From: Actinomycetota bacterium
Lineage (GTDB): Bacteria; Actinomycetota; Actinomycetes; S36-B12; UBA5976
Length of the DNA: 62,543 nucleotides
NCBI GenBank assembly: GCA_947491175.1
Contig: CANLIF010000001.1
Span: forward strand, 1 to 62,543
Direction: 5' to 3'
Shown: one piece after another, positions 1-62,543 of the stretch
Layout of the letters: each line of letters starts with the position of its first letter
How positions within the stretch are numbered: position 1 is the stretch's first letter
The notes under the pieces: model-generated
Told to the model about the DNA's origin: nothing
What the model saw: the letters and a program-made list of their open reading frames with translations, nothing else
Database searches by the model: none
Made by a program: the position numbers and the translations under genes

Positions 1-1
1 A

Positions 2-313
2 GTGGTGGGCGTATTGACTACGACTCATGGCTACGCGGTGACCGAAGGCTGGGCCCAAACTTGGGATGAATCCGATCAGGAAGTCTTAGAAGCTGAAATT
101 TTGCAGGTCGCAGGAATCGACAGCCGCCTAGTTGTAGTGGCCGAATGCCAGGATGAGGTTAATAATTCTGAAACCGGGCAGGTTTCGATCCCCAACCCAA
201 TCGCAAAGGCACAAATTCAAGCGATTTTTGCCGCCACGGAGGCGCAACCGCAGGATTTCCTATGGTTTGGACCTACTGAGCCAGAGGAAGCCTTGGTCTG
301 GCACTCAAGTTGA
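2..313 (+). CDS. hypothetical protein, C-terminal fragment (5' end lies outside the window)
   Basis: Open frame runs from the window edge to a TGA at 311-313. I recognise no motif. It sits directly upstream of the groES promoter/CIRCE region. Confidence 0.5.
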   Translation: MVGVLTTTHGYAVTEGWAQTWDESDQEVLEAEILQVAGIDSRLVVVAECQDEVNNSETGQVSIPNPIAKAQIQAIFAATEAQPQDFLWFGPTEPEEALVWHSS

Positions 314-324
314 CCGAGTGCCAA
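298..324. promoter_or_regulatory. degenerate CIRCE inverted repeat (HrcA operator), copy 1
   Basis: CTGGCACTC-N9-GAGTGCCAA compared with consensus TTAGCACTC-N9-GAGTGCTAA (7/9 and 8/9 matches). It overlaps the stop of the upstream ORF. Confidence 0.5.
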
Positions 325-338
325 ATCCTGCTTACATT
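310..338 (+). promoter_or_regulatory. candidate sigma-A type promoter of groES-groEL
   Basis: TTGACC (310-315), a 17-nt spacer, then TACATT (333-338). The predicted start would fall inside CIRCE copy 2, the usual HrcA-repressed layout. Confidence 0.35.
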
Positions 339-342
339 TGGA

Positions 343-369
343 TTAGCACTCTAAAGCCTCGGGTGCTAA
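343..369. promoter_or_regulatory. CIRCE element (HrcA operator), copy 2
   Basis: TTAGCACTC-TAAAGCCTC-GGGTGCTAA gives 17/18 matches to the CIRCE consensus with the exact 9-nt spacer. It lies 31 nt upstream of the groES start. Confidence 0.85.
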
Positions 370-399
370 TTCAAATCGAGCAATAACAGGAGACACGAC

Positions 400-699
400 G
401 TGTCGGTCAACATTAAGCCACTTGAGGATCGCATCCTCGTTCAGTCACTAGAAGCCGAGCAGACCACCGCTTCAGGTTTGGTAATCCCAGACACTGCGAA
501 GGAAAAGCCACAAGAAGGCAAGGTCGTCGCAGTAGGACCAGGTCGTTTCGATGAAGACGGCGAAAAGCGGATTCCGCTTGACGTTAAAGTCGGCGACGTT
601 GTTATCTACTCCAAGTACGGCGGCACCGAAGTTAAGTACAACGGTGTTGAATACTTACTTCTTGGCGCTCGCGACATTCTCGCAATCGTCGAAAAATAA
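400..699 (+). CDS. groES: co-chaperonin GroES (Cpn10)
   Basis: 99 aa with a GTG start 6 nt after AGGAG. Canonical Cpn10 sequence ([11 protein letters not shown]..., [23 protein letters not shown]). Preceded by CIRCE and followed by groEL. Confidence 0.97.
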
Positions 700-713
700 A
701 AACCTCAAGCTAG

Positions 714-738
714 CGCCCCGATCGTTTACATCGGGGCG
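714..738 (+). other. intercistronic stem-loop between groES and groEL
   Basis: CGCCCCGAT-cgtttac-ATCGGGGCG forms a 9-bp GC-rich stem with a 7-nt loop and no U-tract. It is a possible processing or stability element. Confidence 0.4.
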
Positions 739-753
739 TTAGCAACTTTATGA

Positions 754-2547
<1,794 letters not shown>

Positions 2548-2557
2548 ATTAAATACA

Positions 2558-2596
2558 AAAACAAAACCCCCGGACATGGTCCAGGGGTTTTGTTTT
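2558..2596. terminator. bidirectional intrinsic terminator between groEL (+) and whiB3 (-)
   Basis: AAAACAAAACCCC-cggacatggtcca-GGGGTTTTGTTTT has perfect 13-nt arms. A G/C core flanked by A-run and T-run gives a U-tract in both transcription directions. Confidence 0.75.
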
Positions 2597-2607
2597 AAAC
2601 CTTTAAC

Positions 2608-2907
2608 TTAAGAAGAGATACGATCTGCGCGCGTTTGACGTGCATAGTGAGCTTCACGATCTTCTTCACTCATGCCGCCCCATACGCCGTATGGCTCACG
2701 GGTCTTGAGTGCATGTTCGCGACACTGGGCAATCACTGGGCAGGCTGCGCAAATAGCTTTGGCAGTTGCTACTCGACGTTCCCGAGCTGAACCTCGTTCG
2801 CCGTCTGGATGGTAAAAGATATCTGAATCTAAGCCTCGGCAAGCTGAGTGCAGTTGCCAATCCCAGAAATCTGCATTTGGACCAGGCAATCTGGATAGAT
2901 CAGCCAT
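2608..2907 (-). CDS. whiB3: WhiB-family [4Fe-4S] transcriptional regulator, WhiB3/WhiD type
   Basis: LPGPNADFWDWQL N-terminus, four Cys (C-x(n)-C-A-A-C-x5-C), and GVWGG followed by a basic tail. Neighbours groEL1 as in M. tuberculosis. Start set at ATG 2907 (GGGAGGA 7 nt upstream); the ORF itself is open to 2943. Confidence 0.9.
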   Translation of the reverse strand: MADLSRLPGPNADFWDWQLHSACRGLDSDIFYHPDGERGSARERRVATAKAICAACPVIAQCREHALKTREPYGVWGGMSEEDREAHYARQTRADRISS

Positions 2908-2948
2908 TGTGGTTCCTCCCGATAGTTGTTCTTCTACCAACACTCTAG

Positions 2949-3001
2949 AACCGAGTCATAAGTTGGTCAAGCAACTTGCCTGAACAAGTTTTGACTCGGT
3001 T
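2949..3001. promoter_or_regulatory. inverted repeat with nested alternative hairpins in the whiB3 / merR-like divergent region
   Basis: AACCGAGTCA (2949-2958) pairs with TGACTCGGTT (2992-3001). The 33-nt spacer holds two mutually exclusive 6-bp hairpins: AAGTTG/CAACTT and AACTTG/CAAGTT. Confidence 0.4.
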
Positions 3002-3033
3002 TTCGTCCAGCATTAGAAAAAGCCCATGATTCA

Positions 3034-4041
3034 TTGAACTTATTCCCGCCCAATGTGCAGGATGCCCAAACAGGCGCAAGAATGAGTCACATGTCACAAC
3101 GCGCAGCGCAGATCGAAGCCGACTTAACCGTTGCTGCCGTTGCCCGTCGAATTGGAATTGCTCCGGCCACTTTGCGGACCTGGGACCGTCGCTACGGACT
3201 TGGACCAAGTGTTCACATGCCTGGATCCCACCGCCGATACACGGCCTCAGATGTCGCGCGACTAGAACTAATGCGAAAGTTAATGCGCAATGGCGCCTTA
3301 CCCAGTGAAGCAGCTCGGATCGCATTAACTCAAGAAGTTGAACCAGAAACAGCTCAGACAGATTCCACTAACTCACCACTTCATGTAGTGACTGATGAAT
3401 CTTTCAATGACAATGTCATCGCACTGGATTCTCCAAAAGTGGTAATCAGATCACTCAATCGAGCCTTAGCTGCGTTAGATGCAAATGGCTGCGATCAGAT
3501 TATTTCGCAAACAATTGAATCCCATGGCGTGATTTGGACTTGGGAAAAAGTTTTAACCCCGGTGTTAATTTCACTTGGCGAAAAGTGGGCGCAAACTGGT
3601 GAAGGCGTTGAGCAAGAGCACTTACTTTCCGAATCAATCACGGGTCAGTTCAGGAATGTTCTTGGCAAAGTAACGGATCCAGAAAATTCTCGACCGGTTC
3701 TAATAGCTTGTGCACCGCATGAACTTCACACCATCCCAATGTTCGCTATTGCCGCAGGGTTAGCTGAGCAAAACATTGCTTGTCTAATCTTGGGCGCTCG
3801 AATGCCAGCAGAAGCACTGGCCAGTGCTGCAAAGAAGCTCGGCCCAAGTGCGATTGTGATCTGGTCTCAGTCTCAAGGAACTGCTGATGTTTCAATTTGG
3901 GATGCAGTTGAACCTATGCGCCCAGCACCGTTGTTAATGTCTGTAGGTCCAGGCTGGCAGCCTGATCTGCCAGAAGGTGTAGTAAAGCCAGATGACCTCA
4001 ACAGCACCCTTATTGCCTTGGCTGCTGCCTCCGGCCGATAA
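3034..4041 (+). CDS. MerR-family regulator with a C-terminal cobalamin-binding-like domain (LitR/CarH-like architecture)
   Basis: N-terminal MerR HTH (VAAVARRIGIAPATLRTWDRRYGL...HRRYTASDV). The C-terminal Rossmann-like region has HELHTIP in place of the DxHxxG motif. The start may instead be ATG 3082 (MSHMSQ...). Confidence 0.75.
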   Translation: MNLFPPNVQDAQTGARMSHMSQRAAQIEADLTVAAVARRIGIAPATLRTWDRRYGLGPSVHMPGSHRRYTASDVARLELMRKLMRNGALPSEAARIALTQEVEPETAQTDSTNSPLHVVTDESFNDNVIALDSPKVVIRSLNRALAALDANGCDQIISQTIESHGVIWTWEKVLTPVLISLGEKWAQTGEGVEQEHLLSESITGQFRNVLGKVTDPENSRPVLIACAPHELHTIPMFAIAAGLAEQNIACLILGARMPAEALASAAKKLGPSAIVIWSQSQGTADVSIWDAVEPMRPAPLLMSVGPGWQPDLPEGVVKPDDLNSTLIALAAASGR

Positions 4042-4143
4042 CGCCTAAGCACGCTTTTTGGCCGCAGGCTGTTAAGCGATAACCTTAAGCAATTCACCTT
4101 TATGTAGGTGGCTATCGGCAACAGTTACCAGCTTGATCAGTAA

Positions 4144-5646
<1,503 letters not shown>

Positions 5647-5654
5647 GGGAGAAA

Positions 5655-6767
5655 ATGTCAGACGTGGAAATCGGTAGAAGTAAGCGGGCTCGCGTTGCTT
5701 ACTCTTTTGATGATGTTTCGTTAGTGCCAAGTCGTCGAACTCGCGACGATGAACTCGTTAATCTGGATTGGAAAGTTGACGCGTATTCGTTCAACCATCC
5801 AATTATTGCTGCCCCCATGGACTCTGTTGTTTCACCAGTTACAGCAGCAACGTTTGCCGCAAATGGTGGCCTTGCGATTTTAAATCTTGAAGGTGTTTGG
5901 ACCAGATACGAAGATCCAACTGGAGTGCTTAATGACATTGCTGCGTTAGATTCCAAAGGTGCTACTGCAAAGCTCCAAGAAATATATTCAAAGCCAATCC
6001 AACCGGAATTGATTGCAGCTCGAATTAAAGAGATGCGAACATCAGGAATAACTGTTGCTGGCTCACTAAGCCCCCAGCGCACCGCACAGTTTGCCAAGCA
6101 GGTTGTTGAAGCTGGAGTAGATATCTTTGTGATTCGAGGAACAACAGTAAGTGCAGAGCATGTAAGTAATGGTGGCGAGTCCTTAAATCTCAAGGAGTTC
6201 ATTTACCAACTAGATGTTCCAGTAATCGTTGGTGGATGCGCAACCTACACAGCTGCACTTCACTTAATGCGCACTGGCGCGGCCGGTGTACTTGTTGGAT
6301 TTGGTGGCGGCGCTGCGCACACGACTCTTGACGTACTAGGCGTACGGGTTCCAATGGCAAGCGCTGTCGCAGACGTTGCTGCAGCTCGACGGGATTACCT
6401 GGATGAATCTGGTGGCCGATATGTTTCAGTTATTGCCGATGGCTCAATGGGCCGAAGTGGCGACGTTTCTAAGGCAATTGCGTTAGGTGCAGATGCAGTT
6501 GTTGTTGGCTCAACATTTGCTAGAGCAACTGATGCGCCAGGTCGTGGCAAACATTGGGGAATTGAAGCAACTCATTTAGAACTTCCCCGAGGTGAACTTG
6601 TTTATCTAGGCACTACAGGAACCTTGAGCGAAATCATTTCAGGTCCATCACACACAGCAGATGGCACTATGAATATGGTTGGGGCGCTTCGCCGGGCAAT
6701 GGCAACGTGCGGATACTCAGACTTAAAGGAATTCCAGCGCTGCGAAGTTGTAGTAACCCCGAATTAG
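5655..6767 (+). CDS. GuaB3-type IMPDH-family protein (no CBS insert, catalytic Cys loop replaced)
   Basis: 370-aa IMPDH/GMPR TIM-barrel homolog. It has GFGGGAAHTT where GuaB has GPGSICTT. Its position right after guaB matches actinobacterial guaB3. Confidence 0.9.
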   Translation: MSDVEIGRSKRARVAYSFDDVSLVPSRRTRDDELVNLDWKVDAYSFNHPIIAAPMDSVVSPVTAATFAANGGLAILNLEGVWTRYEDPTGVLNDIAALDSKGATAKLQEIYSKPIQPELIAARIKEMRTSGITVAGSLSPQRTAQFAKQVVEAGVDIFVIRGTTVSAEHVSNGGESLNLKEFIYQLDVPVIVGGCATYTAALHLMRTGAAGVLVGFGGGAAHTTLDVLGVRVPMASAVADVAAARRDYLDESGGRYVSVIADGSMGRSGDVSKAIALGADAVVVGSTFARATDAPGRGKHWGIEATHLELPRGELVYLGTTGTLSEIISGPSHTADGTMNMVGALRRAMATCGYSDLKEFQRCEVVVTPN

Positions 6768-6832
6768 ACGTGGCGGCGAAACCATCACAGGTGCCAATTA
6801 ATTCAAGGGCTGCCTACCAATAGGCTAAGGAT

Positions 6833-8398
6833 GTGACTGACGCCCGCCCAGTACTTGTAGTTGATTTCGGTGCGCAGTATGCCCAATTAATTGCCCGCAG
6901 AATCCGCGAAGCTCGGATTTATTCTGAAGTGGTTCCCAGCACTATGTCGGCCAAAGACATGTTGGCGAAAAACCCATTAGCAATAGTTCTTTCTGGTGGA
7001 CCTTCCAGCGTTTATGCCGAAGGCGCCCCACAAGTGGATGCGGCATTATTCGAAGCAAACCTTCCAGTGTTTGGAATTTGTTATGGCTTTCAAGCGATGG
7101 CAGCCACACTCGGTGGCAAAGTTGCCCAAACCGGCCTATCTGAGTTTGGTGCCACAGAGTTAAAAACTAACCCCGGCAGCTGCTTATTTGATGGGTTACC
7201 TGAAGTTCAAAATGTTTGGATGAGTCACGGCGACTCAGTTCAAGAAGCACCAGCTGGATTTACCGTAACGGCATCAAGTGCTGGGGCAGCAGTCGCGGCA
7301 TTTGAAGATCTTTCTCGAGGCTTGGCAGGTGTGCAATTTCATCCTGAAGTTATGCATTCTGAACATGGGCAAAAAGTTCTAGAACATTTCTTGTATGACA
7401 TAGCCAAGATTGAACCTACTTGGACACCGGCAAGCATTGTTGATGAACAAGTTGCTCGCATCAAGGCTCAGATTGGTAACTCAAAAGTTATATGTGGATT
7501 ATCGGGTGGCGTAGATTCCGCCGCCGCTGCTGCCTTAGTTCACAAAGCGGTCGGAGATAATCTCACCTGCGTATTTGTGGATCATGGCTTATTGCGCGCC
7601 GGCGAGCGTGAACAAGTGGAGCGTGACTATGTTGCTGCAACTGGAATTCGTTTAGTCGTAGTTGATGCAGCCGATCGGTTCTTAAGTGAGCTTGCGGACG
7701 TTACAGATCCAGAAACTAAGCGAAAAATTATTGGCCGAATCTTTATTCGAGTATTTGAAGATGCCCAAAAGCAATTGATTTCTGAGGCTGGTCAATCTGG
7801 AGCCACTATTGATTTCTTAGTTCAAGGCACGCTCTATCCAGACGTGGTTGAAAGTGGTGGTGGTACCGGCGCTGCAACTATCAAGAGCCATCACAACGTT
7901 GGCGGACTTCCTGATGATATTGAATTCCAACTTTGTGAGCCCCTTCGTGAGCTATTTAAGGATGAAGTGCGAGCAGTTGGTCGAGAACTGGGACTTCCAG
8001 AGGCGATGGTCATGCGCCACCCATTCCCTGGGCCGGGCCTAGGAATTCGAATCGTAGGAGCCGTTAGTAAAGAACGGCTCGACATTCTTCGAGCAGCAGA
8101 TGCAATTGTTCGTGAAGAAACCACAATCGCGGGATTAGATTCTTCAATCTGGCAATTTCCAGTTGTGCTGTTGGCTGACGTTCGCAGCGTTGGAGTGCAA
8201 GGTGATGGCAGAACTTATGGCCATCCGATCGTATTGCGACCAGTTTCAAGTGAAGATGCCATGACCGCAGACTGGACCAGATTGCCTTATGACGTATTGG
8301 CAAAAATTTCCAACCGAATTACTAACGAAGTTCGGGAAGTTAACCGCGTAGTTTTGGATGTAACGTCAAAGCCTCCGGGCACTATTGAATGGGAATAA
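6833..8398 (+). CDS. guaA: GMP synthase (glutamine-hydrolysing)
   Basis: 521 aa with a GTG start after AAGGA. Class-I amidotransferase (ICYGFQ, HPE) plus the ATP-PPase SGGVDS motif and a C-terminal dimerisation domain ending ...PPGTIEWE. Confidence 0.97.
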
Positions 8399-8576
8399 GG
8401 CGAAGCCGAAATTCCCATTCACAATAAACACCGTTTGGGCACAAGCGCCACCAGGCGCTGGTGAGGAATAAGGCGAAGCCGAAATTCCCATTCACAATAA
8501 ACACCGTTTGGGCACAAGCGCCGCCAGGTGCTGGTGAGGAATAAGGCGAAGCCGAAATTCCCATTCACAATAAACA
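8393..8576 (+). repeat. tandem repeat (73 nt x 2.5) that starts at the last codon and stop codon of guaA
   Basis: GAATAAGGCGAAGCCGAAATTCCCATTCACAATAAACA... recurs at 8393, 8466 and 8539. Copies 1 and 2 differ at 2 of 73 positions. Hairpin GAATGGGAAT (8387-8396) / ATTCCCATTC (8411-8420) spans the stop codon. Confidence 0.92.
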
Positions 8577-8595
8577 TTGTTATCGCGATCGCACT

Positions 8596-9351
8596 TTAAT
8601 CTGGCAACTTAATCTGCCGGAATGCTTCGGCAGTCCGTCCGGATTCAAGGCCACCTTTTTCTGCTAGGGATTCACCCCAGCCGCGAAGCATGCCTTCTAA
8701 ATCTTCCATGTGCGAAGTTTGACTAGCATGTGCATCGAGTGCCTGCACTTTGCGACTAAAGAACTCAGTGATATCGATCCAATGATTTGGTTCGACATGC
8801 CCTTGTAGCCAAAGCCACGAAACGGTCCAGGCTTCTAATCCTTCTTCATTTCGTAATTCTGGATAGGCGTAGGGATTGCGTACCGCAGGATACAAAGCCC
8901 GAGCAGTTGCTTCGCCAGTAGCCATGTGATCTGGATGACTAGATGGCAGCCGTTCCCAATTTCGTTCTGGCGACTGCGTCAAAACTAATTGTGGCTGGAC
9001 TTGGCGCATAACCCGAACAATGTCTCGCTGTAAATCTTGGCTTGGTTCTAAGTAACCATCTTGATAACCGAGAAAACGCACATCAGTTACGCCGTAAACC
9101 GCAGCAGCAGACTCTTGTTCAGCTCTCCGGATAGCAGGAATCTGCGAACGATCAGTTGAGTCATCAAATCCACCAGCATCTCCGTCAGTACAGATACAGA
9201 ACGTGACTGTCACGCCAGCTTTAACAAGTGCCATAACGGTTCCACCAGCACCAAAGTCCACATCATCAGGATGGGCGGTAACAACTAGTGCTCGGGTCAC
9301 ACCCTCGGGGATTTCAATTCGTTCATTCGATTCAATACTCACGTCGTCCAC
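8596..9351 (-). CDS. PIG-L/LmbE-family deacetylase
   Basis: 251 aa. VVTAHPDDVDFGAGGT and a later HPDH motif are typical of LmbE-like (MshB/Mca-related) zinc deacetylases. Confidence 0.85.
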   Translation of the reverse strand: MDDVSIESNERIEIPEGVTRALVVTAHPDDVDFGAGGTVMALVKAGVTVTFCICTDGDAGGFDDSTDRSQIPAIRRAEQESAAAVYGVTDVRFLGYQDGYLEPSQDLQRDIVRVMRQVQPQLVLTQSPERNWERLPSSHPDHMATGEATARALYPAVRNPYAYPELRNEEGLEAWTVSWLWLQGHVEPNHWIDITEFFSRKVQALDAHASQTSHMEDLEGMLRGWGESLAEKGGLESGRTAEAFRQIKLPD

Positions 9352-9407
9352 TCTATTTCGTTTATGCCACGACTCTGCATGTCAGGGTACTTACGTAGAC
9401 TGTCGGT

Positions 9408-11615
9408 GTGCCTTCACAACTTTTAGATGATCTAAACGAACCACAACGCCAAGCTGTTGTGCATTCCGGAACCCCATTATTAGTTGTGGCTGGAGCGGGC
9501 TCTGGAAAAACACGAGTACTTACCTGCAGGATTGCTTACCTAATGGCCGAGCGAAACGTAGCACCAACTGAGATTTTGGCAATTACATTTACCAATAAAG
9601 CAGCTAACGAAATGAAAGAACGTGTTGCACACATGGTTGGCCCAAAGGCCAGAAGTATGTGGGTTTCCACTTTTCACTCGGCTTGCGTTCGAATCCTGCG
9701 CAATGAGGCAAAGCGGTTAAATCTCAAGCCATCCTTCACGATTTATGACACCCAGGATTCCGTGCGAATGCTCTTTCTGGTTTCCAAAGATCTGGGAATC
9801 GACCCAAAGTCCTACAGCCCAAAATACTTACTCGGTCAAATCAGCAACTTAAAGAATGAACTTATTGATTATGAAGATGCCATAAGTAAGGCAGTAACTG
9901 CGCAAGAGCAAACCGTTGCGCAGGCATACGGCGAGTATCAGCGGCGGTTGATGTTAGCAAGTGCGGTTGACTTTGATGACCTCATTGGACACACCGTTGC
10001 ACTGCTCCAGGCATTTCCAGATGTTGCCGAGCACTACCATCGTCGCTTTCGCCACGTATTGGTAGACGAGTATCAAGATACCAACCACGCACAATATATT
10101 CTGATTCGCGAATTGGTAGGAACTGGTAAAGATGGAATGCCACCCGCCGAGTTATGTGTAGTTGGAGATGCGGATCAAAGTATCTATGCTTTCCGTGGCG
10201 CGAACATCCGCAACATAGTTGAGTTTGAGCGTGACTATTCAACTGCTCAAACTGTAGTTTTGGAACAAAACTATCGCTCGACGCAAAATATTCTGACCAG
10301 CGCAAATTCGGTAATTGAAAAGAACTCAGGCCGACCAGCCAAGCGCCTTTGGACTGCAGAAGGCAGTGGTGAAAAGATTGTTATTTACACCGCCAATGAC
10401 GAACATCACGAAGCTGATTTCATTGTCACAAACATTGCAGACTTGATTGATAACCATGGATATGATTACAAAGACGTGGCAATTTTTTATCGCACTAATA
10501 ACCAATCTCGAAGCGTTGAAGAAGTTTTCATCCGCCGCGGAGTACCTTACAAAGTCGTTGGTGGAACTAGATTCTACGAACGAAAAGAAATTAAGGATGC
10601 CCTGGCATATTTGCGCGCAGTCTCTAACCCCGAAGATGATGTTTCGGTTCGAAGAATTTTAAATACCCCACGTCGCGGAATTGGTGACAAGGCCGAAGAG
10701 GCCGTAGAAGGTTTTGCGCGTCGAGAGAAAATTACATTTAGTGCGGCGCTTAATCGACTATCAGAAATCCACACTCTGCCAACTAGGTCAGCAACTGCAC
10801 TTACCGAATTCAACAGGCTACTTGGAAACCTTCGCACCTTGGATGAATCTGGCGCAGGTCCAAGTGCGATTTTGGCGGCAGCCATGGAAGCTTCTGGGTA
10901 CCTAAAAGAATTGACTGCCAGTAAAGATCCACAAGATGAAGTACGAGTCGAGAACATCGCCGAACTCGAGAATGTGACCCGAGAATACGAAGAACAGTTT
11001 GTCGAAGACAACGAATCCGGGGATGTTGCCACACTTTCAAACTTTCTAGAGCGCGTTTCATTGGTAGCAGATTCGGATCAGATTCCAACTGGCGCCGAAC
11101 ATGGAGGAGTAGTCACTCTGATGACTTTGCATACTGCAAAGGGCCTGGAGTTTCCTGTGGTGTTTTTAACGGGAATGGAAGATGGAGTCTTTCCGCACCA
11201 ACGTGCATTTGGTTCGGCAACTGAACTCGAGGAAGAACGCAGACTTGCTTATGTGGGTATGACGCGAGCTATGAAGCGTCTGTTTCTTTCTCGGGCCGTG
11301 GCTCGATCTACTTGGGGTCAGCCAAACTACAATCCAGAATCCCGATTCCTTTCTGAAATTCCAGCCGAACTTGTGGATCGACAAGGCGAAGAACCAAGTC
11401 CACTCGGGCTGGCAGGTTCTGGGTCAAGAGCACCAAAGCGTGACGAGCCAGTAATGGCACTTGAAGTCGGAGATCGTGTATTACATGACAAGTTTGGAAT
11501 GGGTACGGTTTTGTCAGTGATTGGACAGAATGAAAAGGCAGAAGCAACTATCGATTTCAAGAGTGCTGGAGAAAAGCGCTTACTTTTGCGTTATGCGCCG
11601 GTGGAAAAACTTTAG
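9408..11615 (+). CDS. pcrA: ATP-dependent DNA helicase PcrA/UvrD1
   Basis: 735 aa with SF1 motifs GAGSGKT, DEYQDTN, QNYRST, TLHTAKGLEFPVVF and VGMTRA. Synteny with the M23 peptidase and sucCD as in Rv0949-Rv0952. Confidence 0.95.
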   Translation: MPSQLLDDLNEPQRQAVVHSGTPLLVVAGAGSGKTRVLTCRIAYLMAERNVAPTEILAITFTNKAANEMKERVAHMVGPKARSMWVSTFHSACVRILRNEAKRLNLKPSFTIYDTQDSVRMLFLVSKDLGIDPKSYSPKYLLGQISNLKNELIDYEDAISKAVTAQEQTVAQAYGEYQRRLMLASAVDFDDLIGHTVALLQAFPDVAEHYHRRFRHVLVDEYQDTNHAQYILIRELVGTGKDGMPPAELCVVGDADQSIYAFRGANIRNIVEFERDYSTAQTVVLEQNYRSTQNILTSANSVIEKNSGRPAKRLWTAEGSGEKIVIYTANDEHHEADFIVTNIADLIDNHGYDYKDVAIFYRTNNQSRSVEEVFIRRGVPYKVVGGTRFYERKEIKDALAYLRAVSNPEDDVSVRRILNTPRRGIGDKAEEAVEGFARREKITFSAALNRLSEIHTLPTRSATALTEFNRLLGNLRTLDESGAGPSAILAAAMEASGYLKELTASKDPQDEVRVENIAELENVTREYEEQFVEDNESGDVATLSNFLERVSLVADSDQIPTGAEHGGVVTLMTLHTAKGLEFPVVFLTGMEDGVFPHQRAFGSATELEEERRLAYVGMTRAMKRLFLSRAVARSTWGQPNYNPESRFLSEIPAELVDRQGEEPSPLGLAGSGSRAPKRDEPVMALEVGDRVLHDKFGMGTVLSVIGQNEKAEATIDFKSAGEKRLLLRYAPVEKL

Positions 11616-11616
11616 G

Positions 11617-12636
11617 TTACTTGCCCCAAAGCCAAGTTGATGGATTCATAAATTCTCCATCTTTGGTTACTTCAAAATGTAAATGTGGACCGGTGGTATT
11701 TCCAGATGTTCCTGATTTACCAATTGTCTGACCAGCAGCAACTTCGCCGGAGCTATAACTAATTTTAGATAAGTGGTTGTAGGTAGTTATGTAACCACTG
11801 CCATGGTCAATTTGAATCCGGTAGCCGTACGCACCTTCCCAGCTTGCGGAAATGATGGTTCCATTGGCCGCTGCAACTACAGCCGTTCCCGTTGGGACCC
11901 TAAAGTCCAATCCGGTGTGCCAACCGCCAGACCAAATACCGCCGCGTTGCCCGAATCGAGCGCTTAGTTGGTAGTCAGACTTAATAGGCTCAGTAATTAC
12001 CCCTACTTGTCTAGCCAACTCTTTTTTAGTGGCAACAGCAGCTTTACGCGCTTGCTCTTGCCTTATCAATTCCTTTGACCTCTTTTCAGCTGCTATTAAT
12101 GCAGCTTCAGCCTGTTCCTTTTCAAGAATTATTGCTTGTTGCTCAGCCAGCAATACTTGGGCCTGCTGATTTTTTTGATCTTGGGCCTGGGAAATCAAGG
12201 TACTCAATTGCTCTGTTGATGCCGCTAGAGATTGGAGTGACTTTCGCTCAATTCCGGAAATGGTGGGTGTTGTATCTATGACTGCATCAGGATCGCTGGT
12301 TGGATCATCGACTGTGGCAGCAGCAGCAAGCACTTCGCCTTCGGCAAGAGTTTGGCGATCCTCGGAACGGCTTGCAGCCTGGGCACGCGAGGTGCTGGTT
12401 TGAATCGAAGCGACAGGTGCCTGTGCTTCCAAAGCCAAAACATTAGCGGCAGAAGTTTCTAAGACAGTTATGTCACCGGCCTGAGTGACTTCGGCAACGG
12501 TTGATCCAGAAGTAGCCACGACCGAGCTCATGCTGGCAACGCTTACGAGCGCACCGAGGTGCTTGCCGGAAACAGACTTCTTTTTTGGGGCAGCATGACG
12601 AGCAGCGCGATGACGACCGCGTGGTTCTGTGCTCAT
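11617..12636 (-). CDS. M23-family metallopeptidase with N-terminal anchor and coiled-coil
   Basis: The C-terminal LytM domain has HTGLDF, YNHL and GTSGNTTGPHLHFEV. The central region is Q/A/E-rich. Position is equivalent to Rv0950c. Confidence 0.9.
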   Translation of the reverse strand: MSTEPRGRHRAARHAAPKKKSVSGKHLGALVSVASMSSVVATSGSTVAEVTQAGDITVLETSAANVLALEAQAPVASIQTSTSRAQAASRSEDRQTLAEGEVLAAAATVDDPTSDPDAVIDTTPTISGIERKSLQSLAASTEQLSTLISQAQDQKNQQAQVLLAEQQAIILEKEQAEAALIAAEKRSKELIRQEQARKAAVATKKELARQVGVITEPIKSDYQLSARFGQRGGIWSGGWHTGLDFRVPTGTAVVAAANGTIISASWEGAYGYRIQIDHGSGYITTYNHLSKISYSSGEVAAGQTIGKSGTSGNTTGPHLHFEVTKDGEFMNPSTWLWGK

Positions 12637-12841
12637 AGTTAAGACCCTATCGGAAGCAAAAATGCCTAAGTTATAGGTCTTTTCTACCTGAATTTTGGGC
12701 CTTTGGGAAATGAAAATGGGGTGTCAGTGACCAAAGTGACATAACCCACCTCAAATTTGAGGGAAAATCCCAATATTTGGAAAATTTTGCTCAAATCTTG
12801 GCAAATTGCGGGTGGGCCGAATTTGCCTGTATTAATTAGAG

Positions 12842-13246
12842 GTGAGCCAAATCCGAATCGTCATTGCCAAGCCCGGTCTTGATGGCCATGATCGCGGAGC
12901 CAAAGTTATCGCCCGCGCGCTGCGAGATGCTGGATTTGAAGTGATTTACACCGGACTACACCAAACCCCAGAACAAATTGTCCAGACCGCAATTCAAGAA
13001 GACGCTGATGCGATTGGCTTGTCAATTCTTTCTGGCGCACATTTAACTTTGTTTCCCGCAGTAATCGAACTACTGGCAGCAAAAGGTGCATCTGACATTG
13101 TTGTGTTTGGCGGTGGCGTGATTCCAACTGATGACGTCACACAATTACAAGATTCAGGTGTTGCACATGTGTTTACGCCGGGCACGCCAATTGGTGATGT
13201 TGTGGAATGGGTTCGCGCCAACGTGGGTGTAACTAGCGTTCGATAG
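12842..13246 (+). CDS. acyl-CoA (methylmalonyl-CoA-type) mutase small subunit, B12-binding domain
   Basis: 134 aa. [14 protein letters not shown] (DxHxxG), SIL and GGG motifs of the cobalamin-binding Rossmann domain. The GTG start has no spacing to an SD, so the mRNA may be leaderless. Confidence 0.9.
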
Positions 13247-13285
13247 GGTTGTGCCACAAACTAGCGAGAGGGTGGCCCGCAAACC

Positions 13286-14461
13286 GTGGATCTATACGAA
13301 TACCAAGCCAAAGATTTATTCGCTAAACATGGCGTAGCTGTTGTACCAGGCAAAGTTTGTTTTACGCCTGAAGAAGCCCAAGCGGTAGCAACTCAGATCG
13401 GCACCACTGTTGTCGTCAAAGCCCAGGTTAAAACTGGTGGCCGAGGTAAAGCTGGCGGAGTAAAGCTCGCTGACAATCCAAATGATGCCAAGGATCGAGC
13501 CCAAGATATTCTTGGGCTGGACATTAAAGGACATGTTGTCCATAAAGTTCTAGTTGCAGAAGCAGCAGACATTGCCTCTGAGTACTACGTTTCATTTTTG
13601 TTGGATAGAACTAATCGCACATTTCTTGCGATGGCCAGCGTCGAAGGTGGCGTAGAAATTGAAGAGGTCGCCGTCAATAATCCAGACGCATTAGCGATGA
13701 TTCGTGTTGATGCTCTTGTTGGTTGCACGCTCGAAAAAGCAACTGAGATCGCAGATGCAGCAAAGTTCCCAGCCGAAGTCAGGGAACAAGTTATCGAAAT
13801 GCTTCAGAGCTTATGGAAAGTTTTAGTTGAGGAAGATGCGACGCTGGTGGAAGTTAACCCGTTGGCAAAGATTTCCGATGGCCGAGTTCTTGCTCTGGAT
13901 GGAAAAGTTTCACTGGATGACAACGCGCAATACCGACATGAAGATCATTTGGCATTAATTGACAACGCTCAAACTGATCCAATCGAATTGCGCGCAAAAG
14001 AATTTGATTTGAACTACGTAAAACTTCAAGGTGAAGTTGGAATCATCGGCAATGGCGCCGGTTTGGTTATGTCCACTCTTGATGTAGTTGCTTATGCAGG
14101 TGAAGAGTTTGGTGGAGTTAAGCCAGCAAACTTCCTTGACATTGGCGGCGGTGCCAGCGCACAAGTTATGGCAAATGGTTTAGATATCGTTTTAGGTGAT
14201 CCAGATGTCAAGGCAGTATTCGTAAACGTATTCGGTGGAATTACAGCTTGTGATGCAGTTGCCAACGGAATTGTGCAGGCAGTTGCAATGCTTGCCAATC
14301 GTGGCGAACCAATTACCAAGCCGATTGTGTGTCGCATTGATGGAAACAATGCTGTCGAAGGTCGTCGCATTCTGGATGAGTCTGGCATTGCCTTGATTGA
14401 ACGTGTTGAAACCATGGATGACGCAGCCAGACGCGTTGCCCAACTAGCTGCAGGTAAGTAG
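13286..14461 (+). CDS. sucC: succinate--CoA ligase (ADP-forming) beta subunit
   Basis: 391 aa. [12 protein letters not shown], an ATP-grasp domain, and [15 protein letters not shown]. Confidence 0.97.
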
Positions 14462-14469
14462 GACTTCTG

Positions 14470-15342
14470 ATGGCAATTTTTCTGACTGCAGATAGCAAAG
14501 TTTTAGTTCAAGGAATGACTGGCTCGGAAGGCACAAAGCACACTCGACGAATGGTGGCCAGTGGCACAAATGTTGTTGCTGGCGTAACGCCAGGTAAGGG
14601 TGGTCAAGAAGTTGACGGCATCCCGGTGTTCAACAATGTTGGCGAAGCCATGGCAGCAACAGGCGCTAATGTCTCGGTGGTTTTTGTGCCACCTAAGTTC
14701 GCGAAAGCGGCAGTCATTGAAGCGGTCGATGCAGCAATCCCACTGTGCGTGGTAATTACTGAAGGAATTCCAGTGCATGACACTGCAGCGTTTTTTCAAT
14801 ACGCCGAAAATTCAGGCAAGACTCGATTAGTTGGGCCAAACTGCCCTGGCTTGATTAGCCCAGGAGTATCGAACGCTGGCATCATTCCCGGTGACATTAC
14901 GCAAAAGGGACGCATCGGCCTAGTGAGCAAGTCAGGCACGCTTACTTATCAAATGATGTTTGAGTTAAGGGATCTTGGTTTTTCAAGTTGCGTAGGTATC
15001 GGTGGCGATCCAATTATTGGAACAACACACATTGATTGCCTTGCGGCATTTGAAGCAGATCCTGAAACTCAAGTAATTGTGATGATTGGTGAAATTGGTG
15101 GTGACGCTGAGGAGCGGGCTGCTGCATTTATCAAAGACAATGTAACTAAACCAGTCATCGGATATGTCGCAGGCTTCACTGCGCCCGAAGGCAAAACTAT
15201 GGGTCATGCCGGTGCAATTGTGTCGGGTTCATCTGGAACTGCAGCTGCGAAAAAAGATGCGCTAGAAGCGGTCGGCGTTCGAGTTGGAAAAACTCCAAGT
15301 GAAGCAGCCAGACTTGTTCGGGAAGTCTTAGCCAGCCTTTAA
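14470..15342 (+). CDS. sucD: succinate--CoA ligase alpha subunit
   Basis: 290 aa. [18 protein letters not shown] and MGHAGAIV (active-site His). Confidence 0.97.
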
Positions 15343-15390
15343 TTCGTGTCGAATCAGCTTTTTTTAGGCTGAACTGGGACGATTTTAAGT

Positions 15391-16668
15391 GTGACTAACG
15401 ATCTTCCTCGCAAGCGACCAGCGGGCGCTCCGAATCGTCAGTGGCGTCGCCCAGTACCAGAAGATCACATCAATCACTACCCACCATTGATTGCCGGGGC
15501 AATTGCCGCCGGCGTTTGCGTTGTTATTGGCTACATTTTCACTTTAGGTTTCATCATGGCTGCGTGGCTATTTGCAGCTCATGGCAGCGAATCAACGCTG
15601 CAGGTGCTTCGAGCCGCTGGCATCGCCTGGGAGGTATTGCATTTAACTCCGATTGTCATCGGGACGACCACAATCGGAGTTCTTCCTTGGGGATTTTTGG
15701 TGGTGCCAGTTCTAATTTTATGGAAGGCAATGCACTGGGCGCTGAAGAGCTCCCGGCCTAAAACTGCGATTGAATTTGTTCGGGTCGCAATTTCGGTAAG
15801 TATTCTCTACTCAGTTTTCGCAGCACTTGTTGGATTGATTTCTTCAACCGACGATCTACACACTGACCTAACTTCAACATTTTTGCACTCGCTGATTGTC
15901 GCACTTGCTGTAACTACCACTTGTGTTATTACCTTTGCACCATCACGAACAATTTTGACGGATGCATTACCAAAACTATTTATCGATGGCATCAGACCGG
16001 CGCTAATTGCCTTTGGACTTTTGTTCGCTGCCGGATCGCTTTTAATTTTAGTTTCCCTTATTTTGAATTGGGATCAGTTGCGTGCAGTCACAACACTCAT
16101 GGCTCCTGGATTTATTGATGGGTTCTTCATGACCCTTTTGGGAATTGGATATTTACCAACAGTAAATGTTTGGGCGATGTCATATTTGTTAGGCCCAGGA
16201 ATCACGCTCGGAGGCGGAGTTGTGACTCTGGAAAATGCCAGCCCAGGAGCGCTACCCGCATTTCCTTTGCTTTCTATTCTGCCAAGTGAGTCAGCATCAT
16301 TTGCCTCGTACTTTATTTTGATTCCAATTCTGATAGGGGTCATCATGTATTTCTTGATTCCTCGAGAAAGATGGTCAGCACAAGGTGAGTCACTCCCTTC
16401 CACACTTTCTTTTGTGGTGCGGTGGCGGGAATTAGTCACTTTGGCTATTTCGATCAGTTTGCTTTCGGTTTTGATTTGGCTGGCCGCAAGTATTTCAAGT
16501 GGCTCCCTTGGCACGGGATATCTAAAGTTCATCGGGCCGATGCCTGCTCAAATGGCGTTTGCGGCAATCTCAGTTTGTGGCCTTTCAGCACTACTAAGTC
16601 TGGTTTTACCTCGTACCGTTATGTCTCTTCTTCACTATTGGTCTAACCGCGAAGCTATTACAAAATAG
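15391..16668 (+). CDS. polytopic membrane protein, PerM/DUF6350-like
   Basis: 425 aa with about 10 or more hydrophobic segments. Located between sucD and purN exactly like Rv0955 (PerM). The assignment is by synteny and topology only. Confidence 0.65.
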   Translation: MTNDLPRKRPAGAPNRQWRRPVPEDHINHYPPLIAGAIAAGVCVVIGYIFTLGFIMAAWLFAAHGSESTLQVLRAAGIAWEVLHLTPIVIGTTTIGVLPWGFLVVPVLILWKAMHWALKSSRPKTAIEFVRVAISVSILYSVFAALVGLISSTDDLHTDLTSTFLHSLIVALAVTTTCVITFAPSRTILTDALPKLFIDGIRPALIAFGLLFAAGSLLILVSLILNWDQLRAVTTLMAPGFIDGFFMTLLGIGYLPTVNVWAMSYLLGPGITLGGGVVTLENASPGALPAFPLLSILPSESASFASYFILIPILIGVIMYFLIPRERWSAQGESLPSTLSFVVRWRELVTLAISISLLSVLIWLAASISSGSLGTGYLKFIGPMPAQMAFAAISVCGLSALLSLVLPRTVMSLLHYWSNREAITK

Positions 16669-16677
16669 ACTGAAACG

Positions 16678-17250
16678 GTGGCGGATTTTCGCGTAGTTGT
16701 GTTGGCTTCTGGTGCTGGCACGTTGTTTACGGCCCTGGCAAAACATGCCGACCAAATCGGAATTCATATCGTTGGGCTCATTGCTGAGGCGCAGGTTCCG
16801 GCCTGCGAACGCGCCCGCGAATTAGACGTCCCAGTAACTGTTGTCCCATTTCTTGATGATCGAGTTAAGTGGGACCAGAATCTGGCTACCGAACTTAGCC
16901 GGCTAAAGCCTTCACTAATTGTTTGTGCTGGATTTATGAAGATTCTTGGACCAGTTGTATTGCGATTCCATCAGGGCAAAATTATAAATACCCACCCAGC
17001 CTTACTTCCAGATTTCCCTGGTGCTCACGCCGTGCGAGATGCGCTTGCTGCTGGAGTTACTGAAACTGGCACAACGATTCACTTCGTGGATAAAGGCGTT
17101 GACACTGGTGAAGTAATTGCTCAGACCAGAGTTAAGGTTGAGCCAGGTGACACGCAAGAGTCACTTCATGAACGCATTAAGCAAGCCGAACGCGAACTAT
17201 TGGTATCAACAGTTAGTGACTTTGCCCAAGGAAAGGTGACTCTGAGATGA
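16678..17250 (+). CDS. purN: phosphoribosylglycinamide formyltransferase
   Basis: 190 aa. [17 protein letters not shown] and a formyltransferase core. The stop overlaps the purH start. Confidence 0.93.
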
Positions 17251-18818
17251 CGCAAACTCGCAAAGTCACTCGAGCCCTTATCAGTGTCTACGACAAAACG
17301 GGATTGACCGAACTTGCCCAAGGACTTCATGAAGCTGGGGTAAAAATAGTTTCTACTGGCAGCACGGCTGCAACAATCGCGGCACTTGGCATCCCAGTAA
17401 CTGAAGTTAAAGATGTAACTGGATTCCCAGAATCACTAGATGGTCGTGTGAAAACTTTGCACCCAAAGATTCATGGCGGACTACTTGCAGATGTGCGCAA
17501 ACCTGAGCATGTTGCCCAACTTTTGGAACTTGGCATCGAGGCATTTGAGTTAGTTGTTGTAAACCTTTATCCATTTGCCCAAACTGTGGCATCCGGTGGC
17601 AGTATCGAAGAATGTATTGAGCAAATTGACATCGGCGGACCGGCAATGGTTCGAGCAAGTGCCAAGAATCACGCCAACGTTGCCGTCGTAGTTGATCCAC
17701 TGTCTTACGAATCTGTGCTTGCCGCGGTTAGAAAAGATGGATTTACAAAACCGCAACGGGTAGCTCTTGCAACTTTTGCATTTCAGCATGTTGCGCAATA
17801 TGACGTGGCCGTTTCAAGCTGGCTAGCTTCGGTAGTTTTGCCAGATTCAGACCCTTCGCAAGTTGGCTTCCCGGCATGGTTTGGTGGAGTGTGGGAACGT
17901 GCCCAAACCTTGCGTTATGGCGAAAATCCACATCAGGATGCGTCACTTTATGTTGCAAAGTTTGGTGAGCCTGGAATTGCTCAGGCGGAACAGCTTCATG
18001 GCAAGGAAATGTCTTACAACAACTTTGTTGATGCTGATTCCGCATATCGCGCTGCGTACGACCACAAGGCGCCAACCGTTGCAATCATTAAACATGCGAA
18101 TCCATGTGGAATTGCAAGCGATAAAGATATTGCTCAGGCTTACCGAAAGGCCAATGCCACTGATCCAGTATCTGCATTTGGGGGGGTAATCGCATCAAAT
18201 CAAAAGGTAACAAAAGAAATGGCAATTGCAGTCTCCGAGGTATTCACCGAAGTTATTGTGGCACCAGATTTTGATAGTGAAGCACTTGCTGTCCTTCGCG
18301 AGAAAGCTAACATTCGAATTTTGAAAGTAGTTGCGCCAAGTGAAAACGTTCATTCTGAAATGAGACCAATATCTGGCGGAATGCTTTTACAATCTCAAGA
18401 CAGATTTCAAAGTCCGGGTGATGCAGTATCGAGTTGGAAATTAGTTTCAGGACTTGCAACGGATCCTGCAACTTTGGCGGACTTAGAGTTTGCTTGGCGC
18501 GCATCGCGATGCGTTAAGTCGAATGGAATTTTGCTGGCTAAAGATCTAGCTGCCGTTGGGATCGGAATGGGACAAGTAAATCGCGTGGACTCGGCCCGGC
18601 TCGCAGTTTCCAGAGCTGGTGTGGAACGTGCAAAAAATAGTGTGGCTGCTAGCGACGCATTCTTCCCGTTTCCAGATGGCATAGAAGTTTTACTGAGCGC
18701 GGGAATTTGTGCCGTGGTTCAACCCGGTGGATCAGTGCGAGACGCTGAAGTAATCGAAGCGGCCAATACCGCAGGAATCACCATGTACTTTACTGGGACT
18801 AGGCATTTCTTCCATTAA
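17247..18818 (+). CDS. purH: bifunctional AICAR formyltransferase / IMP cyclohydrolase
   Basis: 523 aa. [10 protein letters not shown] (MGS-like domain), VVNLYPF, and an AICARFT domain ending ...TGTRHFFH. Confidence 0.97.
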
Positions 18819-18878
18819 ATTACAGTCTTTACCTGCATCCCACCGTGAACCATTAAACAGTGGCAAGATGGGCAAGTT

Positions 18879-19151
18879 ATGAAAACCTTGGTAAAGCAAC
18901 AATGGCCAATCCTGAGTGTTTATTTAGGAATCTTGGCCGCACTGGTTGTTGTCATTTATGTTGATTTTCGATTTGGCGCAATCTTGCTATCACTGAGTGT
19001 TTTACTTGCGTTTTTCTTACGACTAAATTTGTCAGATTCAGCGGCTGGGCTTCTTAGAATTCGAAAGCGCCGAGTAGATCTAACGGTCATGGCAACACTT
19101 GGAACATTTCTTTTAATCTTGGCCCTTGTAGTGCCTCAAGGAAGTAACTAA
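18879..19151 (+). CDS. small membrane protein (DUF3017-like)
   Basis: 90 aa with 3 hydrophobic segments. Small-membrane-protein assignment is by size and topology only. Confidence 0.5.
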   Translation: MKTLVKQQWPILSVYLGILAALVVVIYVDFRFGAILLSLSVLLAFFLRLNLSDSAAGLLRIRKRRVDLTVMATLGTFLLILALVVPQGSN

Positions 19152-19155
19152 TTTA

Positions 19156-20127
19156 ATGACAACTGACTCAGCACTTCAAGTAAAAGTTAAGTTCTCGCAT
19201 ATTGTTATAACTTTCATTGCATCCATTATTATTACCGCGCAATCCTCCATCAACAGTGAATTGAATATTTACACTGAAAATCCATTGATCACCGCTCTAA
19301 TTAATTTCACGACCGGTCTGATAGTTCTGGCGCTAATGATGATATTCAGTCGTGCCATCCGAAAAGGATTCACCAGTATCCCTCGCTTGGTGCGTGAAGG
19401 AAAACTTAAGCGTTGGCAATTAATTGGTGGACTTTCTGGTGCATTTTTTGTCGCCAGCCAAAGCAGTTTGGTGCAAGTTGTTGGAGTGGCTATTTTTACT
19501 GTCGCTGCAGTGGCCGGACAAACTTCTGCCGCGCTACTTGTAGATAAATCTGGAATTGGGCCTGCTGGAAAACAGCCAGTAACACTCATGAGAGTCGGTG
19601 CGGCTATTTTAGGCATCGTTGGAGTTTTGGTTTCAGTGCTTGGCCAGGATTCAACTGGCCAGTTCGCATTTGGTGCAGTCTTGATTTCATTTGCTGCCGG
19701 TGCACTAGTTTCTACTCAGCCAGCGCTAAATGGTCAGATTGCAAATCAAACAGGGCAACCAGCAGCAGCGACTCTTGTTAACTTCATTGTTGGATTCTTA
19801 ACATTGGTAGTTGTCTACGGCATTAAGCAGCAGATAAGCCCGCAAGGGTTTAACGTTCCGCCGATGCCATGGGAGAACCCAATAATTTGGCTCGGTGGAC
19901 CATTTGGCGTGCTGTTTGTTTTGACTGCAGCTTTTATGGCAAAGACCCTTGGAGTTTTTCTGTTCACTCTTACATCCGTGGTTGGTCAGTTATCGGGAGC
20001 AATTCTGATGGATGTACTTTTCCCAACTGCAACTACAAATATAACTTGGCAACTACTTCTTGGAATTTCAATTACTGGAGCCGCAGTAGTCCTTGCCAGC
20101 GGCAAAAAGAAAACTAGGCGCCACTAA
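19156..20127 (+). CDS. DMT-superfamily transporter (duplicated DUF606/YdcZ-like halves)
   Basis: 323 aa, about 10 TM segments, with two homologous halves. Confidence 0.7.
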   Translation: MTTDSALQVKVKFSHIVITFIASIIITAQSSINSELNIYTENPLITALINFTTGLIVLALMMIFSRAIRKGFTSIPRLVREGKLKRWQLIGGLSGAFFVASQSSLVQVVGVAIFTVAAVAGQTSAALLVDKSGIGPAGKQPVTLMRVGAAILGIVGVLVSVLGQDSTGQFAFGAVLISFAAGALVSTQPALNGQIANQTGQPAAATLVNFIVGFLTLVVVYGIKQQISPQGFNVPPMPWENPIIWLGGPFGVLFVLTAAFMAKTLGVFLFTLTSVVGQLSGAILMDVLFPTATTNITWQLLLGISITGAAVVLASGKKKTRRH

Positions 20128-20809
20128 CAGCTGCAGCGAAAGATTTCATGTCTGGGAACACTTGGTCCGGCGTTGCACTTGCCACAGGTGCTGCGCCATT
20201 TCCTCGCCGACTTATGTGAACCGTAGTCATTCCGATGCTTTTGGCTGGACCATGATCATGAAACAAGCTCTGGGCTACGTGCAGAATTAGATCCTTAGTG
20301 ACACCAAGGGTGCGTTCGATTTTTTCATGAGCAAAGTGAAAGTTTTCAATGTTTGGCTTATACGAACCAACTTGCTGGGCAGTGACTACTTCATCGAATT
20401 TGATACCAAGACGATCAGCAGATGCTGCGAATAGGTCATCATCGCAATTTGTAATTACTACAAGCTTGAAGTGTTTTTGAAGTTCAACTAAAGCGTCATG
20501 TGAATCTGGGAATACCGGCCAATCAACGACGCTGCCACCAAATTGTGCTTCTTGCTCTGCGGTTGTTGTAATTCCACGGGCCGAAGCCAGCATGCGCAAG
20601 GTCAGTCCAAGCACTTCGCGGTATCCCTTGTATGGCACTTCAGCATCGTGTTCATGTGTGGAGAACTCACTTAGCAATTCAGCGTCAGTCGCGTCAGCCA
20701 CCTCAGACCCAAGAGTTGCCCGAATACCAGCCAGAATTCCAGACTCCCAATCAATTAGGGTGCCGTAGCAATCAAAAGTTAGTACTTCATATTTCTGGTA
20801 ATCGATCAT
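20114..20809 (-). CDS. HAD-superfamily hydrolase (haloacid dehalogenase type II-like)
   Basis: YEVLTFDCYGTLIDWESG (DxYGT motif I). Start set at ATG 20809 (GGAGG upstream); the ORF is open to 20884. The 3' end overlaps the convergent transporter gene by 14 nt. Confidence 0.85.
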   Translation of the reverse strand: MIDYQKYEVLTFDCYGTLIDWESGILAGIRATLGSEVADATDAELLSEFSTHEHDAEVPYKGYREVLGLTLRMLASARGITTTAEQEAQFGGSVVDWPVFPDSHDALVELQKHFKLVVITNCDDDLFAASADRLGIKFDEVVTAQQVGSYKPNIENFHFAHEKIERTLGVTKDLILHVAQSLFHDHGPAKSIGMTTVHISRRGNGAAPVASATPDQVFPDMKSFAAAVSGA

Positions 20810-20928
20810 AGAAGCCTCCGGAAATGAATCATTGAACCCAATCTTTGTACTGTACTGAACGGCCCCTATAAATAGGTACCCCACATCCAGATTCCCGACA
20901 AGCTGGAATGGGGAGTAAGATTAAAGTG

Positions 20929-20942
20929 TCTTGACGTCAAGA
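20929..20942. promoter_or_regulatory. perfect 14-bp palindrome upstream of mdh (candidate operator)
   Basis: TCTTGACGTCAAGA ends 25 nt upstream of the mdh ATG, in the HAD/mdh divergent region. Confidence 0.3.
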
Positions 20943-20966
20943 TACTTTCACATAAAGGAATTTTTC

Positions 20967-21917
20967 ATGGCTGGCAAAGTTACTGTCGTAGGTGCTGGTT
21001 TCTACGGATCAACAACCGCGCAACGTATTGCTGAATACAACATTGTTGACACAGTTGTCTTAACTGACATCCTCGAGGGAAAGTCAGAAGGCTTGGCCCT
21101 TGATATGAATCAGTCACGATCAATCGAAGGTTTTGAAACCAAAATTGTTGGCCAGACCACAACAGTTGATGGTGGTGGCTACGAAGCAATTGCCGGCTCT
21201 GACGTTGTGATCATCACTGCTGGGCTGCCTCGTAAGCCAGGTATGAGCCGTATGGATCTAATCGAAACTAATGCAAAAATCGTTCGCGGTGTTGCCGAAA
21301 ACATTGCTAAGCATGCACCAAATTCAGTCATCATTGTGGTTTCAAATCCACTTGATGAAATGACTGCGCTCACTCAACTTGCCAGTGGCTTCCCGAAAGA
21401 GCGCGTACTTGGTCAAGCTGGCATGTTGGACACCGCACGCTTCACACATTTTGTGGCTGAAGAACTTAACGTCCCAGTTGCATCAGTACAGACTCTTACG
21501 CTTGGCTCCCATGGCGACACCATGGTTCCAGTCCCATCACGTTGCACAGTAGATGGCAAGCCACTTGCTGATTTGTTGCCGGCCGAAAAGATTGAAGAAC
21601 TTGTAGTTCGCACTCGCAACGGTGGCGCAGAAGTTGTTGCATTACTAAAGACTGGATCTGCTTACTACGCACCTTCTGCCGCAGCAGCTCGAATGGCTAA
21701 AGCGGTAATTGAAGACTCTGGTGCAGTAATGCCAGTTTGTGCTTGGGTTGATGGCGAATATGGCATCGAGGGTGTTTACCTTGGTGTCGAAGCTCAAATT
21801 GGTAAGTGCGGCGTCAGGAAAGTTGTCGAAACAAAACTTACTGACTCTGAACTATCTGAATTAAAGGCAGCATCCGTTGCAGTTCGCGAAAAACAAGCTG
21901 ACGTTGCTGGCCTCTAA
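20967..21917 (+). CDS. mdh: malate dehydrogenase (LDH-like, MDH type 3)
   Basis: [12 protein letters not shown] Rossmann motif, [16 protein letters not shown], and SHGD. Start set at ATG 20967 (AAAGGA upstream). Confidence 0.95.
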
Positions 21918-21948
21918 GTCTTATTCGACATCCATTAAGGAAAATCAA

Positions 21949-23166
21949 ATGTCAAAAATTAAAGTACAAGGAACTGTTGTAGATCTTGATGGCGACGAGA
22001 TGACTCGTATCATCTGGTCTTTCATTAAAGAGCAACTGATTTTGCCTTATTTGGATGTCAATATCGATTACTACGACTTAGGTATGGAAAATCGGGATGC
22101 TACTGATGACCAAGTAACCATCGATGCAGCTAACGCAATCAAAAAGCATGGTGTGGGAATCAAGTGTGCGACGATTACTCCAGATGAAGCACGCGTCGAA
22201 GAATTTGGCCTGAAGAAAATGTGGAAATCGCCCAATGGAACCATTCGTAACATTCTTGGTGGCGTGATTTTCCGCGAACCAATCATCATTAGCAACATCC
22301 CAAGGTTGGTGCCTGGCTGGACTAAGCCAATCATTGTTGGTCGTCATGCCTTTGGCGATCAGTACAAGGCAACAGATGTAAAGATTCCTGGTGCTGGCTC
22401 ATTAACTATGACGTTTACTCCGGCCGATGGCGGAGAGCCAATGGAATTGAACATCTTTGATTTCCCAAGCTCTGGTGTTGCTATGGGTATGTACAACTTG
22501 GATGAATCTATTCGCGAGTTTGCGCGAGCATCACTTCGCTATGGCTTATCCCGCAATTACCCGGTTTATCTTTCCACCAAGAACACGATCTTGAAGGCCT
22601 ACGACGGTCAGTTCAAAGATATCTTCCAGGACGTATTTGAAACCGAATTCAAAACCGACTTCGATGCTGCTGGCCTAACTTACGAACATCGTTTGATCGA
22701 TGACATGGTTGCCTCCGCACTTAAGTGGGAAGGTGGCTATGTCTGGGCTTGCAAGAACTATGACGGTGACGTGCAATCTGACACTGTGGCCCAAGGTTTT
22801 GGCTCACTAGGACTAATGACTTCCGTTTTAATGACTCCAGATGGCCAAACTGTTGAAGCTGAAGCAGCCCATGGCACTGTTACTCGCCATTACCGTCAAC
22901 ATCAGCAAGGTAAGCCAACCTCAACCAATCCCATTGCTTCGATTTTCGCTTGGACGCAAGGTTTGGCACATCGTGGCAAGCTCGATGGCACACCAGAGGT
23001 TACAAAGTTTGCCGAGACTCTTGAGCGCGTCTGCATTGAAACGGTTGAAAGTGGCAAGATGACAAAAGATCTTGCGTTATTGATTAGCAAAGAACAGCCT
23101 TACCAAACAACTGAAGAATTCTTAGCTGCGATCAACGAAAATCTGCAGAAAGCTATGTCGGCGTAA
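21949..23166 (+). CDS. icd: NADP-dependent isocitrate dehydrogenase (homodimeric, eukaryote-like subfamily)
   Basis: [23 protein letters not shown]..., [17 protein letters not shown] and NYDGDVQSD. About 405 aa when started at ATG 21949. Confidence 0.95.
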
Positions 23167-23169
23167 TTT

Positions 23170-23985
23170 ATGCTCGGCGTTATTTCAGCGAATACAAACG
23201 GCGTACGTGCTGCATTAAAGCGTGGCGGATTTGATTGGATCAAGAGCCAACTAGATTCGGGCAATGCCGAAGTGGTTTGCTTGCAGGAAGTCAGAGCCAC
23301 TACAGATCAATTACATGAAGTGCTTGCCGCTGCCGGATTGTCTGACTTGCACGTAGCCCATGATTCCAGCGCTCGACTCGGGCATGCTGGCGTGGCAATT
23401 CTGAGCACTAAGAAATTGAGCAAAATCAAAACTGGAGTCGGGCCAAAAGAATTTGCCGAAACTGGACGTTGGGTGCAGGCCGAAATTGAAACTAAAAAAG
23501 GCCCAATGACTATTTGCTCGGTTTATGTGCATTCGGGCGATGCTGAAAAACCAGTTCAACAAGAAAAGTATCGTTTTCTAGAAGCCATGACCAAGAAGTT
23601 TCAAGCGGCACAAAAAGCGGATGAACTCTTTCTTGCTTGTGGCGACTTTAATGTTGGTCATCGTGAACTTGACATTAAAAATTGGAAAGGCAATGTAACT
23701 AATGCGGGGTTCCTTCCCGAAGAACGTGCCTACTTTGATAAGTGGTTCGACAAAGTTGGGGTAGTTGACTTAGGCCGCAAGCATGCTGGCGAAGTTGAAG
23801 GTCCGTACACCTGGTGGTCTTGGCGAGGTCAGGCTTTTGATAACAATGCTGGTTGGCGCATTGATTACCATATTGCTAATTCGTTGCTTGCGCCACATTG
23901 CAAAGATATTGTGGTTGGCAGAGCAGATTCGTATGCCCAACGATGGAGTGATCATGCTCCAGTTACGGCAAAATTTAACTTGTAG
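23170..23985 (+). CDS. xthA: exodeoxyribonuclease III / AP endonuclease
   Basis: 271 aa. CLQEV, DFNV, WRIDY and SDHAPV motifs of the EEP/ExoIII family. Confidence 0.93.
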   Translation: MLGVISANTNGVRAALKRGGFDWIKSQLDSGNAEVVCLQEVRATTDQLHEVLAAAGLSDLHVAHDSSARLGHAGVAILSTKKLSKIKTGVGPKEFAETGRWVQAEIETKKGPMTICSVYVHSGDAEKPVQQEKYRFLEAMTKKFQAAQKADELFLACGDFNVGHRELDIKNWKGNVTNAGFLPEERAYFDKWFDKVGVVDLGRKHAGEVEGPYTWWSWRGQAFDNNAGWRIDYHIANSLLAPHCKDIVVGRADSYAQRWSDHAPVTAKFNL

Positions 23986-23994
23986 ACTCTAGCC

Positions 23995-25284
23995 ATGGGG
24001 ACTCTTTGGCAGACGATGGCAATCGTCTTGCTGTTCACCGTAGTTGGTGGCGTATTTGCTGCAGCTGAAACGGCCTTAATCACACTTCGAGATAGTCAAG
24101 TTAAGAAACTAGCCGCCAGTGGCCGTCGTGGCCGTCGTCTTGAAAAGTTGATGCGCAACCCAAATCGATTCCTCGGCGCAGTTCAAGTTGGCGTGACATT
24201 GGCTGGATTTTTATCAGCTGGTTACGGTGCTTCCCGCATAGTTCCAACATTCGCTCCCCAGCTAGTCACTTGGGGATTAAGTAAAGGTGTCGCCGAAACC
24301 ATTGCATTCATATTGGCAACACTGCTGATCGCCTATCTGTCACTTGTGATTGGCGAACTAACTCCAAAACGGTTAGCGATTCAGCATGCAGAACGGTACG
24401 CGCTTTTACTGGTAACCCCCGTTGACTTAATGGCCAAAATAACTTCACCGTTTATTTGGTTACTTTCGCATTCGTCAGATGCCTTGTTGCGGATACTAGG
24501 CGGTGACCCGCGAGCTGGTAAAGAGCAGATTTCGGGCGAAGAACTTCGCGGCATGGTTGCTATGCATGAGGATTTGACGCATGCCGAACGAGAACTCATT
24601 GATGATGTATTCGAAGCTGGTGATCGTGAGATTCGCGAGATTATGATTCCGCGAACTGAGGTCGCATTTCTTGACTCCGACCTACCGGTATACAAGGCAG
24701 TGAAGATTGTTGCCGATAAGCCGCACTCGCGTTACCCAGTGTCAGATGATTCTGAAGATGATGTTTTGGGATTCGTTCATGTTCGCGACCTGCTGGATCC
24801 AGAGATCCGCGAGCGCTCGATTCGTGTTGGTGACTTAGTGCGAGATGTTGCCAGGTTGCCAGGAACCAAACGAGTCATTCCGGCGCTTACTGATATGCGC
24901 GCAACTAATGCGCACATGGCCATTGTGGTTGATGAATATGGTGGCACCGCAGGAATCATCACAATGGAAGACTTGGTCGAAGAGCTTATTGGTGACATTC
25001 GAGATGAATATGACACTGATGCATCAGAGGGTGTAATCCCGCCAGGTAAAGACGTAGTTGTTGACGGTCTACTAAATCTTGATGACTTCTCTGAGGAAAC
25101 TCTTATGGAATTGCCAGAAGGACCATACGACACAGCGGCTGGATTTATGGCTGCCCAGCTTGGGCGGATTCCAATGGTGGGCGATGAGATTGTGATTGAT
25201 GCTGGATCTTTGACGGTATTGGAAATGGATGGCCGAAGGGTGTCCCGGATCCGAGTCGTTCGCTCTGCCACAATAGGGGAATGA
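23995..25284 (+). CDS. CNNM/CorC-type hemolysin-family membrane protein (DUF21-CBS-CorC_HlyC)
   Basis: 429 aa. N-terminal 4-TM DUF21, a CBS pair (IMIPRTEV...), and a C-terminal CorC/HlyC domain. Confidence 0.9.
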
Positions 25285-26273
25285 CACTACGCGTTTTATC
25301 GGGCATTCAGCCAACTTCGGATAGTTTCCATGTTGGTAACCACCTAGGCGCGTTACAAAATTGGGTTGCAATGCAAGAAACCCATGAATGTGTTTACTTC
25401 ATTGCCGACATGCATGCAATTACCGTTGAGCAAGATCCAACAACTCTGCGCAATCGAACTCTGCTGTCATACGCGCAGTTACTTGCGCTAGGAATCGATC
25501 CAAATAAATCGACTCTGATTGTGCAAAGCCATGTGCCCGAACATGCCCAGTTGATGTGGGTTATGTCTTCAATCACTGGCTTAGGCGAAGCAAATCGCAT
25601 GACTCAGTTCAAAGACAAGTCTGCAAAAGGTGGCGCTGCAACCGCCAGCGTTGGTTTACTGACGTATCCAATTCTGCAGGCTGCTGATATTTTGCTTTAT
25701 CAAGCAAACGCGGTTCCTGTCGGTGAAGACCAGCGCCAGCACTTAGAACTGACTCGCGACTTGGCAATTCGATTCAACGGTCGCTTTGGTGACACATTCA
25801 CAGTTCCCGAAGCACATATTGTTAAAGGCACTGCAAAGATTCAGGACTTACAAGATCCAACTGCAAAGATGAGCAAGTCCTCACCATCAGGCTGTATCAA
25901 TTTGTTGGATCCTTTGAAAACCACCGAAAAGAAAATCAAGTCAGCGGTTACGGATTCAGATTCAGTAGTTGCATTTGATCTAGCGAAAAAAGCAGGTGTA
26001 TCAAACTTGCTAACAATCATGTCGGCCTACACGGGTACTTCGGTTACTGACTTAGTAACAAGTTTTGAAGGTCGGATGTATGGCGACTTAAAGAAAGAAA
26101 CCGCAGCAGCAGTATTAAGTTTTGTCGAGCCTTACCAAGCTAAGGTTGATTCCTACATGACTGACCCCAGTGAATTAGAAAATCTAATGCGAAAGAGTGC
26201 GGTACGCGCTCGCGAGATTGCGGCAAAGACTCTCTCAGACGTATACGACAAACTCGGATTCGTCCGTCCATGA
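25281..26273 (+). CDS. trpS: tryptophan--tRNA ligase
   Basis: 330 aa. [18 protein letters not shown] (HIGH-type motif), [13 protein letters not shown] and KMSKS. Confidence 0.96.
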
Positions 26274-26286
26274 TCGTGAGCAACGT

Positions 26287-26940
26287 ATGAGTTGGGACGT
26301 CGTACTTTTCGATCTTGATGGCACACTAACTGACAGTGGACTTGGTGTTGCTAACGGAGTTTTGTACGCTTTGGAAAAAATGGGATTCCCAAAGCCAAGT
26401 GATGATGAACTCAAAAAATATCTTGGCCCGCCACTTTGGACTTCGTTTAGCGACTATGCCGGAATGCCGGAATCGGATACTCCTGAAGCGGTACGCCTCT
26501 ATCGTGAGTACTACAACGAAACTGGTGCTTACGAAAATTCCGTTTATCCTGGAATCCCAGAATTGCTAGCCAGACTGGTATCAGACGGCAAGCGCTTGGC
26601 TGTGGCTACTTCGAAAGTTGATTATGCAGCAGTTAATATTTTGCAGCACTTCAACATGGATCACTTCTTTGATGTGATTGCAGGGTCCGATGAAACTGGC
26701 GAACTGCGAGGCACCAAGTCACTGGTAATTGGACATGCCCTGGCCGAGTTGCGAGTAGGCGATGTAACGTCCGTTGTGATGATCGGAGATCGGGAGCACG
26801 ACATCCTGGGAGCAAAAGAACATGGAATTCCTGGGATTGGCGTGCTCTTCGGCTACGGAGATCGGGCTGAACTCGAGTCCGCAGGTGCTGTGGAAATCGT
26901 CAGCGAAGTTTCAGATTTAGCAACGGCCCTCTTGCGGTAA
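26287..26940 (+). CDS. HAD-family phosphatase (phosphoglycolate phosphatase-like)
   Basis: VLFDLDGTLTDSG motif I, TSK, and GDREHDI motif IV. Start set at ATG 26287; the ORF is open from 26197, inside trpS. Confidence 0.85.
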   Translation: MSWDVVLFDLDGTLTDSGLGVANGVLYALEKMGFPKPSDDELKKYLGPPLWTSFSDYAGMPESDTPEAVRLYREYYNETGAYENSVYPGIPELLARLVSDGKRLAVATSKVDYAAVNILQHFNMDHFFDVIAGSDETGELRGTKSLVIGHALAELRVGDVTSVVMIGDREHDILGAKEHGIPGIGVLFGYGDRAELESAGAVEIVSEVSDLATALLR

Positions 26941-26970
26941 AACTAGGTCCAAGTCCTAACTCGGTAGTCA

Positions 26971-26986
26971 TGTGCGACATATCACA
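26971..26986. promoter_or_regulatory. candidate CRP/GlxR-family binding site upstream of the sdh operon
   Basis: TGTGC-GACATA-TCACA matches 9/10 positions of TGTGA-N6-TCACA. It lies 57 nt upstream of the membrane-anchor gene start. Confidence 0.4.
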
Positions 26987-27042
26987 ATCGATTTACCTAT
27001 GCTCTCCTGCAGGCTTGAGCCACAGACCATAAACTTCTGGCT

Positions 27043-27846
27043 ATGGCTGTTAAATCAATGGAAAATGGTGTCTCGGCGCCAGGTCGAGCAAAAATCGGAT
27101 TTAGACATTTACGGACTGACAAATGGTGGGTAGAGCCACTGATTTCAGTCGTTGTTCTTTTGGCGTTCATTGTTTACTCAACATGGCGAGCATTTGAAAA
27201 TGATTTTTATTACGTTGACCATCTAGTTTCCCCGTTTTACTCACCGTGTCTTGCGACTTCTTGCCCACCTGAAGCGGCCATGTTTGGTACCCCATTTGGT
27301 GATTGGTATTCAATTTCGCCAGCGCTGTTAATTTTGGTTTTCCCACTTGGCTTTCGCTTAACTTGCTACTACTATCGCAAGACTTACTACCGTGCGTTTT
27401 GGATGTCACCACCTGCTTGTTCCGTAGCTGAACCACACAAGACATACACAGGTGAAACTCGTCAGCCATTGCTACTTCAGAATTCACATCGTTATTTCTT
27501 CTTTGCCGGACTTATTTTCAACGTGATCTTGACTTACGATGCGATTTTGGCATTCAAGGGTAAAGAGGGTGGCTTTGGTATGAGCGTTGGAACTGTCGTA
27601 CTACTTGCTAACGCGATTTTCCTTTGGATGTATTCACTTTCTTGCCATTCCTGCCGTCACGCAATTGGTGGTCGCTTGAAGCATTTCAGTAAGCATCCGT
27701 ACCGTTACAAGGCATGGACATTTGTTTCAACTCTTAATCCACATCATCCAAAGTTTGCCTGGGTTTCGCTGATTGGCGTTGCTCTGTGTGACTTGTATGT
27801 CCGCAGTGTCGCAACAGGCCAAATCACAAACATCTACTTCTTCTAA
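27043..27846 (+). CDS. sdhC: succinate dehydrogenase membrane anchor, mycobacterial Sdh1 (Rv0249c) type
   Basis: 267 aa with about 5 TM segments and a Cys/His-rich CHSCRH motif. It directly precedes the 630-aa flavoprotein and 251-aa Fe-S subunit, as in Rv0249c-Rv0247c. Confidence 0.75.
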   Translation: MAVKSMENGVSAPGRAKIGFRHLRTDKWWVEPLISVVVLLAFIVYSTWRAFENDFYYVDHLVSPFYSPCLATSCPPEAAMFGTPFGDWYSISPALLILVFPLGFRLTCYYYRKTYYRAFWMSPPACSVAEPHKTYTGETRQPLLLQNSHRYFFFAGLIFNVILTYDAILAFKGKEGGFGMSVGTVVLLANAIFLWMYSLSCHSCRHAIGGRLKHFSKHPYRYKAWTFVSTLNPHHPKFAWVSLIGVALCDLYVRSVATGQITNIYFF

Positions 27847-27862
27847 GGGGACTTGAACACTC

Positions 27863-29755
27863 ATGGCTGAACTTGAGCGTCACGAATACGACGTTGTAAT
27901 AATCGGTGCTGGTGGCGCTGGTCTGCGCGCTGCAATCGAAGCACGGGCAAGTGGCTTGCGTACTGCAATCATCTGTAAGTCTTTGTTTGGTAAGGCACAT
28001 ACTGTGATGGCTGAAGGCGGCATTGCTGCCAGCATGGGCAACGTCAATAGCAAAGACAATTGGATGGTTCACTTCCGTGACACTATGCGCGGTGGCAAGT
28101 TCCAGAACAACTGGCGCATGGCAGAACTTCACGCCAAGGAATCCCCAGATCGGGTTTGGGAACTTGAAACTTATGGCGCCCTTTTTGACCGCACTCCAGA
28201 AGGCAAAATTAGCCAACGAAACTTCGGTGGACACGAGTATCCACGTCTAGCTCACGTAGGTGACCGCACTGGCTTGGAATTAATTCGAACCATGCAACAA
28301 AAAATCGTTTCGTTACAGCAAGAAGACTTTGCTGAAACTGGCGATTACGAATCAAAGATCAAAGTTTTTGCCGAACTAACCATCACTGAAATTCTTAAAA
28401 CCGATGGCAAAGTTTCTGGCGCACTTGGCTACTGGCGTGAATCCGGCGATTTTGTGGTATTCGAAGCACCAGCGGTTGTGCTCGCAACTGGTGGTATCGG
28501 CAAATCATTCAAGGTAACTTCTAATTCCTGGGAAGGTACTGGCGACGGTCACGCATTAGCCCTTAAGGCTGGCGGAAACCTGATGCACATGGAGTTCATC
28601 CAGTTCCACCCAACCGGCATGGTTTGGCCACTAAGCGTTAAAGGCATCTTGGTTACTGAATCTGTGCGTGGCGATGGTGGTGTGCTTCGTAACTCAGATG
28701 GTCGACGCTTTATGTTCGATTACATTCCTCCGGTGTTCGTAAAGCAATACGCAGACACCGAAGAGGAAGCTGATCGTTGGTATGCCGATCAAGAAAATAA
28801 CCGTCGTCCTCCTGAATTGCTGCCCCGTGATGAAGTTGCGCGCGCAATTAACACTGAAGTCAAAGCCGGCAGAGGTTCTCCGCACGGCGGTGTATTCCTT
28901 GATGTTTCAACACGTCTAGCTCCTGAGGTTATCAAAGCCCGCCTGCCATCTATGTGGCACCAGTTCAAGGAACTTGCTGACGTAGACATCACCAAGCAGG
29001 CGATGGAAGTTGGACCAACTTGCCACTACGTAATGGGTGGCGTTCAGGTAGATCCAGACAGTGGCGCTGCAACTGGCGTACCTGGCCTATTTGCTGCGGG
29101 CGAAGTTGCTGGTGGCATGCATGGCTCAAACCGTCTGGGTGGAAACTCACTTTCTGACCTTTTGGTGTTTGGTCGCCGCGCAGGAGTTGGCGCAAGCGAG
29201 TACGTTAACGCTCTTGCTGCCAAGCCAAAGCTAGAACAATCCGAAATCGATCGTGCCTTAGCTGCTGCACTGGCTCCATTCAAGGGAGACAGCAAGGAAA
29301 ATGCTTACGCAGTTCATTACGAACTTCAACAGATGATGAATGACTTAGTAGGAATCATCCGGGTAGACGCGGAAATGCGCGAAGCAATCGAAAAGCTGGA
29401 AGCCATGAAAGAGCGCGCAAAGCATGTGAGCGTCATTGGTGACACCAAGTTCAATCCAGGTTGGCACATCGCCCTTGACTTGATGAACATGCTTCTAGTC
29501 AGTGAAGCGGTCGCAAAGTCAGCTATGGAACGTGAAGAATCACGCGGTGGCCACACCCGCGATGACTTCCCAACTATGGATCCAACTTGGCGTGTAATCC
29601 ACGTAATCACGTCATGGGATGGCTCAAAAGTAAATACTGAGCGCCAGTCACTTCCACCGATGCCAAAAGAATTGGCTGAACTCTTTGACGTTGAAGAATT
29701 AAAGAAGTACCTGCTGCCAGAAGAACTCGTGCAGCTTGGAATGGGAGGCAACTAA
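27863..29755 (+). CDS. sdhA: succinate dehydrogenase/fumarate reductase flavoprotein subunit
   Basis: 630 aa. VIIGAGGAGLRAA FAD-binding motif, HTVMAEGG (FAD-linking His) and HPTG. Confidence 0.96.
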   Translation: MAELERHEYDVVIIGAGGAGLRAAIEARASGLRTAIICKSLFGKAHTVMAEGGIAASMGNVNSKDNWMVHFRDTMRGGKFQNNWRMAELHAKESPDRVWELETYGALFDRTPEGKISQRNFGGHEYPRLAHVGDRTGLELIRTMQQKIVSLQQEDFAETGDYESKIKVFAELTITEILKTDGKVSGALGYWRESGDFVVFEAPAVVLATGGIGKSFKVTSNSWEGTGDGHALALKAGGNLMHMEFIQFHPTGMVWPLSVKGILVTESVRGDGGVLRNSDGRRFMFDYIPPVFVKQYADTEEEADRWYADQENNRRPPELLPRDEVARAINTEVKAGRGSPHGGVFLDVSTRLAPEVIKARLPSMWHQFKELADVDITKQAMEVGPTCHYVMGGVQVDPDSGAATGVPGLFAAGEVAGGMHGSNRLGGNSLSDLLVFGRRAGVGASEYVNALAAKPKLEQSEIDRALAAALAPFKGDSKENAYAVHYELQQMMNDLVGIIRVDAEMREAIEKLEAMKERAKHVSVIGDTKFNPGWHIALDLMNMLLVSEAVAKSAMEREESRGGHTRDDFPTMDPTWRVIHVITSWDGSKVNTERQSLPPMPKELAELFDVEELKKYLLPEELVQLGMGGN

Positions 29756-30510
29756 TGGGTCACGTAGCATCAATGCGAATTTGGCGCGGTAACAGCGAAG
29801 CCGGTGAACTTGAAGAACACAAAGTTGAAGTTAGTGAAGGCGAAGTTGTACTTGACGTAATTCATCGTCTTCAGGCAACCGAAGCTCCAGATCTAGCCGT
29901 GCGCTGGAATTGCAAAGCTGGCAAGTGTGGATCTTGCAGCGTTGAAATCAACGGTAAACCAAGTCTGATGTGCATGACTCGCATGAATACTTTTGCCGAA
30001 GATGAACAGGTAACGGTAACGCCTCTACGTGCTTTCCCAGTTATCAAGGATCTGGTTGCAGACGTATCTTTCAACTATAAGAAAGCTCGTGAGATTCCTG
30101 CATTTAAGGGACCAGATAACTTAAAGCCAGGCGAATACCGTATGGAACAAATTGATGTGCAGCGTAGCCAAGAGTTCCGCAAGTGCATCGAGTGCTTCTT
30201 GTGCCAAGACACTTGCCACGTTATCCGTGACCATGAAGAAAACAAGGAGTCCTTTGCTGGACCTCGGTTCTTCATTCGTCTTGCCGAACTAGAAATGCAT
30301 CCACTGGATCAACGTGATCGTAAGCGCGAAGCTCAAGAAGAACACGGTCTCGGTATGTGTAACATCACCAAGTGCTGTACTGCAGTGTGTCCAGAACACA
30401 TCAAGATCACTGACAATGCAATCATTCCTATGAAGGAACGCGTTGTTGATGAGAAATATGATCCGCTGGTATGGCTAGGACGCACAATCGGACTCCGTAA
30501 AGCGGACTAA
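29755..30510 (+). CDS. sdhB: succinate dehydrogenase/fumarate reductase iron-sulfur subunit
   Basis: 251 aa. CKAGKCGSC (2Fe-2S), CIECFLCQDTC and CNITKCCTAVCP cluster motifs. The start overlaps the sdhA stop. Confidence 0.95.
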   Translation: MGHVASMRIWRGNSEAGELEEHKVEVSEGEVVLDVIHRLQATEAPDLAVRWNCKAGKCGSCSVEINGKPSLMCMTRMNTFAEDEQVTVTPLRAFPVIKDLVADVSFNYKKAREIPAFKGPDNLKPGEYRMEQIDVQRSQEFRKCIECFLCQDTCHVIRDHEENKESFAGPRFFIRLAELEMHPLDQRDRKREAQEEHGLGMCNITKCCTAVCPEHIKITDNAIIPMKERVVDEKYDPLVWLGRTIGLRKAD

Positions 30511-30519
30511 CCTCTACTT

Positions 30520-32097
30520 ATGGGGATTACACAGTCAGGGCTACCAATTGATTCGGTATATGGGCCGCAATCACGTGATGGCTGGGATCCAGCGGTTGAA
30601 TTAGGTGAACCTGGAAAGTTTCCGTTCACTCGTGGTGTCTATCCAAGTATGTACACCGGGCGGCCTTGGACCATGCGGCAATATGCGGGGTTCGGCACGG
30701 CAGCAGAATCCAATGAGCGGTACCACCAACTGCTTGCAGCCGGAACAACTGGACTTAGTGTTGCTTTCGACTTACCTACCCAAATGGGTTATGACTCTGA
30801 TCATCAATTAGCACAAGGCGAAGTTGGCAAGGTTGGTGTTGCGATCGACACCGTCGAAGACATGAAAATTTTATTTGATCGGATTCCACTGGATCAGGTA
30901 TCAACATCAATGACGATCAATTCGCCAGCCTCAACACTTTTGCTGATGTACCAGTTGGTAGCCGAAGGCGAAGGCATTGCCGGAGCTGCACTTAATGGAA
31001 CAATCCAGAATGACGTCCTTAAGGAATATATTTCACGCGGGACTTACATTTATCCGCCAGCAGCCTCGTTACGGTTAACCACTGACATTTTTGAATACTG
31101 CGCAAAAGAAATTCCACGTTGGAATACCATTTCAATTTCGGGATATCACATGGGTGAAGCTGGTGCTACGCCTGCGCAAGAAATTGCATTCACACTCTCT
31201 AATGGCATTGAGTATGTCCGAGCTGCAATTGGCGCTGGCATGAACGTCGATGATTTTGCACCACGCTTGGCATTCTTCTTTGTTTCACGAACTACGATTC
31301 TGGAAGAAATCGCCAAATTCCGAGCAGCCCGTCGAATTTGGGCTCGAATCATGAAAGATGAATTCAAGGCAACAAATCCAAAGAGCCAAATGCTTAGATT
31401 CCATACTCAAACTGCAGGTGTGCAGTTAACTGCTCAGCAACCTGAAGTGAATCTGGTTCGAGTGGCAATTCAAGGTTTGGCTGCAGTTTTTGGTGGCACC
31501 CAGTCACTCCATACCAATTCTTTTGACGAAGCAATTGCTTTACCAACTGAAAAAGCTGCCAGACTTGCACTTCGCACGCAACAGGTCCTGGCGTATGAGA
31601 CTGACGTGACCGCAACTGTGGATCCATTCGCTGGCTCTTACGTTATTGAAGCAATGACAGATGAACTTGAAGCCGAAATTTTGCAATTAATGGGCAAGGT
31701 TGAAGATTTTGGTGGCGCTGCTAAGGCAATTGAAGTGGGGTTCCAAAAGAATGAAATCGAAACCAGCGCTTACGATTACGCCCTGCAAATTGATAAGGGT
31801 GAGCGAACCGTGGTTGGTGTTAACAAATTTGCAATTGATGTTGAAGAAAAGTACGAACCACTTCGAGTAGATCCAGCAATTGGGGAGCAGCAAGTTGCTC
31901 GCCTGCAGGCGATTCGAGATTCCCGAAACAATGCCGATGTGACTCGCGCACTTGATTCTTTAAAGCTGGCGGCTGAATCTTCCGAAAACGTAATGTATCC
32001 AATGAAAGAAGCCCTGGCAGCTAAGGCTAGTGGCGGCGAAGTTGCAGATGCGTTGCGCGAAGTTTGGGGCCGTTACAACCCACCAGATGTTTTTTAG
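30520..32097 (+). CDS. acyl-CoA (methylmalonyl-CoA-type) mutase large catalytic subunit, no B12 domain
   Basis: 525 aa. FTRGVYPSMYTGRPWTMRQYAGFG, TGLSVAFDLPTQMGYDSD and a TIM-barrel substrate domain. The ORF ends before any cobalamin-binding domain. It begins 10 nt after sdhB. Confidence 0.93.
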   Translation: MGITQSGLPIDSVYGPQSRDGWDPAVELGEPGKFPFTRGVYPSMYTGRPWTMRQYAGFGTAAESNERYHQLLAAGTTGLSVAFDLPTQMGYDSDHQLAQGEVGKVGVAIDTVEDMKILFDRIPLDQVSTSMTINSPASTLLLMYQLVAEGEGIAGAALNGTIQNDVLKEYISRGTYIYPPAASLRLTTDIFEYCAKEIPRWNTISISGYHMGEAGATPAQEIAFTLSNGIEYVRAAIGAGMNVDDFAPRLAFFFVSRTTILEEIAKFRAARRIWARIMKDEFKATNPKSQMLRFHTQTAGVQLTAQQPEVNLVRVAIQGLAAVFGGTQSLHTNSFDEAIALPTEKAARLALRTQQVLAYETDVTATVDPFAGSYVIEAMTDELEAEILQLMGKVEDFGGAAKAIEVGFQKNEIETSAYDYALQIDKGERTVVGVNKFAIDVEEKYEPLRVDPAIGEQQVARLQAIRDSRNNADVTRALDSLKLAAESSENVMYPMKEALAAKASGGEVADALREVWGRYNPPDVF

Positions 32098-32186
32098 TTT
32101 GTAGCCACTAACATAGGGGTGGTCGTGAAAACCCTGCTGGCTAATGTGAGATCGGCGGTTCATAGACCTAGTCATTGGCGGTTTCA

Positions 32187-33566
32187 ATGTCTGGTGCAAG
32201 TGAATTAAATCCGAACTCAATGCATCTATTTGATGCAGAGTTAACAAAACAAGTTTTTGAATACATGCGGGATCGGCTCTCGATGCCGGATGTCCCACTT
32301 GATTTTCCAGGTGACCCAAAGGAGCTGGCTCAGGCGCTTTCTGGGCTAATCAAACCCGAAGGAAATTCAGCGACAGAGATCCTGAAACTTTATGATGAAG
32401 TGATTTCTCGAGCCGTAGTCTCGGGTGATAGTCCTCGCTTTATGGCATTCATTCCAACTGCACCCACTAAAGCAGCACTGCTATTCGACATGATTGTTTC
32501 CTGTGCCTCGATTCAAGGGATCTCTTGGCTGGAAGCAGCAGGTTCAATTTCCGCCGAGAACCAAGTTCTGCGCTGGATGTCTGACGTGGCTGGCTTACCG
32601 GAATCAGCTGGGGGTACTTTTGTATCCGGTGGATCTGCGGCAAATCTAGCGGCGCTCACTGTGGCAAGAGACTCCGGTCGACAGCGCGTACATGGCGGGA
32701 AACGTTTACCTGTGAGAATTGCGCTAAGCCAACAAGCTCATTCTTCGATTGGTAATTCACTCGGCATTCTTGACATTGAACCATTCATAGTCGAAACATC
32801 AGACTATGCGATGACAAAAGCAGATTTAGATCGGGCACTTTCTGCAATCGATCCCAGTGATGCACCAGTTGTCGGTGTGGTCGCAACGGCTGGTACCACG
32901 AATGCTGGAATCATCGATGACCTCGCGGGAATCAGTGCGACTGCTCAAGAGCATGGAATCTGGTTCCATGTTGATGCCGCATATGGTGGCGCCGCCTTAT
33001 TGGCTCCATCAGTAAGAGATCAATTTAATGGAATTGAAAATGCTGACTCGATAACTATGGACCCACACAAGTGGTGGTTCTCGCCATTTGATGTAGCAGC
33101 AATTATTTATCGAAATCCAAAGTTGGCAGCAGTAGTCCATACTCAGGATGCGTCTTATTTGGACGTCTTGCATGAAGATGATTCGCTGATTAATCCCACA
33201 GATCTCGCGTACCACTTAACAAGACGAGCCCGCGGACTTCCGATCTGGTTCTCGGTAGTTGTGAATGGCACAGATGCATACCGCGATGCAGTCGAGGCCT
33301 CAATTTCGCTAACTAACGAAGTTGCCGATTTCATCAGGGAACACGAAGACCTAGAACTTGTCATTGAGCCATCGCTCTCTATAGTTTTATGGCGCCGAAA
33401 AGGTTGGAACGCAAAAGATTATCGTGACCTCCAGGACCAACTAATCCAGTCTCAGACTGCATTTGTGACACCTACTTCTTGGCAGGGTGAAACAGTGGGC
33501 AGGTTTGCCTTCGTTCACCCTGGAACCACGATCGAAATGGTCAAGGAAGTTTTTGCAGCTCTTTAA
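32187..33566 (+). CDS. group II pyridoxal-phosphate-dependent decarboxylase
   Basis: About 460 aa. SGGSAANLAAL and SITMDPHKWWFSPFD (PLP-Lys motif). The ORF is open from TTG 32175. Substrate cannot be inferred. Confidence 0.85.
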   Translation: MSGASELNPNSMHLFDAELTKQVFEYMRDRLSMPDVPLDFPGDPKELAQALSGLIKPEGNSATEILKLYDEVISRAVVSGDSPRFMAFIPTAPTKAALLFDMIVSCASIQGISWLEAAGSISAENQVLRWMSDVAGLPESAGGTFVSGGSAANLAALTVARDSGRQRVHGGKRLPVRIALSQQAHSSIGNSLGILDIEPFIVETSDYAMTKADLDRALSAIDPSDAPVVGVVATAGTTNAGIIDDLAGISATAQEHGIWFHVDAAYGGAALLAPSVRDQFNGIENADSITMDPHKWWFSPFDVAAIIYRNPKLAAVVHTQDASYLDVLHEDDSLINPTDLAYHLTRRARGLPIWFSVVVNGTDAYRDAVEASISLTNEVADFIREHEDLELVIEPSLSIVLWRRKGWNAKDYRDLQDQLIQSQTAFVTPTSWQGETVGRFAFVHPGTTIEMVKEVFAAL

Positions 33567-33578
33567 GTGTGATTAAGG

Positions 33579-35408
33579 CTACTTGATTTCCATTAGGGGA
33601 GTGCCGGTTGGAACTGTGGTTCCAACTTCAGCAGTTAGTCCAGTTACAATTCCAGATTTATGAGCAGTCAATGGCTGCTCCATCTTCATAGCCTCGAGAA
33701 CTACGACTAAATCACCCTGCACAACTTCTTGTCCTTCGGTAACTGCAATTTTGACGATTGTTCCCTGCATCGGAGCCAAAACTGCGTCGCCACTTCCAAC
33801 TGCACCTGACTTCTTACCGATTTTGCGTGCGGATTTCTTAGCTCCGCCACCTGAGCCAAGTGAAATGTCACCAGGTAGAACTACTTCGATCCGTCGACCG
33901 TTAACTTCAACCGTGATTGGGTTTCTGGTTTCAGGTTCAGCAAGTTCGCCTGCGCCACCTGAGAAGGCAGGGATCGTGTTGTTGAATTCAGTTTCAATCC
34001 AGCGAGTGTGGATAGAAAATGGGGTAGCTGCATCAGTTGGCGCAAATGCTGGGTCGCTAACCACTGCCCGGTGGAAAGTTAAGGCAGTTGCAATTCCATC
34101 AATCTCAAACTCAGCTAGAGCTCGGCGGGAGCGCTCTAAGGCTTCCTGTCGATCCCGGCCAGTGACAATTAGCTTGGCGAGAAGTGAATCGAAGTTGCCA
34201 CCGATTACATCACCTTTAGTAAAACCGGAATCCAGGCGAACTCCCGGTCCACTTGGCGGATTCCAGACAGTTAGTGAGCCAGGCGCTGGCAAGAAACCGC
34301 GACCAGGATCTTCGCCATTGATGCGAAATTCAATTGAGTGTCCACGAAGTTCTGGATCGCCGTATCCAAGGGCTTCACCTTGAGCAATTCGGAACTGTTC
34401 GCGGACTAAGTCGATTCCAGCGACTTCTTCAGAAACTGGATGTTCAACCTGAAGTCGAGTATTCACTTCAAGGAATGAAATGGTTCCATCAAGTCCAATC
34501 AAGAACTCACAAGTTCCAGCACCAACGTATTTTGCCTCCTTCATAATTGCTTTACTCGATTTGTAAAGTTCATCAATTTGAGCTTGCGACAAGAATGGTG
34601 CTGGCGCTTCTTCAACAAGTTTTTGATGGCGACGCTGCAGTGAACAGTCGCGAGTGGAAACAATTACCACGTTTCCATGTTCATCAGCTAAACACTGAGT
34701 TTCGACGTGGCGTGGATTGTCAAGGTATCGCTCAACGAAACATTCACCGCGACCGAATGCAGCGACTGCTTCACGTACTGCAGATTCAAAAAGTTCAGGA
34801 ATTTCTTCAAGGTTTCGCGCAACTTTTAATCCGCGACCGCCGCCGCCGAAGGCAGCTTTAATTGCAATTGGTAAGCCGTGCTGCTTTGCAAAATCGACAA
34901 CTTCTTTGCTGTCTTTAACTGGGTCAGGTGTGCCTTGCACCTGTGGCGCTCCCGCGCGCGCAGCAATATGTCGAGCTGAAACTTTGTCTCCCAGGTCGCG
35001 AATTGCTTGTGGGGGTGGGCCAATCCAAATTAATCCAGCATCAATTACGGCTTGGGCAAATTCGGCATTTTCAGACAGGAATCCATATCCTGGGTGAACC
35101 GCGTTCGAACCAGATTTCTTTGCGGCCACAATAAGTTTTTCAATTACTAAGTAACTTTCAGCTGCGGTATTGCCACCAAGTGCAAACGCCTCGTCGGTGG
35201 CTTTAACGTGCTGGGCATCACGGTCTGGATCGGCATAAACTGCCACGCTAGCAATGCCTGCGTCGGCGCAAGCCCGGGCAACTCGAATCGCAATTTCGCC
35301 ACGATTAGCGATTAGAACTTTTTCAATTTTGCGACTGTTGCCCACACGAACTCCTACGACTGCTTTTGGTCTCTTAAGTCTATTAGTCCCAAAGTTGTGT
35401 CCACTCAA
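33579..35408 (-). CDS. accA: acetyl/propionyl-CoA carboxylase alpha subunit (biotin carboxylase + BCCP)
   Basis: [13 protein letters not shown], an ATP-grasp domain, and the C-terminal biotinyl motif EAMKME. The true start may be GTG 35345 (GGAG upstream), which would remove the 26-nt overlap with maf. Confidence 0.93.
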
Positions 35409-36000
35409 TGCTCATATCCTTCGTAAACTCCCGAAGTAGAGCCAAGGATATTCCCCCAACTGCAGGACTGTCTCCAGTCATTTTGGTAATGAAGGCAGCA
35501 GACTTACCTTCATGTGTAAAACCGCCCGCCACGGATAGCGGCTCACCACTTTTGACATAAGCAATGATTTCGGCATCAGAAATATCTGCAAATTCAACTT
35601 TGGCACCAGCAACGCCACTTCGAATTTGGCCACTAACCAAATCCATTACCCAGTGGCCAGTATGAAGATAGCCATACTTGCCCCGCATGGCTTTCCAGCG
35701 GGCGATAGCAACATCAGGACTTCCCGGCTTGCCGTATGACTCACCTTCAAATTCCAGCATGGAATCGGCGGCAATAACTAGCAGATTTCGATTATCTGTC
35801 ACAGTTATCTGTTTAGCCACAGCCTCACCTTTTGCAGTCGCTAGGGCGACACAAAGTTCCGCAGTTGATATTGGACTTAACTTGGCAGTGATTGCATCTT
35901 CATCCACATGACTTACTTGAACAAGTGGGGTGATACCTGCGTTCAGCAATAAGGAATAGCGAGATGTCGAAGCTGAAGCGAGCAATACGGTGCGAGACAT
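35383..36000 (-). CDS. maf: Maf-like nucleoside triphosphate pyrophosphatase
   Basis: 205 aa. LLASASTSR and the GKP motif region. Lies between accE and accA as in Rv3282. Confidence 0.88.
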
Positions 36001-36027
36001 TTATCTATTATCGGTAACGGTGTGGGA

Positions 36028-36243
36028 TTAATACGGATGGGGAAGCGCCGAGCGCCGCCAAGTGCCCGCACCATGTTCGAAAGACTTCCGCACGCCACGA
36101 TGCGCAGCATTCCATTCTGGTCGCAACTGCGATCGCTTACTTGCCAAACTTGCAGCGGCCGCTTGCGCTGTGATCACCATGAGTACGACAGCCAACTCTT
36201 CATCTGTTGGCTGTCCACGTACAACTTTAATTTCCTGACTCAC
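36028..36243 (-). CDS. acyl-CoA carboxylase epsilon subunit
   Basis: 71 aa. [20 protein letters not shown]... is typical of AccE/PccE. Its start overlaps the stop of the beta-subunit gene. Confidence 0.8.
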
Positions 36244-37829
36244 AGCGGGATATTTCCATGCTTCTTTGGAGGCAAAATTTGTCGCTTGCCACGCAAGGAA
36301 CGAAGTGCCCGAACCACCATGACACGAGTTTCACTTGGAACAATAACCCGGTCAATGTATCCGCGCTCGGCAGCAATGTAAGGGTTGGCAAATTTGTCAT
36401 CGTATTCCTGAAGTAATTTGGCACGCTCAGCTTCTGGCTTCTTAGCTTCCGCTAATTCCTTGCGATACAGAATGTTGACTGCGCCTTGCGCACCCATCAC
36501 AGCAATTTGGGCACTTGGCCAAGCCAAGTTAATGTCTGCACCTAAGTGCTTTGAACCCATAACGTCGTAAGCGCCACCGTATGCTTTGCGGGTAATGATG
36601 GTTACGAGTGGAACAGTTGCTTCGGCATATGCGTAAAGCAATTTTGCGCCACGACGAATGATGCCTTGCCATTCTTGATCAGTTCCAGGTAGGAATCCTG
36701 GTACATCGACCAAGGTAATAACTGGAACATTAAAGGCATCACAGGTTCTGACAAAGCGAGCAGCTTTTTCGCTCGCATCGATGTCTAGAGTTCCAGCAAA
36801 TTGCATAGGTTGACTTGCTACGACGCCAACTGGCCTTCCTTCGACTCGGCCATAACCACAAATAATGTTTGGCGCAAAAAGTGCTTGAGTTTCCAAGAAC
36901 TCGCCATCATCCACAATGGTCTCAATAACTTTGTGCATGTCATATGGCTGGTTGGGTGAATCCGGAATGATCGTGTCTAGCAATAAGTCGGCTTCTGAGA
37001 TTTCTAAATCTGCTTCAACATCTAGGTATGGAACTTCATCCATATTGTTGCTTGGCAGGAATGACAATAAGTTCTTTACATATTCCAGTGCATCATCCTC
37101 ATCAGATGCCATGTAGTGCGCAACTCCAGATTTAGTATTGTGAGTTCTGGCACCACCTAAATCTTCAAATGCTACTTCTTCACCAGTAACGGTCTTGATT
37201 ACCTCAGGACCAGTGATGAACATGTGCGATGTTTGATCGACCATTACTATGAAGTCGGTTAACGCAGGAGAGTAAACCGCGCCACCTGCACATGGACCAA
37301 GAACCAATGAGATTTGTGGGATAACGCCCGATGCATGCGCATTGCGCTTAAAGATTTCGCCATAGAGCCCGAGCGAAACTACACCTTCTTGAATTCGCGC
37401 GCCACCAGAGTCATTGATTCCGATCATTGGCACGCCAGTCTTAAGCGCCAAGTCCATTACTTTGCAAATCTTTTCGCCAAAGACTTCACCGAGTGATCCA
37501 CCGAAAACTGTGAAGTCTTGCGCAAACACGCAAACTTGACGACCGTCGATAGTTCCGTAACCGGTAATCACGCCATCGCCATATGGACGAGATTTTTCCA
37601 TTCCAAAGTTGTGGGAACGATGGCGCGCCAAGCCATCGATTTGTTGGAAGGAACCTTCATCTAAAAGGCGCTCGATGCGCTCCATGGCAGTTAGCTTGCC
37701 GCGTGCATGCTGCTTATCTACGGCCTCGGAGTGGCGGTTGGCAGCGTCGTTACGTCGTGCCTCGAGATCTGCGATCTTTCCAGCAGTGGTATGGATGTCG
37801 ATCCGATTATTGGCGGTTTCGGCGCTCAC
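36240..37829 (-). CDS. pccB: propionyl-CoA / acyl-CoA carboxylase beta subunit (carboxyltransferase, AccD5-like)
   Basis: 529 aa with two crotonase-like CT domains. Contains [13 protein letters not shown] and [17 protein letters not shown]. Confidence 0.95.
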
Positions 37830-37867
37830 GTGTTCCTCCGTACTAGTCCTTCGCCTACCCTAGCGAT

Positions 37868-38677
37868 GTGGATATAAAAGATGTGAAACGCGGGCGTCCA
37901 GCGCTTGATCCTGATCTCATATTAAGTGAGTTAGCCAAGACATCCTCGAAATGGCTCGATATAGAGGTCTTTGAGCAAGTTGATTCGACTAATGACCTTG
38001 CTATCTCTCGGCTAACTAACACCACACCAAATTCAGTTTTTTCAATTACGGCAGATGAGCAACGCAAAGGACGTGGCCGACTTCAACGGGAGTGGCATAG
38101 CCCATTTGGTGCTGGAATCGCACTAACTGTTGCCATACCGACACAGTTCTTTAGTTGTGAAACTTCTGCCATTCCACTTTTGGTGGGTATTGCTGCAAAT
38201 AATTGCCTAAAGAAACTTGGCGCGAATGCCAAACTAAAGTGGCCAAATGATTTGATGATTGCAATTGAGTCCACTGAACTGAAAAAAGTTGGTGGAATTT
38301 TAGTTCAACGTCAAGACGAGTACGTTGTTATTGGAATTGGAATCAATGTCGATCTTGAGAATGAGGAACTACCTACGGAAAACGCCACATCACTCTCGCT
38401 ACTGGAGATCACAGCTTCCCGCGAATCCTTAATTGCTAACTTGGTAGTTCAGCTTGAAATCGTAACTAAGTTAACAACAGAAGAGTGGTTGCCTCTTTAT
38501 GTGCAAGATAGTTCCACAATTGGAACCCAAGTAACGGTTGCTCGAAAATCAGAATCAATGGTTACAGGATTAGCAATTAACGTACTTGAATCAGGAGAAC
38601 TTCTCCTCGACACTGAAATGGGGCTAATTGAGATCACTTCGGGGGATGTGCTGCAAGTAAGACCAAGCCAGCATTAG
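37868..38677 (+). CDS. birA: biotin--[acetyl-CoA-carboxylase] ligase (group I, no HTH)
   Basis: 269 aa. QRKGRGRLQREW (GRGRxGRxW motif) and KWPNDL. Divergent from the carboxylase operon. Confidence 0.9.
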   Translation: MDIKDVKRGRPALDPDLILSELAKTSSKWLDIEVFEQVDSTNDLAISRLTNTTPNSVFSITADEQRKGRGRLQREWHSPFGAGIALTVAIPTQFFSCETSAIPLLVGIAANNCLKKLGANAKLKWPNDLMIAIESTELKKVGGILVQRQDEYVVIGIGINVDLENEELPTENATSLSLLEITASRESLIANLVVQLEIVTKLTTEEWLPLYVQDSSTIGTQVTVARKSESMVTGLAINVLESGELLLDTEMGLIEITSGDVLQVRPSQH

Positions 38678-38695
38678 GACACTAAACTGCAAAGT

Positions 38696-39364
38696 GTGAA
38701 GCGGATTTTGGTAGCAGAAGATGATCTTGAAATCGCCGGCCCACTGGTGCGGACGCTACAAGCCGAAGGTTATTCAGTAGCCCTGGTAAGTGATGGATTA
38801 AGTGCGCTGGAAAAAGCAAAGTCAACCAAACCAGACTTGATTGTTTTAGATCTGGGTCTGCTAAATATGGATGGCTTAGATGTTTGTCGAAGTCTTAGAG
38901 CTCAAAAGCTAGACATGCCAATTTTGATTCTCACAGCGCGAACCTCAGAACTGGATTTGGTTGTGGGACTTGACGCAGGCGCCGATGATTACATCATGAA
39001 GCCATTTCGAACTTCTGAGTTACTCGCAAGATTACGCGCCTTAGTGCGGCGAGTTGATGGCCACGACGTAAAAGAACTAATTGGAAATGGGATTGTTCTT
39101 AATACGGAAGCACACACTTGTAACTGCAACGAAATCGAGGTTTCATTAACTTCGACTGAGTATCAATTATTAGAACTATTAATGCGAAACTCTGGGCGAG
39201 TAATAAGCCGACAACAGATTTTGCGAGACGTCTGGAACACCGAGTGGTCGGGATCGACCAAGAATCTGGACATGCACGTTTCTGCATTACGTCGAAAACT
39301 AGGAGAAGAAGGCGAGCACATCTCTACTGTCCGTGGACTTGGGTTTCGATTCGATCGGATTTAG
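38696..39364 (+). CDS. OmpR/PhoB-family response regulator
   Basis: 222 aa. Receiver domain (DDxxxxxxL...LDLGL...KPF) plus a winged-helix output domain (LTSTEYQLLELL...VRGLGFRF). Confidence 0.92.
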   Translation: MKRILVAEDDLEIAGPLVRTLQAEGYSVALVSDGLSALEKAKSTKPDLIVLDLGLLNMDGLDVCRSLRAQKLDMPILILTARTSELDLVVGLDAGADDYIMKPFRTSELLARLRALVRRVDGHDVKELIGNGIVLNTEAHTCNCNEIEVSLTSTEYQLLELLMRNSGRVISRQQILRDVWNTEWSGSTKNLDMHVSALRRKLGEEGEHISTVRGLGFRFDRI

Positions 39365-39366
39365 TT

Positions 39367-40383
39367 ATGCAGCAAAGATTGTTCAAGTTTTTTGTTATTG
39401 CAATCCTTCCTTGGGTAGTTTTGTTAGCTGTTGTTGCCAACCTTTGGTTTTTGGATTCAAATCAAACTTCACATTCAAGCACTTTGTTCACGAACTCCTC
39501 CCCAGTTAGTTTCGGAATCCAGGCGATTGTGTGCCTGGTCGCAACGCTTGTTGTCTTGGTCTCTCAGGGGCTGGCAAAAGCAACGGTTAGACCCTTTGAA
39601 TCTCTGCTCAATCAAGTAATTCTGATCACGAGCGGCAGGACAGTTACTCCTCCAGAAAAAACTGGAATGCCCGAAGTTGATCAAACTATCAACAATCTTT
39701 ACCTGGCAGCAACAAATGCACAACGCCGACTTGATGCTGAGCGAACGCTGGCAGCTGATGTTTCCCACCAGTTACGATCCCCACTTGCTGCACTCTCACT
39801 TCGCTTAGAACAAATCTTGCAAGATACCAGAGATTCAAATGTTCATGAGGATTCAGCAGCGGCACTGGGACAAGTAGATCGGTTAGTGAAGTTAGTTGAA
39901 GGCCTTTTGACTACTTGGAGATCAACTACCGATCGAGACTTGACAGAAATCAATGTTTCAGACTTACTTGCAAATGTTAGCGATAGGTGGCAAGCAAGAG
40001 TCGAGTTGTCTAGTCGAAAAATGACTATAGAGTGCGGGTCCGACTTAGTAGCTCTGGGAACACCAGAAGTTCAAGAGCTTGTGTTGTCTGTTCTAATTGA
40101 AAACTCGCTTCAACACGGAGCTGGAACCATTAAAATTTCGGCGCGGGATTTTCAGTCGTGGACTTTGATTGAAATCGGAGATGAGGGAAATGGAATTTCC
40201 CAGGACATCGAAAGCACATTAATGACCCAAGGTGTTACTACCGGTGGCACCGGATTGGGCTTGGCCTGGGCACGAAATCAAGTTGCATCTGATGGCGGTC
40301 GTCTGGAGTTGCGTAATCTAAAGCCTGCAATTTTTGGAATCTTCTTGGTATCAGCGGGATCAACCAACGGAAAAAATATTTAG
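39367..40383 (+). CDS. sensor histidine kinase (two TM segments, short periplasmic loop)
   Basis: H-box DVSHQLRSPLAAL and HATPase (NSLQHG, GDEGNGI, GGTGLGL). Start set at ATG 39367, 2 nt after the regulator stop; the track ORF from 39244 overlaps the regulator. Confidence 0.88.
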   Translation: MQQRLFKFFVIAILPWVVLLAVVANLWFLDSNQTSHSSTLFTNSSPVSFGIQAIVCLVATLVVLVSQGLAKATVRPFESLLNQVILITSGRTVTPPEKTGMPEVDQTINNLYLAATNAQRRLDAERTLAADVSHQLRSPLAALSLRLEQILQDTRDSNVHEDSAAALGQVDRLVKLVEGLLTTWRSTTDRDLTEINVSDLLANVSDRWQARVELSSRKMTIECGSDLVALGTPEVQELVLSVLIENSLQHGAGTIKISARDFQSWTLIEIGDEGNGISQDIESTLMTQGVTTGGTGLGLAWARNQVASDGGRLELRNLKPAIFGIFLVSAGSTNGKNI

Positions 40384-40841
40384 CTGTTTTGCTCAACACC
40401 AGATACATCATTTGGAAAAACCCAGTTGTGGTAGCCCCAAAATCTAAAAATAGTTCCTAAAATAAGACCAATAACATTTGCACTGATATTGTCTGCAAGT
40501 GCGCTGTCAAACCCAAGCAAATAGTGGCTTATCCAAAGACAGGAAAGTGAAATGATCATCCCAACGGCATTGAAAGCGAAAAACAGTCCATATTCGCGCC
40601 GAAATGAAGAACGGGTTCGATCCTTGAATGTCCAGTGCCGGTTACCAAAGTAGGCAAAAGTAGTAGCAACTAAGACACTGAAAACCTTGGCAGTTAAGGG
40701 CTTATCGTAAAGTGGTCCTGCGCCCCCGGCGAATCTCAATAAGTTAAAAACCGTCAGGTCAATTACATATGCAACCAATCCGATAGCACCAAATTTACCG
40801 AGCTCTTTACGCATTTTGATTATGAATTCTTTAACTGGCAC
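40380..40841 (-). CDS. GtrA-family membrane protein
   Basis: 153 aa, 4 TM segments. KFGAIGLVAYVIDLTVFNLL and a WVF C-terminal signature of the GtrA family. Confidence 0.85.
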   Translation of the reverse strand: MPVKEFIIKMRKELGKFGAIGLVAYVIDLTVFNLLRFAGGAGPLYDKPLTAKVFSVLVATTFAYFGNRHWTFKDRTRSSFRREYGLFFAFNAVGMIISLSCLWISHYLLGFDSALADNISANVIGLILGTIFRFWGYHNWVFPNDVSGVEQNS

Positions 40842-40946
40842 CCCCTTAGATTAGCCAACGTTTCCAAGCATTAACACAATCGGTATCTAGGTTTCGCATT
40901 CGTGCGGTAAATTTACTGTCAAATACCTTATAAAGGGAGTGCCGAT

Positions 40947-41624
40947 ATGAGTCTGCGGATCTTGGTCATCGAAGATGATCAGTCAATTGCCGAGATCGTA
41001 GGCATCCTATTGCGCGCTGAAGGATTCGAAGTATCGTATTGCGCGGATGGAAACCAAGCAATGAATGCTTTTCAAGTGGTTAATCCTGATTTGGTATTAC
41101 TTGACTTGATGCTTCCAGGTAGAGATGGAGTTGAAATATGTCGAGCAATCCGAGACACAAGTGGCGTGCCAATCGTGATGCTTACGGCCCGAAGTGATTC
41201 CAGCGATGTGGTAACAGGGCTAGAAGCCGGCGCAGATGACTATGTTGTTAAACCAATTAAGAACGAAGAATTGATTGCGCGAATTCGAGCTCGACTAAGA
41301 AATATAGAAGATCCTGGCGCGAATGAAATTTCGATTGGTGATCTGGTAATTGATGTAGCAGGACATGATGTTAAGCGCGGAGACAAAAGCATCCCTCTTA
41401 CGGTTTTGGAATTTAAGTTACTTTTAACTCTTGCTAAACGGCCTTGGCAGGTTTTTTCTCGTGAGGCCTTATTGGAGGAAGTTTGGGAATATCAGCACGC
41501 TGCAGATACCAGGCTGGTAAACGTGCATGTTCAAAGACTGCGGGCAAAAATCGAAATTGACCCAGAGCACCCTGAAATTGTTGTAACATTTCGTGGCGTT
41601 GGCTACAAAGCCGGGCAAACTTAA
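40947..41624 (+). CDS. mtrA: response regulator MtrA
   Basis: 225-aa OmpR-family protein (RILVIEDD..., LMLPGRDG, TFRGVGYK). Followed by mtrB and lpqB. Confidence 0.93.
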   Translation: MSLRILVIEDDQSIAEIVGILLRAEGFEVSYCADGNQAMNAFQVVNPDLVLLDLMLPGRDGVEICRAIRDTSGVPIVMLTARSDSSDVVTGLEAGADDYVVKPIKNEELIARIRARLRNIEDPGANEISIGDLVIDVAGHDVKRGDKSIPLTVLEFKLLLTLAKRPWQVFSREALLEEVWEYQHAADTRLVNVHVQRLRAKIEIDPEHPEIVVTFRGVGYKAGQT

Positions 41625-41627
41625 CCG

Positions 41628-43181
41628 GTGAGCACACTAGCTCAAGAAAAGATTTCGATTCGAAGTCGTTGGCGAAGGAATTTGCAACTTCGTTTGATTA
41701 TTTTAACGTTTATTATTTCTACCTCAGTGCTAAGCATCGTTGGCGTGCTCTTAGTAAATCAAGTTACGTCTGGATTACTTGAAGCCAAGCAGCAGAGTGC
41801 ATTGACGGAAGCTACATCAGCCCGTCTCGAGGTGCAGCGCTTACTAGATGCAGCCGATGTTGGACTAATAGCTCCAAACAGCACTCGATTGGTGGATTCA
41901 GTCATCACAGCGCTCGCCGTTCGTGCTGGATCCCCGGGAATTTATGACGCATTGTTCTTGAGTGACCCAGACTTAGCAGGAGCACCTGAGCGGGGAACCA
42001 AGTTAATTTCGGAAGATTCAATTCCGCAGGAACTAAGAACGGCAATTCGAGAACGCGATCGCCAAGCTTGGGCCTACTCCGAGTTGGTATACGAAGGCGG
42101 GGTTACCACACAAGGCCTGGTTGTTGGCGCGCCAGTTTCTATTCCTCGGGTAGGAGCGTACGAACTCTATTTGTTGTTCCCACTTGATAATGAGCAACGA
42201 ACCATCGATTTGGTTAACCAAGGCGTAGCAGCGACGGGAATCATACTGTTGGTGAGTTTGATGGTGCTGGCGTGGTTTGTCACGGCTCGTGTAACTGACC
42301 CAGTTAGAGAAGCTGCCGAAATCGCAGTTCAAATTGCTTCAGGTGACTTAGATCGAAGAATGCAAGTTAAGGGCGAAGATGACATCGCAAGACTAGCTGG
42401 ATCATTTAATGAAATGGCGACGAGTTTGCAGAGTCAAATCATCCGCCTTGAATCTCTGTCACAGATTCAACAACAGTTTGTATCTGATGTATCCCATGAA
42501 CTGCGCACGCCGTTGACTACTGTGCGCATGGCAAGTGAAATGATCTACAACGCACGTGCTGATTTTGATCCAGATATGGCAAGGTCCGCCGAGTTGCTTA
42601 GGAATCAAGTTGATAGATTCGACATTCTGTTGAGTGACTTGCTTGAGATGAGCAAAATTGATGCTGGCGCTTCACCACTAGAAAGTGCACCTGTTGATTT
42701 GTCAGTGATTACTCAAGTTATTTTGCACGATAATAGCGAAATCGCCACCGATCACTCGACTAATTTTAAGTTTGCAAGTTCTGGAGATTCAATAGTCATC
42801 GCTGATAACCGAAGAGTCTCACGGATCATTAGAAATCTCATTGTGAATGCAATCGAACACTGTGATGGCACTGACGTTGAAGTAGAAATAGCAGGAAATG
42901 AAACTTGCGTGTCCATCTCGGTACGAGATCGCGGTCAAGGAATTGCTGTTGAAGATATATCAAGAGTTTTTGGTCGTTTTTGGCGCGCGGATCCAGCACG
43001 GCAACGCACGCTTGGAGGTACTGGACTTGGGCTTTCAATTTCAGCTGAGGATGCCGCACTTCACGGTGGCATCATTGATGTCTGGGGCGCACCTAATGAA
43101 GGGGCTCAGTTCGTTTTAACTTTGCCTCGTCTGGAGTTAGGTGAAATTACCGACGTGGCAATTTTGGCAGGTGCACCATGA
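41628..43181 (+). CDS. mtrB: sensor histidine kinase MtrB
   Basis: 517 aa. Two TM segments plus an extracellular domain, HAMP, H-box SHELRTPLT, and HATPase (GTGLGLSI). Confidence 0.93.
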   Translation: MSTLAQEKISIRSRWRRNLQLRLIILTFIISTSVLSIVGVLLVNQVTSGLLEAKQQSALTEATSARLEVQRLLDAADVGLIAPNSTRLVDSVITALAVRAGSPGIYDALFLSDPDLAGAPERGTKLISEDSIPQELRTAIRERDRQAWAYSELVYEGGVTTQGLVVGAPVSIPRVGAYELYLLFPLDNEQRTIDLVNQGVAATGIILLVSLMVLAWFVTARVTDPVREAAEIAVQIASGDLDRRMQVKGEDDIARLAGSFNEMATSLQSQIIRLESLSQIQQQFVSDVSHELRTPLTTVRMASEMIYNARADFDPDMARSAELLRNQVDRFDILLSDLLEMSKIDAGASPLESAPVDLSVITQVILHDNSEIATDHSTNFKFASSGDSIVIADNRRVSRIIRNLIVNAIEHCDGTDVEVEIAGNETCVSISVRDRGQGIAVEDISRVFGRFWRADPARQRTLGGTGLGLSISAEDAALHGGIIDVWGAPNEGAQFVLTLPRLELGEITDVAILAGAP

Positions 43182-44875
43182 GATCAAAAATTATCGGTGG
43201 AATTTTAGTTGGAGCGCTTACGCTTTCAGGTTGTGCTGGAATTCCCACTTCAAGTCAGGTGTATTTCGGAGAAGTAATTTCTGAAGATACATCGACACAG
43301 TTCGTGAGAGTCATTGCTCGACCTCCGAATAGAAACATGAGCCCAGAGGAAATTGTGCGTGGATTCTTAGACGCCTGCGCAGATCCATCTGAAAATTATG
43401 GAATTGCGCGACAGTACTTGGCGGTTGAATCAGCCGAGATTTGGAATCCATTAACGGGTATTGAGATTTATGAATCGTCGACGATTGAAGTAGCGGGAGA
43501 TTCAACGAACTTAACGTTAGGCGCAAGCAAGCTTGGCACAATATCAGATACGGGGAGATATCAAAGTGGTGATCCTGGCGGCAAGATTTCTAAATCATTT
43601 GGGCTTGCAAAAGACCCCGGTGGACAATGGAGAATTTCAAACCTAAGTGATGGCATTTTGCTGTCCAGTGGAGACGTGGACCGCTCATTTCGAAGTTTTC
43701 CGATTTATTTTTTCAAAACAGATTTAACTTCATTGATAACTGACAGCTTGTTAGTACCTGTGAGTAATTCTGGTGCTGCAACTTCATTAGTCCGCTCACT
43801 ACTCGAGGGACCATCGGCCTACTTATCACCTGTCGCAACGAGTGCATTTCCAGTAGGAACCACACTGACTTACGGTTCGGTCCCCATACTGAATGGAATT
43901 GCGCAAGTGGACCTCTCTAAAGAGATTTTGGGAGCTAATGAAGTTACCCGACGTGCCCTTTCGGCTCAGTTGGTCTGGACATTAAGTGCTTTAGCCAACG
44001 TTTCTGCAGTTCAGATCTCAGTCTCCGGCCAGCCTTTTGTGCTTTCAAACCTTGGTTCACTTCAGACAATCCAGGACTGGCAGAGCCTTTCACCACTACC
44101 TAATCCTGACCTCATTAAATTGAATGTAATTAGAAACGAAAATATTTTCTCTGTTGATGGCGAGATCGAAACTTTAAAGTTTGTCTCGCTAGCTCCATTA
44201 GCTTTCGTGTCAGCAAATCCAGACGACACAATAGTCGCAACCGTTTCAGCGGATCGTAAATCTTTACAAGTAACTCGTGCTTCAGAATCTCAATTTAGAT
44301 TGGTAGCGCAAGGGGACGAAATTTCTAAACCTACTTGGGATCGAGATGGGAACATTTACTTCTCAGATTTTGGGCAAGGTGTGCGTGAAGTAACTAGTGA
44401 TGGCTCATTACGCGTGGTCGCAGTTGACGTAACAACGCTGGGTACAAGTGAACAAGTTAAGCAAGTTGCAGTCTCTAGTGATGGAGTTCGAGTTGCAGTT
44501 GTTTTGTCAGATGGAACTCAGGATGTAATTGCAGTGGGCGCAATCTTTAAGACTGCCGATGAAACCAGAATCATTGGATTACATCGAATTGAGCGGTCAA
44601 TAACTTCAGTTCGTGATATTGCCTGGAGTACACCCACATCAATTGCGGTATTAGGTTCAGATGAATCAACAAGTGAACTACTTTTTGACGTGTCTCTGTT
44701 GGATGGAAAATCCCAGTTATTCAGCACGCCAATTGGTGCCCAGCAGATTTGGGTCGGCGGAACTGGAAAGTTGTTTATTTCGGCAGTCGATGGCAGCAAT
44801 CAATTGGTCTATGAACAAAGTTTTGGATCTTGGGCACAAGTTACTTCCGGCATTGGTGGATATTTCTCCAGGTAA
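43178..44875 (+). CDS. lpqB: lipoprotein LpqB (MtrAB accessory)
   Basis: 565 aa with lipobox LTLSGC. GerMN-like and beta-propeller-like regions. Translationally coupled to mtrB by a 4-nt overlap. Confidence 0.9.
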   Translation: MRSKIIGGILVGALTLSGCAGIPTSSQVYFGEVISEDTSTQFVRVIARPPNRNMSPEEIVRGFLDACADPSENYGIARQYLAVESAEIWNPLTGIEIYESSTIEVAGDSTNLTLGASKLGTISDTGRYQSGDPGGKISKSFGLAKDPGGQWRISNLSDGILLSSGDVDRSFRSFPIYFFKTDLTSLITDSLLVPVSNSGAATSLVRSLLEGPSAYLSPVATSAFPVGTTLTYGSVPILNGIAQVDLSKEILGANEVTRRALSAQLVWTLSALANVSAVQISVSGQPFVLSNLGSLQTIQDWQSLSPLPNPDLIKLNVIRNENIFSVDGEIETLKFVSLAPLAFVSANPDDTIVATVSADRKSLQVTRASESQFRLVAQGDEISKPTWDRDGNIYFSDFGQGVREVTSDGSLRVVAVDVTTLGTSEQVKQVAVSSDGVRVAVVLSDGTQDVIAVGAIFKTADETRIIGLHRIERSITSVRDIAWSTPTSIAVLGSDESTSELLFDVSLLDGKSQLFSTPIGAQQIWVGGTGKLFISAVDGSNQLVYEQSFGSWAQVTSGIGGYFSR

Positions 44876-44948
44876 ATTAACACCCTCTTTTTGTTTACAC
44901 ATATGTTGCAACCGGGAAAGCCAACAAAAACTTGTTACATGATGAGGC

Positions 44949-45569
44949 ATGTCAATTTTGAAACAGCTGGTTTTCACACCTAGGTGTTTGATTTGCACCA
45001 GACTAGGTGTTGATTTTTGCACGTCATGTATCGAAAAGATTCGACCGTTTCGAGCTCGAGATCTAAGTGAAATTGAAGTCTGCTTTTGCGCAGGCGATTA
45101 TTCTGGCTGGCTCCGAGACTCAGTTATCTGTTACAAGAACGGAGATGCCCGATACACCAAATTGTTAGCGCAGCTTTTAAGCAGAACTTTGGACAAACTC
45201 GATGTGACTGAAAATCTGACATTGATTCCGATTCCAAGTTCGCAACAAAAAATTAGCGAACGAGGTTTCGATTCCATGGCAAATCTGTGTACAAACATGA
45301 TTCGTGAACGAGAATCGCTAAATTTGGATACTTCAAATTTGTTTCTTCGCCGGACCGTCGTAGATCAAGTTGGTTTAACTGCTCTGCAACGCCAGGAAAA
45401 TTTAGACGGCGCATTTGGAACTCGATGGATAATAAACGGAACTGTAGTGATCGTTGATGACGTTATAACAACCGGTGCAACTATGAATAGTGCAGCCCGG
45501 GCTCTTAAATATGCTGGTGCCCAACGAGTCTTTGCACTGGCTTTGTGCGGCACTCCAAAAACCAGATAG
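44949..45569 (+). CDS. comF: ComF-family phosphoribosyltransferase-domain protein
   Basis: 206 aa. N-terminal Cys-rich finger (CLIC...CTSC) and the C-terminal PRTase motif VVIVDDVITTGAT. Canonical position after lpqB. Confidence 0.88.
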   Translation: MSILKQLVFTPRCLICTRLGVDFCTSCIEKIRPFRARDLSEIEVCFCAGDYSGWLRDSVICYKNGDARYTKLLAQLLSRTLDKLDVTENLTLIPIPSSQQKISERGFDSMANLCTNMIRERESLNLDTSNLFLRRTVVDQVGLTALQRQENLDGAFGTRWIINGTVVIVDDVITTGATMNSAARALKYAGAQRVFALALCGTPKTR

Positions 45570-45579
45570 CCTTTGAGTC

Positions 45580-45840
45580 GGCACCCACCCGGGTCCGTGA
45601 TTGCGTTGCAAAGCAGTTCTTCGAAGTTGTTTTGCAACAAGCCGACGCCAGCCGCAGGCAAAGCGGTCCACGTAAGACGACTTTTGGTCGTTGAGCACGG
45701 TGCGGTTTAGAAGTAAGTCCTGCCTGTTCTTTGATCCAGATGGTCAAAATAGACAGCGAGGGTTAGTAGTTGCGATTGACGCAGCCAAAGCTCCAGCAGG
45801 CGAATGTGGGGTCGAAAATCAGGTCGGACGGGTGGGTGTC
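45580..45840 (+). ncRNA. candidate structured ncRNA, possibly a raiA-motif RNA
   Basis: 355-nt gap with no credible ORF. 45580-45597 pairs with 45825-45840 (16 bp, 2-nt bulge). The G45581-T45839 pair is a G-U only in + sense. Internal hairpins include GTTGCAAA/TTTGCAAC (45605-45638), GACGAC/GTCGTT (45676-45692) and 45724-45756. The site directly downstream of comF fits the usual comFC-RNA-raiA context. No covariance model was run. Confidence 0.5.
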
Positions 45841-45924
45841 TTCTTCACTTCCCAAAAATCTTAACTTCCCAAAAAAAAGGACACCGTTTAACCCACTAGG
45901 GTTGGGTACTTAGCGTAGGGAGTT

Positions 45925-47139
45925 TTGGTGTCAGATCCGGCCGTTAAGTCCCAGCAAAAATTTATTTTAAAAGCTATGCCCCTTTTCTTTGTTGGCATGA
46001 CTTTACGTCCGCTAACCACTTCAGTTGGTCCAGTACTTCCTGAAATTCGGGCAGAATTTGGACTCAGCGCAACGGCTGCATCGTTGTTGAGTACCTTGCC
46101 GATTCTTATGTTTGGATTCGGCGCCATGCTGGTTCCTAGATTGTTAACCAAGGTCACTCCTAACAAAGCTGTGTCGTTTGCGTTGATTGCGCTGGCAATT
46201 GGTGGGACCTTTCGCTTAGTGCCATCAATTGTTGTTCTATATTTAGGAACCATAATTATTGGCCTTGGTGTCGCAGTAGGCAACGTGGTTCCATCAATAA
46301 TCACCCGGCGAGATTTCCCAAAAAACATCGGTGGAGTCATGGGAATGATCGCGGGAGCTATCTCAATTTCCGCATCCATTGCGGCATTGATTACGTATCC
46401 GCTTACGGACGCTTTTGGATCATGGCGCGGACCTTTAGAACTATGGGCTATTTTGCCATTGATCGCTTGGGCAGTTTGGCGAACTTATCGACACCAGGAA
46501 ACTGTCGATGCAACTTTAACAACACCTCGTGACATGCGGTCATTATTTCGCAACAAGTTAGCCTGGGCACTGGTTTTCTACTTTGGTTTCCAGTCCATGA
46601 ATTACCATTCGATGAATGCCTGGCTGCCATCGATTCTGCGAGATTCAGGTATGGATCCAACTGTTGCCGGAAATCAACTCGCTCTCTTAGTACTTCTCGG
46701 ATTTCCAGCTGGTCTATTTGTTCCGCCATTGGCTGCAAGATTTAAATCTCAGGTAATGCTTTGTCTGATTTTCGTGGCAGTCTTTGCGGTCGGCCTAGTT
46801 GGGATTTATCTCTTTGCCACTACAGGATGGTGGCCAAATGGAACTTGGCTTTGGGTTTCCCTACTTGGGATCGGATTGGGCTCGTCATTTCCACTGGCGT
46901 TAACTTTGGTTTTACTTCGGTCTGATAGCCACGAAACTGCCCGAGACTTAGGGTCGTTTATGCAAGGCGGCGGCTACATCATTTCCGCACTGGGCCCATT
47001 GACATTGGGCTTACTTAAAGACTTAACTCACACTTGGGTAGCGTCATTCATTGCGTTAGCAGTAGCGCTGGTTGTTCAGCTTATTTCGGGAATGGTAATT
47101 TCCCGTCCTGGAGTTATTAGTGGTGCAACAAAACCCTAA
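45925..47139 (+). CDS. MFS transporter (CynX/NimT-like)
   Basis: 404 aa with 12 TM segments. Start is TTG 45925 or GTG 45928 (GGGAG 5 nt upstream of the latter). Confidence 0.85.
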   Translation: MVSDPAVKSQQKFILKAMPLFFVGMTLRPLTTSVGPVLPEIRAEFGLSATAASLLSTLPILMFGFGAMLVPRLLTKVTPNKAVSFALIALAIGGTFRLVPSIVVLYLGTIIIGLGVAVGNVVPSIITRRDFPKNIGGVMGMIAGAISISASIAALITYPLTDAFGSWRGPLELWAILPLIAWAVWRTYRHQETVDATLTTPRDMRSLFRNKLAWALVFYFGFQSMNYHSMNAWLPSILRDSGMDPTVAGNQLALLVLLGFPAGLFVPPLAARFKSQVMLCLIFVAVFAVGLVGIYLFATTGWWPNGTWLWVSLLGIGLGSSFPLALTLVLLRSDSHETARDLGSFMQGGGYIISALGPLTLGLLKDLTHTWVASFIALAVALVVQLISGMVISRPGVISGATKP

Positions 47140-47174
47140 AACCCAAGATCCTGCTCAAGATGCAAGAATGAATT

Positions 47175-49238
47175 GTGACTAATCGCCTCGTAGATTCAAC
47201 TTCGCCGTACTTGTTGCAGCATGCCCAGAATCCAGTTGACTGGTATCCCTGGTCCGAAGCGGCTTTTGAACTGGCTAGAACCAGAGATGTACCGATTTTT
47301 TTGAGTGTCGGTTACAGCGCTTGTCATTGGTGCCATGTCATGGCTCATGAAAGTTTTGAAAACCCTTCAGTTGCCGCATTGATGAATGAGTATTTTGTAA
47401 ATATAAAGGTAGATCGCGAAGAACTACCAGCCGTTGATTCGTTGTATATGGAAGTTACCCAGGCGATGACTGGACAAGGTGGTTGGCCAAATTCAGTTTG
47501 GCTAGATCATGACCGACGACCATGGTATGCCGGAACTTATTTTCCACCCCGCCCATCACATGGAATGCCGTCATTTACCCAAGTCCTCTTGGCACTTAAT
47601 GACACCTGGACTAGCGATCGCGAACGAGTCAGTGAATCCTCAGCGCGAATCATGGAGCACATTGGATCACGCAACGAACTTATTATTAAGTCCAAATCAG
47701 ATTTCACTAAAGATGAAATTACATTTGCGGTAAATTCTGGAATCGATTCACTCTCTGCGACATTCGATCCTATAAATGGCGGCTTTGGTGACGCCCCAAA
47801 ATTTCCACCGTCACTAGCGTTGGAGTTTCTGCTTAGAAATCAAGCGCTTCAAAAACTTAATGGTGGCGAATCAGATTTTCGCATTAATCAAATGATCGAA
47901 CAAACTTGCAATGCCATGGCACGTGGTGGAATTTATGATCAACTAGGCGGGGGATTTGCAAGGTATAGCGTAGACGCAACTTGGACTGTTCCACATTTCG
48001 AAAAGATGCTTTACGACAACGCGCAACTCCTTTCGATTTATGCACACTGGTACCGACTATCTGGTGACGAGCAGGCACTGCGTATAACGACCGAAACTGC
48101 CGAATTCTTAATTCGTGATCTGCAAACTCCAGAAGGCGGCTTCGCAGCAGCACTTGATGCCGACAGTATCGAAATGGCAACTGGGCATTCCGAAGAAGGT
48201 GCGTTCTATGCCTGGACACCAGAACAAATTTTGGAAGTACTTGGCACAGCTGATGCAGATTGGGTAATTCAGTTGTGCAGAGTAACTCCAGAAGGAACTT
48301 TCGAACACGGTAAATCAGTTTTAACTCTTCATCACGATCCGGATGACTGGGAAAGATGGCGCGACTTACGCACAAAACTTTTACTGTCTAGAGAAACCAG
48401 ACCACGTCCCGGTAGAGACGACAAAATCGTCGCGAGTTGGAATGGACTTGCGATCCGAGCTTTGGTTGATGCGGGCAGCATTTGCAGTCGCCAAGATTGG
48501 ATTGATTGCGCGACTCGAGCTGGAGAGTTATTAGTCACTACGCATCTTGGAGCTGACTTAACTCACTCCAATAGATTGGTCAGAGTTTCGCGCGATGGCA
48601 AAGCTGGACTCCATGCCCTTGGTGTCCTTGAAGATCAAGCTCTGGTTGCAAGTGCATTTTTAGCTTTAGCGCAGGCCAATGGTGATGATAGCTGGCGCAT
48701 ATTGGCTGGGAGGTTACTTGACGACATTCAAGATCATTTTCAGCAAGGCTCTGGTCTGACAGATACTGCAAACGATGTTGAACCAGTGGCTAAAGACGTT
48801 GCGGCCAGGCAAGTTGATCCAACCGACAATGTCGCGCCATCTGGATGGGCAGCAACAATTGATGCTGCGCTGACTTACGCGGCGCTTTCGGGAGACACCG
48901 AAATGCGAGCTTGGGCGGAAAAATTCATTCCAGCGCTAGTGCCATTAGTTGCGTCCCATACCCGGTTTGCTGGGTGGGGAAGTGCCATGTTCGTAACTTG
49001 GCTTGATGGCCCTCGGGAAGTTGCGATTGCTGGTCCGAGTGATTCTGGCTTCCGTGAAATATTGGCGCAAGGAACCGCGCCAGGAATGGTTTACGCCTGG
49101 GGTAGTGACCAACCACTTTTACAGGATCGAAACATAATTGACGACCATACGACCGCGTATGTATGTCGTGGATTTGTCTGCGATGCACCAACCACAGATT
49201 TGCAAGTATTGAAAAAACTAATTGGCGTATTTAACTAA
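47175..49238 (+). CDS. thioredoxin-domain protein (DUF255/YyaL family)
   Basis: 687 aa. N-terminal [17 protein letters not shown]...[11 protein letters not shown], followed by an (alpha/alpha)6-barrel-like region. Confidence 0.9.
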
Positions 49239-50011
49239 ATACCAAATCGTCGATTTCTTGCTGTGTATGAGCGCACCGCACGCAAGAAATCAATTTTGCG
49301 AAAGTTTGGCCAGTAAGCCTCACAAAAATAAAACTCTGAGTGTGCGCTTTGCCACAATAAGAATCCACTTAGTCTTTGTTCCCCTGAAGTTCTAATAACT
49401 AAATCTGGATCTGGTTGGCCTTTGGTGTACAAGTGCGAAGCAATTTGCTCGATATTGATTTCCGATGCGATTTTAGTTAGCGACTTACCGGCTGCCGATC
49501 CATCAAGAAGTAATGATCTAACTGCATCTACTACTTCTTGTCTGCCACCATATCCAATCGCAACATTTACCAGGAGCCCTGGTACATTTTCGGTTGCAAC
49601 TTTTGTCTTATTGAGTAGGTCCGCAGTTCGCTCGGGAAGAAGTTCGAGTGCTCCCACGGGATGGATCTGCCATCTACCTGTGTTGCCCAAAGAAGTCACG
49701 GTATCTTCAATGATTTCCAATAACGCATCTAGTTCTGTAGGTTCGCGCAGCAAGTTATCTGTAGAAAGTAGCCACAGGGTTACGACCTCGACACCTAGCT
49801 CCTCACACCAGCCAAGAAACTCAGTAATCTTTTCGCCACCGGCTCGATGTCCGTATGCACTTGACGAACCCAATTCGGCAGCCCAGCGACGATTCCCATC
49901 CAAGATAACGCCAACGTGAGCGGGCAATTGATCCTGAGGGAGTGAGGAAGTTAGCCGATGACCGTACAAGTCATATGCAATGTCGCCAACGAGAGTGCGC
50001 AGTCTTCCCAT
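49235..50011 (-). CDS. uppS: (Z)-isoprenyl diphosphate synthase, UppS family (Rv1086-like)
   Basis: [16 protein letters not shown] and [17 protein letters not shown]. Start set at ATG 50011 by length and alignment to Rv1086-type enzymes. The ORF is open to a TTG at 50215, which would overlap divergent phoH2. Confidence 0.88.
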
Positions 50012-50194
50012 GCGACCTAGGTTAGTAGATGCCAAACCTGCCCGGGTATCCCCGTAATTGTTCATAAATTCACTGACTAGAAACTCTTTGGTACGGCGTG
50101 TCTGACCTAACCAAATCAGGTATCGCAATACCGTCGGGTTATCGGACAATTCCGAGCCTTCCCAAGGATAAATCTGAAAATCTGGGGTGAGCTC

Positions 50195-51502
50195 GTGGCC
50201 GAATCGAACACTCAAAAACGCACGTATGTTTTGGATACCAGCGTCTTGCTATCTGACCCGAGTGCCTTGTTTCGATTTGATGAACATGAAGTAGTTATTC
50301 CGATAGTTGTTATTACGGAATTAGAATCTAAGCGAACCCATCCCGAATTAGGTTATTTTGCGCGTTCCGCGCTGCGAAGCCTCGATGACCTACGAATTAA
50401 ACATGGGCGCCTCGATGCCCCAATTCCACTTGGTGACAAAGGTGGAGTTCTGAGGGTTGAACTTAATCACACAAACTCAGAGATTCTGCCCGCCGGTTTT
50501 CGACTTGGTGATAACGACACCAGAATTCTTTCAGTCGCCAAGAATCTTTCAGCTGAGGGCTGCGATGTTGTTTTAGTCAGTAAAGATTTGCCACTTCGAG
50601 TCAAAGCCTCTGCACTTGGTTTAGAGGCACAGGAGTATCGCGCTGAGATTGTCCCATCAAGTGGTTGGACCGGAATGTCAGAAGCCACAGTGAGTGCTTC
50701 TGAAATTGACTCTCTTTACAGTGATGAAATCATCGACCACGAAAGTGCTCGGGAACATCCTTGCCACACTGGAATTGTGCTTTCCAGCGAACGCGGTAGC
50801 GCATTGGCTAGAGTCACACCCGACAAGCGCCTCCAACTAATCCGTGGTGATCGCGAAGCATTTGGCCTGCATGGAAGAAGTGCAGAGCAACGAATCGCCT
50901 TGGACTTGCTGCTAGATCCTGAAATTGGAATTATCTCACTCGGTGGACGTGCTGGAACTGGCAAGAGCGCTTTGGCGCTTTGTGCAGGCTTAGAAGCCGT
51001 GATGGAACGCCAACGACACCGAAAGGTAATCATTTTTCGACCACTTTACGCAGTTGGAGGCCAGGAACTTGGTTACTTACCAGGCAGTGAGAACGAAAAA
51101 ATGTCTCCATGGGCGCAGGCGGTCTTTGACACTTTGTCCTCTGTTACATCCAGTGATGTTATCGATGAGATTCTGGACCGAGGTTTGCTAGAGGTGCTTC
51201 CGTTGACTCACATTCGTGGCCGTTCTTTACATGACACTTTTGTAATTGTGGACGAAGCGCAATCACTTGAACGAAATGTCCTACTGACAGTGCTTTCGCG
51301 GATTGGCAAAGATAGTCGAGTTGTACTAACACACGATGTTGCGCAACGAGACAATTTGCGCGTTGGAAGACATGACGGTGTTGTCGCCGTTGTGGAAAAG
51401 CTTAAGGGCCATCCATTATTTGCGCACGTAACTTTGAATAGATCAGAGCGCTCACCAATTGCTGCACTTGTTACAGAGATGCTTGAAGACCTGCCTGCAT
51501 AG
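50195..51502 (+). CDS. phoH2: PhoH2 (N-terminal PIN domain fused to PhoH-like ATPase)
   Basis: 435 aa. [14 protein letters not shown] (PIN), Walker A GRAGTGKS and DEAQ Walker B. Confidence 0.92.
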
Positions 51503-51535
51503 TAAATAACTTCAATTGTTAAGATGGAGGACAAT

Positions 51536-51949
51536 ATGACAAAAAGGATTTTGGCTTCAGCTGCACTTGCGTTAAGTGCATCCTTAACATTCCAGTCAAG
51601 TATCAGCCCGATTCAAGCGGCAAGCATTCGCACGGTCAGTGACCCGACTCGAGGTCTTTCCACTAAAGCAGAGCGCCAGAAGATTGCTTTCCAGGTTTGG
51701 GTTAAGTCTCCGACGGCTAAGCATTTAAAAAAAGTTGAGTCGAGCAACAACTGCAAAGCTATCGGTGGAAATGGAAAGTACCACGGAACCTGGCAAATGA
51801 ATGCTGGATTTTGGAAAACGTACGGTGGCCTGAAATACGCTTCCAAAGCCAGTAAGGCAACTTGTGGCGAACAAGATCTGGTTGCTTATAAAGGTTGGCT
51901 AGCCCGGGGCTGGAGCCCTTGGCCACCTGCCAAAAGATTCAATCCTTAG
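51536..51949 (+). CDS. secreted transglycosylase-like domain protein (Rpf/SLT-related)
   Basis: Signal peptide MTKRILASAALALSASL...AAS. C-terminal ...CKAIGGNGKYHGTWQMNAGFWKTYGG...GWSPWP resembles the transglycosylase-like domain. GGAGGA lies 4 nt before ATG 51536. Confidence 0.7.
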   Translation: MTKRILASAALALSASLTFQSSISPIQAASIRTVSDPTRGLSTKAERQKIAFQVWVKSPTAKHLKKVESSNNCKAIGGNGKYHGTWQMNAGFWKTYGGLKYASKASKATCGEQDLVAYKGWLARGWSPWPPAKRFNP

Positions 51950-51956
51950 TTTTCAA

Positions 51957-53621
51957 CTAGTTCGGCGGGCCAATCGGGATGTTCAAGGCAATTGGCCGCA
52001 GGGTTTCGGCAAAGAAATCATTTCCTTTGTCGTCAACTACAACAAATGCTGGGAAGTTTTCCACTTCAATTTTCCAAACTGCTTCCATACCCATCTCAGG
52101 GAAATCTAGGACTTCAACTTTCTTAATGTTGTCTTTGGCTAGTCGAGCCGCTGGGCCACCGATTGAGCCTAGGTAGAAGCCACCGTTTTCTTGGCATGCC
52201 TTCGTGACTGCATCGCTGCGGTTTCCTTTAGCCAGCATGACAAATGACCCACCGGCTTTTTGAAACCGATCTACATAAGCGTCCATGCGACCTGCAGTAG
52301 TTGGCCCGAAGGATCCAGATGCGTAACCTTCTGGAGTTTTAGCTGGACCCGCATAGTAAACCGCATGATCTTTGAAGTACTGTGGCATTTCTTCGCCACG
52401 ATCAATCATTTCTAGAATCTTTGCATGAGCTAAGTCGCGCGCCACGATGAGCGGACCAGTAAGTGAAACTCGAGTTTTCACTTCAAGCTTTGACAAGGTT
52501 TCTCGGATCTCAGACATTGGACGAGTTAAGTCAATGCTGATGACCTTTTCATCTAAGTGCTCATCGGTAATTTCTGGCAGAAAACGAGCTGGGTCGGTTT
52601 CCAGTTTTTCAATGTAAGCACCCGTGGCATCAATCTTCACGAGAGCTTGTCGGTCGGCAGAGCAAGACACTGCAATTGCGATTGGGCAAGAAGCGCCATG
52701 GCGAGGTAAGCGAATTACTCGAACGTCATGGCAGAAATATTTTCCACCGAACTGCGCGCCAATTCCAAAGTTTTGCGTGAGCTTAAGAATTTGCTCTTCC
52801 ATCTCAAGATCTCGGTAGCCGTTACCATCAGGTCCGCCAGATGTTGGAAGCGAGTCTAAATACTTTGTGCTGGCAAGTTTAGAAACCTTGAGTGCATATT
52901 CAGCACTTGTTCCGCCCACAACTATTGCCAAGTGGTACGGCGGGCAAGCTGAGGTTCCAATGAGGCGCAATTTTTCATCCATGAACCGCAAGAAACTTTC
53001 TTGATTCAACACTGCTTTAGTTTCTTGATATAGGTAACTTTTGTTTGCGCTACCGCCACCCTTAGCAATGAATAGCATTTCGTATGAGTTTTCATGACCG
53101 GGTTTGGTGTCTGAATATATTTCAATCTGGGCTGGCAAATTATCGCCAGTGTTTTTCTCATCCCACATGTTAAGTGGCGAAAGCTGTGAGTATCGAAGGT
53201 TTAGTTTCTGATAGGCGTCATAGATGCCGCGACTGATGGCTACTTCATCTGGCCCATCAGTAAGGATCTGAGACCCTCTCTTAGCACTAACAATTGCAGT
53301 TCCAGTGTCTTGGCACATTGGTAAAATTCCACCAGCAGCAATGTTGGCATTCTTCATTAAATCGATCGCAACGAATCTGTCGTTTGGCGAAGCCGTTGGA
53401 TCATCGATTATCTTCTTAAGCTGCTCTAGATGGCTGGTCCGTAAGTAGTGTGAAATATCGTGAATTGCTTCGTATGCGACTTTTTCCAACACGCTGTCGT
53501 CAATGTTTAGAAATGTGCGCTCACCGATAGTTGTGGTTGTTATTCCCTCAGTGGTAACCAATCGATATTCGGGGTCATTTTGCGCGATTGGCAAGATTTC
53601 GGTGTAGTTAAACGAGCTCAT
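51957..53621 (-). CDS. fumA: class I fumarate hydratase (fused alpha/beta, Fe-S dependent)
   Basis: 554 aa. [18 protein letters not shown] and a C-terminal beta domain (GPTTAGRMD). Confidence 0.95.
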
Positions 53622-53705
53622 ATGGTCAGCCTAATCCGTTTTAGGAAGTCCCACTGTTGGCACCGCGCAAGAGCAAACTTGGGATAAAGCAGGCAAAATA
53701 GAGTT

Positions 53706-54251
53706 ATGGCAAACAAAAAACCAAGAGGGCGAGAAACTGCTTGGGACATGGTGCTATCCATGAGTGCAGTGATTGCCACGGTTGGCGTCATTATGTTGTT
53801 GGCTTGGCGGCCACAAGAAGAAGTTAAGCAAAGCGTAGATTACGAATCTGCTGTTGCGAGCGCGGTGATTGCGCAAACTTGGCCAATCTCAATTCCAAAA
53901 ACTTTGCCCACTGGGTATCAGACAACAAGTGCTCGAATTGAGCCAGAGTCCTATGGTGAGACCGGTGACATTAGATGGATCTTGGGTTTTCAAACCCAAT
54001 CAAATGAATATGTCTCACTCTGGCAAAGTGATGGACCCGTTAGATCAGTCGTATCGGCAGCAACAAATAGCGCACCCTGCGAATCAACGGAGACCATCAA
54101 TGAGGTGACCTGGCAAAAATGTGAAATTGATAAACCATTGACCCGGGCATTTGTAAAGACCGAAGGCGACGTGACATCCATAGTTTCTGGCACTGCGCAA
54201 TGGGATGAGCTTTTGCGGTTTGCCGAATCATTAGTGCTGGCAAAACCATAG
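53706..54251 (+). CDS. DUF4245-like membrane-anchored protein
   Basis: 181 aa with an N-terminal basic stretch plus one TM segment. Conserved actinobacterial neighbour of xseB; assignment is by synteny and architecture. Confidence 0.6.
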   Translation: MANKKPRGRETAWDMVLSMSAVIATVGVIMLLAWRPQEEVKQSVDYESAVASAVIAQTWPISIPKTLPTGYQTTSARIEPESYGETGDIRWILGFQTQSNEYVSLWQSDGPVRSVVSAATNSAPCESTETINEVTWQKCEIDKPLTRAFVKTEGDVTSIVSGTAQWDELLRFAESLVLAKP

Positions 54252-54260
54252 ACTCTTCCT

Positions 54261-54476
54261 ATGGCTAAAGATCAAGCAACAGAGCTGTCTTATGAGGCAG
54301 CAAAGTCTCAGTTAGACGTAATCGTCACCCGACTTGAAGACAAAGATCTGCCACTTGATGACATGGTTTCGTTGTGGGAGCAGGGCGAAAAATTAGCAAC
54401 GATCTGCGAAGAGCGCCTGGCAGGGGCTAAAGCCAGATTAGAAGCATTAAGGCCAAGTCAAACTAACGAAAGTTAA
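54261..54476 (+). CDS. xseB: exodeoxyribonuclease VII small subunit
   Basis: 71 aa. LSYEAAKSQLDVIVTRLEDKDLPLDDMVSLWEQGEKLATICEERL is a canonical XseB helical hairpin. Confidence 0.9.
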   Translation: MAKDQATELSYEAAKSQLDVIVTRLEDKDLPLDDMVSLWEQGEKLATICEERLAGAKARLEALRPSQTNES

Positions 54477-55696
54477 TTCTTTTCAACTCGAGTTACTAAG
54501 TCACCTTCAGCAAACTTAACGCGAAGTTCTTCGCCAACATTTACTTGGGTAGAACTCTTAATGATCTTATTGTTTGAATTTCTCACAATTGAAAATCCGC
54601 GTTCGAGAGTTCCTTGCGGCGACAGTGCCCGCAAAGTCGCATAGGAGCCAGCCAAGTGTGCAGTTTCAAGTTCAATTACATTTTTAACTTTTACCTGAAT
54701 AGCCGAACGTAATCCAGCGTTTTCAGTTAGCCGTTGCGAGATTAAAGTAGCGGGCGATGCTAGTGCCGGGCGACTTCGAGTCAGTGCAAGTTGCTGTTCA
54801 AGCCGGGTTATGCCAGCTGAAATGAGAGATTGCATTCTGGTTTGCGCATTTCTCAGATCAGATATTTCTTGTAATACATCTGGAACAATTTTGCGAGCTG
54901 CATCAGTCGGGGTTGACGCTCGATAGTCTGCAACGTAATCAATCAATGGGCGATCCTCTTCATGTCCAATGGCAGCAACTACTGGAGTTTCAATTCCCGC
55001 TACGACTCGAATTAAAGATTCATCACTAAATGGCAGAAGGTCTTCAAACGCGCCACCGCCGCGAGCAATCACGATTACGTCAATGTCAGGAATTGCGTCT
55101 AGTTCAGTTAAAGCATCACTGACTTGTCGAACACAGTTAACGCCCTGGACTGCAACTTCACGAACTTCAAACTGCACATCTGGCCAGCGGCGTTTGGCAT
55201 TTTCGATCACATCGTGCATGGCATCGCTGGCTTGGCCACAAATCAAGCCAATTCGTCTTGGTAAAAACGGTAATGGCTTTTTTCGATCTTCATTGAATAG
55301 ACCTTCAGCGGCTAAAAGATTTCGTAGGGCTTCAAGGCGGGCCATAAGTTCACCAATGCCGACTGCGCGCATTTGCAAAACCTTGAATTGCAAAGAGCCG
55401 CGTTTGGCCCACCAGTCAGCTTTGACTTGAACCAAGACTCGACTGCCTTGTTCGACTGTGGTTGCAAGTGAATCCATAACGCCGGACGCTATGTAAAGTG
55501 ACAATGAAACGTCGCGATCAGTATCGCGCAGTGACAGATAAGTTAAACCTTTTCTTGGGTTAACTTCGGCAAGTTGCCCTTCAATCCAAATAGTTCCAAG
55601 TCGGCCAATATATTCACCGATCATGGTGCTCACTGAATGAACTGCCAGCGGTGACTCCGGATCGAGGCCGGGCTTACCAAGTTCACTCTGGTCCAT
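54473..55696 (-). CDS. xseA: exodeoxyribonuclease VII large subunit
   Basis: 407 aa. N-terminal OB fold (WIEGQLAEVN) and catalytic region (IGLICGQASDA, ARGGG, GHEED). Confidence 0.95.
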   Translation of the reverse strand: MDQSELGKPGLDPESPLAVHSVSTMIGEYIGRLGTIWIEGQLAEVNPRKGLTYLSLRDTDRDVSLSLYIASGVMDSLATTVEQGSRVLVQVKADWWAKRGSLQFKVLQMRAVGIGELMARLEALRNLLAAEGLFNEDRKKPLPFLPRRIGLICGQASDAMHDVIENAKRRWPDVQFEVREVAVQGVNCVRQVSDALTELDAIPDIDVIVIARGGGAFEDLLPFSDESLIRVVAGIETPVVAAIGHEEDRPLIDYVADYRASTPTDAARKIVPDVLQEISDLRNAQTRMQSLISAGITRLEQQLALTRSRPALASPATLISQRLTENAGLRSAIQVKVKNVIELETAHLAGSYATLRALSPQGTLERGFSIVRNSNNKIIKSSTQVNVGEELRVKFAEGDLVTRVEKN

Positions 55697-55755
55697 GGAT
55701 CTATTGTGCCTAATGCCAGAAAGCGAGAGGGGAGGTACGGGCTTACGATAGGAGT

Positions 55756-56721
55756 GTGAGTGAAACTAAGCGAAAAGTCCTATTAGCAAAGCCGCGCGGT
55801 TATTGCGCGGGAGTTGACCGTGCCGTGGTCACTGTGGAAAAAGCTTTGAGTGTCCATGGGGCGCCAATTTATGTCCGTAAGGAAATTGTGCACAACAAGT
55901 ATGTTGTCAAAGAACTTGAAGCCAAAGGCGCAATTTTTGTCAATGAAACGGATGAAGTGCCTGAGGGCTCCACAGTTGTATTCAGCGCTCACGGAGTTTC
56001 ACCTGCAGTGCACGACGAGGCAGCACAGCGAAACTTAAAAACTATTGACGCCACATGCCCATTGGTTACAAAAGTTCACGCAGAGGCGCGACGTTTTGCA
56101 TCTGATGATTACCAAATTCTTTTTATTGGACACGAAGGACATGAAGAAGTTGAAGGCACCATGGGTGAGGCACCGACCAATATGACTTTGGTTGATGGCC
56201 CGGCGCATGTTCAGGAAATCGAAATCGACACAACCAGACCTGTTGCTTGGCTTTCGCAAACTACACTTTCGGTTGACGAAACTTTAGAAACCGTTGACTT
56301 GCTGCGGGCAAAGTTTCCAAACCTGATTGATCCACCGAGTGATGACATTTGCTACGCCACTCAGAATCGTCAAAAAGCTGTGAAAGAAATTTCGAATGCT
56401 TGCGACGTAATGCTTGTGGTTGGCTCGGCAAACTCCTCGAACACAGTTCGCCTGGTCGATGTTGCACTTGAAGCTGGAGCGCGCGCTGCTTATCGGGTCG
56501 ATTTTGCTGCTGAAATTGATGAGACTTGGTTAGACGGAGCACAAACAATTGGTCTGACCAGTGGGGCGTCAGTTCCGGAAATTTTAGTTAACGGTGTTTT
56601 GACATGGTTGGCTGAACGTGGCTACACAGATGTTGAAGAGGTTGAGACGATTGAAGAACACTTAATTTTTGCCTTGCCGCCAGAGTTACGAAGAGGCATT
56701 AAGGCTGCCGGCCGCGCCTAA
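55756..56721 (+). CDS. ispH: 4-hydroxy-3-methylbut-2-enyl diphosphate reductase
   Basis: 321 aa. [24 protein letters not shown] and SSNT motifs. Confidence 0.95.
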
Positions 56722-57106
56722 AGATCACAACGCCTGCACTTAATGCAGTCGCGCCCAAGATCCACCAAGCATGCATTGCAAGTCCATACGCAAGATGTAG
56801 AACTTGCTCGCGTAGCAATGAGCCACCGCGCATTGGCGCAAACTGTCCAGTCGTCAAGATTGCAATTACCCAAGCAATCGGCACCACCCAGATTCCAGCT
56901 TGATAGTCCGATGTCCTAACGTTTGCAGCAGCAACCAGAGCGATGATTACCAATCCAAGGTTTGACATGATTCCAATGTCTCCAGTGGTAAAGATGTCTA
57001 TCCCCATCACAACCATCATGGAAATGCTGGTCAGGATTATGACGCCTGGGTATGTCCAACCATTTGGGGTCGAAGCACTTCCCAGTTGCTCAGTAACGTT
57101 TGCCAT
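56699..57106 (-). CDS. hypothetical integral membrane protein
   Basis: 135 aa with 4 hydrophobic segments and no recognisable motif. The 3' end overlaps the ispH 3' end by 23 nt. Confidence 0.55.
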
Positions 57107-57172
57107 GGCTTAAACGTATCGGGTCAAGGCCGAGTCTTTATGAAGGCGGGAATACGGCTACGCTTATGTGCC

Positions 57173-58246
57173 GTGGCCCTAACAATTGGAATCGTCGGAT
57201 TACCTAACGTCGGAAAGTCGACTTTATTCAATGCGTTGACGAAAAATAACGTCCTTGCTGCAAATTATCCATTTGCCACGATTGAGCCAAATACTGGCGT
57301 TGTAGAAGTTCCCGATGTTCGGCTTCCAGTTCTGGCACAAATCTTTAGCTCAGAAAGAATCTTGCCTGCGACGGTGACATTCGTGGACATTGCCGGAATT
57401 GTTCGCGGGGCAAGCGAAGGCGAAGGCCTGGGCAATAAATTCTTGGCAAACATTCGCGAATCAGAAGCAATTTGCCAAGTCATTAGAGCATTCAAGGATC
57501 CTGATGTGGTCCACGTCGATGGCGCGATTTCGCCTAAAGATGACATCGAAACAATTAATACCGAATTGATTTTGGCCGACATGCAAACTCTCGAGAAAGC
57601 AATGCCGAGATTGCTGAAAGAATCCAGACTTGATAAATCTAAAGCTGAATCTTTAGCAACTGCCGAAAAAGCAGTCGAGATTCTTAACTCCGGAAAAACT
57701 ATTTTTGAATCAGGTTTGGACTACGAGCCAATTAGGGAATTGTTTTTACTTACCGCAAAACCATTTCTATATGTTTTTAACTTAGATGAAGAAGAATTGA
57801 CCGACGAGACTTTGAAAAATGAGTTAAGCGCACTCGTTGCCCCAGTCGAAGCCGTATTCATGAATGCAAAATTAGAAGCGGAGCTTGGCGAACTTCCAGA
57901 AGATGAAGCCTTAGAACTTTTGCAGTCCGTGGGTCAGCAAGAGAGCGGCATTGCAATTTTGTCTCGAGTTGGATTTAAAACTTTGGGTTTGCAAACTTAC
58001 TTAACTGCTGGGCCTAAGGAATCGCGAGCCTGGACTATCCCAGTTGGCGCGACAGCGCCTGAGGCCGCTGGCGTGATTCACACAGATTTCCAGAAGGGCT
58101 TTATCAAAGCTGAGATTGTTGCCTTCGAAGACTTAGTTTCGGCCGGATCTGTTGCTGAGGCAAAGTCAAAAGGCAAAGTCCGCATTGAGGGCAAAGAGTA
58201 TGTGATGGTTGATGGGGATGTCGTTGAATTCAGGTTCAACGTCTAG
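57173..58246 (+). CDS. ychF: redox-regulated ATPase YchF
   Basis: IGIVGLPNVGKSTLFNALT, DIAG, NxxD-type motif and a C-terminal TGS-like domain. Start set at GTG 57173 (about 357 aa, the usual length); the track ORF begins at 57086. Confidence 0.93.
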   Translation: MALTIGIVGLPNVGKSTLFNALTKNNVLAANYPFATIEPNTGVVEVPDVRLPVLAQIFSSERILPATVTFVDIAGIVRGASEGEGLGNKFLANIRESEAICQVIRAFKDPDVVHVDGAISPKDDIETINTELILADMQTLEKAMPRLLKESRLDKSKAESLATAEKAVEILNSGKTIFESGLDYEPIRELFLLTAKPFLYVFNLDEEELTDETLKNELSALVAPVEAVFMNAKLEAELGELPEDEALELLQSVGQQESGIAILSRVGFKTLGLQTYLTAGPKESRAWTIPVGATAPEAAGVIHTDFQKGFIKAEIVAFEDLVSAGSVAEAKSKGKVRIEGKEYVMVDGDVVEFRFNV

Positions 58247-58378
58247 TTGAACCTGAATTCAACGGTAGGAAAAGTTGAATTTCATCAGGAGCCAACTTCT
58301 AGTTGAACCTAAATTCAACCATAAGAAAAGTTGAATTTCACTAGGAGACAACGTCTAGTTAAACCTGAATTCAACGGT
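58223..58378 (+). repeat. three consecutive hairpin repeat units (51 + 56 + about 49 nt) starting in the last six codons of ychF
   Basis: Unit 1 is GTTGAATTCAGGTTCAAC-gtcta-GTTGAACCTGAATTCAAC, a perfect 18-bp stem with stop TAG at the loop/stem junction. Units 2 (58274-58319) and 3 (58330-58375) repeat it with a 5-nt insertion in the 5' arm. Confidence 0.92.
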
Positions 58379-58426
58379 AAATAATGTGGTGCGCTAGATC
58401 AATATTTCTCAACTAGAATAAGGACA

Positions 58427-60298
58427 GTGACCCAATCTGCTGTCCGCAACGACCTTCGAAATGTTGCCATCATTGCCCACGTCGACCATGGAAAAACCAC
58501 GCTTGTAGATGCCATGCTTTGGCAATCTGGTGCTTTCCGCGCAAACCAAGATGTAAATGACCGCGTCATGGATTCGATGGACCTGGAACGTGAAAAAGGA
58601 ATCACTATCCTGGCCAAGAACACAGCCGTGCGATATGTCGGCCCAGCTGCGCAAGCGGGTGGCGTCACACTCAACATTATTGATACCCCTGGACACGCTG
58701 ACTTCGGTGGCGAAGTAGAACGCGGACTCGAAATGGTGGACGGTGTAGTCCTACTTGTTGATGCAAGTGAGGGCCCACTGCCACAGACTCGATTCGTACT
58801 TCGTAAGGCACTTCAAAAGCGACTTCCGGTAATTCTTCTGATTAATAAAGTAGATCGACCAGATGCTCGTATTGCAGAAGTCGTAGACGAAACTTACGAA
58901 CTGTTTTTTGATTTGGATGCCGACGAAGAGCAAATCCAATTCCCAATTGTTTATGCATCTGCAAAAGCTGGGCGGGCATCGTTAACTCGCCCCGTCGATG
59001 GTGGAATGCCGGACGAAGAAGATCTAGAACCATTGTTTGCGACTTTGATTGGAAGCATTCCAGCTCCAACTTATGATCCAGAAGCTCCACTTCAAGCCCA
59101 CGTAACAAACCTTGACTCTTCCCCTTACTTAGGTCGCTTGGCACTTTGTCGCGTTAAAAATGGATACATAAACAAGGGACAACAAGTTGCTTGGATGAAG
59201 TCTGATGGCACAATTGAGCGCGCAAAAGTTGTCGAACTGTTAATGACCGAAGCACTTGATCGAATTCCTGTTGATACTGCCGGCCCTGGTGACATCATTG
59301 CGGTGGCTGGCTTTGAAACCATCACAATCGGTGAAACTTTGGCTGATCCAGAACACCCAGTTGCGCTGCCACTCTTTGTAATTGATGAACCATCAATTTC
59401 CATGACTATCGGAATCAACAGCTCACCCCTTGCCGGCGAAACTGGCAGCAAGGTAACGGCGCGGTTGCTTAAGACTCGCCTGGAAGCTGAGATTGTAGGT
59501 AACGTTTCAATTCGGGTACTTGAGACCGAGCGACCTGATACTTGGGAAGTTCAAGGTCGAGGTGAACTTCAGCTCGCAGTTCTTGTTGAACTGATGCGCC
59601 GGGAAAAGTTTGAAATGACTGTTGGAAAACCACAAGTGGTTACCAAGGAAATTGGTGGCAAAATCCATGAACCAATGGAACGTCTAACAATTGATGTGCC
59701 AGAAGATTATGTCGGCGTTGTTACCCAGCTATTGGGCTTACGAAAAGGCCGCCTAGAACAGATGGTTAATCATGGAACTGGATGGGTCCGCATGGAATAC
59801 ATCGTTCCAGCCCGTGGCCTTATTGGTTTTCGAACTGAATTTCTTACCGAAACTCGTGGCACCGGATTAATGCATCACATCTTTGAAAAGTATGAGCCAT
59901 GGTTTGGTGAATTACGTACTCGTCCATCTGGCTCACTGGTTTCTGATCGGCGTGGCGCGGTCACATCGTATGCCTGCTTTGGTTTACAAGAGCGTGGCAC
60001 GTTGTTTGTTTCTCCAACTACTGAAGTTTACGAAGGCATGATTATTGGTGAGAATGCTCGCTCCGAAGACATGGACGTAAACGTGGTTCGGGAAAAGAAA
60101 CTTACAAACGTTCGATCTGCAACTGGAGATGAACTAGAGCGCCTGATTCCTGCCAAGCAACTAAGCCTTGAGCAGGCCTTGGAATTCTGTCGCGAAGACG
60201 AATGTGTTGAGGTAACTCCAACTGCAGTTCGAATTCGCAAAGTTGCCTTAGCAAAAGTTGATCGCGACCGTAATCGTACGAAAGCGCGCAATAACTAG
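58427..60298 (+). CDS. typA: translational GTPase TypA/BipA
   Basis: 623 aa. [29 protein letters not shown] and EF-G-like domains. Confidence 0.96.
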
Positions 60299-60306
60299 GT
60301 CTGGGC

Positions 60307-62085
60307 ATGAAGTTGAACCCGTGGGCTAAATTCGGGACGCTTGCTGTAGTAGTGACAGCAAGTGTCGCTCTTCTGAGTGGCTCAGTCATTGTCAGCAATT
60401 CCCCTGGTGGATTCAATGCCGGTCTGACTAGGACAGTCGGAGATGGTGACACGCCAGGAGGATTACTGCGACTTGGATCATCGGTCCCATGTGATTCGCT
60501 CGATCCAGCGCAAACTTTTGATTCCTGGTGTGCTGTGGTGCACCGGACATTTTCTCGAAACTTAATGTCTTTTGCTGGCAAACCTGGAGATCAAGGCCTC
60601 CTTGTAGTTCCTGACTTGGCATTGGATCTTCCCGTTACTAATTCTGACAAGTCTTCCTGGACTTTTACACTCAGGTCTGATGTGTTCTGGGACGATGGGT
60701 CCGCTGTTACCTCAACTGACGTCAAGTACTCCGTACAACGTCTCTTTGACGACGGTTTGCAAAGCCCAATCTCACTTGACGCATTATGTCTACTTAGCAC
60801 TTGTGATACTGGAACGCCTGATTACAAAGGTCCGTATGTATCCCCAACTGAAGATTTGATTTCGATCGTTACCCCAGATGAACGCACAATTACATTTATC
60901 TTGAATAAATCCTTTTTTGAATTTTCACGCCTGCTTGCTACTGCGCAATTTGCACCTATTCAAATGGCACGCGACGTTTCATTACTTGCGTCGGGATCTA
61001 CATATGCGTCAAACCCGGCATCAAATGGTCCATTCGTTTTAACAATTGACGAAGCGGACTTGCAGTATTCGTTGACTAAAAATGAATACTGGACCCAAAC
61101 TTCAGATGGTGTTCGAATTCCAAAAGTCGATGCCATGTCTTGGAAAGTTTTCCCAGATGCTGACAGTACAGATCAGGCACTGCTAGCTGGCGAAATCGAT
61201 GTGAAGTTGAATTACGGACTTGCTCAAGTTGCCCGTGATGCAGCTTTGGCCGAGAAGTCGCAACGAACACTTATTGACAACCCAGAGATGAGTTTCGTTA
61301 ACTTCCTGGTAGTGAATCCAGCAGTGCCTCCACTTGATAGAACTCCTTGTCGAGATGCAATCTTTTACGCGTTGGATAAGTTGGATCTACAAAATTTGCG
61401 GGGCGGTAGTGCGTCGGCAGCGATAGCTCATTCACTAAGTCCACCAACAATTCTTGGATTCGAGAGTTCCTACAATCCATATCCAAGCGGCAGTGATGAA
61501 AGTGGAAACCTTCGTGAAGCTAGGCAAAGTTTGGCTCAATGCGGTTACCCGGATGGGTTCCAACTCAATATGGCCTATGTTGACATTGGAATTGGAAAAG
61601 ATATTTTCCTCTCAGTGCAAAAGAGCTTGGCCCGCATTGGCATCGTCGTAGACCCAGTTGAGTATGCGAATTTCGCTGAGTACTTCACAACAGGATTAGG
61701 TACACCAGAAAATATGAGCGCGCAAGAAATTGGATTAGCGACCACTGGCTGGGGTCCTGATTTTTCATCTGAGTATTCGTTTTGGGCCCCATTGGTTGAT
61801 GGTCGAAAAATCAAGCCGTCATCCAATCAAAACAGTGCAGAACTCAACTTAGACGAGCTAAACCTTCTTTTGGATTCCCTGGAAACCGCTGAGTCACCTA
61901 CGGAATCAGCCAAAATTAGCCGCGCTATCGAGGTGCTGGTAATGAGCGAGGCAGTTTATTTGCCCTATGCAGTAGATCGCATAGTTTTGTATCGATCTAA
62001 TGAACTAACGGACATTTATGTTCAAATTGCACTCGGTAACCAATATGACCTAGTGAATATCGGAAAACGGGAAAGTCTGCAATAG
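60307..62085 (+). CDS. ABC transporter substrate-binding protein, family 5 (peptide/nickel type)
   Basis: 592 aa with an N-terminal signal/anchor. SBP_bac_5-like layout, followed by an OppC/DppC-type permease gene. Confidence 0.85.
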   Translation: MKLNPWAKFGTLAVVVTASVALLSGSVIVSNSPGGFNAGLTRTVGDGDTPGGLLRLGSSVPCDSLDPAQTFDSWCAVVHRTFSRNLMSFAGKPGDQGLLVVPDLALDLPVTNSDKSSWTFTLRSDVFWDDGSAVTSTDVKYSVQRLFDDGLQSPISLDALCLLSTCDTGTPDYKGPYVSPTEDLISIVTPDERTITFILNKSFFEFSRLLATAQFAPIQMARDVSLLASGSTYASNPASNGPFVLTIDEADLQYSLTKNEYWTQTSDGVRIPKVDAMSWKVFPDADSTDQALLAGEIDVKLNYGLAQVARDAALAEKSQRTLIDNPEMSFVNFLVVNPAVPPLDRTPCRDAIFYALDKLDLQNLRGGSASAAIAHSLSPPTILGFESSYNPYPSGSDESGNLREARQSLAQCGYPDGFQLNMAYVDIGIGKDIFLSVQKSLARIGIVVDPVEYANFAEYFTTGLGTPENMSAQEIGLATTGWGPDFSSEYSFWAPLVDGRKIKPSSNQNSAELNLDELNLLLDSLETAESPTESAKISRAIEVLVMSEAVYLPYAVDRIVLYRSNELTDIYVQIALGNQYDLVNIGKRESLQ

Positions 62086-62208
62086 AAATAACGGGTTTTC
62101 CCCGGTAACAATTGTCACAATCCTTACATTTAGGTGTCGACGCGGTCCGTTTGGCAAATAGAATTCGAAGGTTATTTACGGGTTAATTACCGGAAGGGTA
62201 AATCCAAA

Positions 62209-62543
62209 ATGTCATTGCTAGAAGCAACTGAAACCAACGCCGTAGTTGGTCGCACGCTTCGACAATTGACTTGGGCCAGACTCCGCAACGATCGAGTCGC
62301 AATTGTCAGCATGTTCGTGCTGGCGTTCATAGTTTTTATTGCAATTTTTGGACCGTTGCTCTCAAAGTGGATTGGGGTCAATCCATATGACTTCAATACC
62401 GATTTATTGAGTGATGCGGGAAGTATGCCGCTAGGTGCATTTGGTGGCGTCTCGTTAGATCATCCACTGGGGGTTGAGCCGTTAACAGGTCGTGACATTC
62501 TGGCCCGACTGCTTTACGGATCGCGCATTTCACTTTTTATTGC
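62209..62543 (+). CDS. ABC transporter permease, OppC/DppC type (N-terminal fragment, continues past the window)
   Basis: ATG 62209. MSLLEATETNAVVGRTLRQLTWARLRNDRVAIVSMFVLAFIVFIAIFGPLL...HPLGVEPLTGRDILARLLYGSRISL matches the OppC_N region. The frame is open to the window edge. Confidence 0.8.
   Translation, partial: MSLLEATETNAVVGRTLRQLTWARLRNDRVAIVSMFVLAFIVFIAIFGPLLSKWIGVNPYDFNTDLLSDAGSMPLGAFGGVSLDHPLGVEPLTGRDILARLLYGSRISLFI

What the first reader, a model, noticed from the sequence alone, without database searches (positions are those of the whole stretch)
45580..45840. Orphan structured RNA downstream of comF: likely raiA-motif RNA without an adjacent raiA/hpf gene
This is the largest noncoding gap in the window (355 nt). 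A 16-bp GC-rich closing helix encloses about 230 nt with at least four local hairpins. A G-U pair in the closing helix and another in one inner stem indicate + strand transcription. In Actinomycetota and Bacillota the raiA-motif ncRNA class typically sits between comFC and raiA/hpf. Here the usual lpqB-comF-hpf-secA order is broken right after the RNA and an MFS transporter follows. An RNA kept without its usual downstream gene would favour an independent trans-acting function over a cis-regulatory leader. The region also holds an internal direct similarity: GATTGCGTTGCAAAGC at about 45599 and GATTGACGCAGCCAAAGC at about 45774.
Basis: partly seen in the sequence, partly recalled or inferred. 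Interest (0 to 1): 0.6.

Follow-up and report, generated by a model that had tools for sequence, protein, structure and literature searches.

The report
raiA/ModT RNA kept after hpf loss
The 355-nt gap after comFC encodes a textbook raiA-motif (ModT) noncoding RNA in a small-genome freshwater actinobacterium that, like most of its genus, has deleted the ribosome-hibernation gene hpf from the whole genome yet kept the RNA, so the RNA's still-unknown job does not depend on hpf.

Summary
Observation confirmed. Window 45584-45836 (+) matches Rfam raiA (RF03072) at 149.6 bits (cut-off 101.3). With four more P1 pairs it spans exactly 45580-45840. It folds far better than shuffles (z = -5.1) and fits the published cryo-EM architecture (P1-P8, PK1, PK2).

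Interpretation supported, but mostly already published. raiA/ModT RNA has been shown to act in trans in Clostridia, and about a third of members are not next to raiA/hpf.

What is added here:
- hpf is absent from the whole genome, not moved. Only 7 of 41 genomes in this "Ca. Nanopelagicales" genus have hpf; 33 have the RNA.
- An LpqB tree needs three independent hpf losses.
- Five different downstream neighbours follow the RNA, three of them convergent genes.
- The 25 RNAs from hpf-less genomes still covary (92.5% paired; 21 compensatory pairs).
- A TANNNT -10 box is invariant 7 nt upstream of P1.
- Outside the genus, 78 of 80 RNA-bearing genomes have hpf.
- The clade also lacks GGDEF cyclases but encodes KhpA/KhpB-like proteins.

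Verdict: a canonical member of a known RNA class in an informative minimal context.

The parts
44949..45569 (+). comFC (ComF-family phosphoribosyltransferase-like protein, 206 aa), the conserved upstream neighbour of the RNA
   Evidence: Pfam Pribosyltran. NCBIfam TIGR00201 ComF family matches over its full length, E = 4.7e-22, below the curated cut-off.
45543..45548 (+). -35-like hexamer TTGTGC, 18 nt before the -10 box. Inferred only; it lies inside the comFC coding sequence.
   Evidence: Read from the sequence. The block TT[AG]TG[CT]G is conserved in alignment A5, but that could reflect coding constraint.
45567..45572 (+). -10 box TAGCCT (actinobacterial TANNNT type) of an RNA-specific promoter. 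It overlaps the comFC stop codon TAG. The predicted transcription start is about 45579-45581.
   Evidence: T, A and the final T are invariant in all 24 aligned sequences, including two outgroup families and the two mini-element genomes. The box sits at a fixed ~7 nt from GGCACCCACC. In several genomes it is not the stop codon. The generic sigma-70 scan did not call it.
45580..45840 (+). raiA-motif / ModT noncoding RNA, eight-stem subtype. The Rfam match is 45584-45836; P1 extends by 4 bp to 45580/45840.
   Evidence: Rfam 149.6 bits; fold z = -5.13; architecture and covariation.
45605..45638 (+). P2 hairpin, an optional peripheral stem present in 42% of family members per PMC12968392
   Evidence: Appears as a 34-nt insertion relative to the Rfam model. 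It forms 15 pairs, 11 of them with compensatory changes across 31 sequences.
45641..45667 (+). P3a/P3b hairpin with the AC / AAAG internal loop. Its apical loop (45650-45656; PK1 pairs use 45651-45656) forms PK1.
   Evidence: Mapped from the cryo-EM description onto the sequence. P3a and P3b are 100% paired and nearly invariant.
45701..45706 (+). PK1 3' strand (UGCGGU), pairing with 45651-45656
   Evidence: Six pairs, 100% of cells paired, one compensatory A-U to G-C change. The Rfam model encodes this helix as a nested stem.
45668..45672 (+). P4 5' strand (CCACG), pairing with 45805-45809 (UGUGG)
   Evidence: five pairs, invariant, 100% paired.
45676..45692 (+). P5 hairpin
   Evidence: six pairs, 97.8% paired, one pair with a compensatory change.
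45698..45699 (+). PK2 5' strand (C115, G116 in Ns-raiA numbering), pairing with C230/G231 at 45813-45814
   Evidence: Same numbering as Ns-raiA in PMC12968392. Both pairs are invariant in 30 sequences, which is consistent with PK2 but not independently proven.
45719..45800 (+). P6-P7-P8 multi-stem domain
   Evidence: Rfam alignment. Helices 10-14 are 89.5-100% paired, with 17 pairs showing compensatory changes.
45841..45850 (+). T-rich tail (TTCTTCACTT) directly after the P1 3' strand; a possible 3'-end or termination signal
   Evidence: A T-rich run follows P1 in most of the nine aligned RNA-then-MFS relatives, less clearly in G029. The terminator scan found nothing canonical. Inferred.
45851..45896 (+). 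Variable spacer, not conserved in length or sequence. It holds most of the ACTTCCCAAAAA x2 repeat (45847-45875).
   Evidence: Alignment A6 shows indels and no conservation. The repeat is not shared by relatives.
45897..45902 (+). -10-like TAGGGT in the conserved block CCCACTAGGnTT; probably the MFS gene's own promoter
   Evidence: Recognisable in eight of the nine RNA-then-MFS genomes aligned (not in G005), about 25 nt before the Shine-Dalgarno GGGAG. Inferred.
45925..47139 (+). CynX/NimT-family MFS transporter. The true start is probably GTG at 45928, 5 nt after the Shine-Dalgarno GGGAG at 45918-45922. It is the ancestral second co-oriented neighbour (after hpf and the oppositely oriented alkZ), brought next to the RNA by deletion.
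   Evidence: Pfam MFS_1; TIGR00896; 51% identical to the MFS gene downstream of hpf and alkZ in G009; start column in A6.

Best explanation
Window 45580-45840 (+) is the single-copy gene for a raiA-motif (ModT) noncoding RNA of the full eight-stem subtype.

Proposed mechanism:
- Transcription (inferred): it is transcribed from its own sigmaA-type promoter, whose -10 box TAGCCT overlaps the comFC stop codon. Transcription starts at the first base of the P1 helix and ends at or shortly after the T-rich tract that follows P1. The product would be a discrete transcript of about 260 nt.
- Fold (shown by comparison): the RNA adopts the compact pseudoknotted core with a long P1 arm seen in cryo-EM structures.
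- Action (inferred): it acts in trans as a stable structured RNA, probably as a ribonucleoprotein with the KhpA/KhpB-type KH proteins that this genome also encodes.
- Independence from hpf (shown by comparison): its function does not depend on HPF. hpf was deleted from the genome, here together with alkZ and FMN_bind_2, at least three times in this genus and once more in another small-genome genus. Each time the RNA, its promoter element and its covarying fold were kept.
- Independence from other proposed links: most of the genus also lacks GGDEF cyclases (shown). From general knowledge these planktonic actinobacteria do not sporulate. So the conserved core function is more basic than the c-di-GMP and sporulation phenotypes described in Clostridia.

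The biochemical activity itself remains unknown, as in the literature.
For: Identity:
- Rfam raiA at 149.6 bits against a 101.3 cut-off, full length.
- One copy in the genome.
- Fold z = -5.13 on the + strand.
- All cryo-EM-defined elements can be drawn with standard pairs at Ns-raiA numbering. Across 31 sequences 95.9% of cells are paired, against 29-49% for slid controls, with 36 compensatory pairs and 0 of 500 shuffles reaching the observed value.

hpf absence:
- No PF02482 hit in the own genome.
- 7 of 41 genus genomes have hpf. 10 of the 14 genomes at least 90% complete lack it, with no pseudogene remnant. This holds for the family search on 37 of the genomes and the HPF protein search on all 41.
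- The RNA is in 33 of 41. In four of the six genomes with no element the syntenic marker LpqB was not found, and in the other two it lies within about 600 nt of a contig end.

Deletion, not relocation:
- G009 reads comFC-RNA-hpf-<alkZ-MFS-<FMN_bind_2-DUF255-<uppS.
- The window and G011 read comFC-RNA-MFS-DUF255-<uppS. About 17 further genomes have the MFS gene starting within ~70-120 nt of the RNA.

Independence of the losses:
- The LpqB maximum-likelihood tree needs three hpf losses, at least two forced by well-supported branches.
- Other hpf-less architectures are RNA-<alkZ, RNA-<FMN_bind_2 and RNA-<uppS, with convergent genes ending 4-6 nt from, or overlapping, the RNA 3' end.
- A second genus shows lpqB-comFC-RNA-secA.

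Continued selection:
- On the 25 RNAs from hpf-less genomes, 92.5% of cells are paired and 21 pairs show compensatory changes.
- RNA column identity is 90%, while LpqB falls to 38% identity.

Own promoter: an invariant TANNNT at fixed distance in 24 sequences.

Context:
- GGDEF is found in only 3 of 41 genomes.
- KhpA-like and KhpB/Jag-like ORFs are present in the own genome.

Literature: trans action and abundance in Clostridia (PMC10861870, PMC11706538); KhpA/KhpB binding (PMC12968392).
Against: - No expression data.
- The generic promoter and terminator scans found nothing. The promoter rests on conservation of a degenerate hexamer, part of which is the comFC stop codon in the window's own clade.
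- All genomes are MAGs. Absence of hpf rests on completeness estimates, although the syntenic site shows the deletion directly.
- A non-homologous hibernation factor could have replaced HPF.
- KhpA/KhpB are widespread general RNA-binding proteins, so their presence is weak support.
- The core helices (P3, P4, PK2) are invariant, so they give no covariation evidence of their own.
- The tree is from a single protein with long branches.
Confidence: 0.85

Rival explanations
1. The RNA works in cis with comFC. It is co-transcribed as the comFC 3' UTR and serves as a terminator, stabiliser or processing signal, or is cut out of the comFC mRNA rather than made from its own promoter.
For: - It begins 11-15 nt after the comFC stop codon here and directly follows comFC in every locus read in this genus and in G104 (alignment).
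- The literature finds 74% of raiA RNAs downstream of comFC (PMC10861870).
- No canonical promoter was called.
- The long GC-rich P1 followed by a T-rich tail resembles a terminator.
Against: - An invariant TANNNT lies at fixed distance from P1, including in genomes where it is not the stop codon.
- A 250-nt pseudoknotted, nearly invariant core is far more than a terminator needs.
- In C. difficile the RNA has its own mapped transcription start, and it complements in trans there and in C. acetobutylicum (PMC11706538, PMC10861870).
Confidence: 0.07
2. The RNA is a cis-regulatory leader (riboswitch-like, as Rfam's type label says) that now controls the downstream MFS transporter.
For: - Rfam classes RF03072 as 'Cis-reg; riboswitch'.
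- The MFS gene is co-oriented and starts 85-90 nt after the RNA in about 19 genomes.
Against: - The downstream neighbour varies: hpf, alkZ, MFS, FMN_bind_2, uppS or secA. In three architectures it is a convergent gene ending 4-6 nt from, or overlapping, the RNA.
- The spacer is variable, and the MFS gene has its own conserved -10-like box.
- There is no terminator or Shine-Dalgarno-sequestering platform.
- The literature rules out a cis function (PMC10861870, PMC11706538).
Confidence: 0.03
3. The RNA is a non-functional relic left behind when hpf was deleted and is decaying.
For: - hpf, its most common partner gene, is gone.
- Two congeners (G008, G035) do show a gutted element that keeps only P1.
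Against: - Bit scores in hpf-less genomes (141-157) equal those of hpf-bearing relatives.
- 92.5% of cells are paired, with 21 compensatory pairs, within hpf-less genomes alone.
- The RNA was retained through at least three independent losses in genomes of 1.0-1.8 Mb that deleted the neighbouring genes up to the RNA's edge.
- The gutted elements occur in genomes that kept hpf, which is the opposite of what this rival predicts.
Confidence: 0.02
4. The RNA and HPF overlap in function, for example both modulating ribosome activity at growth arrest, so that streamlined genomes can keep either one.
For: - The pattern in this genus looks reciprocal: RNA plus hpf in 5 genomes, RNA only in 28, and hpf with the RNA core deleted in 2. 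No genome with a demonstrably complete locus has neither; G024 (83% complete) lacks the RNA, hpf and LpqB, which could be an assembly gap.
- Adjacency is near-universal elsewhere: 78 of 80 RNA-bearing genomes have hpf.
- The Soares paper notes a possible link to translation control.
Against: - Many actinobacteria have hpf and no RNA, and one family in the same order lacks both at 98-99% completeness.
- There is no biochemical evidence that the RNA binds ribosomes.
- Only two genomes, plus four metagenome copies of their element, show the 'hpf only' state in this genus.
Confidence: 0.08

Closest known systems
raiA motif RNA / ModT (Rfam RF03072). Reference cases: Clostridium acetobutylicum raiA RNA (PMC10861870), Clostridioides difficile ModT (PMC11706538), and the Nocardioides sp. 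Ns-raiA cryo-EM structure (PMC12968392)
   Same: - Full-length Rfam match above the gathering score.
- 253 nt, the same length and eight-stem subtype as Ns-raiA, with identical numbering of the PK1 and PK2 strands.
- Single copy per genome.
- Directly downstream of comFC.
- No expression platform.
   Different: - The genome has no hpf/raiA gene at all. The clostridial model organisms merely have a different gene immediately downstream of the RNA.
- No GGDEF cyclase was found in this clade, whereas ModT phenotypes in C. difficile run through c-di-GMP.
- The host is a non-sporulating planktonic actinobacterium with a genome of about 1.7 Mb (general knowledge for the lifestyle).
- Expression and phenotype are untested here.
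Minimal raiA subtype (about 20 representatives with only P1, P3 and P4; To-raiA, 113 nt; PMC10861870, PMC12968392)
   Same: The ~100-nt elements in congeners G008 and G035 keep the same P1 arms, the same position between comFC and hpf, and the same upstream TANNNT box.
   Different: - They lack the conserved core nucleotides: no GUCCACGUAAG, UUAGAAGUAAGUCC or AUGUGGGGUCGAAAAUCAGGUC blocks.
- They give no Rfam hit even at E <= 1.
- So they are not the published minimal subtype. They are a gutted derivative or a different small element.
Other large, abundant bacterial ncRNAs with unknown or housekeeping roles (6S RNA, OLE, and similar)
   Same: Highly structured, conserved, probably abundant and trans-acting.
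   Different: No Rfam match to any of them anywhere in the window. The architecture is specific to raiA.

Membership tests
raiA motif RNA (RF03072 / ModT) | Covariance-model score at or above Rfam's gathering score, over the full model length | tested here: met
   149.6 bits against 101.3, model positions 1-209, E = 3e-37.
raiA motif RNA (RF03072 / ModT) | Long closing P1 (P1a-b-c) of conserved length, with conserved P1b/P1c sequence | tested here: met
   17 Rfam pairs plus a 4-bp extension. P1 is 95-100% paired, with 6 pairs showing compensatory changes. The P1b/P1c columns are nearly invariant.
raiA motif RNA (RF03072 / ModT) | Core of P3a-P3b bent at an A-rich asymmetric internal loop, plus P4 | tested here: met
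   P3a 45641-44/45664-67, loop AC/AAAG, P3b 45647-49/45657-59, P4 45668-72/45805-09. All are standard pairs, 100% paired and invariant in 30 sequences. There is no covariation because nothing varies.
raiA motif RNA (RF03072 / ModT) | Pseudoknot PK1: the P3b apical loop pairs with the linker between P5 and P6 (6 bp) | tested here: met
   45651-56 pairs with 45701-06. All cells are paired, with one compensatory and several one-sided changes.
raiA motif RNA (RF03072 / ModT) | Pseudoknot PK2: C115-G231 and G116-C230 in Ns-raiA numbering | tested here: met
   The same residues occur at the same numbering (45698-99 with 45813-14), invariant in 30 sequences. This is compatible with PK2 but not independently supported by covariation.
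raiA motif RNA (RF03072 / ModT) | Peripheral stems (P2, P5, P6-P8) variable in sequence but kept by covariation | tested here: met
   P2 has 11 of 15 pairs with compensatory changes. P6-P8 have 17 pairs with compensatory changes.
raiA motif RNA (RF03072 / ModT) | Single locus per genome | tested here: met
   One hit in the own genome, which is 75% complete. Every positive relative has exactly one.
raiA motif RNA (RF03072 / ModT) | Typical position downstream of comFC (74% of members) | tested here: met
   A ComF-family gene ends 10 nt before the extended P1.
raiA motif RNA (RF03072 / ModT) | Typical position upstream of raiA/hpf (66% of members; typical, not defining) | tested here: not met
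   No hpf downstream or anywhere in the genome. The same holds in 34 of 41 congeners.
raiA motif RNA (RF03072 / ModT) | Abundant, discrete, stable transcript acting in trans | not testable with these tools
Indirect support only: a conserved -10 box and convergent downstream genes.
Riboswitch / cis-regulatory leader (Rfam's type label for RF03072) | A conserved co-oriented downstream gene and an expression platform (terminator or Shine-Dalgarno-sequestering helix) | tested here: not met
   Six different downstream neighbours, three of them convergent. No terminator-like site. Variable spacer and a separate MFS -10-like box.
6S RNA and other described RNA families | Match to the family covariance model | tested here: not met
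   raiA is the only Rfam family reaching its gathering score anywhere in the 62.5-kb window.

The most novel reading that the evidence does not exclude
In genome-streamlined freshwater actinobacteria the raiA/ModT RNA and HPF are partly interchangeable. Lineages keep the RNA and discard hpf (at least four times), or keep hpf and gut the RNA to a ~100-nt stub (G008, G035). On this reading the RNA itself acts on the translation or growth-arrest machinery that HPF serves. The weaker form is much better supported: the RNA's conserved function is independent of HPF, c-di-GMP and sporulation, which makes these ~1.7-Mb genomes the minimal natural context in which to find it.
Probability: 0.1. Interest if true: 0.8.

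Novelty: new member of a known kind. Interest (0 to 1): 0.4.

Why it matters
raiA/ModT is one of the most widespread bacterial structured RNAs whose biochemical function is still unknown. The published clues point to its neighbour hpf (translation arrest), to c-di-GMP and to sporulation.

This genus is a natural deletion series. hpf was removed repeatedly, GGDEF cyclases are absent from most members, and by general knowledge there is no sporulation. Yet the RNA, its promoter element and its fold are kept intact in genomes that deleted everything up to its 3' edge.

That argues the conserved function is none of those three things. It narrows the search to partners that survive streamlining, such as KhpA/KhpB. 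It does not reveal the function, and the RNA class and its trans-acting nature are already known, so the value is a useful constraint and not a discovery.

Tried and rejected
- RNAalifold de novo on the hpf-less RNAs recovered P1, P2 and some hairpins but not the published core. I used the Rfam-derived and cryo-EM-derived structures instead.
- The Rfam consensus structure itself is outdated. It lacks P3 and P4, encodes PK1 as a nested helix, and pairs 62-64 with 222-224 in conflict with P4. Two of its pairs are never standard pairs in this genus (helix 6).
- The generic sigma-70 promoter and intrinsic-terminator scans found nothing. The promoter call rests on comparative conservation instead.
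- Loci from other genomes are mostly not placed in the Python box. I worked through alignment ids instead.
- The ACTTCCCAAAAA x2 repeat was rejected as a conserved element.
- The mini element of G008/G035 was rejected as a member of the published minimal raiA subtype.
- Five of the nine metagenome hits to the P1-arm pattern are unrelated GC-rich hairpins.
- My first crude gap map wrongly suggested two larger noncoding gaps. Both contain ORFs.
- One handle list exceeded the 80-item limit and was rerun with 80. Ten RNA-positive class-level genomes were therefore never tested for hpf.
Full report
**1. What is there**

The window has a 355-nt gap between a ComF-family gene (44949-45569) and a CynX/NimT-type MFS gene (45925-47139). 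Upstream lie mtrA, mtrB and lpqB. Downstream lie a DUF255/thioredoxin gene and a convergent uppS. On a crude ORF map the gap is the largest true noncoding stretch in the window.

A gathering-threshold Rfam scan of the whole window gives one hit. raiA (RF03072) matches 45584-45836 on the + strand at 149.6 bits, against a cut-off of 101.3, over model positions 1-209.

| Strand | MFE (kcal/mol) | z-score | Shuffles as stable |
|---|---|---|---|
| + | -108 | -5.13 | 0 of 200 |
| - | -83.6 | -2.53 | 2 of 200 |

The RNA is a GC island: 54.8% against 47.5% for the window. The only part I reject is the internal direct similarity, which consists of two shared 5-mers.

**2. Family membership**

The cryo-EM paper on raiA RNA (PMC12968392) defines the family by:
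- P1a-c;
- a core of P3a/P3b, P4, PK1 and PK2;
- optional P2 (42% of members) and P7/P8 (68%).

Its reference RNA, Ns-raiA from Nocardioides, is 253 nt with all eight stems. The window RNA is also 253 nt. The PK strands fall at identical numbering (A114-C115-G116, U118-U123, C230-G231), and the P3 internal loop AAAG is present.

I wrote this architecture, pseudoknots included, onto a 31-sequence alignment of the genus plus two outgroup families:
- 95.9% of cells form standard pairs, against 29-49% when partners are slid by 1-3 columns.
- 36 pairs show compensatory changes, against 11-15 in the slid controls.
- No shuffle out of 500 reaches the observed values.
- Core helices are invariant and 100% paired.
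- PK1 is 100% paired with one compensatory change.
- The peripheral stems carry the covariation.

The RNA is single-copy. It is a canonical eight-stem raiA/ModT RNA.

**3. The missing hpf**

The window's assembly is 1.26 Mb in 151 contigs and about 75% complete. It has no Ribosomal_S30AE (PF02482) match, which alone proves little. The genus settles it. Relatives' record titles call them 'Candidatus Nanopelagicales bacterium' MAGs from lakes.

| State in the 41 genus genomes | Count | Calls |
|---|---|---|
| raiA RNA present | 33 | 7, 44 |
| hpf present | 7 | 8 (37 genomes), 31 (all 41) |
| RNA and hpf together | 5 | 7, 8, 31, 44 |
| hpf with a gutted ~100-nt element in place of the RNA (G008, G035) | 2 | 18, 23, 24 |
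| No element found; LpqB not found (4) or within ~600 nt of a contig end (2) | 6 | 38 |
| Genomes at least 90% complete that lack hpf | 10 of 14 | 31 |

The ten high-quality hpf-less genomes include two at 98% completeness with 8-10 contigs. No pseudogene remnants were found. secA lies on another contig of the own genome.

**4. Deletion, not rearrangement**

The hpf-bearing congener G009 reads mtrA-mtrB-lpqB-comFC-RNA-hpf (212 aa, long form)-<alkZ-MFS-<FMN_bind_2-DUF255-<uppS. Its MFS protein is 51% identical to the window's. The window, and G011 whose locus was read in full, read comFC-RNA-MFS-DUF255-<uppS; about 17 further genomes have the MFS gene immediately after the RNA.

The other hpf-less architectures:

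| Order after the RNA | Genomes |
|---|---|
| <alkZ, then MFS | G003 (read directly); G031, G036 by spacing |
| <FMN_bind_2, <uppS; convergent gene ends 4-6 nt after the RNA | G002, G006, G010, G023 |
| <uppS, overlapping the RNA's 3' strand | G064 |

So the deletions stop at, or run into, the RNA's 3' edge but never remove the RNA.

**5. Independent losses and continued selection**

A maximum-likelihood LpqB tree of 24 taxa, rooted on an hpf-bearing outgroup family, needs three hpf losses. At least two are forced by well-supported branches:
- one at the base of the 16-member clade that holds the window (support 90/83);
- one in G003, inside a 100/100 clade with hpf-bearing G017 and G063;
- one in G031.

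I then restricted the analysis to the 25 RNAs from hpf-less genomes, using the Rfam-derived structure plus the two lineage-specific hairpins:
- 92.5% of cells are paired, against 30-48% in slid controls.
- 21 pairs have compensatory changes, against 5-10.
- 0 of 500 shuffles reach the observed values for four of the five measures (69 of 500 for 'further pair types').

RNA columns average 90% identity, while LpqB drops to 38% over the same span. Rfam scores in hpf-less genomes (141-157 bits) equal those of hpf-bearing relatives. The RNA is not decaying.

**6. How unusual this is**

In an even sample of 201 genomes of the class, nearly all at least 90% complete, 96 carry the RNA. Of 80 RNA-positive genomes outside the genus, 78 have hpf, nearly always directly downstream.

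The two exceptions, G070 and G104, belong to one other genus with genomes of 1.4-1.7 Mb. There the locus reads mtrB-lpqB-comFC-RNA-secA, the canonical order with only hpf excised. RNA-without-hpf is therefore rare and, in this sample, confined to two small-genome lineages.

**7. Transcription signals (inferred)**

*Upstream.* An alignment of 90 nt upstream of the RNA in 24 genomes shows an invariant T-A-N-N-N-T at a fixed ~7 nt before GGCACCCACC. The set includes both outgroups and the two mini-element genomes. In the window this is TAGCCT (45567-45572), overlapping the comFC stop codon. In G009, G008, G038 and others it is TACGGT, TACCGT or similar and is not a stop codon. This fits an actinobacterial -10 box with a transcription start at the first base of P1.

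*Downstream.* In most relatives P1 is followed by a T-rich run. Then comes a conserved CCCACTAGGnTT block (-10-like) about 25 nt before the MFS Shine-Dalgarno sequence. So the MFS gene appears to have its own promoter.

The generic scans called neither a promoter nor a terminator.

**8. Functional context**

The literature shows raiA/ModT to be abundant, stable and trans-acting in C. acetobutylicum and C. difficile. Deletion phenotypes there involve sporulation, aggregation and the transition to stationary phase, and in C. difficile they run through c-di-GMP (PMC10861870, PMC11706538). KhpA/KhpB bind the RNA, and its function is still 'unknown' (PMC12968392).

In this genus:
- GGDEF domains occur in only 3 of 41 genomes, all in the G003/G017/G063 clade. 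13 of the 14 high-quality genomes have none.
- The own genome encodes a KhpA-type protein (PF13083 at 76 bits; NF002761 at 111.6 bits against a cut-off of 106).
- It also encodes a KH+R3H Jag/KhpB-type protein of 155 aa.

So the RNA persists without hpf and without c-di-GMP synthesis, and from general knowledge of this group without sporulation, while its reported protein partners remain.

**9. Verdict**

The inference of an independent, trans-acting RNA is supported, but experimental papers already established it, and the same papers report that a third of raiA RNAs are not next to raiA.

What appears to be new is the following. Searches of the held library found no report of it.
- Repeated genome-wide loss of hpf with strict retention of the RNA, its promoter box and its covarying fold.
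- The same lineages lack GGDEF cyclases.
- Two congeners show the reciprocal case: they keep hpf but reduce the RNA to a ~100-nt stub that retains only P1.

This constrains the unknown function but does not reveal it. I rate it a new member of a known kind in an informative context, with interest 0.4.

Noticed in passing
L036:7041-7137 (+) in G008; L037:7933-8029 (-) in G035; metagenome copies L083:1520-1616 (-), L086:1664-1760 (+), L087:205-301 (+), L091:211-307 (-): Two congeners that keep hpf have a ~97-nt element between comFC and hpf in place of the raiA RNA. It keeps the same 12-bp P1 arms (one compensatory C>U/G>A change) and the same upstream TANNNT box. Its interior is two small hairpins with none of the raiA core nucleotides, and it gives no Rfam hit at E <= 1. 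Four more copies turned up in freshwater metagenomes, making five distinct sequences with too little diversity for a covariation test. It may be a gutted raiA RNA now serving as the hpf leader.
   Followed up: partly
L084:8373-8473, L088:356-451, L085:267-356, L089:1110-1198, L090:1655-1743: Other metagenome contigs carry GC-rich hairpins of 89-101 nt that share the exact raiA P1 arm sequence (CACCCACYCGGG...CCCGRGTGGGTG) but have unrelated interiors. L084 and L088 share an extended stem (GGGAGAGGGG...CCCCTCTCCC). I did not examine their context.
   Followed up: no
genus-wide; hits at G003:C35:14448-14888, G017:C145:11330-11776, G063:C6:15100-15546: GGDEF diguanylate cyclase domains are found in only 3 of 41 genomes of the genus, all in one clade. 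13 of the 14 high-quality genomes have none, so most of the genus probably makes no c-di-GMP.
   Followed up: partly
window 45847-45875: The direct repeat ACTTCCCAAAAA x2 between the RNA and the MFS gene is not conserved in relatives. G022 has a different 12-nt repeat (TTGATACCAAAT x2) at the same place, and G005, G011 and G027 lack the segment altogether.
   Followed up: partly
window 45897-45930: The MFS gene has a conserved -10-like block (CCCACTAGGnTT; TAGGGT at 45897-45902) and a Shine-Dalgarno GGGAG at 45918-45922. Its start is more likely GTG at 45928 than the TTG at 45925 listed mechanically.
   Followed up: partly
L067:1002-1958 (-) in G064: In G064 the convergent uppS ORF has a C-terminal extension of about 60 aa beyond the Prenyltransf domain. 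Its last 18 nt overlap the 3' strand of the raiA RNA's P1 on the opposite strand.
   Followed up: no
G042, G049, G053, G057 (family f7, same order): One family in the same order, at 98-99% completeness with genomes of 2.1-2.6 Mb, lacks both the raiA RNA and hpf.
   Followed up: no
G008 and G035: The two mini-element genomes (95-97% complete) give no LpqB match at E <= 1e-30, and different genes sit upstream of their comFC. They may have lost or strongly diverged the mtrAB-lpqB module.
   Followed up: no
Rfam RF03072 consensus structure as aligned to window 45584-45836: The Rfam structure line differs from the cryo-EM architecture. It encodes PK1 as a nested helix, omits P3a/P3b and P4, and pairs positions 62-64 with 222-224, which conflicts with P4. 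Two of its pairs are never standard pairs in this genus (helix 6).
   Followed up: partly

Follow-up and report, generated by a model that had tools for sequence, protein, structure and literature searches.

The repeat array between ychF and typA is best read as a tandemly amplified 3'-end module of ychF, and it is one locus of a genus-specific family of hairpins. The array lies in a window of 62,543 nucleotides (the whole stretch of DNA that was analysed) from a 1.26-Mb, 75%-complete MAG of an uncultured actinobacterium. By itself, the ychF array is a local hairpin repeat at a gene 3' end. The interest lies in the family, in which the ends of core genes are capped by a hairpin made from the gene's own last codons together with a common 12-nt box. 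In this one genome-reduced, uncultured lineage, the capped core genes are those for both GroELs, trigger factor, Ffh, pyruvate kinase, GuaA, Asd, ProC and YchF.

Anatomy and folding of the ychF array

The two genes that border the array were identified by profile search. YchF matches NCBIfam TIGR00092 with 424 bits (cut-off 279) over residues 1–357, and TypA/BipA matches TIGR01394 with 913.5 bits (cut-off 757), the profile beginning at residue 10. The features of the locus are as follows.

57173–58246, plus strand: ychF coding sequence; GTG 57173 is the likely start (the mechanical ORF start is TTG 57086)
58222–58264, plus strand: hairpin 1, an inverted repeat of 19 nt with a 100% match
58264–58273, plus strand: linker 1, GGTAGGAAAA, a degraded copy of the family box CARTAARYACNG
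58274–58319, plus strand: unit 2, with L2 at 58274–58296, loop TTCTA and R2 at 58302–58319
58320–58329, plus strand: linker 2, CATAAGAAAA, a degraded box
58330–58375, plus strand: unit 3, with L3 at 58330–58352, loop GTCTA and R3 at 58358–58375
58376–58386, plus strand: box-like end of the array, GGTAAATAATG; a sister population has GTAAATAACG at the same place
58386–58426, plus strand: conserved typA upstream block and putative promoter, with a -10-like TAGAAT at 58414–58419, 7 nt before the GTG
58427–60298, plus strand: typA/bipA coding sequence with a GTG start, probably leaderless

The 5' arm of hairpin 1 (L1, 58223–58240, GTTGAATTCAGGTTCAAC) consists of the ychF codons for VEFRFN (GTT GAA TTC AGG TTC AAC), the loop is GTCTA (GUCUA in RNA, 58241–58245), and the 3' arm (R1, 58246–58263) is the exact reverse complement of L1. 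The ychF stop codon TAG occupies 58244–58246, with its UA within the loop and its last base as the first base of the 3' arm. A preliminary description of this DNA had reported a perfect 18-bp stem in unit 1 built from the last codons of ychF. This is borne out, and the stem extends to 19 bp when the pair C58222:G58264 is counted; it is A+T-rich, with G:C at 8 of the 19 pairs. Further downstream, L2 and L3 are 23-nt decayed copies of the ychF tail, each carrying a 5-nt insertion, and the tandem repeat as a whole (58223–58375, found with TRF) has a period of 56 nt, 2.6 copies and 85% matches. The arm motif occurs five times in the window against an expectation of 0.12, and elsewhere in the genome gives only weak matches with two mismatches (8, compared with 2 for a control pattern). 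A three-unit array adjoining typA is also present on three independent metagenome contigs of the sister population, so the array is not an assembly artefact. In the three metagenome assemblies of that population, units 2 and 3 are identical to each other.

The units differ greatly in folding strength. Unit 1 folds with -31.7 kcal/mol (z -9.9), and 0 of 200 shuffles fold as well. Unit 2 reaches -12.0 kcal/mol (z -3.5), and unit 3, at -11.4 kcal/mol (z -1.5, with 17 of 200 shuffles as good), is not significant. Because each arm is itself of the form GTTGAA-N6-TTCAAC, the array has a second pairing register, and the out-of-register pairs R1:L2 (-15.4) and R2:L3 (-11.1) equal units 2 and 3 in stability. 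The three successive hairpins of the preliminary description therefore represent one of two folds: the three units do exist, at 58223–58375, but only the first is strong and the second fold is equally possible. Hairpin 1 is the sole robust hairpin of the array in the window.

The ninth pair of the stem changes from C:G to U:A to U-G across units 1 to 3, just as had been described, and this series had been taken as covariation valid only in plus-sense RNA. That interpretation does not survive. As L2 and L3 descend from the ychF tail by copying and decay, the complementarity of R2 and R3, including the U:A pair, is inherited rather than independent covariation; among relatives, TTT/AAA is the commonest allele at this position. 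Minus-strand folds are about equally stable (-30.7, -15.5 and -9.3 for units 1, 2 and 3), and unit 3 also has a C.A, which is a G-U on the minus strand, so the window alone does not allow a strand to be called. When sense and antisense folding energies were compared for 34 arrays from three loci, the sense fold was better in 19 and the antisense fold in 15 (p=0.54), and no excess of sense-strand-only G-U pairs was found in these arrays; selection on RNA rather than on DNA is thus not demonstrated. The degraded boxes and weak stems of units 2 and 3 in the window count against an RNA-level reading.

Conservation at ychF and independence of typA

Across 30 same-genus genomes, the distance between ychF and typA ranges from 60 nt to 3.7 kb, and the inserts include an SRPBCC gene, a convergent metallophosphoesterase-like gene, two paralogous genes of 339 and 368 aa, an SDR gene and others. 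In 13 related species, ychF is directly followed by the hairpin or array, whichever gene comes next (typA, the SRPBCC gene or the convergent metallophosphoesterase gene). Alignments on the typA side restart at ~58386 in relatives with 0.5–3.7 kb inserted, and a conserved upstream block of ~41 nt stays with typA wherever typA sits. The comparison of this spacer in relatives, which the preliminary description had proposed, thus yields a hairpin that stays at ychF, a unit number that varies and a typA block that is separate. On this comparative evidence, the array is assigned to the 3' end of ychF rather than to typA.

Hairpin 1 is conserved with compensatory changes. In the ten species with an alignable hairpin, 99.4% of cells are paired. 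The five variable positions are all synonymous sites (in Val, Phe, Arg and Phe codons), and all five variable pairs are compensated on the other arm (11 cells), a score reached by 0 of 500 shuffles, with the relatives not being independent samples. A different ychF tail sequence in G023 has its own matching arm. Palindrome-templated repair or gene conversion could mimic compensatory evolution of the arms. The linker position in the ychF arrays of relatives is occupied by the family box (CAGTAAGCACTG, CAATGAACACAG or AATAAACAGAG). Across the tree, the number of ychF units is 0, 0.5, 1.5, 2, 2.5, 3 or 4, with array losses within the clade in G022 and G019; these numbers are lower bounds, as they come from short-read MAGs, and runs of N lie inside the arrays of G011 and G026.

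The block that travels with typA has the features of a promoter. TANNNT is found exactly 7 nt before the typA GTG in 31 of 31 genomes (as TAGAAT, TAGACT, TAAACT, TACACT or TAGAGT), the 7-nt spacer is variable in sequence (AAGGACA, TACGACA, TGGTTCA etc.), and an SD is absent in some genomes. For mycobacteria, PMC6448022 gives TANNNT as the preferred SigA -10, leaderless initiation for 24% of transcripts, and GTG as sufficient for leaderless initiation. The fixed position of TANNNT and the lack of a conserved SD predict that typA is leaderless and has its own promoter. In that case typA is probably transcribed leaderless from this promoter, and the array would lie upstream of it, outside any typA leader.

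These findings bear directly on the earlier suggestion that the array could serve BipA as a structured leader or thermosensor. The array does fill most of the spacer, as had been stated (132 of the 180 nt before typA are occupied in the source genome), and 10 nt of it (58297–58306) are complementary to 58409–58418, just upstream of the GTG. However, the array is absent or 0.5–3.7 kb away from typA in relatives in which the typA block is unchanged. With TANNNT at 7 nt in 31 genomes and no conserved SD, there would be nothing to sequester, and the complementary 10-mer is a conserved promoter segment that is present also in array-less species. We therefore regard a structured 5' leader, thermosensor or attenuator controlling typA/bipA as extremely improbable, and the ychF array appears to have no special link to BipA regulation. 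Nor does the array join the known classes of 5' leader, RNA thermometer or riboswitch: it is separable from typA, and a search of the array against Rfam returned only spurious microRNA-hairpin matches far below gathering scores. In the whole window, raiA is the single true Rfam family.

A family of gene-tail hairpins

The source genome contains at least 11 modules of the ychF kind, including those at groEL1, groEL2, guaA, pyk, proC, asd, ffh, tig and ychF (gene names outside the window come from reading translations by eye and not from a family search). Each module combines locus-specific arms taken from the gene tail with the common box CARTAARYACNG and has a variable copy number. In a genome-wide TRF analysis, all eight non-coding arrays with a period of at least 35 nt begin 6–19 nt ahead of a long ORF's stop codon, on the strand of that ORF. 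These arrays are located at groEL1, guaA, ychF, proC, a ferritin-like gene, pyk, an ABM-domain gene and tig, and at each of them a hairpin takes its 5' arm from the final codons and has the stop in its loop or 3' arm. Perfect stop-spanning stems of at least 10 bp were found at 13 of 1038 long ORFs, compared with 0–2 in shuffles, and include the single-copy stems of asd, ffh and groEL2. The 12-nt box stands directly 3' of the stem in 6 of these 13 with at most one mismatch (background 5e-4); this figure is partly circular, the consensus having been built from the same sequences, and the new loci in the relative G011 are independent matches. The boxes at individual loci are listed here.

guaA box: CAATAAACACCG
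pyk box: CAATAAGCGCAG
asd box: CAATAAGCACCG
ffh box: CAATAGATACTG
C12 gene box: CAATAGATACAG
proC box: AAGTAAATACAG

In G011 (683 kb), modules are found at the orthologous proC, pyk, asd, guaA, ychF and C12-gene tails, with the arms re-fitted to the local codons and the box retained, and additional genes, a xer gene among them, carry modules as well. Such a hairpin is absent from the ychF tails of 80 other Actinobacteria, and within the order, pyk tails from other genera and families lack modules. Judged by this distribution, the family is genus-specific and occupies the tails of housekeeping genes that are conserved and mostly highly expressed, chiefly where transcription units end. In the source genome, six of the 11 modules face a convergent gene, four have the next same-strand ORF 113–204 nt downstream (in the case of pyk, this is the pyrR leader), and one, that of ychF, stands before the putative promoter block of typA. 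Such an arrangement suits a 3'-end element able to act in either direction and agrees with the absence of strand bias in folding.

Two candidate identities of the box were rejected. It is not an in-frame back-up stop codon, since the frame of its TAA, TAG or TGA differs between loci. The mycobacterial RNase cleavage motif has the form RN|CNU. The box usually begins with C, yet it does not fit this form, and it was not accepted as a mycobacterial RNase cleavage motif. For mycobacterial RNase cleavage sites, PMC6448022 reports C at +1.

Function, turnover and relation to known systems

The preliminary description had proposed that the array could terminate ychF or stabilise its mRNA. The position of the element at the 3' end of ychF and the compensatory conservation of hairpin 1 support this proposal, but the U-tract is missing and termination would be incomplete. 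A terminator consensus scan of 57900–58700 gave 0 sites, with no U-tract after any hairpin, and a consensus promoter scan around the array found nothing. The stems in the window are followed by GGUAGGAAAA, CAUAAGAAAA and GGUAAAUAAU, none with a U-run. An intrinsic (Rho-independent) terminator was rejected on this ground and on the composition of the stem (8/19 G:C). Elsewhere the genome does have canonical stem-plus-T-run terminators, one of which follows the groEL1 array. In some relatives, a downstream gene begins ~20 nt after the module (the SRPBCC gene after ychF) or directly after it (the membrane-protein gene after the guaA module), so termination cannot be complete. The lack of a U-tract, the close downstream genes and the separate groEL1 terminator together make an exonuclease barrier or a leaky terminator more plausible than a full terminator.

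With moderate confidence, we read the array as mostly a unit-end 3' hairpin that would form or stabilise the mRNA end, amplified by recombination and acting at the RNA level. The anatomy, the compensatory conservation, the family, the independence from typA and the turnover in copy number are shown directly, while RNA as the acting molecule and any function of the box are inferred. The core of the module is hairpin 1, a reverse-complement copy of the last 18–19 nt of ychF directly after the stop, whose 19-bp stem with the stop in its loop can form both in the mRNA and in DNA. Next to the stem lie a short, A-rich box and then a decayed spare copy of the gene tail; units 2 and 3 would be extra copies that arose by slippage or by unequal recombination between tail copies. 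At the 3' end of ychF, the stem is proposed to be a structural barrier that blocks 3'-exonucleases and a leaky, U-tract-less terminator or insulator before the separate promoter of a leaderless typA. Given how far a ribosome is known to extend past its A site, a terminating ribosome would be expected to melt L1:R1. The freed R1 could pair with the tail copy that comes next (register 2), which would leave some hairpin present at all times, and this pairing suggests a possible role for the spare tail. If they act on RNA, such modules would be a compact way to define or protect mRNA 3' ends where intergenic space is minimal, and a natural part set for testing U-tract-less termination and stabilisation in Actinobacteria.

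The presence, number and tail alleles of the units vary at several loci. At guaA, the ancestral state is the stop followed by 2–4 nt and the ATG of a membrane-protein gene, and a patchy subset of species carries 1–2.5 inserted units. The single unit of G025 leaves the gene ending in an incoming TAA, with the original ...GGAATAG CC ATG displaced downstream of a 63-nt insert; no unit is present in its sister G020. Empty pyk tails occur in G012, G025 and G030, and in the other species the count runs from 1 to at least 4.5 units. Some units also hold tail alleles from other lineages. The spare copies at pyk of G021 carry the G014/G016 tail allele and the gene itself another allele, two synonymous alleles alternate in the ychF array of G023, each with its own matching arm, and at guaA of G009 the tail copies are local and the R arm fits the allele of another species. 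Within a genome, units are often 97–100% identical. Because of the spare tail, a unit is flanked by direct repeats of its own target, and general recombination could delete it precisely, amplify it or transfer it to the empty site of a relative.

These observations would also be expected if the array were a DNA-level tail cassette propagated by recombination and without RNA function, that is, a selfish or neutral minisatellite. A palindrome with a spare tail makes a direct-repeat-flanked unit that homologous or microhomology recombination could delete, duplicate or carry elsewhere, and the patchy presence between sister species (guaA in G025 and G020, pyk in the empty G012, G025 and G030), the incoming TAA and displaced tail past the 63-nt insert in G025, the foreign alleles of G021, G023 and G009, the near-identity of units within genomes and the lack of strand bias in folding are all consistent with it. 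However, the same genes keep their modules at ~15–25% divergence, with arms re-fitted and the box retained, which points to purifying selection on structure and box, and the modules are mostly at transcription-unit ends of highly expressed genes. A purely DNA-level origin also leaves unexplained how each gene acquired a new reverse-complement arm and the same 12-nt box, and we consider it rather unlikely. Were the modules to act on DNA, short cassettes could spread and swap gene tails without a dedicated enzyme. Whether they act on RNA or on DNA, the modules explain contig breaks and copy-number uncertainty in MAGs of the group.

A tentative proposal, possible rather than probable, joins both levels in genus-wide 'gene-tail cassettes', each composed of the reverse complement of the last 11–19 nt of a conserved housekeeping gene, CARTAARYACNG and a spare tail, and each self-portable and forming a two-register RNA hairpin. 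The spare tail would let a unit insert, excise and amplify on its own target and import the tails of other lineages; at the RNA level, the two-register 3' hairpin would be reset by the terminating ribosome. If this proposal is true, the templating of a new arm from each gene tail beside the same box would be a new mechanism. In the literature on stop-spanning, tandemly duplicated terminators and on tail-templated elements, we found nothing matching.

Variable gene content between ychF and typA would be explained if the units were site-specific recombination sites or their remnants, arising either by att accretion of integrative elements at a gene 3' end or as hairpin sites recognised by structure, like the attC sites of integrons. 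The gene-tail direct repeats, the inverted core geometry TTCAAC-N5-GTTGAA, the hypervariable ychF-typA islet of relatives and the foreign tail alleles in spare copies are in keeping with such an origin. Nevertheless, it is very unlikely in view of the other evidence: no cargo lies between units, no repeat copy is distal to the inserted genes, and the arms differ per locus, so that no one sequence-specific recombinase could serve all of them. Recombinase overlap regions usually measure 6–8 nt, and the 5-nt spacer is shorter. Among 38 genus genomes, most have the XerC/XerD pair as their only tyrosine recombinases, and the HUH Y1 transposase (PF01797) was found in 0 of 38, with control genomes positive. 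A dedicated integrase and RAYT/IS200-type mobilisation were discarded on these two results, respectively. A second ychF-tail copy in G018 was considered as attR and rejected, the two contigs being overlapping versions of one locus.

As a ychF 3'-end module, the array can be compared with several known systems. It resembles transcription attenuators in having mutually exclusive registers (L1:R1 and R1:L2) between which a ribosome on the last codons should decide; it differs in being at the 3' end of an ORF rather than at a leader peptide, in lacking a terminator U-tract and in having no regulated target identified. The 'I-shaped' U-tract-less terminators of Actinobacteria likewise have a long stem directly after a gene, often between convergent genes, but in the gene-tail modules the 5' arm is coding sequence, the stop is in the loop and the stem is A+T-rich, and the modules have a conserved box, tandem repeats and, in some relatives, a requirement for read-through.

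REP/BIME units, which stabilise mRNA 3' ends and terminate leakily, block 3'-exonucleases and allow read-through. These enterobacterial elements are, like the gene-tail modules, perfect or imperfect extragenic palindromes at gene 3' ends, often tandem, which lie just after stops, between convergent genes or in operons. Their arm sequence, however, is conserved, dispersed and mobilised by RAYT, whereas the arms of the ychF family come from each gene's own tail and the 12-nt box is what is common. In place of many dispersed copies, the arm motif is confined to the ychF locus apart from weak matches, and the RAYT family (Y1 HUH, PF01797) is found in none of the 38 genus genomes. The CIME/accretion remnants of streptococci, which are att-flanked pieces of integrative elements that contain no genes, share with the modules direct repeats of the target gene's 3' end, imported tails (here in G023, G025, G009 and G021), a displaced original and tandem accretion. 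They differ in that the gene-tail units measure 35–76 nt, have no integrase and contain the reverse complement of the tail in each unit; a recombinase with flanked cargo is also lacking, given the Xer pair and the missing distal repeat.

In MIRUs, different loci have the unit sequence in common, and the units encode small coupled ORFs. The gene-tail units are instead locus-specific hairpins of tail and reverse complement, with only the 12-nt box shared between loci. In other respects the modules are close to the mycobacterial MIRU-VNTR: both occur in an actinobacterial lineage and consist of tandem 35–76-nt units in short spacers, overlapping the upstream stop, with a copy number that varies between close relatives. 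The 56-nt period of the ychF array falls within the 40–100 nt of tandem intergenic MIRU-VNTR units of variable number.

Tail arrays and RNA families in the window

The design of the ychF array, in which the last codons of the gene form the 5' arm of a stop-spanning hairpin that is followed by a shared 12-nt box, is found again at two other genes of the window. A scan against Rfam placed one structured RNA in the same stretch. The features are as follows.

2394-2546, groEL1 tail array, period 70, 2.2 copies
8392-8576, guaA tail array, period 73, 2.5 copies, 98% identical
45584-45836, plus strand, raiA RNA (RF03072), 149.6 bits against a gathering score of 101.3

A canonical terminator, made of a stem and a T-run and separate from the repeats, comes after the groEL1 array. 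Within the window, no Rfam family other than raiA scored above threshold.

The ychF start and a short match near typA

The mechanically called ychF reading frame begins at TTG 57086 (window 57086-57175). Both the G-motif (VALTIGIVGLPNVGKS) and the match to the YchF profile are consistent with a start at GTG 57173.

Perfect complementarity of 10 nt was observed between 58297-58306, which covers the loop and the beginning of the 3' arm of the second ychF hairpin unit (TTCTAGTTGA), and 58409-58418 in the typA -10 region (TCAACTAGAA). Since the typA-side segment is also kept in species without arrays, this match is probably a coincidence of CAAC...CTAG words.

The ychF-typA spacer in relatives

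In relatives, the spacer between ychF and typA is a hotspot of gene content, ranging from 60 nt to 3.7 kb (loci L038-L051, L010, L017 and L034-L037). It holds varying combinations of an SRPBCC gene, a secreted metallophosphoesterase-like gene, two paralogous genes of 339/368 aa and an SDR gene; a 180-190-aa gene and a mannose-6-phosphate-isomerase-like gene are also found, all functions being read by eye from the translations. None of these genes is present in the window, which has either lost them or never had them.

Gene-tail repeats in related genomes

At the pyk loci examined, the arrays lie between the pyk stop and a conserved pyrR leader, and a PyrR binding site at one locus (L203, 1216-1278, minus strand) reached only 34.5 bits where the gathering score is 54.

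Runs of N occur exactly within or beside arrays at the ychF tail of G026 (L045), at a pyk array of G011 (C1, about 644470-644570) and downstream of guaA in G015 (L153). These runs may be assembly gaps at repeats or withheld sequence, and the true copy numbers may be higher.

At pyk in G021 (L211), ychF in G023 (L034) and guaA in G009 (L162), the tail alleles in the spare repeat units, the tandem copies beyond a gene's own end, are intact and are those of other lineages. The G021 spares read NNG* versus DNT* in the gene itself, and the two alleles at the G023 ychF tail differ only synonymously.

In G000, C8 19495-19579 (and C66 6982-7066) carries 6.1 copies of a 14-nt unit (GTTAAGTAAGCGCC), beginning 8 nt before the stop of a gene that looks like ftsQ; the tail of this gene is reiterated without a hairpin. 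Of the two Xer-type recombinase genes in G011, one (C1, 569505-570550) has a stop-spanning hairpin at its own end, with the box (CGAGTAAACACTG) after it.
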